DNA from: a virus
Taxonomy: Duplodnaviria; Caudoviricetes
Virus record (IMG/VR): IMGVR_UViG_3300039441_000062
Span: 1-43,239 of that record
Reading direction: 5' to 3' (one strand)
DNA length: 43,239 nucleotides
In this document: positions 1 to 43,239 of the stretch, in pieces
How positions within the stretch are numbered: the stretch's first letter is position 1
Layout: each line of letters opens with the position of its first letter
The notes under the pieces: model-generated
Database searches by the model: none
The model's input: the letters and a program-made list of their open reading frames with translations, nothing else
Told to the model about the DNA's origin: nothing
Made by a program: the position numbers and the translations under genes

Positions 1-147
1 AAAGAAAGAGTTAGCCGATTATCACGAGTCGCAACGTCAGATCATGCGGCGTGAGTATCACCTCACAGAAAAGCAGATTAACGAGCTAGCCGAATGGATG
101 GAGAAAGATGGCGACGGCAATATGTACAAGTCGTACGAAGCAGCCTA
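1..147. repeat. Terminal direct repeat / circular assembly overlap (copy 1)
   Basis: 1-147 is identical to 43093-43239; unit genome length about 43,092 bp. Confidence 0.97.
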
Positions 148-376
148 TCGCTATCGGCAAGCTTTGTCCCAGCCGACTCTGCCAACGGGCACCGTGCCAC
201 CCCAACGCCAAAGTGCTTTCAGCCGTCAAACCATCGGGAGCGAACCGTGGCGAGAGGCATTCAAACGAGGAAGTGATCCGAAACATGCTTTACGCCAGAG
301 CAGAGACGGCGCCCGCGAATGGGCAAAAGAGATGTGGCAGAAGTCTGATCAAGAGTTCCTCGAATCCCGTAGATAA
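2..376 (+). CDS. C-terminal part of putative capsid scaffolding protein (gene starts at 42854 and wraps the circle)
   Basis: Same frame as ATG 42854 across the overlap; helical charged protein of 204 aa directly upstream of the capsid gene. Confidence 0.7.
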   Translation, partial: KKELADYHESQRQIMRREYHLTEKQINELAEWMEKDGDGNMYKSYEAAYRYRQALSQPTLPTGTVPPQRQSAFSRQTIGSEPWREAFKRGSDPKHALRQSRDGAREWAKEMWQKSDQEFLESRR

Positions 377-389
377 GACCCCAAAAATT

Positions 390-1499
390 ATGGACGTGTT
401 CCTTGTTGGTTTACTTCTGATTTTCCGATCTTTCAAAACTTCTCTTGGCGATTTAACGCTCCTGCTGCTTCAACAGTTAGGAGCGATTTTGTTTTTAGGG
501 CCACAGGCTCTTGGTACAGGTATTGAGCCTAGCGGCGCTCTTGGTGGCAACGAACTATCGTATGTCACCCGGCGTTCGTATCTCGGCTATGCCTATGCCC
601 AGATCTGGAACACGTCACCAACCTTAGTTGGCTTGTTGTCGGCTGCGACCCGCGAACCGGGCGGGCTGGATAACATGATGATCAATGTCCAGTACCAAGC
701 GGGCACGGTCCCGACTTACACGACCTTTACCGGAAACTTCCCCGCGCCTCAACGCTTACAGATGGTTCAGCCGGCAGCATATCCTTACGCCTTAACGGTC
801 TGCCCGATTCCGGTCTATTTCGCGGAACAACTGATTCAGGACGATCAGAAGATCCAAGACATCATCGATTTGAGGATGACCGATTGCGGTAACTCGACTC
901 GTGACCTTTGGGCCAATTCGCTCTGGAGCACACCTGGATCGCTTCCGGCTAACGCGATTCTGCCGATCTCGAACTTGATTGATGATGGCACGAATTTCTC
1001 TACTCTCGGAACAATCACCCGTAGCGGAAACGTGTGGTGGCAGTCAAAGCGCTACAATGTCAACTCTTCCATTACTCGTCTTCTCACCCTGCTTTACATC
1101 GTTGGCGTCATTAAGCAGCAGGGTGAAAAGCCGGACTTCGGAGTTACTGGCCCTTCAACTTGGGCGCAGCTAGCTCAAGATTATATCCCGCCAGAGCGTT
1201 ATACCTCCCCCGGAGTTAGTCCTACTTACATGAGCGGGTTCGACGCCATCGAAGTCTGCGGTGTGCCTATCTATCTTGATCCCTACGCCCCCGAAGGTTC
1301 GATCTGGCTGTTCAACACCAACTACATCACGGCGCGGATTCACCAGATGGCCGACTGGGAAATGATCGATTTCGTTTCGATGTTGCCGAACTTCTCGCTT
1401 AACTGGATCGCAGCGGTCGTACACGCCATGCAAATCATCCAGACCAAGCCGCGTGCGAACGGTGTGCTCTACAATATCACTGGAACGATCTCGCTTTAA
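390..1499 (+). CDS. Major capsid protein (HK97-fold)
   Basis: ATG 390 follows scaffold stop at 376; motifs GTGIEPSG..ELSYVTRR, GTITRS..WW, KPDFGVTGPSTW, GVPIYLDPYAPEGSIWLFNT; position in head module. Confidence 0.85.
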   Translation: MDVFLVGLLLIFRSFKTSLGDLTLLLLQQLGAILFLGPQALGTGIEPSGALGGNELSYVTRRSYLGYAYAQIWNTSPTLVGLLSAATREPGGLDNMMINVQYQAGTVPTYTTFTGNFPAPQRLQMVQPAAYPYALTVCPIPVYFAEQLIQDDQKIQDIIDLRMTDCGNSTRDLWANSLWSTPGSLPANAILPISNLIDDGTNFSTLGTITRSGNVWWQSKRYNVNSSITRLLTLLYIVGVIKQQGEKPDFGVTGPSTWAQLAQDYIPPERYTSPGVSPTYMSGFDAIEVCGVPIYLDPYAPEGSIWLFNTNYITARIHQMADWEMIDFVSMLPNFSLNWIAAVVHAMQIIQTKPRANGVLYNITGTISL

Positions 1500-1502
1500 C
1501 CA

Positions 1503-2042
1503 ATGGCCTATAACCAAGCCGCAGCTTTGACCCTCGTTTTCGGCAACGTCCAAGGCGGCGTTATCGGATCGAGTAGCCCTGTTGCTGCCCCCGGAAATTT
1601 CCAGACTTTCCAGATCATTAGTCCCTGGGGTCAGACACAAGCGGCTCTGGTTTGGGAAGAAGCATGGAATCAACTTTTTCGCAGTGGGCAACCGTACGGC
1701 AATATTGATGTTGGCCGACTTGGTAATTACCTGGATCTGGGAGTGGTCAATGGTCCTACGCCGACACCGTTTAATTATAGTTATAACGGAACATTTACTC
1801 TTACTTCGGCAACAATAACGTCTGTTTCAGGAATAGGCGGTACAACCGTTGCCGGATTAACGCCCGGGATGTTAGTGTTTTGTTCGGCAGCAGGACTTGT
1901 GGGTCTTTGTTATATCGTTTCGATACCGAGCGCTAACTCGATAACCTTGAACCAAACTTTTGGCGGCACAACTGGGTCGTATACTTTCTATGTAGTGCCT
2001 TGTCCTTCGTCTGGCGCAAATGACATTATCTCAACTCCATGA
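1503..2042 (+). CDS. Putative capsid decoration / minor structural protein
   Basis: Follows capsid gene; Thr/Gly/Ser-rich beta protein with a ~70-aa module shared with the next gene and the nozzle. Confidence 0.6.
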   Translation: MAYNQAAALTLVFGNVQGGVIGSSSPVAAPGNFQTFQIISPWGQTQAALVWEEAWNQLFRSGQPYGNIDVGRLGNYLDLGVVNGPTPTPFNYSYNGTFTLTSATITSVSGIGGTTVAGLTPGMLVFCSAAGLVGLCYIVSIPSANSITLNQTFGGTTGSYTFYVVPCPSSGANDIISTP

Positions 2043-2743
2043 TCCTCGAATTACTTCTTAAGCTTCTAACGCGCTTAGGCGCGATTAAATGGACGTTCGG
2101 CTTTTCTGAGGTCGGTGTCCCGGTTATCCCTGCGGCGGCTCAATGGCTGGCGAGCGTGGTTACGACTCAGACCGGTACGCTGACAAACGGTAGCCCGAAC
2201 ATTACTGCGTTGACGACTACGGCTGGGTTATCGGTCGGCCAATCGGTGACGATCTCAATTGCCGGTCTGCCGCAGCCCGCTTACATCACTTCGATTATCT
2301 CAGGTACATCTGTCGGCTTAAACCAGACTTTCGCGGGAACTACGGGTTCAGCAACTGTCAGCTTTTATCCCTATGATGCTAACCAGTCAGTATGGGCTGG
2401 AGCCTTCTCTGGTTTCAGTGGACCTCCTCAGTCTGCGATTGTTACAGACACACCTGACTGCCCATTCAACATCCCTGATGCTCAGGTTGTGCCAACAGGC
2501 ACAACCTTTGTACCGGCACCAGGACGAGGCGTGGTTACGATGTCGACATTCACGACTACAGCCGGAGGTATCCAGTACAACATCAATGGAACCTGGACTA
2601 GTGTTTGGCTAGGAAGCACGGCAGCAGCGTCAAGTGCGTACACCATGGCTGATGGAGTCAATGTCAGGTGGAACAACCTCGGAAGTGCTGCGGTGACTTT
2701 CACATTTTACCGGGAACGATCCTCGAAATCGACTAGCATCTAA
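2039..2743 (+). CDS. Putative capsid decoration/spike protein with hydrophobic N-terminal leader
   Basis: ATGA-coupled; beta-rich; shares LNQTF.GTTGS module; leader resembles capsid leader. Confidence 0.6.
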   Translation: MILELLLKLLTRLGAIKWTFGFSEVGVPVIPAAAQWLASVVTTQTGTLTNGSPNITALTTTAGLSVGQSVTISIAGLPQPAYITSIISGTSVGLNQTFAGTTGSATVSFYPYDANQSVWAGAFSGFSGPPQSAIVTDTPDCPFNIPDAQVVPTGTTFVPAPGRGVVTMSTFTTTAGGIQYNINGTWTSVWLGSTAAASSAYTMADGVNVRWNNLGSAAVTFTFYRERSSKSTSI

Positions 2744-2746
2744 GCC

Positions 2747-3220
2747 ATGCCTACTACGATCCCTATTCATCAGTGTTGGGTGGCCATCAAGAACACCGGG
2801 CCGGTTACCTTGCACCGGCCTTACGACAAGAAGAACTACGAGTTTCCGCGCGGAGGCAAGATCACGGTCATCTCCTACGAGGTGGCTTTGCATATCTTCG
2901 GGTTCGAACTTAGTCCGAAAGGAGTGCTTTTTCGGAACGAACGCGAGAAGTACGAAACCGGAGAAGACACTTGCTGGTATAGCGCCCGCGCGAATTTCCT
3001 ACCCTGGGGCTGGTCAATTGATACCCCCGAAAACGAGAAGCCTTTCAACCCTCGGGCGCCGAAAGACAAGCAAGTGTCGAAACGCGAGATGTTCGAGCTG
3101 CTTAAAGACACGTGGGAAAATCATATCGAAGCCCGGTTGATCGCTTATCCGAAAGAATTGAGTGATGCGCAGTTTAACGAACTGCCGGCTAGCGGTCATT
3201 TGGAGCCTGTAACTACGTAA
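2747..3220 (+). CDS. Hypothetical protein of the morphogenesis module
   Basis: 157-aa ORF tightly packed in the structural operon. Confidence 0.6.
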   Translation: MPTTIPIHQCWVAIKNTGPVTLHRPYDKKNYEFPRGGKITVISYEVALHIFGFELSPKGVLFRNEREKYETGEDTCWYSARANFLPWGWSIDTPENEKPFNPRAPKDKQVSKREMFELLKDTWENHIEARLIAYPKELSDAQFNELPASGHLEPVTT

Positions 3221-3226
3221 CGGCAT

Positions 3227-3919
3227 GTGGCGGCAACACTTCAATCGTACATTTTCTTTACCCAACGTCTGCTGCATGACGCGCAAGCACAGACGTGGCC
3301 CGTCTCGCCTGACCTAATCAATTACGTCAATTTAGCGCGTGATAGGGTAGCACTCGATACCGCCGCTACTCGGGTGCTACCCATTATTACTCTCAACGCG
3401 CTGCAAGAGCGCTACTCGCACGCCTATGTACAGCAAGCGGTGCTGAACCTTGCTTGGCAATTTAACGGCACGGCGCCGGCCAGTCGCGGAATCGGGTGCG
3501 TAATCGGTATCAACTGCATCCAGTCAACCGCGTATCAGCCGCCGCTGTCGCGCATGGCTTGGACTGAACTCAATGTGCGCTATCGGCAAGGTGGGCCGAC
3601 TACTGCGGGAAGTTTTCCTGAAGCTTGGGCGCCCTACGCCGATAACCAAAACTTTTACATTGCCTGTGTTCCAGGTAGCACGCTCACAGCCGAAATCGAT
3701 TGCCAGTTTTTGCCTAATCCGCTGGTTAATTTGACCGATAACGAAACGGCGATTGCCGATCCCTTGAGCGATCTTGTGCCGCTAATGGCTGCTCGTTGGG
3801 CGATGTATTACATGGACGAGCAAGACACCGCTTTAGTCTTCTGGACTCATTATCTGAAGGAGCGTGATGAACTCGTAGCCCAATTACCGGGCTTTGCCGG
3901 GTTCAATGTACAGACATGA
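3227..3919 (+). CDS. Head-tail adaptor protein (podovirus, T7 gp11/P22 gp4-like position)
   Basis: GTG start; TLQSYI...RLLHD...W...DLINYVNLARDRVA helical N-terminus typical of adaptors; precedes nozzle. Confidence 0.7.
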   Translation: MAATLQSYIFFTQRLLHDAQAQTWPVSPDLINYVNLARDRVALDTAATRVLPIITLNALQERYSHAYVQQAVLNLAWQFNGTAPASRGIGCVIGINCIQSTAYQPPLSRMAWTELNVRYRQGGPTTAGSFPEAWAPYADNQNFYIACVPGSTLTAEIDCQFLPNPLVNLTDNETAIADPLSDLVPLMAARWAMYYMDEQDTALVFWTHYLKERDELVAQLPGFAGFNVQT

Positions 3920-5757
3920 GTGGAGCTCTAGCAGAGTACGCACCAGACACGATTGTTTCGCGAGAACAGGAGCCGCCTAAGAAAAGCGAGCACGCGAGCG
4001 AATGGCAAATCCCGATGATCGGCACCTCGCCGGTGACCGGGTTGCCCGGTGCGCCGGTCTGGGGCGGGATCAATAAGTTTTCTCTGGGAAGCCGGTACTC
4101 TTGTGGTGATGCCGATAGCGATGACGAATACAACTGGTTACCGATGATCGGGACCAAGGTGCAACTCCCCACCCCTGGAACAACCATCGCGACCCTAATA
4201 GCAACGCTCATTTGGCAGACTGAGATCTATTTCAATAACAACCTGTACATGTTTTGCATGTGCTCGAACGGGCACCTTTATCAGGTCACAACCTCGGGCA
4301 CGATCACTGATATCTGGGCTACGGCGCAATTCAGTTTAACCGGCACGTTGAACGGTACGACTTCGGTGACCGGTATATCCAGCACCGCGAATATCTCAGT
4401 TGGGATGAGTGTTAGTGGAACTGACATTCAATCTGGAACGATCGTTACCCAGATCAATTCAGGTACCGCTATTACGATCAGTTTAGCCGCTACCGGCAGC
4501 ACGACCACTTCCCTTTCGTTTTCGACCCCGCTGTTTACAACTAGCGGCACCGTTGACATTAGCGTCTGGCAAAATACCAACATCCTGATTTCTGATAGTG
4601 CGGCTCAGAACATTTACAACTGGAACGGCACCCAGCTTTTCATCGCTTTAAATGCGCAACCGGTCCAATACATCACCGTTTTCCAGCAACGGCTCTGGAT
4701 GGGGTTTAACTCGACGGTCCAATGGACCAACATCAATACTTTCAATTCGCTCTCAGGCGATTCGGGCAGTTTCCTCATCACCGATGCGCAATGCTCAAAC
4801 CCAATTAATTGTTTACTAGATAGTCCGTTTGGCCTTTTCTTGAGTGGCTCGAACTGGATTAAGTTCATTACCAACTTGAACGATGTCGGTTCGCCGGCAG
4901 TTCTCACTTTCCAGCAAAACACGATTGAAGGTCAGATCGGTCCTTATAGCAAGTGGAGTGTACTGGTTGTTGGCGGCAGCATGTTTTTCGGGAATACAGC
5001 AGGCTATTGGCAATTGAACGGGTCACAGCCAGCCCAGATATCGAGTCCGTTCCTGAACCAGTTTTTCGCTAATTTTGCTTATCCACAGACTACTTTGAGC
5101 GCGACCTATGGGATGATCAATTCCGTGCCGTGCGTATTTTTCCAAGCCTATTACAACGGTGATCAGAATGTCTCGGCTGGTTACCGGCTCTTTGGTTATA
5201 CGCTTCAGGGCAATCAATGGTTCAGCGTGAATCAAGGCACGATTGCTTGGGTCAGCGGTGCTGTGTCGGTTGCGAACACAAACCAGAATCCCTTGATCTG
5301 GGCGTGTGACGGGACACACCTCTTTCAGATGTTCGCGGTTACGAACGTTGCCCAAAACTCGCAGTGGAACTCGAAACTGTGGACCATGGGAAGCCAACTC
5401 GATATCGACAATATCCTGAACGTTGCCCTCGAAGTGATTGCGAACGGCCCATGTACTATCACGGTTGGGATGGTCAATGAGACTAATATCGTGCAGTATA
5501 CCCCTCCAGCTCAGAGTATCACGCCAGGACTTTTGATCTGGACTAATAACCTTGGGCAAGTGATCCAGTTCGTGAACAATTCTGGCGCAGCTATCAATTT
5601 CATCGGCAACGGCAACCCTACTTATTTTTTGTTCCAATCGGACGGTCTTGGCCGATGCCGGCGCTTCGGGATCAACGCAACCGTAAACGGCGCCGGATGC
5701 GTTTTAGTGAGTGTTACGGTTAGCATCCACAAAACCGAGGCCAGCAGAGGTTCCTAG
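3916..5757 (+). CDS. Tail nozzle / packaged-DNA stabilisation protein (P22 gp10/T7 gp12-like beta-propeller)
   Basis: 613 aa, beta-propeller-like repeats (ITVFQQRLW, SVLVVGGSMFF), follows adaptor. Confidence 0.7.
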   Translation: MSGALAEYAPDTIVSREQEPPKKSEHASEWQIPMIGTSPVTGLPGAPVWGGINKFSLGSRYSCGDADSDDEYNWLPMIGTKVQLPTPGTTIATLIATLIWQTEIYFNNNLYMFCMCSNGHLYQVTTSGTITDIWATAQFSLTGTLNGTTSVTGISSTANISVGMSVSGTDIQSGTIVTQINSGTAITISLAATGSTTTSLSFSTPLFTTSGTVDISVWQNTNILISDSAAQNIYNWNGTQLFIALNAQPVQYITVFQQRLWMGFNSTVQWTNINTFNSLSGDSGSFLITDAQCSNPINCLLDSPFGLFLSGSNWIKFITNLNDVGSPAVLTFQQNTIEGQIGPYSKWSVLVVGGSMFFGNTAGYWQLNGSQPAQISSPFLNQFFANFAYPQTTLSATYGMINSVPCVFFQAYYNGDQNVSAGYRLFGYTLQGNQWFSVNQGTIAWVSGAVSVANTNQNPLIWACDGTHLFQMFAVTNVAQNSQWNSKLWTMGSQLDIDNILNVALEVIANGPCTITVGMVNETNIVQYTPPAQSITPGLLIWTNNLGQVIQFVNNSGAAINFIGNGNPTYFLFQSDGLGRCRRFGINATVNGAGCVLVSVTVSIHKTEASRGS

Positions 5758-5758
5758 T

Positions 5759-6574
5759 ATGGCTAATCGCGCAACACCGCTGACTTTCATCGAAACCCTA
5801 TCGGGCAACATTCTCGCTTCGACCTATTTCGATAACAATATCAGTCCGGCCTTTACGGCGATTAATGACGCCACTCTAGGCTGGGTCAACGGGATTGCGG
5901 TAGATTCTGGAAGTGCTAACAACTACGTTCTGACGCCTGTGTTCGGCGTCACCAGCTCGCCAAACCCTGGGATGTTAATTGCTTTTCTTCCGGCCAACAC
6001 CAATACCGGGGCGAGCAATCTGACCTTTGGTACGCTCACTTCTCAATCAATCGTGGATTGGGCCGGTAACCCGGTAGTACCGGGTGCGATTCAGGCCGGT
6101 AAACTTACTCTGGTTACTTACCTTTCGGGTGCATTCCGGTTGCTTTACACGACTGTGCCGGGAGTCTTTCTTTACAATTCGGCGTTACCGTCTGGTGGCG
6201 GCGCCGTCCAGATTAATTGCGCTGGTTATAGCCAGATCGCGATCATGCTCAATGCCGCTTCCTTAGGCAACCATACCTGGACCATTACCCTTAATGGCGC
6301 AGCCTGGGGTGCGCATATTGATGTACAGATTAGAACCGCTGGCGCTGCTCAAGTATTCAAATGGGGCGGGACCGATCAGGCCGGGAACTCGTTTAACAAT
6401 CTGCGTGCTTATTATCCAGTGACTTCAACCAGCGGTAACCTTGTTACCTTTCAGTTTACAAACTTAGCTACTGCCGGTGATAGCGCTCCTAATTTTTTAC
6501 AGTACAACGGAGCGGTGCTCCTAGATTCAGTAGCCAGTGTTACGAATCTGCAGTTCTTTGGGATCTACAACTAA
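5759..6574 (+). CDS. Tail fibre / receptor-binding protein
   Basis: DSGSANNYVLT...GMLIAFLPANTNTGASNL shoulder-type motif common in tail fibres; beta-rich C-terminus. Confidence 0.65.
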   Translation: MANRATPLTFIETLSGNILASTYFDNNISPAFTAINDATLGWVNGIAVDSGSANNYVLTPVFGVTSSPNPGMLIAFLPANTNTGASNLTFGTLTSQSIVDWAGNPVVPGAIQAGKLTLVTYLSGAFRLLYTTVPGVFLYNSALPSGGGAVQINCAGYSQIAIMLNAASLGNHTWTITLNGAAWGAHIDVQIRTAGAAQVFKWGGTDQAGNSFNNLRAYYPVTSTSGNLVTFQFTNLATAGDSAPNFLQYNGAVLLDSVASVTNLQFFGIYN

Positions 6575-7077
6575 TGAATCCGAGCATCAATCCGATCACG
6601 TTCCAAACGATGAAGATTGGGACGATGCAAGAGCAACAGCAGTTCTTATTTAAGCTATCGCAATTGCTTGGTCAGATTGTTTCTACGGTGAGCGGGATTC
6701 AGGCACAGGATATTCCATTGATCACACCGTTTACCTCAAACATCGGTGCGATTGGGGCAACCCGTAACATCAATTGCAAGGGCTCCTTGTTCGTGGCGAT
6801 TGGGATAACGTTCTCAGGAAACCCGACGGTGACTCTGAACAATCTGCCGATTGGCGCAGTCATCTTCATGACGCTCACCAATACGGCGGGTGCAGGCCGA
6901 ACTTTGACCTTGGCCGCGAACACGCCGAGTCCAGTGACAGCTTACACGGCAATTTCAGTGTCGACGCCGAGCGGAATAGTGAATCCTTTTACTGGCTGGT
7001 CCATAGGGGCGGGTGTTACGCATTACATCTTCGGGCAATCGATGGCCGGACCAATTCTTAACTTTGTAGCCGATTAA
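6574..7077 (+). CDS. Short tail fibre/tip protein paralogous to the preceding C-terminal domain
   Basis: TAATG coupling; INC.G...AI...GN.T.TLN...GA.I motif shared with 5759-6574. Confidence 0.6.
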   Translation: MNPSINPITFQTMKIGTMQEQQQFLFKLSQLLGQIVSTVSGIQAQDIPLITPFTSNIGAIGATRNINCKGSLFVAIGITFSGNPTVTLNNLPIGAVIFMTLTNTAGAGRTLTLAANTPSPVTAYTAISVSTPSGIVNPFTGWSIGAGVTHYIFGQSMAGPILNFVAD

Positions 7078-7616
7078 ACGTTTCTAACAAAACCTTCTTC
7101 AATCTCATGCCTAGCCGGGACCAACTCTCGCAGCTCGCGAATGACCTTAAAAAACAGACGGTTCTTGTGCGCCCACGCTACGTATGGTTTCTGTGCCGAG
7201 CGCAGGAAGGCGAGCACATTCTGATAAAGTCCTTTAGCCCAAAGGGAATCGATCCAGACGACTTCGCCAGCCGGATCAAAACTGAACAAGGTCTTGAAGT
7301 AATCAATGTCAGTGTCAAAGACCCACCCCATTCTGACTGGTCTGGCGAGAAGATAACCTATCGTAACATTGGGATCTTTAACGGCAGACCCGAAGAATTG
7401 TCCAAGATCATGGACGACACTGCTCGGAACCGGACCTTTGACCGATGAAATGAATATTTTCGCGAAATCGTGTGCGATCATGAACCGGAGCCATAAATCC
7501 GTCATTTCTTCGCGACTGGTTTCTTTCTCGTTTAGTACGAATGTTTCAGGCCAATGTTTGAAGAAATGCTCAGTAACTGAACTCTTTAACCAATCGTAAG
7601 CCAATGGAGGTAACAT
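7074..7616 (-). CDS. Putative GNAT/TAAT(HlyC)-like acyltransferase, inverted within the structural operon
   Basis: Exactly fills the 7077-7622 gap; TIGYLLA...DPAGEVVWIDSLWAKG resembles acyltransferase strands; start codon uncertain (7616 or 7667). Confidence 0.5.
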   Translation of the reverse strand: MLPPLAYDWLKSSVTEHFFKHWPETFVLNEKETSREEMTDLWLRFMIAHDFAKIFISSVKGPVPSSVVHDLGQFFGSAVKDPNVTIGYLLARPVRMGWVFDTDIDYFKTLFSFDPAGEVVWIDSLWAKGLYQNVLAFLRSAQKPYVAWAHKNRLFFKVIRELRELVPARHEIEEGFVRNV

Positions 7617-7621
7617 AAAAT

Positions 7622-9124
7622 ATGGGCGGTAAAGGTGGTGGTGGCGGTAACGTCCAGACTCCTTCACTGTACACTCCGAGCGGATTTTACCAAGGCTTGT
7701 CGGAGTTAGAAGGTCTCGGCACTTACGGACAATCGCTTTTCAATCCGCTAAGCTCAATGATCAATTGGGCGTCCAGCATCGCGACTGGCGGCGCTGCTGA
7801 GGGGATCGGTTCTTACGGCGCTAATTCGCTTGTTACCGGGCCGCAGATCAATATTGGCGGCAGTCATAAGCCAGCCGATCAATGGACGACACAGTTCAAT
7901 CCGCAGACCGGGCAGGTCACGCTCACCAACACAATGACGGGTGAGCAAATGATGGAAGGCGTCACTAGTCCACAGCTTCAATCTTGGTTCGCTAATCAGG
8001 GTGGTGGGCCGCAAACCCTACAGCAATGGACGCAGCAATGGCAGCAAGCGACCGGGGGCACCGGCACGAGTGGGGGAGGTGTTAGCACTGGTCCTTTCGG
8101 GCCGGGTGGACCGAATACCGGCTCTAACCCGATGCTGGCCGGAGGCGGCAACAACTGGGGTCCGCAGCTTAACGCGGCTTGGGATCAGATCGAGGGGATC
8201 GGTAACCTGGAAGCTGAGACGGGAGCTTGGACACGCGAACAGCAACTTCAGGCTGGTCAGCTTTACGGCGAAGGGCAAAAGATGCTTCGCCAAGCAACGA
8301 CAGGGCTGGGAACTTACCCGTCGCAGACTGCTTGGATTAATCAGGGGGTCAGCTCTGAACAAGCCAGTTTACAGCAGCAGTTGGCTAGTGAAGGACTAGG
8401 TTCATCTACTGCGGCTGGTGTGCTCAAAGGCGAAGCCGCGCAACAAGGCGCGGCGACAGCCGGCCAATTGATCGAGGGAAATATTTCTGCTGCTCAGAAT
8501 CAGATCGCTTTATCGCAAGCCTCTCAGAAGCTCGCTCTTGGCGGACAAGAATTAAGTCTAGGCGAGAACACGGCGATGGCTCAACTGTCGCTCGGGTTCC
8601 AGCAACAGATGTGGAGCCAAGCCATGCAAGGGTATGGCGCCATGGGATCACTAATGTCGACCTTGGGCAACTTGTACGGGATCGATATTCAGGGCTATTC
8701 GAATCTGCTCTCAAGCCATCTGCAAATGGCTCAACTGCAAGCGCAGGTTCAGGAAGCTGATGCTGGACTACAGGCGCAGGGCGCCGCATCGATGGGTAGC
8801 GGGCTCGGGAGCATCCTCGGATTACTTAGCGGCGGTGGCGGGGCGGGTGGTGGTGCCGGTGGTGGTGGAGGTGGCGGACTTCTAGGCGGGCTAGGCAGTT
8901 TGTTTGGCGGGATTGGCGGTACAACCGCAGGGGTGGGCGGATTAAGCGCTCTTGATTCCAGTGTGCTAGGGGGAGGTGCCGCTAGCGTGCTTGGCGGGAC
9001 TGGTGGCGCAGCGGCGGCTGGAGGTGGCGGTCTTCTAGGCGGGCTCGGTAGTCTGATTGGTGGTGCTGGAAGTGGCATTGGAAGTGCCATAGGCGGGTTA
9101 GTCGGATTAATCGCAGCATTTTAA
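7622..9124 (+). CDS. Ejection (pilot / DNA-transfer) protein with Gly-rich termini
   Basis: MGGKGGGGG N-terminus, Gln/Ala-rich helical core, hydrophobic glycine-zipper C-terminus; GGAGG at 7606-7610. Confidence 0.7.
   Translation: MGGKGGGGGNVQTPSLYTPSGFYQGLSELEGLGTYGQSLFNPLSSMINWASSIATGGAAEGIGSYGANSLVTGPQINIGGSHKPADQWTTQFNPQTGQVTLTNTMTGEQMMEGVTSPQLQSWFANQGGGPQTLQQWTQQWQQATGGTGTSGGGVSTGPFGPGGPNTGSNPMLAGGGNNWGPQLNAAWDQIEGIGNLEAETGAWTREQQLQAGQLYGEGQKMLRQATTGLGTYPSQTAWINQGVSSEQASLQQQLASEGLGSSTAAGVLKGEAAQQGAATAGQLIEGNISAAQNQIALSQASQKLALGGQELSLGENTAMAQLSLGFQQQMWSQAMQGYGAMGSLMSTLGNLYGIDIQGYSNLLSSHLQMAQLQAQVQEADAGLQAQGAASMGSGLGSILGLLSGGGGAGGGAGGGGGGGLLGGLGSLFGGIGGTTAGVGGLSALDSSVLGGGAASVLGGTGGAAAAGGGGLLGGLGSLIGGAGSGIGSAIGGLVGLIAAF
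8867..9064 (+). repeat. Internal duplication GGGGLLGGLGSL(F/I)GG
   Basis: Copies at 8867-8911 and 9020-9064, 14/15 aa identical. Confidence 0.85.
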
Positions 9125-9131
9125 AACGTCC

Positions 9132-9725
9132 ATGGTTAAATTCTCAGACGCATTTATCGGTAAGATCCAAGCCGCTAAAATGCGGTTTCCGGTTCGGGTG
9201 ACCTACCACGAGACACTCGAATTTTTGTACTGGGCGTGTTTAGCCAGTGAAAGGTTACTCAGTGAGGCTTCAGATGAATGTCTCGCCAGAGGTGATTGCG
9301 GAAAACTCGGCCTCTATTACCTCAATCATTTGGAAGAAGAAAAAGGTGAACTACCGTTTTTGGTGAACGATTTGAAAGCAGCCGGCAGAGAAATACAACC
9401 TTTGCCTGATCCAATCGCGATAGCGATGATCGGTACTCAGTACTATTTATTGAAACATGTTCACCCGGTCTGCTTGCTTGGTTATATGGCGGTACAAGAA
9501 GCGACCCCGACCCCACTTGAAGCAGTCGAGGTGTTTGAAAAGTACTATGGTTCAGAGCAAGTAACCTTTATTCGGATGCACGCTGAAAAAGATTTGATCC
9601 ATCGTGAAGAATTAATTGCGATGATCGAGGATTGTCCTGAAGATCAGCAAAGCTTGATTTATTTAAGTATCCAGAACACGCTTGATTATCTCGGTCAACA
9701 TTACGCGGGAGTAACCGATGGCTGA
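9132..9725 (+). CDS. Heme-oxygenase-like diiron oxidase (iron-containing redox enzyme; CADD/PqqC-like fold)
   Basis: Motifs YYLNHLEEEKG, IGTQYY...HPVCLLGYMAVQE, FIRMHAEKDLIH. Confidence 0.75.
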   Translation: MVKFSDAFIGKIQAAKMRFPVRVTYHETLEFLYWACLASERLLSEASDECLARGDCGKLGLYYLNHLEEEKGELPFLVNDLKAAGREIQPLPDPIAIAMIGTQYYLLKHVHPVCLLGYMAVQEATPTPLEAVEVFEKYYGSEQVTFIRMHAEKDLIHREELIAMIEDCPEDQQSLIYLSIQNTLDYLGQHYAGVTDG

Positions 9726-10842
9726 CGGTGATTCACTTTCAAGTCAAATGTGGGGTGACCCCGGCTCTGGGATCGGTAGTCAGATCAATGTGTCGCCTAT
9801 CGGGCAACCGGATGCCCCGAAAGATTCGCCCATTCAGAACACGGCGCCGCCGGCGAGCCAGACACCTCCGGATAAGACTGATGAAGGACAGCAACTAGAA
9901 GAACGGATCGGACGTAACAAAACTTACATACAGGAACTCTTAAGGGTTCAAGCGGTTCACAATGTTGAGATCGAGCGTAACCAGCAGATGTATCAAAAGG
10001 CTCTGGAGGATTATAACCGGACCACTCAGATGGCGATTGATCATCCTATCCCACAGCCACAGTTGGAATATCAGCAAACTTTAAAATCGGTAAATCAGAT
10101 CGGCGCGAGTTGGCTATCGACGGTTGGCGTGCTCGGGTTCGCTTTGGCCGGCATGCTCGGAAAACGGCATTCAGGGATCGGTAGCCAGATGTTTGTAGGC
10201 AGTCTCTTAAAGAGTTACGCCGAGGGTCGTACTGAAGCAGCGAAGCAACAGCGGGAAGCGTGGCACGAACAAGCCGAATACGAACATACGGTAAATTCTG
10301 AACGAATCGAGCAGTACCGGATGGCGATAGAGAACGAGCGACTGAATCACCAAGAAAAGTTAAGCTTGGTAACAGAGCTTGGCCGGATGAACGGTGACAT
10401 GAAATATGTCAGTGCAGCAGAGAAAGGCACCATCGCTGACGTTCAGAGGTTAATCAACGACGATGAGAAAGCCTTGACCCGGTACCGCAAGGAAATGAAA
10501 GAGACTTCCAAAGCGCTCGACTACATGACAGGTCAAAAGCTGACGAGCAGCTACGAGAAATGGGTCCGCAGTAAATGGATGAAAGATCACGCGGGTAAAC
10601 CGCCTCTGAACCAGGACGAAGTGAATCAGGCGGAAAGGAATCATCCGATCTCAGAGTTCAACAAGGAAACCAAGCCGCAATCGAGCCTGGATACCGAGGG
10701 AAGTGGTCCGCCCGATTACAGCGGAAAGAGTACCGATGAGATTAATCAGCTTGTTGGAACACTGAATAAGGGTCAACATTTCGTGATTGATGGAGTCGAT
10801 TACACTAAGAAATATGATGGGATGACTCCACCACAGCAATGA
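9718..10842 (+). CDS. Ejection protein (coiled-coil with one hydrophobic segment)
   Basis: Position between pilot and giant protein; WLSTVGVLGFALAGML segment; helical composition. Confidence 0.6.
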   Translation: MADGDSLSSQMWGDPGSGIGSQINVSPIGQPDAPKDSPIQNTAPPASQTPPDKTDEGQQLEERIGRNKTYIQELLRVQAVHNVEIERNQQMYQKALEDYNRTTQMAIDHPIPQPQLEYQQTLKSVNQIGASWLSTVGVLGFALAGMLGKRHSGIGSQMFVGSLLKSYAEGRTEAAKQQREAWHEQAEYEHTVNSERIEQYRMAIENERLNHQEKLSLVTELGRMNGDMKYVSAAEKGTIADVQRLINDDEKALTRYRKEMKETSKALDYMTGQKLTSSYEKWVRSKWMKDHAGKPPLNQDEVNQAERNHPISEFNKETKPQSSLDTEGSGPPDYSGKSTDEINQLVGTLNKGQHFVIDGVDYTKKYDGMTPPQQ

Positions 10843-10849
10843 TTGATCT

Positions 10850-13800
10850 ATGGCAATTCCGGAAGGCGATGTTCCAGATAGCTCGGATGTAACGAGCGAT
10901 TCTGATTATTTGCCGGAAGCCATTAAGCGCGAGAAGGTCGAGTTTCAATACAACCTCGGTGACACTGACCCTCGCGTTACTCAAGTTCTAAGCGGGCAAA
11001 GTCCGGCAGCAAAACCGCAACCGCCATCGGCGCCTAGTTGGCGCGATTCTTCGGCGCCGACTCTGGATCAGATCAGCGGCATTGTTAGCACGTTTGCTGA
11101 TCCAACCGATATCGCGAGATATCAGCGAGGAATCGCTAGCGGGTTAAGTGAAGAAGATGCGCTCAAGATCGGGGATAATGGGATTGGTTCCAAAGACTTG
11201 GGCACAATCGACACGACAAAAGCTTACGGGGTGGCAGTGCCGCGTTCAGTCTTAGAACGCTATTTCGGTAATGACCCGGCTGCTTGGCGTAGGGCACGAG
11301 CGGTCGTCAATATGGGCGGGCAAAACGTCATTGCGCCTATCGTTGACGAAGGACCGGGTGAAGGACCACAGGCTCGTGGAGTAGTTGCTGATCTCACCAA
11401 CACCTTATCGCGTGCGCTTAAGAGCGATGGCTATGATCCAGCCGATGTCTCGCTACTTGCTAATGCCGGTCCTGATTATCTGAGTGAACGCGATTCTTGG
11501 AACGCCGAGCAAGATCGGATCCGGAAACAGTTCTACGGCAATGAAGCTTGGAGTGAACATGTTACCAGAACCGTCGAACCGTATAAGGAAGCGGAACCGA
11601 CTTGGATGCAAGCATCACAGCGCACCGAGCCGGATCAGCCGGTTACAGGTACTTGGCGCGACATGGTAACTGTGACCGGGAAAAAGACTAATGGTGTACC
11701 GGTTGGCGCATGGCTATCAGGTCTTTGGGATCAGATTAAAGCCCATCTTGCGGCGGTAAAGGTTGGCGATATTCAATCCCAGATTACTCAACAGGTTCCG
11801 GATGCCTTGGTTGAGAATCAGATAGCGGCCATCAACGCTAGTCCCTATTATAGCCAAGAACAAAAAGACGCGAACATCGCGGCACTGCGCCAAGGGCAAC
11901 AGCAGCAGATTACTCAAGCGAAAGCTGATTTACCTAAAGCGCTGCAAGACGCAAAAGACGCTTTAGCGACTGCGCAAAAAGCTAATCCTGATTGGTGGCA
12001 AAAGACGCTCGGAGGGTTATTGGCTTATTCGCCAAGTTTAGCGGTTGGTCCGCTGACTCCGCTTCAACTCGCGCAAACCGCAAGTGCCGAAACTTACGGC
12101 GAGCAACTCGATATAGGCGCGAAGCAATACAAAAAGCTTAATCCGAACGCGAGTGACGAAGAAGTGATGACCCACGCGGTTGCTGCTGCAAGTGAAGCAG
12201 CGCGGGCGAGCGGCGGGACCATGTTAGCTCTGGGCTATTTGCCCGAGATCCCGTTAGCCGGACCTTTGCTTGGGCGAATTGCGGGACGAATAGGAATCGG
12301 CGCCGCAACCATGGAGGTCGCCAACACTGCTGCGCAAGTAGATCGCAACGCCGCTTTCAGCAAGTTCGTCGATAAGAAACAGGACATGCTCGAAGGTCTG
12401 CGCGACCTGGATTTTCACCTGAACAACCTTGCGTTCGGAGGTATTCTCGGAAGCGTACACGGGCTAGGCGAGATTGGCAAACCGTCCTATAAACCCATTC
12501 AGGACCGGGTAGCCGCAGCGAACAAGATCGAAGAGGATGAGCAAAGTCGACCGGTTGAGCCTGACTCCAGTGCTCGAGTTACCATGGTTGACGAGAACGG
12601 GGAACCGATAGAAGATCTCGAAGCAGAAGGCAACTTCTTCGCAGCGAAACCGGCAAAAGCCAGGGTGGTTGACCCTAATGAACGTCCAGCCTTACCTGCA
12701 CCTCAAAAGCTTTTACCTGCACCCGATGAAAAGCCAGAGACAGTTCGACAAACTGATGAGCCGGAGACGCCTCGAACTCCATCGGAAGTCACCAAAAGAC
12801 CGAGTACGGTTCGTGCGGCAGAAGTCGAGCGATTGGCTGGGCGACCCGAGAAAGCCTGGGACGAACTCAGCGCCGGCGAACAAAACGCAGTTATAGTCGA
12901 TTGGGCGAACCGCTTCAATAAAGCGTTTCAGCCATATCAAAAGTGGTTTGACGCGCTTGGCGTCCAGGGTGTACGCACTCCCGAAGGTTTTCTGTCGGTA
13001 GAAGCCAGTCCAGAAGGTAGGCTGCTTCTAACAATCAGTCCGCTACGGGTCGCGCAAAACTGGCACGACGATTTCTATTTGCACGGTATAGACTGGAAAG
13101 CTCCAGGCTATTTTGATGACGCGATCAAGCACGAACTCTTTCACGCTGCTTGGATGGATGTAGAACGTGGTCGTTGGGCGCGTAATCCAACTCGGCCTTT
13201 TACTGAATATCTCAGGGATCGGGGTGGCTACATTCAGTCTTCTCTTAGAGCTGCTATCACTCTTGCCAGATCAAAGCCTGAACAGACCGAGCTAGCAGAT
13301 ATCCTTGAAGAAGGGATGCAAGCGGTATCGGATCTTTACACTGGCGGGACCAAGGATCTAAAGCCGTTGCAACACCTTGGCGAAATGGTCCGAATGGTTA
13401 CCCAGCTAAGGCTGGACGGTAAGACGACCGAGGATTGGCTAAGCCCATCGTTAATCAAGGTACTTGGGTTTACCAAACAGATGTTCGAGGATTCGCGCAA
13501 TAAACTCGTGCAATTGTCTCAGGCTCTTACTGGGCGTGTGGCGGGAGCTAAAGCACTTCGCGATACACTAGATGCAATCGAAGCGAAGTTAATCGAGATC
13601 GAGTATCTGCAAGATCCTACGCCGGATGATCCAGTTGGTTCAATTCAATCCGCGTACGAGCAGATCAAACAGGCTCAACAAGGGTTATCGGCGGTATCCA
13701 TCGGGCAACTTGCTCAACGATCTAAGGTATCCATGCCGGAGTTGCATGATTTCTTGAGGCAACAAGCCGCGAAAGGCAATGCCGATTTGCATCCTACAAC

Positions 13801-16800
13801 GCTGCTTGATTATCAATTAAGCCCGATAGACAAGGGCGGCGCGATGCGGGTTGCCGGTAAGACTGAACCGGTTATTTACGTCACGATACGCCCAGAAGCT
13901 TTCCAGCCGGATTGGGATGTGCCCGAAGAACCGTCACCGGAAGAACAAGAGCGACAGAGGCAAGCGGCGATTGCCGAAGCGAATAAAGCGGCTCGCGAAC
14001 CGAGCGAGGTGCAAAGCAACTTACTTGAACGGGTCCAGGCTAGCGGCGGGTTACCGACACCGAAACGGTTAGCCAAGATGGCTGAGGGCGGCGAGACGCT
14101 GACCGGCGAGATGCGCCGGATCCATGATGCTTGGAAGAGTCTAGACAAGGACACCAAGCTTTGGCTGCGTAAACAAGGGATCATGCCGACAAAGCTTTTC
14201 CGAGATGACGCGCCGGCAATGGACGAGATGCGCGGTAACCTCGCGCAATCAGCCGGGTTTAGTTACGGTCAGGTCCACGAACTACTGGATCATGTTGAAC
14301 AAGCGCTTATTGCGGCTAAGGATCGGCGATTTGGTCTAGGGCAAAATTACGAAGAGTTAGGATTTCCGCGACGTGAAAGCTTAGACCCAGAAGATCAGTA
14401 CGACCGTGAGGTGTTCGGCTACCCAGGCGAAGAATTGTTTCGTAGCAACCTCGATATCATTGCCAGCTCGAAACACGCCGAGGAATTGGTTCAGGACATT
14501 CACGGTTGGCGCGGTGATCTCGGTGAATGGCTCGGCAAATACTTCAACCTACGCAAGTTCTATCAGGTATTGAAACGCCGGCACCCAGATCTAAGCAAGG
14601 AGCTCGATCAGATAGGTCAGTACTACGACAAGAATAAACTCCTTCCGCAACAGATCAGCCCAGAAGCAAGGCAATGGTTAGTGAAGGCAAATCAAGGCCT
14701 GTTCCGTGAGCTAGCCGATGAGATGAAGCGACTCGGTGCTAAGGTCTGGCAGAGCAGTGCGGGCACCAGCAGGCTATTCAAAGGCGCGCCGCCTGACGCT
14801 GTACCGTTACGGCGCCGGATGCGTCCTGATGTTCAGGATGTGCTTCGCGGTAAGATGACTAAGACCGATACGGTGCCGATAAGCCGCGATGATTTTACTC
14901 CAGCAGCCCAGAAGATTTACGATGAAGGCGTGAGAGAAGGCTATTTTAGTCGTCCGATGGACCTGTACGATTGGGCGAGTACATACCGAGGTCAAACGAC
15001 AGATCCAGAGGGTTCAATGATTGGTTCTATCGAACGTGCCAGGGAGGCCGTTTATCCAACCTTCTTCTACACCCATAGTCCAGAGGCGATGCTAGACACG
15101 ATCTTTCAGCAGATTCACGATGTCGCCCGCATTAAATGGTTCGGGCAGAAGTTGCCGGGGATGAAGGATAAATTCGATCTGGTTAAAGCGCGGATCAACG
15201 CGGACAGGTCTTTGCCGGAACACGTCGCAAGACGGCAGATCGATGCAATCAATCAATTCAGAGACGCGATCTATGGTCGTGTGCAATCGCGCACGCTATC
15301 AAGGGTTCTTGGCGGTATTACGAGCCGGTTAGCCGCCAGCCCGTATACCTCGGGAAAAATCGGTGTCTCGCTTCCTTTCATGAGTGCGCCTTATATCGGC
15401 GCTGTAAACGAGTTTCGCGGGCTGATTCGCTATTGGTTCCAGCATCCGGACGCTGTTCAGGATTTACGGGATAACGCACTTAAATCTGATCCGATGGTGA
15501 ACATGTACGATGACCCGTACACGGTAAAGCGTTGGTATCAGCGGATTACCAAAGCGACAAGCTGGGAACTGACGGCAGCACTTCACGGGTTCGTTTTTGA
15601 TATGGGGCGTGCCGCGACCTATCACGGCGCGAAGCTCAAGCTCGAAGAAATCATAAAACAGTTTCAGCGTGATCCTTATTTTCTGAACGCTAAGACCAAG
15701 CAGATGCGGGATTTTGTGCAAGGGGTCGGGTTTGACGAACATTTATTCACGCAACCCGATGTGCCGCAGAAGCTAAAGGATCGATTCGCCAGAGAGGTGG
15801 TTAATGATCTAGTGACTTCGTACCGGCACGAGAATTATCCCGGTTGGTTCAATACGCCGATTGGCAGGGTAATGGTCCGGTTCGCTCACTGGAGTGCTGA
15901 CGCGGCACGGGTTTACACAAAGTATATTGTTCGTCCGACGATTCGCGCGGTACGTGCTGGCGATTGGCGTCTAGCGGCTCGTTACCTTGGACAAGCCTTT
16001 GGGATATTCGCGGCCTCTGTAATCGGCTCCAGTGAAGCTGTGCGCTCTCTGCAGGGGATTTTTGGCCGACAGGATCACGTTGCCAGCATTGGCGAGATAC
16101 TAAAGGCGATGCATCGGGATCAACCAGAAGCTTTCTGGATGATCTACAAACGGCTCAGCCAAGACATCTTTGGGGCGCCGGTAATCGGGATATACGGCGA
16201 CGTTGCAGAAATGGTAAACGGCATCATGCGCGGCGAGATCGATACCACGCATACTTTTAACCCCTTCATGCCACCAACGGTTGCTCTCCTTGGTGGAATC
16301 GTTCAGACGATCAACACTCTCGCAAAACAGGGATATTCTTTGACTGATCCTTTGCATGTTCCTATGTCCGAACGGCAAAAAGCTTGGTTCGCGTCTCAGT
16401 GGTTTACGCTTTTCAAAGGTTATTACGATCTCGCCGAGAACGTTGGCGGCAAGGTTGGGGTTCAGTTACCCGACCACGCTGAAGCCGAAGGGCACCGTGA
16501 ATTTAACTTTGTCAGGTCACGAGTCGATCTATTCTACGAGTTGCACCCCGAGGCGCCAGGTAAGCCGTCTAGAGGGTTCAGTGGTGGCACTCCGCACACG
16601 CCATACCTGCAGAACATCGAAGAAGCTTTGTTATCCGGAAACGTTCAACGCGCCAAAGATGAGGTACACAAGTACCATGTTGAACAACATTTGACCGATA
16701 AACAGCTTTTAGAGTCAGTTAAAGACAGTGTTTCTGACCATAGGCCTATTCCACCGGGCAAAACAGGCGCACAATTCTGGCAATGGGCGAAAGAAGCATT

Positions 16801-16888
16801 GCCGAAAGACGAATTAGATCGCATTTTACGCATTGAACGGCTCTATGTGAACACTGCAAAGGCTGCAAACATACCAATTAAGCAATGA
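10850..16888 (+). CDS. Large internal virion/ejection protein (polyvalent): N-terminal DPBB/RlpA-like lytic domain and zincin-like HExxH motif
   Basis: 2012 aa; STFADP...GDNGIG...VAVP...IVDEGP...ADLT; HELFH at 13130-13144. Confidence 0.75.
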   Translation: MAIPEGDVPDSSDVTSDSDYLPEAIKREKVEFQYNLGDTDPRVTQVLSGQSPAAKPQPPSAPSWRDSSAPTLDQISGIVSTFADPTDIARYQRGIASGLSEEDALKIGDNGIGSKDLGTIDTTKAYGVAVPRSVLERYFGNDPAAWRRARAVVNMGGQNVIAPIVDEGPGEGPQARGVVADLTNTLSRALKSDGYDPADVSLLANAGPDYLSERDSWNAEQDRIRKQFYGNEAWSEHVTRTVEPYKEAEPTWMQASQRTEPDQPVTGTWRDMVTVTGKKTNGVPVGAWLSGLWDQIKAHLAAVKVGDIQSQITQQVPDALVENQIAAINASPYYSQEQKDANIAALRQGQQQQITQAKADLPKALQDAKDALATAQKANPDWWQKTLGGLLAYSPSLAVGPLTPLQLAQTASAETYGEQLDIGAKQYKKLNPNASDEEVMTHAVAAASEAARASGGTMLALGYLPEIPLAGPLLGRIAGRIGIGAATMEVANTAAQVDRNAAFSKFVDKKQDMLEGLRDLDFHLNNLAFGGILGSVHGLGEIGKPSYKPIQDRVAAANKIEEDEQSRPVEPDSSARVTMVDENGEPIEDLEAEGNFFAAKPAKARVVDPNERPALPAPQKLLPAPDEKPETVRQTDEPETPRTPSEVTKRPSTVRAAEVERLAGRPEKAWDELSAGEQNAVIVDWANRFNKAFQPYQKWFDALGVQGVRTPEGFLSVEASPEGRLLLTISPLRVAQNWHDDFYLHGIDWKAPGYFDDAIKHELFHAAWMDVERGRWARNPTRPFTEYLRDRGGYIQSSLRAAITLARSKPEQTELADILEEGMQAVSDLYTGGTKDLKPLQHLGEMVRMVTQLRLDGKTTEDWLSPSLIKVLGFTKQMFEDSRNKLVQLSQALTGRVAGAKALRDTLDAIEAKLIEIEYLQDPTPDDPVGSIQSAYEQIKQAQQGLSAVSIGQLAQRSKVSMPELHDFLRQQAAKGNADLHPTTLLDYQLSPIDKGGAMRVAGKTEPVIYVTIRPEAFQPDWDVPEEPSPEEQERQRQAAIAEANKAAREPSEVQSNLLERVQASGGLPTPKRLAKMAEGGETLTGEMRRIHDAWKSLDKDTKLWLRKQGIMPTKLFRDDAPAMDEMRGNLAQSAGFSYGQVHELLDHVEQALIAAKDRRFGLGQNYEELGFPRRESLDPEDQYDREVFGYPGEELFRSNLDIIASSKHAEELVQDIHGWRGDLGEWLGKYFNLRKFYQVLKRRHPDLSKELDQIGQYYDKNKLLPQQISPEARQWLVKANQGLFRELADEMKRLGAKVWQSSAGTSRLFKGAPPDAVPLRRRMRPDVQDVLRGKMTKTDTVPISRDDFTPAAQKIYDEGVREGYFSRPMDLYDWASTYRGQTTDPEGSMIGSIERAREAVYPTFFYTHSPEAMLDTIFQQIHDVARIKWFGQKLPGMKDKFDLVKARINADRSLPEHVARRQIDAINQFRDAIYGRVQSRTLSRVLGGITSRLAASPYTSGKIGVSLPFMSAPYIGAVNEFRGLIRYWFQHPDAVQDLRDNALKSDPMVNMYDDPYTVKRWYQRITKATSWELTAALHGFVFDMGRAATYHGAKLKLEEIIKQFQRDPYFLNAKTKQMRDFVQGVGFDEHLFTQPDVPQKLKDRFAREVVNDLVTSYRHENYPGWFNTPIGRVMVRFAHWSADAARVYTKYIVRPTIRAVRAGDWRLAARYLGQAFGIFAASVIGSSEAVRSLQGIFGRQDHVASIGEILKAMHRDQPEAFWMIYKRLSQDIFGAPVIGIYGDVAEMVNGIMRGEIDTTHTFNPFMPPTVALLGGIVQTINTLAKQGYSLTDPLHVPMSERQKAWFASQWFTLFKGYYDLAENVGGKVGVQLPDHAEAEGHREFNFVRSRVDLFYELHPEAPGKPSRGFSGGTPHTPYLQNIEEALLSGNVQRAKDEVHKYHVEQHLTDKQLLESVKDSVSDHRPIPPGKTGAQFWQWAKEALPKDELDRILRIERLYVNTAKAANIPIKQ

Positions 16889-17412
16889 ATGTCGGCAAAA
16901 ACAGTACAATTCGTGACACAATCCTTGTTGATTGGATCGTTAAGCAGTGGACTAGCGCGAAAAATGAGTACAAAGACGCGTTAAAGAGCAAAAAAGATGA
17001 CGCAAATGTACAAAGAGAGCAATTACTGCTTGCATTAGCGAAAATTTTGCGGACTTATATCAATTCAGTGCGCTCGAAACGCGGAGATGTGCAACGAGAG
17101 TTCAAAGAACAAGCGCACGGAATGACTGAATACCTCCAAAAGCAGCTATTGAAGGCGGATTGGAGCAACTCAAACCAATTCATTCTACAGAGCGTCCAAT
17201 ATGCCAGAAAACACACCGGAAACGTCGGACTCGAGGGTAGAGCACTGGCGCGACCTGTCTCAGCCACCGACCGTAAGAAGCGCGCCAGCCTGGAACGAAA
17301 AGCTGCGAGCCGCTTACGAGATAGCCTTGCAGCAATCGACACTGAAGCTATTTCTGACGACGATAACGGCTACGGGTCTGATCTACTCTCTGATAAAGCC
17401 GAGTTGGATTAG
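16885..17412 (+). CDS. Hypothetical helical basic protein
   Basis: ATGA-coupled to the giant gene; its 3' part overlaps the next ORF. Confidence 0.55.
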   Translation: MNVGKNSTIRDTILVDWIVKQWTSAKNEYKDALKSKKDDANVQREQLLLALAKILRTYINSVRSKRGDVQREFKEQAHGMTEYLQKQLLKADWSNSNQFILQSVQYARKHTGNVGLEGRALARPVSATDRKKRASLERKAASRLRDSLAAIDTEAISDDDNGYGSDLLSDKAELD

Positions 17413-17479
17413 AATTGCAGCATTAGGAACATTTACTGCCGCAATTACCACCATTCTTCGATTTGGATTTGGAAAATGA
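17201..17479 (+). CDS. Small membrane protein (two C-terminal hydrophobic segments)
   Basis: LFLTTITATGLIYSLI and IAALGTFTAAITTIL; stop is ATGA-coupled to the HNH gene. Confidence 0.5.
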   Translation: MPENTPETSDSRVEHWRDLSQPPTVRSAPAWNEKLRAAYEIALQQSTLKLFLTTITATGLIYSLIKPSWIRIAALGTFTAAITTILRFGFGK

Positions 17480-18027
17480 TGGGACGTATCTCCATAGTTG
17501 TTTCCAATCCAATTCGCTGCTGGAACTGGATTGGGTTAAAGAGCAATACTGGTTACGGACTTGTTCAGCTATTCCGTGGGAAGCAGGTTGCTGCACATCG
17601 CTGGATGTTTGGTCCAGTTGAAGAAGGTAAGGAACTTCACCACATTTGCGAGAATCGCGCGTGCATTAATCCAGATCATTTGGTCGAAGTTACGGACAAG
17701 GAACATCGATTACTTCACGGATTTTCAGGAAGTCCAGCCGTTAACAAGGAAAAGACTCATTGTGTGAATGGTCATCCTTTTGATGAGAAACACACTTACT
17801 ATTTTCGCGGCCATCGGTCCTGCAGAACGTGCAACACGGAGGCAACGAAGCGATATCAAAGGAGAAAAAAGATGCCATTAATCAAGAGCGGCTCGAAACG
17901 AGCAAGAAGTAAGAACATTGCCGAGATGGTTCGTGCCGGCCACCCGGTTAAACAGGCGGTAGCCGCTAGCTACTCGAATCAGCGCAAGTACCGGAAAGGT
18001 AAACGAGGTAACCGAAAGAGTAGATAA
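17476..18027 (+). CDS. HNH (HNH_3-type) homing endonuclease fused in frame to a small basic phage protein
   Basis: CWNWIG..GYG..AHR..LHHICENRACINPDHL; C-terminal THCVNGHPF..R.CRTC zinc motif. Confidence 0.85.
   Translation: MMGRISIVVSNPIRCWNWIGLKSNTGYGLVQLFRGKQVAAHRWMFGPVEEGKELHHICENRACINPDHLVEVTDKEHRLLHGFSGSPAVNKEKTHCVNGHPFDEKHTYYFRGHRSCRTCNTEATKRYQRRKKMPLIKSGSKRARSKNIAEMVRAGHPVKQAVAASYSNQRKYRKGKRGNRKSR
17872..18027 (+). CDS. Small basic phage protein (MPLIKSGS...QAVAA), internal start within the HNH ORF
   Basis: AAGGAG just upstream of in-frame ATG 17872; resembles the widespread MPLKKG..S.NI...G.P.KQAVA phage peptides. Confidence 0.65.
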   Translation: MPLIKSGSKRARSKNIAEMVRAGHPVKQAVAASYSNQRKYRKGKRGNRKSR

Positions 18028-18032
18028 TTTAT

Positions 18033-18446
18033 ATGCAACAAATAAATCGGTTAGGTTACACGATTCAGTTGGACGATTCTTACGAGGGAGTTAGGGAAGC
18101 ATCGTACCAGGTAGTTGATGGACCGGACACAAGTCTTTTAGACAGTGATCCGGTAATGGTTGATTGCGGCTCATTCGCTGATTTAGAGCGGATTGCCAGC
18201 CGCGCATTAGACATAAAGCTGGGAAAGTACGCCAGCCATCCAGAGACAGTCGGGACAGATTCGACTCCAGCGGAGGAGAACGGCGAATCATCGGACTCCC
18301 CAAGCGATACCCCACCGACAGAAGACGAGGTGCCTACTGAGGTTGATCCGTTTCCACCGGCAGAGCCAGAACCGGCTCCGGTCGCGGATTGGGAGGAGAA
18401 GCCAGCACCAAGTGATGAAACCACGCAGAGCAGCGAAAAGGATTAA
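18033..18446 (+). CDS. Hypothetical protein with acidic Pro-rich tail
   Basis: 137-aa ORF, operon packing. Confidence 0.6.
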   Translation: MQQINRLGYTIQLDDSYEGVREASYQVVDGPDTSLLDSDPVMVDCGSFADLERIASRALDIKLGKYASHPETVGTDSTPAEENGESSDSPSDTPPTEDEVPTEVDPFPPAEPEPAPVADWEEKPAPSDETTQSSEKD

Positions 18447-18945
18447 GCCAGTGGTGGCGACAAGGCGTAGACGCGATCCGTACCGGTCTTGGCTTAGGAA
18501 AGTTCTTAGCGAGGCCGATATTGAGGAACTCGAAAAACTCAGTGCCGATACCGGAATTAGTCTGCGCCAAGTCCATCAAGACTCCGTAAAAGAAGGGACA
18601 GCAACCCTCCGAGTCGATGGGTACGAGTCACTAATAACCTTTCGTAAACGAATCGGAAAAGTAGTCCATGAGCGAGATATCATTGAGGGGTCCGGTGAGT
18701 TTAGCAACCCTATCAGCAATGGCGCAGCAGCAGAGGAGAACGAAAGCCCTGGAATTGCGCTATCTGATCCTCAGGATGTGCCGGCCAGTACCAGTGGATA
18801 TTCAGAAGGATCTGGTGATGTTATTGAGCCAGGAAGACGACGGCCCGAGAGTAGAGAGACTTCTGGACTTTCTTTCGACGAGGGTGGAGTAACGCCAGCC
18901 CCAGGCCAATTACCGGAAGGCATCGACAGCGATCTGTTTATTTAA
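18415..18945 (+). CDS. Hypothetical protein (basic N-terminus, acidic C-terminus)
   Basis: Likely ATG 18415 inside track ORF 18343-18945. Confidence 0.55.
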   Translation: MKPRRAAKRIKPVVATRRRRDPYRSWLRKVLSEADIEELEKLSADTGISLRQVHQDSVKEGTATLRVDGYESLITFRKRIGKVVHERDIIEGSGEFSNPISNGAAAEENESPGIALSDPQDVPASTSGYSEGSGDVIEPGRRRPESRETSGLSFDEGGVTPAPGQLPEGIDSDLFI

Positions 18946-19471
18946 ACACCTTCTTATACCAAGGAGAAGCAACTTGATTTTGCACCTTTTGAGCTTGCAC
19001 CGCTGCTTTTTGTGCAGCCGACTTAGCAGCGATGGCTTGATGGCGAGTCTCAGTAATCGCTTTGGTGTGCGAGGTAGTAATAGCCTTTAGGTCGTTGAGC
19101 AGATCAGTTTGGGTTTTGTTAATGACAAGTGTTTGATCAAGGAGCTTCCTATTTGCTTCGCTAATAGCATCGGTCTTATCAGCCATCTTTTGCACCCGGT
19201 CAAGAATGTCAGATAACACTTTGTCGCTGCGCTCTTGGTCCATCTCAGATTTCTTAATGCGTATCTCGTCGATAGTATGGATTAAACTAATCGAGGCCTG
19301 CTGAAATGCGTCGATCTTTACCCATATCGCGGAAAAGAAGATCGCTATGGCGATCAATTTGAGAGCCGCTATAGCAAAGCCTTCCCGCTCACTTAGCGGT
19401 CTAATCTCCTCTCGACTCGAATCATGATCTCTTTCAGTTCCCTCATTTCCTCCTTCAAGTCTTCCATGCAT
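18938..19471 (-). CDS. Membrane-anchored coiled-coil protein (possible i-spanin-like)
   Basis: FAIAALKLIAIAIFFSAIW TM followed by a long heptad region; start uncertain. Confidence 0.55.
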   Translation of the reverse strand: MHGRLEGGNEGTERDHDSSREEIRPLSEREGFAIAALKLIAIAIFFSAIWVKIDAFQQASISLIHTIDEIRIKKSEMDQERSDKVLSDILDRVQKMADKTDAISEANRKLLDQTLVINKTQTDLLNDLKAITTSHTKAITETRHQAIAAKSAAQKAAVQAQKVQNQVASPWYKKVFK

Positions 19472-19734
19472 GCGGTGTTACTTTCTATCAGTTTCGCCTG
19501 ACGCTCGGCGTTGTCCCGTTCCCATTTTCGGTAATCGTCAAGCTGTCTATCTTTACGGCGATCAATCCACCAAGCTATTCCTAGAATGAGTCCCAAAAAA
19601 AATAACCACAAAGCCCGGTCAGTCAGCGTCGAGATCAGTTGAGCCCAACTATACGCCACCGTGATCGGGTTGGTTGGCGCGGCTGGAGGTGCTTCTTCTA
19701 ACAAAAACGGAATCCAAAAAGTAAAAAAAAGCAT
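19393..19734 (-). CDS. Single-TM membrane protein with charged coiled-coil tail (holin-like)
   Basis: ALWLFFLGLILGIAWWI then charged helix; likely ATG 19734. Confidence 0.55.
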   Translation of the reverse strand: MLFFTFWIPFLLEEAPPAAPTNPITVAYSWAQLISTLTDRALWLFFLGLILGIAWWIDRRKDRQLDDYRKWERDNAERQAKLIESNTACMEDLKEEMRELKEIMIRVERRLDR

Positions 19735-19781
19735 CTTCCAGCACACGCTTTTAACCTCGGAACATACCAAGTACACAATCC

Positions 19782-21140
19782 ATGAGCACTAGAGACACTA
19801 AAGAACTAACAACCAAAGACTACACCCTGAGCCAATGGCTACAAAGTGATAAGTTTAAACGCAACTTGATGGAAATTATGCAGACCGAGGAAGCGGTACG
19901 CCGCTTCGTGCAGATCGGTTTGAATGTCATCAAGAGAAACGAGAAACTGAATCAGTGTACCCAGGCGAGCGTTCTAGATTGTCTCTTAAAACTGAGCCAG
20001 ATCAATCTCGAACCGGACGGTTACCATGCGCACCTCGTCCCTTTCAATAACAAGATTAAATGGCGAGACGACCAGGGTAAATGGCAAGAGCGCTGGGAAC
20101 TGCAAGCCCAGCTCATTATTGATTACAAAGGTCTGGTTAGCGTCGTCCGGCGTGACCCCATGGTTGCTGTATTAAAGGGCAATGTGGTCTACTCCAAAGA
20201 CCAATTTACCTATGACGAAGGGAGTGAGCGTCGGTTCTATCATCACCCGACTTTTCAGGCGCGGGATAAGAGTAATCCTATCGTTTTCGTCTACAGCTTT
20301 ATCAAATGGAAAGACGGCGACTGGGACGTTGAAATTCTGACTGTGGACGAGGTTGAGCGGGTGCGCCAGATGTCGCGGGCAAAAGACTCTGGACCTTGGG
20401 TGGATTTCTGGGGCGAGATGGCGATTAAAACTGCGATTCGAAAGCTCTGCAAACGGTTGCCGCTTAAACCCGAACAGCGGGAAGCGATCACTGCGGACGA
20501 TGACCAATACCAGTATGAGAATCCTTTCGAGCGTAAACAGCCAGTATTAACCTATTTACGACCGGAGTTCAGAAGTGAAACTCAGCCAGACACACACGAC
20601 AATAATAAAGAAGTATTACGAGAACCTGCCACAGACCAACGCAGCGTGGTGGATCCTGATGAATCTCGTAAGCGAGATAGTAAGCCTAGAGCGGAAACGC
20701 CACAGGCGACTGCTAAGCCTGGACCGGCTAAAGACGAGCCGCAAGAGCCAGCAAAAGCTAGCGAACGCGGTTACCAATACGGGCCGGGAGACGAGCAGTC
20801 TTCCGACCAAGAAGAACCCACCAAGGAAGGCAGTACAAGCAGCGGGCCAGATGCTAATCGAGGATCTGGAAGCGATCTACCGGAGCTTTCCGAACACGAC
20901 CCTGTACCCACCAAAGAACCTTCCAAAGCACTCCAAAAACTCCTTGCGCAAATCAACAAAGAGAAAGTCACTCAAGACGAAGTGATTCGAGTGTTACTCG
21001 ATCACGACCAGAGTGTAGGTGACGCGGAAAACACGGGACTGGTTGTCGATCTGCCAGAGACAACGCTAGAACTGGCGGTTAAGAATTTCGGCTCGATCAT
21101 CTTTGGGGTGAAGAAGATTCGGCGGCAACAGCAAACATGA
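19782..21140 (+). CDS. recT: RecT-family ssDNA annealing protein
   Basis: L.QCT.ASVL..L...LEP, AHLVPF, QLIIDYKG, SGPWVDFWGEMAIKTAIRKLCKRLP. Confidence 0.92.
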   Translation: MSTRDTKELTTKDYTLSQWLQSDKFKRNLMEIMQTEEAVRRFVQIGLNVIKRNEKLNQCTQASVLDCLLKLSQINLEPDGYHAHLVPFNNKIKWRDDQGKWQERWELQAQLIIDYKGLVSVVRRDPMVAVLKGNVVYSKDQFTYDEGSERRFYHHPTFQARDKSNPIVFVYSFIKWKDGDWDVEILTVDEVERVRQMSRAKDSGPWVDFWGEMAIKTAIRKLCKRLPLKPEQREAITADDDQYQYENPFERKQPVLTYLRPEFRSETQPDTHDNNKEVLREPATDQRSVVDPDESRKRDSKPRAETPQATAKPGPAKDEPQEPAKASERGYQYGPGDEQSSDQEEPTKEGSTSSGPDANRGSGSDLPELSEHDPVPTKEPSKALQKLLAQINKEKVTQDEVIRVLLDHDQSVGDAENTGLVVDLPETTLELAVKNFGSIIFGVKKIRRQQQT

Positions 21141-22243
21141 CAGAGCCAGACCTAGCGAGCGCTAGCCAAATGTGGCGGCTAGCGAATTGCGAGGGATCGA
21201 AGAATTACGTTCGGTCCCTTCGCGAGGCCGGCATTCTACGAAAGATATTGGCCGGGCCGGAAGCAACTATCGGAACACGGATTCACGCTTTCCTTGAGGG
21301 GCTACCGGAAGATTTGCACGTCACGGAAGAGGAAATCGCTTCAGCGTGCGAGAGGCTTGCTAGTTTGGTTGTTCAGCAGACCTGGAATTGTACTGACGCT
21401 AAGATCGCTTATGAGCAACGTCTTACCTACCGGATTAGCGATGTGCCATTCTTCACCGGAAAACCAGATCGAGTCTATTTCGAGCCTTCTGATGGGCCGG
21501 AACCTTTGGATGCCATCAATATCAATTTCAAAACCGGCCGGCTAGAATCGATTGAAAGCCACCTGAACTTGCAATTAAGAACCGAGAACGTGCTGATTAA
21601 GCACTCTTTCCCCAGTATCCAGCAGATCGCTGCGGCAATCGTTGAGCCCATGGTCAGTTTTAAACCCAACGTCGTGATCTACGACGAGGCGGCACTAAAG
21701 GAAGCTGAATCTGAGATTCTCGAGATTGTCGATAAAGCTGAATGGGGCAAAAAACGGACCCCTGGCGAATGGTGCGGGCATTGTCCTGCGCGAGCGTGGT
21801 GCCCCGAGGCCAAGGAGATGGCTCTGGGGCACCCGCTTAAAATCGACGTGAAGGCCCTTCCGCGCGGCCAGGCTGCGTCTGAACTTCTTACCCGTATAGA
21901 GACAGGCTATAAGGTCTTAGATGCGATCTGGGAGGCGTATAAAACGATTTGCTTGGAAGAACTAGGCGCCGTTCCAGGCTGGCACGTGTCCGAAGGTTCG
22001 GACGTGCGTTACATCAAGGATATTGCACGGCTCCACGAGATAGCCGGCGAGTACGATATCGCAACCACTGATCTGGTTAAAACGACTGTCCCTATCGGGA
22101 AATTGGAAGAACGAGCCAAAAAAGCTTTGAAACTGACCGGGAAAGCGTTCGACAAAAAATTCGACGAACTTTTCTGGACGGTAATCGGCAAAACCCACAA
22201 AGCGGGTCCTCTACAGAGGATCCCTAAGAACCTACTAAAATGA
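21137..22243 (+). CDS. PD-(D/E)XK / Cas4-like exonuclease-fold protein (DUF2800-like), atypical active site
   Basis: SASQ..R..NC, GTRIH..LE, GKPD, NFKTG, C-terminal WCGHCPARAWCP. Confidence 0.8.
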   Translation: MTEPDLASASQMWRLANCEGSKNYVRSLREAGILRKILAGPEATIGTRIHAFLEGLPEDLHVTEEEIASACERLASLVVQQTWNCTDAKIAYEQRLTYRISDVPFFTGKPDRVYFEPSDGPEPLDAININFKTGRLESIESHLNLQLRTENVLIKHSFPSIQQIAAAIVEPMVSFKPNVVIYDEAALKEAESEILEIVDKAEWGKKRTPGEWCGHCPARAWCPEAKEMALGHPLKIDVKALPRGQAASELLTRIETGYKVLDAIWEAYKTICLEELGAVPGWHVSEGSDVRYIKDIARLHEIAGEYDIATTDLVKTTVPIGKLEERAKKALKLTGKAFDKKFDELFWTVIGKTHKAGPLQRIPKNLLK

Positions 22244-22422
22244 CTCCCGACGAACGCAGTCTGAAGTACACGGAGATAACCAACCTCATAAATGACGATA
22301 GAGCGCAACAGAAGCGAAATGCCTTTGACACTTGTCTTGATGCCTTGTCACCACTAGACGCCTACGAGTCTAGGGCACAGGTCATCAAGGCGATAGCAGG
22401 CTATTTTGAGGTACACGTGTGA
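22240..22422 (+). CDS. Hypothetical protein
   Basis: ATGA/GTGA coupling on both sides. Confidence 0.6.
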   Translation: MTPDERSLKYTEITNLINDDRAQQKRNAFDTCLDALSPLDAYESRAQVIKAIAGYFEVHV

Positions 22423-22973
22423 GCGATCAACTTAACTTCTTTGTCCCTGGTATCCCTGTACCCGGTGGAAGTAAGCGCGCTTTTATGATGCATCGGAAAG
22501 GGTGTCCGGCTGGCCGGAAACACAATCCAGGCGCGTGCCACTGTCGACCGTTTACGACCGTTGTGGACGCAGCGGGCCAAGCAAACAAGGACTGGCGCAC
22601 TGCGGTTGTGAAATTCGCGTACGAGGCGGCACACGAATATGGTGGCATTCTGCCGATGTTCAGTGCGGCTATCTCGGTCGAGTTCACCTTCTGGTTGCCC
22701 AGGCCGAAAGGTCATTACAATGCTAAAGGGCAACTGCTTCCGTCAGCGCCAGAGTACCCGACCACCCGGCCTGATGTGCTCAAACTCGCTCGCGCGGTCG
22801 AGGATGCGCTTACCGGCATCATCTGGACCGATGACAGCCTGATCGTTCACGAGATCCTAGAGAAAGATTACGCGAGCCGAACCAATGTCTCGGGCCTGCT
22901 CGCACAGATTAAACTGATGGCCAGCAGCCAAGAAATCATCCGTTTAGCGGATGCTACGGGAAAGATGATATGA
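22419..22973 (+). CDS. rusA: RusA-like Holliday junction resolvase
   Basis: FFVPGIPVPGGSKR, F.LPRPK, RPDVLKLARAVEDALTGIIWTDDSLIV. Confidence 0.9.
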   Translation: MSDQLNFFVPGIPVPGGSKRAFMMHRKGCPAGRKHNPGACHCRPFTTVVDAAGQANKDWRTAVVKFAYEAAHEYGGILPMFSAAISVEFTFWLPRPKGHYNAKGQLLPSAPEYPTTRPDVLKLARAVEDALTGIIWTDDSLIVHEILEKDYASRTNVSGLLAQIKLMASSQEIIRLADATGKMI

Positions 22974-23230
22974 GTGAAGGAATTAAACCCCCAGCCGAAA
23001 ACAAGATCTTTCTACTTTGGATAGATATGAACCAAGCTACCATGCTTTGGTGGTGTCTTTGGGAAAAGGAGTGCCAACTATCCAGTCGATGCGCTCAATT
23101 CGAGCATACAGCATGGCCGGTAGAAGCTAAAAACGCGGCGATCTGGGAACGTAATCAACTCAAAACAATTCGTGAGAAACTCGAAAACCTGGAAAGGGAG
23201 CAAAATGTCAATCCCGGTGGGCAAACTTAA
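22970..23230 (+). CDS. Hypothetical protein
   Basis: ATGA-coupled to rusA. Confidence 0.55.
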   Translation: MSEGIKPPAENKIFLLWIDMNQATMLWWCLWEKECQLSSRCAQFEHTAWPVEAKNAAIWERNQLKTIREKLENLEREQNVNPGGQT

Positions 23231-23342
23231 GCTCGATCCAGAGTTCAAAAAGCGTCTTTTACTCGAACTAAATGCCTGCTTTATCCCAGACTGGAAAATC
23301 AGGGTCTTTATCCAGTTCAGAATGATGATGAAAATGCTATGA
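23205..23342 (+). CDS. Hypothetical 45-aa protein (not in ORF track)
   Basis: MSIPVGKLKLDP...; GGAG upstream; ATGA coupling to next ORF. Confidence 0.5.
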   Translation: MSIPVGKLKLDPEFKKRLLLELNACFIPDWKIRVFIQFRMMMKML

Positions 23343-23530
23343 AAACTGACCCTATTGACGAACGCGCCAGGGAGCTAGCGACACTCTATGTCGCTACTCA
23401 GCGACCGTGGTGGGTAAACCTATTCAGGATGCTTTCCCCAGGTTATTGGTCTGAATTGGTTGCGTACAGAGCCGGTTACGTTGCTGGGTTTATCGAGGGC
23501 ACAGAAGAAACAGAACGAAGGATGGAATGA
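23339..23530 (+). CDS. Hypothetical protein
   Basis: Coupled ORF; AYRAGYVAG motif common in small phage proteins. Confidence 0.55.
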   Translation: MKTDPIDERARELATLYVATQRPWWVNLFRMLSPGYWSELVAYRAGYVAGFIEGTEETERRME

Positions 23531-23733
23531 ATCATTGGATCGTTAAAGTTACGCACCAAGGTCATACCGGCTTTGCGCACATGGAAGCCGAGAGTGAGGA
23601 TGATTTTAAAACTCATCCAGCGTTTACCGAGATCGATACCGGACCTTGCGACACTGCGGTAGCGGCCTGGATTGCGTGGCACAAGAAACATGGTAACCTA
23701 AAGACCGATGTCGTGGCCGATAATCCAGCCTAA
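23527..23733 (+). CDS. Hypothetical protein
   Basis: ATGA-coupled 68-aa ORF. Confidence 0.55.
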   Translation: MNHWIVKVTHQGHTGFAHMEAESEDDFKTHPAFTEIDTGPCDTAVAAWIAWHKKHGNLKTDVVADNPA

Positions 23734-24109
23734 TGTTCTCCCAGGGCCAATGGCGATCACGGGTGCAGCCGGATCGATTGCCGGTAATGCTACCGGGTTC
23801 GTGTGCCAGATCGGAGGCTATAGCGCCGGTGGTCAACTCAAACGTTGGAGTGTCCTCTTAGATGCTGCAAGCGTAACCGTCTCGAATATCACCGTGTCAG
23901 TTTCCTGGTACGATTCCCTAAGTGGAGCATGGGTAACGGGCACTTTTTTTAACGGTGGTGGAGCTGGTCAAAACTTCGGCGCGCTAGTGGTCGCTTTCGG
24001 TACAGCTACCTACATCGTAGGCAATGCTCCAGTCGAAGGCTTGCAGGTCAACGGCACCGTTGCCGGAGGTGGCGGCACGTTTCGCGCCGTGATCCTGGGT
24101 GGAACTTAA
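23708..24109 (+). CDS. Small Gly/Ala/Thr-rich beta-sandwich protein (virion-protein-like)
   Basis: Composition and alternating strands resemble the decoration/fibre proteins. Confidence 0.55.
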   Translation: MSWPIIQPNVLPGPMAITGAAGSIAGNATGFVCQIGGYSAGGQLKRWSVLLDAASVTVSNITVSVSWYDSLSGAWVTGTFFNGGGAGQNFGALVVAFGTATYIVGNAPVEGLQVNGTVAGGGGTFRAVILGGT

Positions 24110-24232
24110 TTCACGTTTGCGATCCTCCAGATTAATCCTGTCACCGTATTTCTCGAACTCGTACCAGCCGCTGATAAACGCGCAGCCTGGAATACACAGG
24201 CAGAGGCAGAGGCAGAGAAACACGAATCTCAT
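23984..24232 (-). CDS. Possible small lipoprotein
   Basis: MRFVFLCLCLCLCIPGC signal with lipobox-like end; GGAG upstream; overlaps the convergent gene. Confidence 0.35.
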   Translation of the reverse strand: MRFVFLCLCLCLCIPGCAFISGWYEFEKYGDRINLEDRKRELSSTQDHGAKRAATSGNGAVDLQAFDWSIAYDVGSCTESDH

Positions 24233-24308
24233 TTCTCCCCTTTCCCTTGGATCTCCTCCATGATCGCCTCGTGACGGCGACGGCCTTCTTGAACTTGGTC
24301 TATCCAGT

Positions 24309-24503
24309 TCATAGTTTGTCGGTCCTCCAATCCCAATTAGCCCACACCTGCTCTTTGGTCCTAAACTTCGCCTGAGTTCTAAACCACTCGCTGCAAGTGA
24401 AACAATTGGTTTCATGAAACCGGCCTCGACATCGATGCCCTGGATGCCAAGGGTTATAGCGTGCCGCCAATTCAAGCATTAACTTTCTTAAATCTTTAGT
24501 CAT
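24309..24503 (-). CDS. Hypothetical protein (Cys/His, possible Zn-binding)
   Basis: H.C...H...C..C; ATGA coupling. Confidence 0.5.
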   Translation of the reverse strand: MTKDLRKLMLELAARYNPWHPGHRCRGRFHETNCFTCSEWFRTQAKFRTKEQVWANWDWRTDKL

Positions 24504-24634
24504 TGCCGCATCAATAGCTCGCTAATGTTTTTCAGGTTGGCGTTGACTGCTTCAAGCTCAACCGAGATCGCGTCTAACGAGCATTCTAGTGCAGCCATCA
24601 TCTTTGCTAATCCATCGTACTGGTAATCGTTCAT
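24500..24634 (-). CDS. Hypothetical 44-aa coiled-coil peptide (not in ORF track)
   Basis: MNDYQYDGLAKMM...; fills the gap with coupled start/stop. Confidence 0.5.
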   Translation of the reverse strand: MNDYQYDGLAKMMAALECSLDAISVELEAVNANLKNISELLMRQ

Positions 24635-24862
24635 TTATGGGATTTCCTCCGCACTTACTTCAACCGTACCGCAATAAGTAAAGGTTTTCGCATCCAAACG
24701 CTCATACCGGAAGTGCCGGCCTGGTCCGCGCCAATCGCGCAAAAGTGGTTTCGTTTCTAGCGGATCGCGCACTAGAAAGAATTTTCCAGGCCAGACAACC
24801 GGTGGCCCTTGGCTCCCATCTAAAGGTCCGCCCGATAATATCGAATATTTTATTTTGTTCAT
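24635..24862 (-). CDS. Hypothetical protein (GGPLDG motif)
   Basis: L.GGPLDG motif common in small phage proteins. Confidence 0.6.
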   Translation of the reverse strand: MNKIKYSILSGGPLDGSQGPPVVWPGKFFLVRDPLETKPLLRDWRGPGRHFRYERLDAKTFTYCGTVEVSAEEIP

Positions 24863-25014
24863 TTAGGGTAGATCCTTAAAATTCCTTTGCAGCGGACCTT
24901 GCGCCGTCTGGCCTTGATACAGCTTAAAACTACTAAGCTGATAAAACCAAGCAGACCAACGGCTAAACTGCCGACGATCTGCCAATCCACATCTCGCATG
25001 AGTATTTCTATCAT
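24859..25014 (-). CDS. Small single-TM membrane protein
   Basis: WQIVGSLAVGLLGFISLVVLSCI followed by basic tail. Confidence 0.5.
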   Translation of the reverse strand: MIEILMRDVDWQIVGSLAVGLLGFISLVVLSCIKARRRKVRCKGILRIYPK

Positions 25015-25021
25015 TTTTAGT

Positions 25022-27232
25022 TTAGTTTGTTTGCAGCCAGAAAACTCTCCCATTAAAGTCGTCTTCCCAGAAAATATCTAGAGCCCCACCGATAGCCTGG
25101 CCGCTCAGCTCGCAGTCGATAGCGCCGTATACGTCGAATGCGCCGCACGGATTATTTCCGCTAGTTCCACCGCTTCCGAAGTTTGAAGACGGCGCATAGG
25201 TAGCGAGCGAATTCCCGTTCTTATCGAACCTCTGGATAACGCCACCGTTGTAAACGCCTACATTTTGTCCAACGATAAAGCCGCCAGTTGGAACAGGCGC
25301 GAGCGAATTAACATAAGGCGTAAATGTTTTTGTCCACAAGGGAGATCCTACGGGAGCGGTCCCCGTCTCAGCAAAAGCGATCACGGCATTCCCGCTGGTC
25401 CAAGAGCCTCCTCTGCTCGCGCCTGCCGGATTATATACCATCACATAAAGCTGGCCGTCTGTGAGGTTTAGATTAGCCACCTGAATGTCAATCTTATTGT
25501 TGCCTGGCGTTATCCCGAGCGCGTCGCAAAGCTGAGTGTTAGTCACTACTTCGACCGCATCCGCCCAATGATAGATGGGATTGCCTTGAGTATTAAGTCC
25601 ATGCAGAGGAACCGCCCAGAGTGATTGATATTCTAGCTGATAAGTTCCGTTTACTTGAATCTGACGGTAAAGCGTGGACACCCAGATCGTGCCGTTATCG
25701 TCCACGTTCATCCCCGATATAGCCCATTGCCAGTATGGCGATTTAGGAACCTCGTCTAAAGTTAATCCGGAGCCACCAAGTACCGTTTGCGCATTTACCG
25801 AGGTTAGTCCGGGGCCGTCAACGTCATTCCATGACCACAGATTCTGCGGCGGCGAAGCGGTCGTATAGAGCTGCCCATTAGCGGCAGGTGCGGATTGCGC
25901 TAGCACGCTAGCCATCTGGAGCGCTGGTCCATAACCGGCTCCCTGCGCCACCACCCGGTAAACGCACATATTGCCGCCCTCGCAGGGAAAATAGACAAAA
26001 TCATTACCCCCTAGGGTCAAGGCTCGCATAGTGCCGAATCGGGAGTTTTGAATATTCCCGAAGTAAGCCCCGTAGTCGGTTCTCGCGCATCCACTCCATC
26101 TCCCGACATTGGTTGAGCCTCGCGTGGCGTTGTACGTATTGCGATAGGAGCCAATTAACAGGTTCGGATTCGCTGCCGAGTGCGTCGCGTTTCCCTGGAA
26201 CTCCGTGCACATCCGGTTCCATGTGCCCATTAAGAGCATGCGCGAACCTTCGCCATTGCCGGGGGAGTGGCTAAATACCGTTTCTCCGGACGGATTAGAT
26301 GCAATCGCCCAGAGAGCGCCGATGGAATTTCCGCTGCTATACCCAGGAGTTTCAGGAACTCCAATCGTCTTCACGTAGCTAGCGCTAGTTCCCGAAATTG
26401 TGTACTGCCCAATGTGCGACGCTCCCCGATCCGCCACGTACAAAGTCGAGCCGGTGATCGCCAGGGAGTAAACATCGGAGAGTCCAGTGATTGGCGTGCC
26501 GAGCAGAACACCAGCCGAGGAGTAAACCTGGACAGTTGAATGCGCGCTTCCTACCCAGATGTTACCGGACGAATCGATTGCCAGGCCGATGGCAAGCGAC
26601 ACATTTATAGAAAGCTGCTGGACGCCGCTGGTCTTGTCATAGGCAAGTACCTTGCCACCATAGGAGTCAGTGACGTAAAGATTACTGCCTGATACCGCCA
26701 GCGCATGCAGCGGCACCTCCATGATTGCTTGATCGGCCGAGCTGGAGCCGGACGGGTAGGTGTATGTTCCGTTGGGGTACACCATGATGTGACCATTAGG
26801 ATCGGTCGTTGGGTTTACCCATGACGAAAATGGGATCAGTTGAGAGGAACCCGTGAGTGTCGCTTTCCAGACCGAAAACTCTAGGTTCTGCCGGTTAGGA
26901 TCTGCTGGGTTACCGATATAGCCAGCGCAATATGCGGCGCTTCCATCGGCCTCAACTGCGATAGCGTCCCAAAGCGCATAGCCTGCGACGTGGCCGCTAT
27001 GCCAAGCGTCGTATCCGTTGGAAGGATTCCGCCGAATAATGTCGTAATGCGGTTCATCCCAATCATGAACCGAATAAATATTGCCTGCCGCATCAAGGGC
27101 GAGGCCCGGTATGTACAACGGAATATGCCCCGTCGTTGTCTGGGGCTCACCGTTATTGCCGATTACCGAAATATTCTGGCAATAACCGGTGCCGGAGAAT
27201 GCTAAACACAGAAGAATCAGATAATGTTTCAC
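25022..27232 (-). CDS. Secreted NHL-repeat / beta-propeller protein (host-like moron)
   Basis: Signal peptide (V)KHYLILLCLAFSGTGYC; NHL-like repeats GLALDAAGNIY, ALAVSGSNLYVTD, GLAIDSSGNIWV, SLAITGSTLYVAD. Confidence 0.8.
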   Translation of the reverse strand: MKHYLILLCLAFSGTGYCQNISVIGNNGEPQTTTGHIPLYIPGLALDAAGNIYSVHDWDEPHYDIIRRNPSNGYDAWHSGHVAGYALWDAIAVEADGSAAYCAGYIGNPADPNRQNLEFSVWKATLTGSSQLIPFSSWVNPTTDPNGHIMVYPNGTYTYPSGSSSADQAIMEVPLHALAVSGSNLYVTDSYGGKVLAYDKTSGVQQLSINVSLAIGLAIDSSGNIWVGSAHSTVQVYSSAGVLLGTPITGLSDVYSLAITGSTLYVADRGASHIGQYTISGTSASYVKTIGVPETPGYSSGNSIGALWAIASNPSGETVFSHSPGNGEGSRMLLMGTWNRMCTEFQGNATHSAANPNLLIGSYRNTYNATRGSTNVGRWSGCARTDYGAYFGNIQNSRFGTMRALTLGGNDFVYFPCEGGNMCVYRVVAQGAGYGPALQMASVLAQSAPAANGQLYTTASPPQNLWSWNDVDGPGLTSVNAQTVLGGSGLTLDEVPKSPYWQWAISGMNVDDNGTIWVSTLYRQIQVNGTYQLEYQSLWAVPLHGLNTQGNPIYHWADAVEVVTNTQLCDALGITPGNNKIDIQVANLNLTDGQLYVMVYNPAGASRGGSWTSGNAVIAFAETGTAPVGSPLWTKTFTPYVNSLAPVPTGGFIVGQNVGVYNGGVIQRFDKNGNSLATYAPSSNFGSGGTSGNNPCGAFDVYGAIDCELSGQAIGGALDIFWEDDFNGRVFWLQTN

Positions 27233-27242
27233 GTTTGGCCTT

Positions 27243-27515
27243 TTATCCAAAAACTAGATCGTTGTCCAATTCTACTTCTTTAGGTTCTTCCGGAGGTTCC
27301 GGCTCCGATTCTATCACTTCCGGTTTTTCTCGTAACCTCCGGCTGATCTCCTTATCTAACAGCCAGCTATAAAACTGTTGTACACGTTTTTTAGGCACGA
27401 TCTCGCCGTGTTTCCAATACTGGAACGTGCGTAAACTAATTCCTAGCAGCTGGGCGGCTTCACTGTCGCCGCCCAACGCTTTCGCACCTGCCTTTAATGT
27501 TGTTCTGAATTCCAT
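27243..27515 (-). CDS. XRE/Cro-like helix-turn-helix regulator
   Basis: SEAAQLLGISLRTFQYWKHG..P. Confidence 0.8.
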   Translation of the reverse strand: MEFRTTLKAGAKALGGDSEAAQLLGISLRTFQYWKHGEIVPKKRVQQFYSWLLDKEISRRLREKPEVIESEPEPPEEPKEVELDNDLVFG

Positions 27516-27745
27516 CGCAAAAACATCTCTACGTATTTCTCGTGCTCGCACCGTGCAATATCGCTAGCCTGTTCAATTTTCGGTCCTGCTTTTTCATCCA
27601 GAAAAGTTACCTGAATAGGAACCTCCCAGGACCAATTTCCAGGTGGTTCGTACGCGGTATCTGGGCGCGTGTAACTACCGTGCAACAGAATCGCGGTATT
27701 ACCAGCGTGCGTGGATATAATGCGCGTGATTAACAGAGTCTTCAT
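27494..27745 (-). CDS. Hypothetical protein
   Basis: ATG 27745 (TAATG-coupled) within track ORF 27494-27838. Confidence 0.5.
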   Translation of the reverse strand: MKTLLITRIISTHAGNTAILLHGSYTRPDTAYEPPGNWSWEVPIQVTFLDEKAGPKIEQASDIARCEHEKYVEMFLRWNSEQH

Positions 27746-27909
27746 TATCCGAACCATGCCTTCGCAGTGCATACAACCATACAGAAAACTGACTGAATAA
27801 AACAAAGCACCGCCGTAAACGGTCGCTTGTTTATCCAAAGCAAGTGAGATAATCCAATCATCCCGCTTGCTAATGTCCTAAACATTATGGCCACCTCCGC
27901 GCTATTCAT
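27745..27909 (-). CDS. Hypothetical 54-aa hydrophobic protein (not in ORF track)
   Basis: MNSAEVAIMF...; coupled at both ends. Confidence 0.45.
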   Translation of the reverse strand: MNSAEVAIMFRTLASGMIGLSHLLWINKRPFTAVLCFIQSVFCMVVCTAKAWFG

Positions 27910-28073
27910 CACCGGCTCAACCCTCGCCGTCTAAAAAACTCGTCGCATGCCCTAGCGACGCTTTCGGCCAGATATGTCTCCTTCGCTTTTACTCGGTCCT
28001 TGTAGCGTTTCTCGTACAGCCGCGCCGTAGCTGCACTCCCCTGGTTATGCTTAGTCTGTCGACGCGCTTTCAT
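27909..28073 (-). CDS. Hypothetical 54-aa basic protein (not in ORF track)
   Basis: MKARRQTKHN...; coupled at both ends. Confidence 0.5.
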   Translation of the reverse strand: MKARRQTKHNQGSAATARLYEKRYKDRVKAKETYLAESVARACDEFFRRRGLSR

Positions 28074-28234
28074 ACGGTCCAATCTGTTTCTTCATCAAAT
28101 AATTTAGTCCCGAGATACGCTTCTCCGGCTTTCATCATTGCGTCTAAGTCTGGCGCCTCATGCTGGAGCTCTAGCTGTTCGTTTGTCGCGTAATACTCCA
28201 GCACATAATAGTGGTTCGTGTGTTGGGTGTTCAT
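28070..28234 (-). CDS. Hypothetical 54-aa acidic protein (not in ORF track)
   Basis: MNTQHTNHYYVLE...; ATGA coupling at both ends. Confidence 0.55.
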   Translation of the reverse strand: MNTQHTNHYYVLEYYATNEQLELQHEAPDLDAMMKAGEAYLGTKLFDEETDWTV

Positions 28235-28416
28235 TCTGGATCCGGCGCTCCCTTCGCCATATCCTTATTAATCTCGGCTTTAGCTGCCCGAAGAGTATTG
28301 TGCACGCGACGTTCCCACTTACCCTGTGAATTAAGGATATTAAATACCCAAACTCGCTCTAAGCGTTGGTAACGAATTGTCCGCCCTTTGTAATAAATAA
28401 TGTGTTTGGTGTTCAT
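28231..28416 (-). CDS. Hypothetical protein
   Basis: MNTKHIIYYKGRTI...TLRAAKAEI; ATGA coupling. Confidence 0.6.
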   Translation of the reverse strand: MNTKHIIYYKGRTIRYQRLERVWVFNILNSQGKWERRVHNTLRAAKAEINKDMAKGAPDPE

Positions 28417-28655
28417 AGCCGCTCTCCGGTGTATTGCAGGTAACAGTGGATACAGCAAAACGGTCCTTGGGCTTGACCCTTGGTTCCCCCGTCCGACTCC
28501 CAATAGTAATAGAACATTCGCCGGCTTCGCCGTTCATCCCCGCACCAATTACAGGGAGTCCGAGCGGTTCCGCGCGGCGCCGTCCGCCGCATCAATGACA
28601 TTCGCGCAAACGAGTTGCGCCTGATCTGAGTTGCTTGGTTCGTGTGTGTTTTCAT
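28413..28655 (-). CDS. Small zinc-finger protein
   Basis: CNWCG...FCCIHC. Confidence 0.65.
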   Translation of the reverse strand: MKTHTNQATQIRRNSFARMSLMRRTAPRGTARTPCNWCGDERRSRRMFYYYWESDGGTKGQAQGPFCCIHCYLQYTGERL

Positions 28656-28716
28656 AATCTGCTTTGCTGGCCCTCTCCCCCGCAGAAGAAGGCCAGCCCT
28701 AGCAGGCTATGGCCTC

Positions 28717-29829
28717 CTAGCGAACGAGAAGCTTGCTAGCCTCGCGTTCAAAGTCTACCCTGGCGTCTTGGTGCGGGATACCCCTTGCGTAAGCTGTAGC
28801 CGCCGTTACGACATCCCAACGTGTCTCTATCGGGCGACCCTCTTCTAGCTCGTGAGTGTCTGAGATCGTCTTGACAATGCGCGGCCCGAACCGGTTCGCC
28901 AGAAACTCTTGCACGTCCGCTAGCTTGTCTGCTTGCGCGTCACGAATAGCATCCTCGATCCCTCGCGTGCTCGCATTCGCGTACGATTGCAGTGCCGGCC
29001 TGATTTCCTCCAAGTAACGGTCAGGGGCGCTAATGGTATGCCGCAGCTTAAATTCACGGTATCCTTCCATCCCCCAAACAATCCGGTTGCAGCACGCGAA
29101 ATCAAAAGCAAACAGTCCCAGACCGAAAGTCTTCGATCCCACTTCGCTATTCCACAGATAGATACCTTTGGCCATCGTCCCATCCTTCCCATCCCTGCGG
29201 TTCGGCACTGTGATCCGGTTGTCCTCGTCCGCCAAAAAAATGAACATGTCGCGGTCAGAGGCATACAACGTCGTGTTCTCCCTGGTCACCGTGATCGCTT
29301 TTCCAAACTCACCCGGTACTTTCCATGTCCCCGTGATCCCGTCCCCAACATAGTGTACAAGCGCGTCTAAAACCTGATGATTCCAGATCCGCCCATAGTT
29401 CGGACCCGTCGCCGCCCTAAGTTCGTTCTTCCCGTTCGCGTACAGCAAACAGCCGATATCTTCCGCGCTCCGCAAATGCCGCAACCCGTAATTAATGCAA
29501 TCCGCCGCCATTGGACCTGGCAAACTCCGTAAATAGCCCGCTGGAGCCCCCGCTAGGGTGGCTAGCTGACCGAATGACCAATTAGTAGGCTCGTAACCGT
29601 GCCCATTAGGCCCGACAAGTTCTAGGGCATTTACCGGGTCCGCATCCTGCGGCTGCACCTTTACTTGATGCGTACTCGCAACCACTTGCCGGCTCCGGCT
29701 CCGAACCAACCGAAAATGTTCTTGCATCTCGGTCAGTGAAAGAAACCTCTCATCCTCAGGCCTCTTTGCCCATTCGTTGTGTGCCCGGTACTCTGCTGAC
29801 CCGTCATTCTTTATCTGAAACGTTCTCAT
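28717..29829 (-). CDS. DUF932/DUF945-like phage/plasmid early protein
   Basis: WAKRPEDERF, PTNWSFGQL..L.GAPA.YL, LYASDRDMF.FL, NSEVGSKT, C.NRIVWG. Confidence 0.8.
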   Translation of the reverse strand: MRTFQIKNDGSAEYRAHNEWAKRPEDERFLSLTEMQEHFRLVRSRSRQVVASTHQVKVQPQDADPVNALELVGPNGHGYEPTNWSFGQLATLAGAPAGYLRSLPGPMAADCINYGLRHLRSAEDIGCLLYANGKNELRAATGPNYGRIWNHQVLDALVHYVGDGITGTWKVPGEFGKAITVTRENTTLYASDRDMFIFLADEDNRITVPNRRDGKDGTMAKGIYLWNSEVGSKTFGLGLFAFDFACCNRIVWGMEGYREFKLRHTISAPDRYLEEIRPALQSYANASTRGIEDAIRDAQADKLADVQEFLANRFGPRIVKTISDTHELEEGRPIETRWDVVTAATAYARGIPHQDARVDFEREASKLLVR

Positions 29830-29949
29830 AATCTCGTTTTTCTTTCGTGTGTGTTTTCTGGTTCTTGGTTTCGTTCTCGCTTTCACCCGCTCTCGGGCTG
29901 GCCTATCCTTTCGCATGTAGAAAAAACCTTGTCAAATTATTTGTGCAAA

Positions 29950-29997
29950 AATTGCAATTCCCCGAGGGGAAATATTTGTTTGACACCCTAAACAAAT
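29950..29997. promoter_or_regulatory. Cluster of palindromes overlapping a TTGACA (candidate operators)
   Basis: AATTGCAATT 29950-59; TTCCCC-GA-GGGGAA 29958-71; ATTTGTTT-N8-AAACAAAT 29974-97 spanning TTGACA 29980-85; a minus-strand TTGACA lies at 29930-35. Confidence 0.5.
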
Positions 29998-30149
29998 CGT
30001 GAAATGTAATCTATATGATTTACGTAGAGATTTATAATCACCATAAGTTCATACCACCCATATTATGGAAATTCGACGCAAAACCATAACTTCTCCGCCG
30101 CAAAACTATAACCCGCGCCCTCCTGCCCTAATTATTAATTGTCATCCAT

Positions 30150-30178
30150 TTGACGGGCCTTTTAGACCGTGTTATTGT
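30150..30178 (+). promoter_or_regulatory. Sigma70-type promoter
   Basis: TTGACG-17 nt-TATTGT with TG extended -10 element. Confidence 0.6.
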
Positions 30179-30183
30179 CCGGT

Positions 30184-30250
30184 CGCTTGATTACGTTTGC
30201 TTCGTGTGTGGTGCCCGGTGGGTGGTTCTCCCTGCCGGGCATCTTTTTTT
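30184..30250 (+). ncRNA. Candidate ~65-nt small regulatory RNA
   Basis: Bounded by promoter 30150-78 and an intrinsic terminator; no ORF; GU-rich seed TTCGTGTGTG at 30201-30210. Confidence 0.5.
30210..30250 (+). terminator. Intrinsic terminator
   Basis: GGTGCCCGGTGGG / CCTGCCGGGCATC stem followed by T7. Confidence 0.8.
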
Positions 30251-30586
30251 AGTCTATTTTATATGACGCTTATTGGGTGATGTTACGCATATATTGTTGT
30301 CGTAACACGCACGGGTGCAGGTTCTTACGAGGTTGAACAGTGTTCAGGGCACCAACCAGGGGAGCACGATAGCACCCGCTCACGCTCTAAAGATTTGATT
30401 TGACAATTCGTTCTACGAAGTAGAAGGGCGTTGTGTTTCGTTCGCGCGTGATTTCAAAGCGTTAAAAGCGGATGGGGGCTAAGCCCTGGCACCAAGATCG
30501 GGCACAAGCGGGCGACGGTTTTCCCGGCAGATTGGTCGCCTCGCCAAGCATTTAAAAGCTCAACAAAAAACTCTCGCAAAAAGGGA

Positions 30587-30624
30587 TTGCGTGAGCGTGT
30601 CGTGAAGGCTTAAGATTCACGACA
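30587..30624 (+). promoter_or_regulatory. Promoter with overlapping operator for the replication operon
   Basis: TTGCGT-18-TAAGAT overlapped by perfect inverted repeat TGTCGTGAA-N9-TTCACGACA (30598-30624), 6 nt before ATG 30631. Confidence 0.55.
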
Positions 30625-30630
30625 AAACTG

Positions 30631-31359
30631 ATGGGATACACCAAGCTTTTTCAGAAGATATTGGCATCGTCGATCTGGAATGAGGACGATAAGACACGGT
30701 TGGTCTGGGTGACAATGTTGGCGTTGAGGAATGATCGGAACAAGGTTGAGGCGAGTGTTGGGGGATTGGCGCATCAAGCGAGGGTAAGCGTGGAAGATTG
30801 CCAGCGGGCATTGGTAAAATTGGAGAATGAAGATCCGGATGATTCGAGTGGGATATTGAACGGGCGGCGGGTGGAGAAAGTGCAAGGGGGATGGATCATC
30901 ATCAATGCAGAGGCGTACAAGCATGCCCAGGACGAGGATGAGGTGAGAGCGTATCATGCGGCCTACATGCGGGAGTGGCGGAAGCGGAAGAAGGGCGGGA
31001 GCGTGAATGTTGGCGTGAATGGAAATGAAGAATCGTTAAGCGATGTGAGCGATGTTAAGACAGCAGAGCAGAGCAGAACAGAACAGAGCAAAGAAGAAAG
31101 ACATCACGTGAAGAAAGGGGGTGCCGGGGGGAAGGAAGAAGACTTTCGCCTGAACGGTTCTGAGGAACCGAATTCAGGCCGCGCATCGCGTAAGCCTGTT
31201 GTGATGACGATGAAGGCAATTGAGGAGCTAAAGACCAACCCTGCCTATGAAGGGATTGATGTGAATAAAGAAGCCTGGAAGTTTAAACAATGGTGTGAAA
31301 CGAATAAGAAGGTGGCCAGTGAACGCCGATTTGTTAACTGGTTAAATAAGATTGTATGA
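30631..31359 (+). CDS. Phage replication initiator (lambda O / replisome-organiser-like)
   Basis: YTKLF..IL.SSIW, VWVTMLAL, GRRVEKVQGGW.I.N, R..HAAYMREWR, low-complexity linker with repeats, F.NWL C-terminus. Confidence 0.75.
   Translation: MGYTKLFQKILASSIWNEDDKTRLVWVTMLALRNDRNKVEASVGGLAHQARVSVEDCQRALVKLENEDPDDSSGILNGRRVEKVQGGWIIINAEAYKHAQDEDEVRAYHAAYMREWRKRKKGGSVNVGVNGNEESLSDVSDVKTAEQSRTEQSKEERHHVKKGGAGGKEEDFRLNGSEEPNSGRASRKPVVMTMKAIEELKTNPAYEGIDVNKEAWKFKQWCETNKKVASERRFVNWLNKIV
31001..31090 (+). repeat. Iteron-like short direct repeats in the initiator gene (candidate origin)
   Basis: GCGTGAATG x2 (31001, 31013), AGCGATGT x2 (31039, 31048), CAGA(G/A) x5 (31064-31088). Confidence 0.5.
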
Positions 31360-31835
31360 AAGATTATCTACCGGATGCAAAGTTTAACCCTAACGATGAA
31401 CCGATAGGGGATAAGCGTTGGTGGTTTCATGAGATCTACCGCAGAAGCGGAATGGTATGGTTAGGGCCAGAACCGGATGAATACTCACCCCATACGCGGA
31501 CAGAAGAGTTAGCGATAGAGTCAGCTTTACGCACTGGTGAGTTATGGCCGCGCAACGACGCGGAGCATCGCTACGTTGAGTTTATGGGAGCATTTAAACG
31601 GCAGGCGCCTGAGAAATGGGTGGTATGTCGGCGTTGTGGAGTGGAATGGAAAGCAAAAGGGTTTCCGGCAGGTCGGATGGTAGACATCGCCACAATACCG
31701 GGCCAGCAAGGGGGTTGGTTATTTCCGCAGATCTGTATTTGCTGTGATGATCTGATGCAAGCGGAAGCCCGACCTCAGCCTAAACCGAAAGAGGAAAAAG
31801 AGAAGGTGGTGAGACATCCTTTCAAAGACGCATGA
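31356..31835 (+). CDS. Hypothetical Zn-binding protein (possible loader-like partner of initiator)
   Basis: CRRC...CICC; ATGA-coupled to the initiator. Confidence 0.55.
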   Translation: MKDYLPDAKFNPNDEPIGDKRWWFHEIYRRSGMVWLGPEPDEYSPHTRTEELAIESALRTGELWPRNDAEHRYVEFMGAFKRQAPEKWVVCRRCGVEWKAKGFPAGRMVDIATIPGQQGGWLFPQICICCDDLMQAEARPQPKPKEEKEKVVRHPFKDA

Positions 31836-31966
31836 AACTGACAGAACTATTAGCGGCCTTCGCTATTAACGCGGTGATTGGGATTTGCGGGATCGGGTTC
31901 GTGTTAATGTTAGCTTGGTTAGTGCAACTACTGTTTTGGTTATATCCATGGCGAGGATATGACTAG
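31832..31966 (+). CDS. 44-aa membrane peptide (not in ORF track)
   Basis: MKLTELLAAFAINAVIGICGIGFVLMLAWLV...; ATGA coupling. Confidence 0.5.
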   Translation: MKLTELLAAFAINAVIGICGIGFVLMLAWLVQLLFWLYPWRGYD

Positions 31967-32168
31967 GCAAGAGTTAGATGCATTGTTGCGGGCGATGAAC
32001 GCAGCCAAGGGCAAAGAATCACCGGTAGCAGTTGGCTTTGAGTATGCCAAAGTGTTAGTAACCTGTGCGATCTGTGGAGTAGCGACGGCGCGGCCGGTTA
32101 GAATTTGGAAGGATGGGAAAACGTTAGTGGATGTGTGTAAACCGTGCCAACGTAACCGGAGCAAATGA
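31959..32168 (+). CDS. Small zinc-finger protein
   Basis: CAIC...CKPC; GAGG upstream. Confidence 0.6.
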   Translation: MTRQELDALLRAMNAAKGKESPVAVGFEYAKVLVTCAICGVATARPVRIWKDGKTLVDVCKPCQRNRSK

Positions 32169-32449
32169 GCAATGAACCGAAATCAGTCCCGATTCTTAGG
32201 CGCAAATACCATTGCTCAGGCCGAGCCTGCCGGTGGTGCGGGACGCGGATGGCAGTGCTGCTCAAACGGGATCACCGGGAATGGATGTTTTGCTCTGACC
32301 CGTGCAAAGACGCCTGGGATAATGCTTGGCGGCATTTTCGGATCGTGAAAAAAAAGCGCTTGCCGGAAACAAAAAAAAGCCGTAAACGTTTTTCCCGTGA
32401 ACACCCCACCGATGGACAAGGTTCAATTCGTCACCCAGATCCTTTGTAA
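32165..32449 (+). CDS. Small basic zinc-finger (TRASH-like) protein
   Basis: CRWCG...FCSDPC. Confidence 0.6.
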   Translation: MSNEPKSVPILRRKYHCSGRACRWCGTRMAVLLKRDHREWMFCSDPCKDAWDNAWRHFRIVKKKRLPETKKSRKRFSREHPTDGQGSIRHPDPL

Positions 32450-32654
32450 TTTTTCGGTAAACGGGTTACCGAATCTGTACCAGCAAAAAGAGTTCGAGAC
32501 GCCGGATCTCAAGGCTAGAAATGCGCTCTTGGTCGACGCGGTGGAAGACCTTTACCAGCGCTATGTCGAGTGCTGCGGCAAAGACCGGAGCAACATCGTG
32601 CAGGCTGGGATCGGGGTGGTGCAGAACCCTCAACCGTTCGGAGGAATCCGATGA
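32397..32654 (+). CDS. Hypothetical protein
   Basis: 85-aa ORF; stop coupled to next start. Confidence 0.55.
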   Translation: MNTPPMDKVQFVTQILCNFSVNGLPNLYQQKEFETPDLKARNALLVDAVEDLYQRYVECCGKDRSNIVQAGIGVVQNPQPFGGIR

Positions 32655-32833
32655 CATTTCGCTACGAACTTTCGTTCGAGTTCCAGGCGGAAAATTTTAT
32701 CCACGCCCAGCGAATCGTTGAGCAAACTGCATTGATTGCCAGCGATCTGGTACAGACCGATGCGAAGTTGTTTGCGACCGAGGAAGCCATGGTGAAACAT
32801 TGGGAGCGAAACCCGGAGGTGCGCTGCGAATGA
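32651..32833 (+). CDS. Hypothetical protein
   Basis: MTFRYELSFEF...; GGAGG upstream; ATGA coupling on both sides. Confidence 0.6.
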   Translation: MTFRYELSFEFQAENFIHAQRIVEQTALIASDLVQTDAKLFATEEAMVKHWERNPEVRCE

Positions 32834-33312
32834 AACGGCGAAACTTTCTCGGGTTACTCGGGTTGGTAGCCGGCGCAGTCGGGCTCGGGATTAAGCCTTC
32901 CAAAACGCCTGATCCGGTTACGCGTGAAATCGTTGACCAGTACGCCGAATATCTCTCTGCTTTCGACGCAATCGAGGTGGGCGGAGTCCCGATCTATTGC
33001 GACCCGTATTGCCCGTCAAACAGCGTTTGCGTTCTGCCCGATAAGGTGGACCAGGCGCGCTGGTACGATGCGGACACGCCAGCCTGGGAAGAATGGTGCG
33101 AAAACCACACTAGCGGGGAACGCGCCATGGCACTGTGCTCGGTCGTTGCTTTTGTGAAAGAGTTTGGCGATCTGCCGAAATTCGGGATTGTTCACCCTTC
33201 GCATTGGGCCGCGATGCGTCAGGAAGAGTTAGCGAGCAGTAACGGCCAGCGGACAGTTCATTTCTGGGGCGAAAGTTTAGTAGTTAAACTTAACCGGTTA
33301 GCTCATGCCTGA
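32830..33312 (+). CDS. Twin-arginine-signal protein containing rearranged major-capsid-derived blocks
   Basis: GGAGG and ATG 32830; MKRRNFLGLLGLVAGAVGLG; 17/22 and 13/35 aa identity to two capsid segments. Confidence 0.8.
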   Translation: MKRRNFLGLLGLVAGAVGLGIKPSKTPDPVTREIVDQYAEYLSAFDAIEVGGVPIYCDPYCPSNSVCVLPDKVDQARWYDADTPAWEEWCENHTSGERAMALCSVVAFVKEFGDLPKFGIVHPSHWAAMRQEELASSNGQRTVHFWGESLVVKLNRLAHA

Positions 33313-33970
33313 GCTAGTGCCAACGGTCGCCGACGCTGAGACTAAATCCGACATTGTTGAGATTGGTTGGGAACTTTTCCCTGAACACATCCTTGAAGCC
33401 CTGGACCTGCTCATGGTTCACTTGTGCATTCACGAAAAGTTAGTTCGAAAACCCGTTTACGCTCGACCAAAACTTCATACGGGTAAGATACTTGACCCTG
33501 TACCGATGCGGCGGGCGATTCCTAATAAAGCCATATCGGCGGCGGCGCGTATTCTCTGGGTGGGTAGAAGTTATGCGCCCCAAGACGGCATGGCTTACTG
33601 GCATGTGGATAACTGGGGCACCTGGAAACAACGTCTGATCTTAGCCGGGATAGATCAAAAGACCTGCGAGGTAGATAATCATCGACGCTGGGCGTTCTGT
33701 TACATGCAACTAACCGAAGAAAGAAATCCGCACTTTAGTCAGACTCGCCAAGTGAAGTTAATCGATTCTAATTTACCTACGCCCGATCTGGTGCCGAAGG
33801 TTCATCAGAGAAAGGTGTTAACTAACAAAGCTAAGACGCGGATCAAGAAAAAGCTGAACGATAAAGCCAAGTGCGAGCAACAGGAACAGGAAGAACGCGG
33901 GTTTACTATGCATAATCTTGGTACCGTTAGCTCGGTTACTGATAGGTTTGGGCGCCGGATCGATTACTAA
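33305..33970 (+). CDS. Hypothetical protein upstream of TerL (terminase small subunit candidate by position only)
   Basis: 221 aa; TAATG-coupled to terL; no diagnostic motif recognised. Confidence 0.5.
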   Translation: MPELVPTVADAETKSDIVEIGWELFPEHILEALDLLMVHLCIHEKLVRKPVYARPKLHTGKILDPVPMRRAIPNKAISAAARILWVGRSYAPQDGMAYWHVDNWGTWKQRLILAGIDQKTCEVDNHRRWAFCYMQLTEERNPHFSQTRQVKLIDSNLPTPDLVPKVHQRKVLTNKAKTRIKKKLNDKAKCEQQEQEERGFTMHNLGTVSSVTDRFGRRIDY

Positions 33971-35913
33971 TGAAATTCGACCGGGAACATTTCCTAACCT
34001 TTGCTAGTAAGTTAACTATTCCTTCGAAGGAAGGTCAGGAAGATGAGGACGGCGGACACACTCAGTTAGTACCGCTGATCCCAATAGCCACTCAGCGTTA
34101 TTTTCTCGATAGGTTCGAGATCGGCTGGAAAAAAGGGATTCGGTTTTTCGTAGTCTTAAAGTGCCGGCAATCCGGTATGACCACCCTGGGCCTCGCCATG
34201 GATCTTTATTGGTCATTCATGGTGAAAGGATTGGTTCACAACTTTATCGGGGATACCGCCAAGGTCACGCATTACAACCGGAATTTGTGCCGGCGCTTTG
34301 TGCACAGCCTCCAGAAACATCCGGTGTGGCGTTACGAGATCGTGGACGACAACGAAGATCTGATGTCGTTCTCGAATGATTCGATTCTCAACTGGCACGT
34401 GGCTAACGTGCGCAGAGGTGGCGGGCTGGGCAGATCTATCGGTGCATCAGCCGCGCATGGGACCGAGGTCGGTGGCTGGGAAGATGAAGACGGCGCCGAT
34501 TCATTGATGTCGTCCCTGGCCGAGACGAGCCCGAACCGGGTGTTCCTATGGGAAGGAACAGCCAGCGGGCCTGGGTTCTTCCAAGACATGTGCAAGGGCG
34601 CGGCTCGTGGGACCGAATCAACCGAGATGTTCATTTTCATCGGCTGGTGGCTGCATCCCTGGTACCGGATGTATCCAGATCGGTTCGAGCAACACCAGCA
34701 GATCTATCAGATTTACTGGGAATCTAATCCGGTCTTGAGCCGGGAAGAACTGTTCTGGGTAGATATGGTGAAGCGACGGTACGGATTCACGATTGAGCCT
34801 GAGCAGATGGCTTGGTGGCGCTGGCATCTGAAGCAGCGTAAACGCGGCAACCTGGACATGATGTATCAGGAATACCCACCTATCCCTGAGAAAGCGTGGC
34901 AATACGGCGCGAGAAGCTTCTTCGCGTCAAATCGGTTGATTGAACGCGAAACCATCATTGTCGAAACTCGAGATGACCACAAAGATTATTTTCGGTTCCA
35001 ACTCAAGTTGGGAAGGGACACGACTCATTTCAATGACTCGGATTTAGTGCGGGTTGATCCGAAAGAAAATTTTTACGATATCGTGATGTGGGATCCGCCC
35101 CAGCCGCACCATGATCTTTACCGAACCGTGATCGGAGTGGACCCTATTCATGGTGCCGACGAACAATCCAATGAGGCGGCAGTGCAGGTATTCATTTGCT
35201 ACACTGATTGTTATGTGCAGGCTGCAGAGTTTAGTTCGAGCGGTATCCCTGCTTTCCAGCTTGCTTGGGTGGTGCTGCACTTAGCAGCGATCTATGGCGG
35301 TAATCCGCTTCTGTGTACCGAGCTTCAAGGCGGTGGGTTCGAGCTTCAGAACGAGATTCGCCGGCTACAGAACGGATTAGCTTTCGGCTATAGCAAGGTT
35401 TTAGAAAAAGCCTTCAGCGGATTACAGCATTACCGGTGGACACCGCTCGACCGGCAGCATCCAGGGACCGGTCAATCGCTTCATTACAAAACAACCCAAG
35501 AATCCAAGGAAGTAATGCTGGAAGCGCTCAAGCATTATTTCGAGCGCAACATGTGTCTGGTGCGCAGCCCACGGTTACTGAAACAGATGGCGTCTTGCTC
35601 ATGGACAAAGCAAGGTGATCTCGATGTGCCGCGTCCGAGCGATCTCGTGATGGCGGCAGGGTTCGCTACTATGGCGTATAAACAGTGTCTTGATACCGAT
35701 ATCGGAGGGACGAACCATACCCGAGCAGCCTGGGAAAAACATCTGCGAGAGTCACAAGGCCAGACCCGAGAAGAGTTCTTGTGTAACATGCTACAGAATT
35801 GGGCTGATACCCGTACTTTACAAGTCCATCAAGAAGAACTAGAAATGCAAGAACTCCGTGAAGCGCGCGAGGGGTTGGCCGATGATCGCGGTTGGACAAG
35901 GTTGAACCGATGA
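33970..35913 (+). CDS. terL: Terminase large subunit
   Basis: Walker A LKCRQSGMTT, Walker B AHGTEV, coupling motif WEGTASG, QEYP, RNase H-like VIGVDP and SDLVMA. Confidence 0.93.
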   Translation: MKFDREHFLTFASKLTIPSKEGQEDEDGGHTQLVPLIPIATQRYFLDRFEIGWKKGIRFFVVLKCRQSGMTTLGLAMDLYWSFMVKGLVHNFIGDTAKVTHYNRNLCRRFVHSLQKHPVWRYEIVDDNEDLMSFSNDSILNWHVANVRRGGGLGRSIGASAAHGTEVGGWEDEDGADSLMSSLAETSPNRVFLWEGTASGPGFFQDMCKGAARGTESTEMFIFIGWWLHPWYRMYPDRFEQHQQIYQIYWESNPVLSREELFWVDMVKRRYGFTIEPEQMAWWRWHLKQRKRGNLDMMYQEYPPIPEKAWQYGARSFFASNRLIERETIIVETRDDHKDYFRFQLKLGRDTTHFNDSDLVRVDPKENFYDIVMWDPPQPHHDLYRTVIGVDPIHGADEQSNEAAVQVFICYTDCYVQAAEFSSSGIPAFQLAWVVLHLAAIYGGNPLLCTELQGGGFELQNEIRRLQNGLAFGYSKVLEKAFSGLQHYRWTPLDRQHPGTGQSLHYKTTQESKEVMLEALKHYFERNMCLVRSPRLLKQMASCSWTKQGDLDVPRPSDLVMAAGFATMAYKQCLDTDIGGTNHTRAAWEKHLRESQGQTREEFLCNMLQNWADTRTLQVHQEELEMQELREAREGLADDRGWTRLNR

Positions 35914-36206
35914 GTCTTTATAGCAGGCATAAAATCGAACGTGTGGAAAAGCCGTTCGCGCGCAAGGATTCGTTATACTGGTTGTTCGCGTTCGACCACG
36001 TTGACCTACGGGACAGTGAGCGTTGGTTCTGGTATAAGGGCGTACACAAACGGTTGCGCGAGGTTTATTGGATGCGTCGACGAAGAATCTGGCGAGATGT
36101 TGCCAAAGCAATGGTTGTTCAGATTTATAATTCTAGTCCATTAATTTTATCGCTTATAGACGATGCAAAAACAGACCAACATCAAACGGATGCGCAAGAT
36201 GATTAA
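35910..36206 (+). CDS. Hypothetical protein ending in a capsid-N-terminus-like motif
   Basis: ATGA-coupled to terL; VVQIYNSSPLILSLI versus capsid YAQIWNTSPTLVGLL. Confidence 0.55.
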   Translation: MSLYSRHKIERVEKPFARKDSLYWLFAFDHVDLRDSERWFWYKGVHKRLREVYWMRRRRIWRDVAKAMVVQIYNSSPLILSLIDDAKTDQHQTDAQDD

Positions 36207-36321
36207 AGGCGGGAACGATCTGTACGATTTGCCGCTTGAAACCTTGCGTCCGCGCCAGGCGCGCAGACTCGCCAACCAGTTCGTGCGAGCGGGAGGAAAA
36301 CTTAACCGTGCCGATCATTAA
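36163..36321 (+). CDS. Hypothetical 52-aa basic protein (not in ORF track)
   Basis: MQKQTNIKRMRK...; fills the gap before the zinc-ribbon gene. Confidence 0.45.
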   Translation: MQKQTNIKRMRKMIKGGNDLYDLPLETLRPRQARRLANQFVRAGGKLNRADH

Positions 36322-36838
36322 AGAATGGACCTGTAAAGCCTGCGGCAATGAATTCGAACGAATCCATCCCCTGTGTCCTCGTTGTGAAAGTTCTAACGTT
36401 GGACGAGCCTTCCGCACCCCACCCGGTATCAATGGAGGAATGCACAAGCCGCACTCCGCAAAGCTTACCGATGCGATTCTTCAAAACCAGTTCAACAAGC
36501 TCGGGATCTCTAACTTTCACACAATGGAGTTTGGGCGGGCGAACAAAGTTGAGTGGAGCCCGAAACATTTCCGAACTGGATACGAAGGCTCAACCAATCA
36601 CGGAGTCGAGCAAGCCCCGCTCATGGCCGGATTCGGAATTAACAACTTGATTCAGTCGGGGTTTAATCCTGGTATGCTCAAGAAAGAAGGCGGAGCTTAC
36701 GAGATTCCAAGCGATACGCACGGAGCGTATATCCCAGTCGGCACACCCATTGGCGGGCGCCCAGAAGCTTTATTAAAACGAACCTCAATTGTTGGGGGAG
36801 TTGATGTCGTTGGGAACCAAGTGGTGCGAGTGAAATAA
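36308..36838 (+). CDS. FmdB-like zinc-ribbon protein
   Basis: GGAGG and GTG 36308; PIIKEWTCKACGNEFE...CPRC. Confidence 0.7.
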   Translation: MPIIKEWTCKACGNEFERIHPLCPRCESSNVGRAFRTPPGINGGMHKPHSAKLTDAILQNQFNKLGISNFHTMEFGRANKVEWSPKHFRTGYEGSTNHGVEQAPLMAGFGINNLIQSGFNPGMLKKEGGAYEIPSDTHGAYIPVGTPIGGRPEALLKRTSIVGGVDVVGNQVVRVK

Positions 36839-36842
36839 ACCT

Positions 36843-37166
36843 ATGACCTGGGAATGGACCTATAGCGGAGTATTGCGAGAAGACGGTTGGGCCGGCAACT
36901 ACGGTGGCGCCGGATCAGTCGCGAAGACCGGTAAAGCTGGTGGCGATAAAGCGGCGGCAGTAGCCGGGAAAGCCGCACCTGGTCGGATGATCGGCGGCAA
37001 CGTCGAAGCCGAGACTGAGGCCGAAGCGCGTCAAAAGATTAAGGAGATTCACACTAAAAAACGGCTTCATTACAACCCCGATGGATCGGTTAAAGAAACC
37101 GAGATGATTGAGCCGGATATCGAGTTTACCGAGCTGACCAAGAAAACCGCCATTATTCATCTGTGA
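36843..37166 (+). CDS. Hypothetical protein
   Basis: 107-aa ORF, tight packing. Confidence 0.6.
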   Translation: MTWEWTYSGVLREDGWAGNYGGAGSVAKTGKAGGDKAAAVAGKAAPGRMIGGNVEAETEAEARQKIKEIHTKKRLHYNPDGSVKETEMIEPDIEFTELTKKTAIIHL

Positions 37167-38146
37167 GGAAATTAGCTTTCTTGCTTTTTACTCTTGTCGC
37201 TCTTCTACCAGCGAGCGCGTCCCATATCTTTGTTTACGATTTCCCTGATACTGAAGCAATACCTGATTTCTCTGTATGGACTGACGACTACGTTGATGGG
37301 GTATCGATTAGGATAAGGTGGAAAGATTTTGAGCCGACAAGCGGCGTCTACGTGACCGGCTTCCTTACCGGCATTCTTTCTGATGCGAAAGCGAACTCTA
37401 AGAAAGTGCTTTTGCGAATCTTAGTTCAGGGGAGTAATGCTCCGGCTTGGGTTAAGTCTGGTGCCGTTTTATTCAGTGCCTCGGATGCTGAGACGATCTG
37501 GGTGTATTGGGACAGTAGCGCTTTAAGCGCACTGGCGGGCGTGTTTCAGGAAATTGCAAAAATTGCGGCCTCTTATCCTGGGGTAATCAACTTGGTTAGC
37601 TGTGGGTGCGATAGCCAGGGGGCGGGGGATTGGGCCTGTCCACATACCTTACTTGACAGAAAGGAGTGGGGTAAGCTCGGCTACACTTCGGCTAAGAATA
37701 TTAGTGGGTGCGAGAGTTATCTAACCTCGGCTTTTAGTAATCTGCCCGCCGCGGCGTCCGTTTATATGGCGGCAGGAAGGAACGGTAAACTCGATCCCGA
37801 TCCTAACTACGTGGCTTCTAGCGTAGCTAGTTACGAGCTTAGCAAAAACCAGGGCACTTTTTTCCTGGGAAAAAATAGTTGGTCAGCAGTGACGCCTGAT
37901 CCTAGCAAGGCTGCCGGTACTAGCTGGGAAATCATGACTGATTTTCCTAAGGCAACCCTTGGCGCACAGGCCCTTTGGTGGGTATGGGGTGATGCTAAGT
38001 ACAAGGATAACGGGGGGAAAGCCGATAGTGCTTTAAATATCATGACTAAGATGATGGCTAAGGCGCATACCTGGGCTTTAAGCGAGATCGAGGTTTACGA
38101 AATAGACGTGCGTAAGCTCGGTGCCACGATTCAGGCCAACAATTAA
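37163..38146 (+). CDS. Secreted glycoside-hydrolase-like TIM-barrel protein
   Basis: Signal peptide MRKLAFLLFTLVALLPASA; VDGVSIRIRWKDFEPTSGVY, KKVLLRIL, APAWV, YWD pattern of GH-A clan N-termini. Confidence 0.7.
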   Translation: MRKLAFLLFTLVALLPASASHIFVYDFPDTEAIPDFSVWTDDYVDGVSIRIRWKDFEPTSGVYVTGFLTGILSDAKANSKKVLLRILVQGSNAPAWVKSGAVLFSASDAETIWVYWDSSALSALAGVFQEIAKIAASYPGVINLVSCGCDSQGAGDWACPHTLLDRKEWGKLGYTSAKNISGCESYLTSAFSNLPAAASVYMAAGRNGKLDPDPNYVASSVASYELSKNQGTFFLGKNSWSAVTPDPSKAAGTSWEIMTDFPKATLGAQALWWVWGDAKYKDNGGKADSALNIMTKMMAKAHTWALSEIEVYEIDVRKLGATIQANN

Positions 38147-38147
38147 A

Positions 38148-39788
38148 ATGCGATTTCGCCACAATAGATATCGTAAAGACGACATCATGGAAGCCGCGTT
38201 CATGACCGAAGCTTCCAAGGCGAAACGTGTTCCTTATTATCACCGGTGCCGTGACTTGTTCCTTTACGGAGGAGATCCCTTGCAGGTTAACCGGGCGAAC
38301 AAGATCAAGCCCACGATTCTTACCCAGGGAGCATTTCTTTACGCGCCGCAATCGATCAATTTCTGGCTGGATATCCCGCCGCAGGAAGAAGACCCCGAGG
38401 CGTATTCGCGACTCGATCCTACCGCTGATAACCTGTTACTCAACTGGCACGATTCCAAGTGTGGTAAGAAATTTCGTTGGTGCGTAAACTGGTCTTTGGT
38501 GTACGGCGCGACTATTTTATCTATCCTCCCCCGTCTTCGTACCGATGGATCCGTTGAGATCCGAAGTGATTTTATCAACCCAGCCGATTTCGGGGTGTGG
38601 GACGATATGCAGCCTGACATGGGCGAGCAAGAAGCGGTCTCGCTGACCAACTACATCACTTACGCTCAGGTCAAGCGGATGCTAGAGTATCATCCGAATC
38701 CAGGCCATATCCTAAACTCGCTCATGACCGGGCAACGGTTGCCGGCTGGGTATGAGGGGATGATCCAGACTCCACCCAATGCCTCGATCTACAACATCGA
38801 TCCCAGCTTTTGGAAATGGTACTGGCAAGCGTTTGATTATACCCCGGTCCAACGTCAGCCGACATTCGAGATCAAGGACGTTTACGCCTGGGACGATGAC
38901 CTCGAAGATTACATGCTGTTTACGCTCACTGGCGACACCGTAATCTTTGATCGGCCGATGAGTTATGCCTGTTGCCCTGGATTGCTGCCGTTTGTCAAAG
39001 TGTGTGCGGATGAACACCCGGAATGGTTCTGGGGCATGTCACTTGCCGAAGACTTAGCCAAACTGCAAATGTGGTATCAAGATCGGATGGATGACCTCGA
39101 CATGCTGGCCGGTAAGGTCGCTGATCCTCCGGTTGCAGCGGTCGGGGTCGGCCAAGCATTTGATGAGAAGATCGCTCAGTACAAACGCAAGAGTGGCAAA
39201 CTGACTTTGCCACCCGGGTCTGATTTCAAATCTTTCCAGCCTGATATGCCGCAGAGCCTATTTGAGTTCGTTGGCGGGATCAGCGAGATGATGGACGAAC
39301 AAGCTGGTCACAAGCCGCCAATGCTGGGCAAGATGGGCGCTGGCGGGCGTGGCGGCGAAGCGATGCAAGCGGTCTTGAAAGTTGCCGGAAGCCAGATGTT
39401 AGCCAAAGCTTACGAGATCGAGCTTAACGCCCAAGACGCCGGTCAACTCCTTATGGCTTACGGGCGCCGGTACGATGATTCTTTTCTGATCGATAACAAG
39501 GGAAATAAATATCTGCTGGCTGATATGCCTTCCGATATCAAGGTCAGAGTCGATGGCCATTCCTCTAGCCCGGTCTTTGCGCAGAACGCGGCTGAGGTCG
39601 CTTATATGTTGCACCGGGCCGGAGCGATCCAAGATTCGATGCTGTTGCGGCTAACCAATATCCCGCAACTGAGCCGTGCGCTGTACGAATTGCGCGGGAT
39701 CGAGTTCCAGAAAAACATTTCGAAGTTCATGGTTCAAGAACTTCAAAACCAAAAGCGGAGCGGTCAATTCGAAGGAGCGAAAAAATAA
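38148..39788 (+). CDS. Portal protein
   Basis: About 546 aa; NKIKP, SLVYG, P.DFGV, PFVKV...FWGMSLAEDL..LQ, ADPP, helical C-terminus. Confidence 0.85.
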   Translation: MRFRHNRYRKDDIMEAAFMTEASKAKRVPYYHRCRDLFLYGGDPLQVNRANKIKPTILTQGAFLYAPQSINFWLDIPPQEEDPEAYSRLDPTADNLLLNWHDSKCGKKFRWCVNWSLVYGATILSILPRLRTDGSVEIRSDFINPADFGVWDDMQPDMGEQEAVSLTNYITYAQVKRMLEYHPNPGHILNSLMTGQRLPAGYEGMIQTPPNASIYNIDPSFWKWYWQAFDYTPVQRQPTFEIKDVYAWDDDLEDYMLFTLTGDTVIFDRPMSYACCPGLLPFVKVCADEHPEWFWGMSLAEDLAKLQMWYQDRMDDLDMLAGKVADPPVAAVGVGQAFDEKIAQYKRKSGKLTLPPGSDFKSFQPDMPQSLFEFVGGISEMMDEQAGHKPPMLGKMGAGGRGGEAMQAVLKVAGSQMLAKAYEIELNAQDAGQLLMAYGRRYDDSFLIDNKGNKYLLADMPSDIKVRVDGHSSSPVFAQNAAEVAYMLHRAGAIQDSMLLRLTNIPQLSRALYELRGIEFQKNISKFMVQELQNQKRSGQFEGAKK

Positions 39789-39795
39789 AACACCT

Positions 39796-40110
39796 ATGGG
39801 ATTAATCCAAGAAATTGAAGGGATCTTTGGCTTTGGGAAGAAAGCCAATCAACAACCTCAAGATGTAGCGGCGGCTAAAGCTGCTGCCGCTAAACTCGAC
39901 TCATGGCTGCAAGAAGGGGAAGGCATTGTTTCAATGCTCGCTCCTTTTGCTGCTACTAATCCTGTGGTCGCGGCTTTTGTAGGTATTGTGCAGGCTGGAC
40001 TTACTGATGGTGATGCTGCAGTGAAACTGCTCGAAAGCTGGATTCCGGCGCCGACTGCACCCGCTACTCCCGCGCCAGCACCTCCGGCTAGTCCTCCAAA
40101 GACGTCATAA
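39796..40110 (+). CDS. Small amphipathic/membrane protein with Pro-rich tail
   Basis: ATG 39796; IVSMLAPFAATNPVVAAFVGIV. Confidence 0.6.
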   Translation: MGLIQEIEGIFGFGKKANQQPQDVAAAKAAAAKLDSWLQEGEGIVSMLAPFAATNPVVAAFVGIVQAGLTDGDAAVKLLESWIPAPTAPATPAPAPPASPPKTS

Positions 40111-40142
40111 CCATTTTTCATAGACTGGGGAGTCACAATGAG

Positions 40143-40188
40143 ATGCCGCCGACTACGATGAAGGGTAGTTCGGCGGCATTCTCTTTTT
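40143..40188 (+). terminator. Intrinsic terminator
   Basis: ATGCCGCCGACTAC / GTAGTTCGGCGGCAT stem followed by TCTCTTTTT. Confidence 0.75.
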
Positions 40189-40192
40189 CCTT

Positions 40193-40465
40193 ATGAATTT
40201 CATCGTCAATGTAATTATCCAGCATGTGATCGGCGCTTTCGAGCAGGGCTGGAAGACAACCGTTTGCGGTTGCATTGTTGCGGTTCTCGGGGTCGCCCCA
40301 AAGCTGATCCCTCTTTTCGAAGGCAAGGGAATCGATCAGGTTGATTGGTCTAGTGTCGGTAGTCTGATAGCTGGAGCCATTGGCCTTGTGCTGGCTAAGG
40401 ATATCACGATCACTAAGATCATCGCCGGAGCGCCCAAAGCTAAACCAGTCGAGCAGCCTAAATGA
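40193..40465 (+). CDS. Holin-like two-TM protein
   Basis: WKTTVCG...IGLVLAKD pattern typical of small phage holins. Confidence 0.65.
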   Translation: MNFIVNVIIQHVIGAFEQGWKTTVCGCIVAVLGVAPKLIPLFEGKGIDQVDWSSVGSLIAGAIGLVLAKDITITKIIAGAPKAKPVEQPK

Positions 40466-40729
40466 GTGATTACGATTGGATCTTTGGGTCGTTTCTTTTG
40501 CTCACTTCTGTCTTTGGGGGCTGTGTCGGCTTTGTTATTGGCTGGTTGTGCCACTGTGAATGGGACCGTCGAGCAGGCTGGAGGAGCTATTCGAAACCAA
40601 GGCATCACTGTCAAGTTAGTGATTATCAACATTCCTATCGGTCCACCCTGCCCCGATACCGGCGAACAGTTTGCAGATCCGGAAGACGACTCGATGGGCC
40701 ATTCCAATAGACGAGGACCACCTCCATGA
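40466..40729 (+). CDS. Lipoprotein (possible o-spanin-like)
   Basis: Lipobox LLLAG-C; stop ATGA-coupled to next ORF. Confidence 0.55.
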   Translation: MITIGSLGRFFCSLLSLGAVSALLLAGCATVNGTVEQAGGAIRNQGITVKLVIINIPIGPPCPDTGEQFADPEDDSMGHSNRRGPPP

Positions 40730-40902
40730 AAAGGATGTTATTGCTTTTCAGTTTGTGCGCAGCGGCTTGCGCGGCAACGTCGACGCCTGTCCCTCGCGAG
40801 CGAGTAGTAATCACCGGCTTAAACCTGACAATCGTTACTGACACATCCACCCAGATCGTGGTCAAGGGGCAAAACATCAAGATCGCATTTGTTACCCCAT
40901 GA
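40726..40902 (+). CDS. Small secreted/lipo-protein, 58 aa (not in ORF track)
   Basis: MKRMLLLFSLCAAACAA signal; GAGG upstream. Confidence 0.55.
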   Translation: MKRMLLLFSLCAAACAATSTPVPRERVVITGLNLTIVTDTSTQIVVKGQNIKIAFVTP

Positions 40903-40922
40903 AAGGAGACTAGAGACATCAA

Positions 40923-41402
40923 ATGATTTTTGATCCAGCACTAGGCGTCAACTGCGTGATGACCATTTTCGGGCTGAACTACAACGCCAGTCGCGATGCT
41001 GGCGATAACGGGATTGGCGCTTTTGAAAACCAGCAGACCGGGCAACTATACCGGACAGCCAATAAGACTTTGGTTGCGGTATCTATCCCGATTCCGTTCT
41101 ACGAAGAGACACCGGATCTTTCGCGGGCAGACATCGAGTCCGGTCGAGCAACGTGCGTCATTCAGGATCAGCGCGGCAATGTTTTTGGAGATCTATTGAT
41201 TGCTGATCTTGGACCGGGAAAAGACGGCAAATTAATTCGCGCAGAGGATGGGCCGCACCTACTTGATCGGACTTGGAAGCTTTGCTGGATGATGGCGCAA
41301 AAGGGCAACCCGATGGATAACGTTAAAGCGACTTTCTGGCTTGTGAAGGACGGTCAAGCTTACACAATCCATGGACAGGATACCCCCTACATCACAGTAT
41401 GA
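40923..41402 (+). CDS. Putative endolysin, DPBB/RlpA-like lytic transglycosylase fold
   Basis: AAGGAG upstream; TIFG...GDNGIG...VAVSIP...IADLGP...LLD; adjacent to holin and lipoproteins. Confidence 0.6.
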   Translation: MIFDPALGVNCVMTIFGLNYNASRDAGDNGIGAFENQQTGQLYRTANKTLVAVSIPIPFYEETPDLSRADIESGRATCVIQDQRGNVFGDLLIADLGPGKDGKLIRAEDGPHLLDRTWKLCWMMAQKGNPMDNVKATFWLVKDGQAYTIHGQDTPYITV

Positions 41403-41593
41403 ACCAACATCTTTGGTGGAGTGATTACGCTGCTTATACTTGGGAGCGAATCGGCGACAAAGTGCAAATCACTCTCGTTGCCGATTGGTGGTACAAAGGG
41501 TTAGCTGAACACTTAAAGCAAGTGATTCCTACTAAAGAAGACGAGGGCCAAGCAAATGAAAAGTCTAGAAGCAAAAGAAAAACCGATCATTGA
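41399..41593 (+). CDS. Hypothetical protein
   Basis: ATGA-coupled 64-aa ORF. Confidence 0.5.
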   Translation: MNQHLWWSDYAAYTWERIGDKVQITLVADWWYKGLAEHLKQVIPTKEDEGQANEKSRSKRKTDH

Positions 41594-41825
41594 AGCCATT
41601 CTGAAAGAAACCCATAACCTACTCACTAGTTATTGGGGTGATATCGTGCGGGTGCGCGATTCGAAGGATAACGTGGTTGCAATCTCGATGACCTACAAGG
41701 TCGATAGCAGCGGCGAAAACCCGGTAGTCAAGGTTAAGATGGGGTTCAGCCGGCGTTACCACGATGTGAGCGAGGCCACGGTTGATATTGGCCAACAAGA
41801 GTTTGAGTTTCTGAAATCTCTCTAA
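41556..41825 (+). CDS. Hypothetical protein
   Basis: 89-aa ORF; GAGG upstream. Confidence 0.6.
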   Translation: MKSLEAKEKPIIEAILKETHNLLTSYWGDIVRVRDSKDNVVAISMTYKVDSSGENPVVKVKMGFSRRYHDVSEATVDIGQQEFEFLKSL

Positions 41826-41928
41826 AAGCGAAAATTCTTCGCTTTTGCTCGATTCTCCTGAGTCGCATTTTTTACTTTTTCCTCTTTTCCGAGCGTGCCA
41901 CTGTGGCGTTCAGAAAGGAGGAAACCTA

Positions 41929-41997
41929 ATGCTGCGAATTCTTGAGGAACTTCAGTTCCGTGGTCGGCGCGGGCGCCATGGTCGCAAACACCGATAA
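41929..41997 (+). CDS. 22-aa Arg/His-rich peptide MLRILEELQFRGRRGRHGRKHR (not in ORF track)
   Basis: AGAAAGGAGG Shine-Dalgarno 7 nt before ATG, in an otherwise empty gap. Confidence 0.65.
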   Translation: MLRILEELQFRGRRGRHGRKHR

Positions 41998-42021
41998 ACT
42001 GATCCTCGGATAAGTAGCAAT

Positions 42022-42483
42022 ATGGTGCCTGCCGATTTAACATCGTCTGCACCTTCTGCTGCTCCCCCTGGTGGGTCAGGGCCACTAGGCGCGGTTACGG
42101 CTCCGAGCCAGAACAATGCGGGCGGTGGTGCTCCCACCGCTACGCCTCCCATGGGTGCTCCAGTCGCCCAGAATGTGCCTGCTCGTGGCGCAAACGCAGC
42201 TCGCCAATTAACAGGTGGATTGGTTCTGAGAGGGTTAATGAAGATGCTCTCAAGCGACCTCAACCCGCAAGATGACGAGTACAAATCGATCACGCGAGCA
42301 ATTGATTTACTCGCTAAACATTACGTACCGGCACCAGCGGGGGCACCGACTCAACAACCAAGGATGGCGGCGCCAGGTGGTGCGCTACCTATGGGCGGGC
42401 CAGGCGGGCCAATGCCGCAGATGTCAGGCGGGCCGCAAGCAGGGATGACGCCTCCAGGTCCACCTCCAATGCCACAAGGATAA
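42022..42483 (+). CDS. Pro/Gly-rich protein of the head module
   Basis: Low-complexity termini with a helical core; upstream of scaffold. Confidence 0.65.
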   Translation: MVPADLTSSAPSAAPPGGSGPLGAVTAPSQNNAGGGAPTATPPMGAPVAQNVPARGANAARQLTGGLVLRGLMKMLSSDLNPQDDEYKSITRAIDLLAKHYVPAPAGAPTQQPRMAAPGGALPMGGPGGPMPQMSGGPQAGMTPPGPPPMPQG

Positions 42484-42485
42484 TC

Positions 42486-42674
42486 ATGAGCGCTAAGAAA
42501 CCTTTAATGTCGGATGAAAAACGTCGGTCGCTTCTTTGTGATCGATTTGGTGTAGCTATCCGTGGAATCAAAATCCACTGGAATTCGATCCTAGATCAGC
42601 GCCCGTTTGCGGACGGGCTCGAAGCTCATCAACCAAACCGCTGCTTAAAAGCGGGAACCGGAAAGAAAAATTAA
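42486..42674 (+). CDS. Hypothetical protein
   Basis: 62-aa ORF, tight packing. Confidence 0.5.
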   Translation: MSAKKPLMSDEKRRSLLCDRFGVAIRGIKIHWNSILDQRPFADGLEAHQPNRCLKAGTGKKN

Positions 42675-42676
42675 CC

Positions 42677-42850
42677 ATGGCCATTTCACCTCCCTCTCGC
42701 GGGAAGCCCCCGCACCCAGCGGATCTCGAACAACTAAAGCCAGGGCCGCTTGTCGAGGCGCCTAAGGTGCCGGATATGGGAAAACCGTCCTTAGAGAAGT
42801 TTAGACCCGGTAAGTTCGGCGGGAAAATTCTCAAGGTTGGAAAGAAGTAA
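42677..42850 (+). CDS. 57-aa Pro/Lys-rich protein (not in ORF track)
   Basis: MAISPPSRGKPP...GKK; fills the gap before scaffold. Confidence 0.55.
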   Translation: MAISPPSRGKPPHPADLEQLKPGPLVEAPKVPDMGKPSLEKFRPGKFGGKILKVGKK

Positions 42851-42853
42851 ACT

Positions 42854-43239
42854 ATGCCGGATCCGATTATGCCCGATACCGTGCCTGTGCCATTGATGCA
42901 CGCGCGGGCGTTGAACCTTATCAACTCTGATCCGGAAGCGTCGCGGATTCTCCAGGCGCAGGTTGATCGTCTAGACCCAGACGGAAAGGTTGTACCAAAA
43001 AATCAGCTCGGCAATCTCATGCTCGACCGGGCGATTGAAACGGCGATGAAGCCGTTGCGCGAGCAAAACGTTGAACTCCAGAAGAAACTCGAAAAGAAAG
43101 AGTTAGCCGATTATCACGAGTCGCAACGTCAGATCATGCGGCGTGAGTATCACCTCACAGAAAAGCAGATTAACGAGCTAGCCGAATGGATGGAGAAAGA
43201 TGGCGACGGCAATATGTACAAGTCGTACGAAGCAGCCTA
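42854..43239 (+). CDS. Putative scaffolding protein, N-terminal part (continues to 376)
   Basis: MPDPIMPD...; coiled-coil LREQNVELQKKLEKKE; open through the terminal overlap. Confidence 0.7.
   Translation, partial: MPDPIMPDTVPVPLMHARALNLINSDPEASRILQAQVDRLDPDGKVVPKNQLGNLMLDRAIETAMKPLREQNVELQKKLEKKELADYHESQRQIMRREYHLTEKQINELAEWMEKDGDGNMYKSYEAA
43093..43239. repeat. Terminal direct repeat / circular assembly overlap (copy 2)
   Basis: Identical to 1-147. Confidence 0.97.

Follow-up and report, generated by a model that had tools for sequence, protein, structure and literature searches.

A leader-bearing gene with capsid-like blocks upstream of the large terminase

The window, by which we mean the whole stretch of 43,239 nucleotides analyzed here, is a circularly permuted phage genome with a terminal repeat of 147 bp. 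The features with which this work is concerned are as follows.

489..1499, plus strand: major capsid protein with the HK97 fold, NF033394 family; block A at 1077-1181, block B at 1227-1292
32815..32819, plus strand: GGAGG, likely ribosome-binding site, 10 nt 5' of the ATG of the next entry
32830..33312, plus strand: gene for a leader and a (predicted) permuted capsid domain, an ORF of 160 aa
32830..32910, plus strand: Tat-like leader, with RRxFL (residues 3-7), a Gly-rich hydrophobic stretch (residues 8-21), a basic c-region and no AxA
32947..33039, plus strand: block B, residues 40-70; three predicted strands equivalent to capsid strands 253-256, 259-263 and 272-275
33040..33117, plus strand: variable linker, residues 71-96, from the end of B to the start of A; lengths differ in the family; pLDDT 66-84
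33118..33231, plus strand: block A, residues 97-134; predicted helix-strand-helix equivalent to capsid 197-211, 217-220 and 222-230
33232..33309, plus strand: variable C-terminal tail of low confidence (pLDDT < 50 at residues 139-160)
33970..35913, plus strand: large terminase, given for context (phrog_2, E 3.3e-8)
35910..36206, plus strand: second capsid-fragment gene, directly 3' of the terminase; no Tat-like leader; N-arm piece at 36099-36176

The product of the ORF at 32830-33312 begins with MKRRNFLGLLGLVAGAVGLG. Its start overlaps the stop of the preceding gene (ATGA), and its 3' end overlaps the start of the next gene at 33305. The ORF lies 0.66 kb 5' of the large terminase and about 10.3 kb 5' of the capsid gene, all on one strand. 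An earlier note on this DNA had located it in the replication-to-terminase region and away from the head genes. The second part of this placement needs correction, as the genome is circularly permuted and the gene sits at the edge of the packaging and head region. A promoter scan of the window gave no signal above chance, none of the RNA sequencing runs was listed as holding the ORF, and two DNA sequencing runs, one of which may be the source of the window, showed no differing letters within it. The host search returned four genome matches, all of them capsids and just 35-40% identical, and the search of GenBank phages returned distant capsids only.

Elsewhere in the window we note a 79% direct repeat (8842-8910 and 8993-9063) inside a 500-aa gene, a haem-oxygenase-like iron redox protein at 9132-9725 (PF14518, E 3e-6, just under the cut-off) and, on the minus strand at 25022-27250, a 742-aa protein with beta-propeller repeats.

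The phage's own major capsid protein matches NF033394 with 128.4 bits (cut-off 80) and phrog_9953 with an E of 1.8e-13. A Foldseek search with its predicted model (pLDDT 74) recovers cyanophage, SU10 and HK97 capsids (best E 4.6e-14), and the nearest solved structures are those of cyanophage Mic1 (6j3q), A-1(L) (7f38) and SU10 (7z48). We infer a start at TTG 489 from an upstream GGAG and an alignment of 29 capsids. The gene that follows the capsid (1503-2042) has partial homologs located 5' of the capsid in L027-L029 and L031. In another locus (L023:17926-19629) the capsid lies within a 568-aa open frame that is about 230 aa longer at the start than its relatives, where a scaffold fusion is possible.

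Two capsid segments recur in swapped order

Aligned without gaps, block B of the ORF (32950-33015) and capsid positions 1227-1292 are identical at 17 of 22 residues (42/66 in the DNA), and block A (33121-33225) and capsid positions 1077-1181 are identical at 13 of 35 (56/105 in the DNA). The blocks follow each other as A-B in the capsid and as B-A in the ORF. Since the linker connects B, at its end, with the beginning of A, this arrangement amounts to a permutation. Both blocks and their swapped order had been described in the earlier note, and our measurements agree with that description, as they do with its observation that most shared residues are encoded by synonymous codons (different codons at 19 of the 30 identical residues in the two blocks).

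The match is also recovered at the level of the genome: tblastn of the ORF against the whole window finds the capsid at 3.5e-8 and 2.6e-5, with the next non-self match at 1.2. Pairwise BLASTP of the ORF against the capsid gives E values of 5e-10 and 2e-7, and profile-profile comparison of block B with the capsid gives a probability of 98.6 and an E of 7.7e-16. Against the NF033394 model, the ORF has no match at E up to 1, and three of its relatives score 14.5-21 bits (cut-off 80). Several residues that are invariant in 39 capsids (R98, K110, P116, G52, P54, D58, P59 and Y60) are kept in six or seven of the seven family members that hold both blocks, and the capsid-invariant E213, T224 and G270 are mostly altered in these members.

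AlphaFold, run on the ORF with an alignment of eight rows, gave a mean pLDDT of 68.9, with values of 77-90 at residues 41-80 and 101-130 and below 50 at residues 20-32 and 139-160. In the predicted models, capsid strands 253-256, 259-263 and 272-275 have their counterparts in ORF strands 47-50, 53-57 and 65-69, and capsid 197-211, 217-220 and 222-230 are matched by ORF helix 97-112, strand 118-121 and helix 123-135. The core of the ORF is predicted to repeat the six strands and helices of the capsid one to one, in permuted order.

From the anatomy of HK97, we take the elements in capsid 197-275 to be the axial (A) domain. On this assignment the ORF is predicted to be a circular permutant of the A-domain whose new ends fall in the loop that separates the two blocks, and it is here that the leader is joined. 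The same label had been applied in the earlier note; the order of the elements agrees with it, but a Foldseek search of the ORF model against PDB and BFVD found no match, to a capsid or otherwise, at E up to 0.001. Structure searches of the Atlas gave matches of 0.78 or less and none for the relative P0003, and with the ORF model they reached a TM of 0.36 at best.

A small and patchily distributed family

A phmmer search of 1.84 billion representatives (E up to 0.001) returned nine proteins, namely the query, one full capsid and seven short proteins of 88-198 aa. The leader is present in six of the seven short proteins (P0005 has none, and its start may be incomplete), and the order of block B, variable linker and block A is likewise present in six (P0006 has block B only). 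These relatives are 29-40% identical to the query, and their clusters contain one to three members each. The shared leader, block order and open frame in such diverged relatives support the view that this is a conserved gene rather than a decaying duplicate.

The genomic context of the relatives comes from P0006 (L039) alone; a search for the contig of P0010 had no match. P0006 is flanked by homologs of two genes of the window, the zinc-ribbon gene on one side (E 2e-17) and the presumed portal gene on the other (E 4e-18), where the portal label is based on position and a weak Pfam match (E 0.058).

Word-index protein searches with the query alone and with the block-B region found nothing new, and the family profile found just three known members and one capsid. 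A DNA pattern for the leader plus block B had no match in viral contigs or in genomes; its three matches in metagenomes are the DNA of the window itself (L038), P0006 (L039) and, by coincidence, a bacterial gene (L040). A set of 130 sequences, made up of the window and 129 loci (many of them short and some redundant), has short genes for capsid fragments in the window, its duplicate L038, L039 and L053, and no short portal or terminase fragments were seen in the loci examined. The capsid is the sole match in five related records (one complete, four partial), and a leader-plus-capsid mini-gene occurs in one among five other related records. The gene is accessory and patchy among related records.

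Relationship to the phage's own capsid

When blocks A and B together are compared with 96 distinct capsids, the phage's own capsid ranks first (176 vs 165). The same holds for block A on its own and for the initial half of block B. For the second (3') half of block B it ranks 84 of 96, a figure that is biased because the capsid set was fetched partly via the block-B motif. Higher scores than with the own capsid are obtained with family relatives, both for block A (102 for P0003 and 103 for P0004, vs 76) and for block B (122 for P0008 and 120 for P0003, vs 100), and P0003 and P0004 are nearer to the query than the own capsid is in both blocks.

We further placed the family in a tree of 69 columns and 46 rows, comprising 39 of the 96 capsids and the seven two-block members (P0006 was left out). 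The seven members fall on one side of a branch with a support of 81/95, which is not starred, and their branches are long. A placement of the ORF as sister of the own capsid, as for a recent duplicate, is rejected by the AU test (p=0.021).

The earlier note had named the phage's own capsid as the source of the blocks. This is right to the extent that the own capsid is the best of the 96 for both blocks together, but it does not extend to direct descent, given the closer relatives P0003 and P0004 and the rejected sister pairing. Sequence comparison indicates that the ORF is an old paralog, older than the own capsid, and not a fresh copy. One old origin near the lineage of the own capsid is the simplest reading.

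A Tat-like leader

The leader of the ORF is Tat-like and is a candidate export signal. Its motif, RRNFL, precedes a hydrophobic h-region with a GRAVY of 2.12 and five Gly, followed by two K/R. It passes the cut-off of TIGR01409 (18.6 bits, cut-off 16.7) and falls below that of PF10518 (13.5 bits, cut-off 22.7). Among the seven family leaders, the query is the one that reaches the TIGR01409 cut-off (P0006 scores 15.7 and the other five have no match); RR is present in three and RK in four. The twin-arginine leader claimed in the earlier note accordingly holds for the query, with its RRxFL and hydrophobic stretch, but is weaker for its relatives, which mostly have RK and score below the cut-off. 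One study reports that lysine swaps in the twin-arginine motif are poorly tolerated and that a signal whose arginine is unpaired can still use Tat if its h-region is hydrophobic (PMC5539426).

A hydrophobic stretch rich in Gly, followed by a basic c-region, is common to all eight leaders considered (the seven of the family and that of the L053 mini-gene described below), with GRAVY values of 0.91-2.23 and two to four K/R. An AxA site is found in two of the eight and is absent in the query. Uncleaved Tat anchors exist, so this absence argues against release and not against targeting.

The capsid of the window has an RR pair of its own at residues 28-29 (gene start 489), which is invariant in 29 capsids and stands in a Tat-motif-like context without a hydrophobic stretch. 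Derivation of the leader from this motif was considered and rejected, as none of the eight leaders beats shuffles against capsid N-arms. By this comparison the leader is a module separate from the capsid.

Similar leaders on other phage proteins

Leaders of this type are also found on other passengers. In the complete relative L053, a mini-gene at 5609-5863 encodes an 84-aa product made of a leader and a capsid N-arm piece, for which its own capsid ranks first of 96. This mini-gene occupies the same slot as P0006, after the zinc-ribbon gene and before the presumed portal gene. A search with it returned ten loci, which represent itself and six other distinct proteins with similar leaders. One of these loci, L137:8990-9214, which was chosen partly for its likeness to capsid, encodes a 74-aa product of leader and N-arm piece that matches its own NF033394 capsid (L147:1483-2451) at 53% over 32 aa. 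In L140:10001-10171, a similar leader is joined to a 34-aa segment that copies, at 82%, an excisionase-type HTH gene located 600 bp upstream; judged from this copy, the tail is a recent capture of a non-structural gene. The tail of L141:1803-2171 matches a head-scaffolding family (E 3.5e-5), and its record, which is partial, shows no second copy; that of L142:4152-4391 weakly resembles its own capsid (E 0.02). In L138/139 the tail weakly matches an unnamed protein, and the tails in L143-145 have no recognized match.

The second capsid-fragment gene of the window (35910-36206) matches the capsid profile with an E of 4.2e-4 in a search within the window genome. Its N-arm piece agrees with the L053 capsid at 11/11 positions, a score that none of 2000 shuffles equals (not corrected for the choice among 96 capsids). 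Capsids of other phages are closer to this piece than the own capsid, which ranks 89 of 96. Four arginines stand just before the N-arm piece, and there is no hydrophobic leader.

A possible bait for capsid-sensing receptors and its alternatives

Our preferred reading, to which we assign a probability of roughly 35%, is that the product of the ORF may serve as a bait for host capsid-sensing immune receptors that read the A-domain. According to one study, Avs7, Avs8 and Avs10 recognize the penton- and hexon-forming face of the A-domain by shape (from cryo-EM for Avs7 and models for Avs8 and Avs10), the Avs7 sensor also touches the P-domain and the E-loop, and phages are described as having difficulty in mutating away from receptors of the capsid fold (PMC12803255). 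A bioRxiv preprint on CapRel reports a contact with a loop of the A-domain (10.1101/2022.05.30.493996), and in Tat transport signal-less partners can travel as hitchhikers (PMC4273604). In favor of the bait we also count the relatives that share the leader (six) and the B-A order (six), the capsid-invariant residues kept in both blocks, the predicted core, the separateness of the leader and its use on N-arm pieces in L053 and L137, and the accessory nature of the gene.

As a bait, the permuted capsid segments would refold as a stand-alone A-domain in the cytoplasm; going by the models, we infer that the permutant keeps the shape of the A-domain and loses the rest of the capsid. The protein would be made before the capsid, as inferred from the position of its gene upstream of the terminase. 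The A-domain mimic would bind a receptor that reads the A-domain and, without the P-domain and E-loop contacts, would leave the bound receptor off. It would then drag the receptor to the membrane, or have it exported by the Tat translocase as a hitchhiker, and real capsids would assemble unnoticed. A broader proposal, in which phages carry modular export-tagged mimics of their conserved proteins, the permuted A-domain captures receptors and Tat pins or removes them ("deportation"), seems to us unlikely.

Several points speak against the bait. Most leaders of the family score below the Tat cut-off and read RK, the structure searches with the ORF model recovered no capsid, and E213, T224 and G270 are mostly altered in the two-block members. 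A mimic of the fold could switch the receptor on rather than block it. Export would take the bait out of the cytoplasm, and P0006, which has block B only, cannot form an A-domain. Moreover, the HTH tail of L140 and the several tails without a clear source suggest that the tail may matter less than the leader. It is conceivable, if somewhat doubtful, that the leader is the working part, engaging or jamming the Tat translocase or the inner membrane, and that the tail is any small folded piece drawn from the genes of the phage itself. Similar leaders are indeed attached to the permuted A-domain, to N-arm pieces (L053, L137), to the HTH (L140) and to unrelated tails (L138/139, L141, L143-145); P0006 retains the leader with block B alone, and the scarcity of AxA sites points the same way. 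Such a role for the leader does not readily account for the capsid-invariant residues that are kept in the permuted core across relatives only 29-40% identical to the query, for P0005, which has both blocks and no leader (subject to its possibly incomplete start), or for the gene at 35910-36206, a capsid piece without a leader.

The patchy occurrence of the gene in related records would also suit a weapon against competing phages, in which the capsid piece, held at the membrane or exported, would spoil the assembly of related capsids or prevent superinfection. Other family capsids are the better match for the 3' half of block B, and foreign capsids for the gene at 35910-36206, but the former rank carries the bias of the block-B motif used in fetching the capsid set, and the own capsid ranks first for both blocks together, just as the L053 capsid does for its mini-gene. 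The 45 scanned frames of the window included no recognized integrase or repressor, which also counts against a weapon, and we regard this explanation as improbable on balance.

The standing of the own capsid as best match can equally be read in favor of an aid to the phage's own head assembly, with an uncleaved anchor holding capsomers or procapsids at the inner membrane via A-domain contacts, or tuning capsid supply. The query leader without an AxA site and the position of P0006 and the L053 mini-gene between the zinc-ribbon and presumed portal genes are consistent with this. Close relatives with 53-55% identical capsids, however, have no such gene in the sequenced parts of their four incomplete records, and the family members are nearer to each other than to any sampled capsid, which means that they do not change in step with the capsid; an assembly role is quite unlikely in our view. 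Least probable by far is neutrality, with the ORF as a decaying partial duplicate whose leader arose by chance. The small family with its clusters of one to three members and long branches would fit such a duplicate, but the features common to diverged relatives, the different codons at 19 of 30 shared residues and the overlaps of start and stop with neighboring genes all argue against it.

Comparison with known systems and implications

Relative to NF033394 (capsid_maj_Podo) capsids of the HK97 fold, blocks A and B of the ORF are homologous to capsid residues about 197-275 and have the same predicted elements. The ORF keeps about 70 of 336 residues, in swapped order, lacks the N-arm, the long helix and the C-terminal strands, and has gained a hydrophobic leader. 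With Tat signal peptides (TIGR01409 and PF10518; uncleaved anchors and the hitchhiker carriers PaoA and HybO), it shares RRxFL, the Gly-rich stretch and the basic c-region. It differs from these in being phage-encoded, in its apparently capsid-derived passenger, in the RK of four of the seven members and in the mostly missing AxA.

Capsid paralogs of large phages, such as T4 gp24 and the SPN3US paralogs, are near full-length virion proteins that arose by duplication of the capsid gene. The ORF likewise stems from a capsid-gene duplication, but it retains only part of the capsid, in permuted form, bears an export-type leader and belongs to a phage of 43 kb.

If the role proposed for the ORF is correct, it would resemble the T7 DNA mimic Ocr (PMC12409349), a small accessory phage protein that imitates a molecule read by a defence, and the DarT-binding protein Gp145 of ICP1 (PMC13728456), a small accessory counter-defence protein. 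Unlike both, it would imitate a structural protein of the phage itself and carry a targeting leader. The literature covered, which includes the available parts of the reviews PMC13728456 and PMC12409349 and excludes most subscription papers and supplements, contained no description of Tat-tagged capsid fragments, nor of the reuse of one export-type leader on pieces of phage proteins.

Such reuse is what the loci described here point to, with phages attaching the same export-type leader to parts of proteins that they encode themselves. Whatever its function, the ORF represents a natural circular permutant of a capsid domain that is predicted to fold alone. If the bait reading is true, phages would have a direct answer to receptors that read the capsid fold, in the form of a small imitation of the A-domain that bears a targeting tag.
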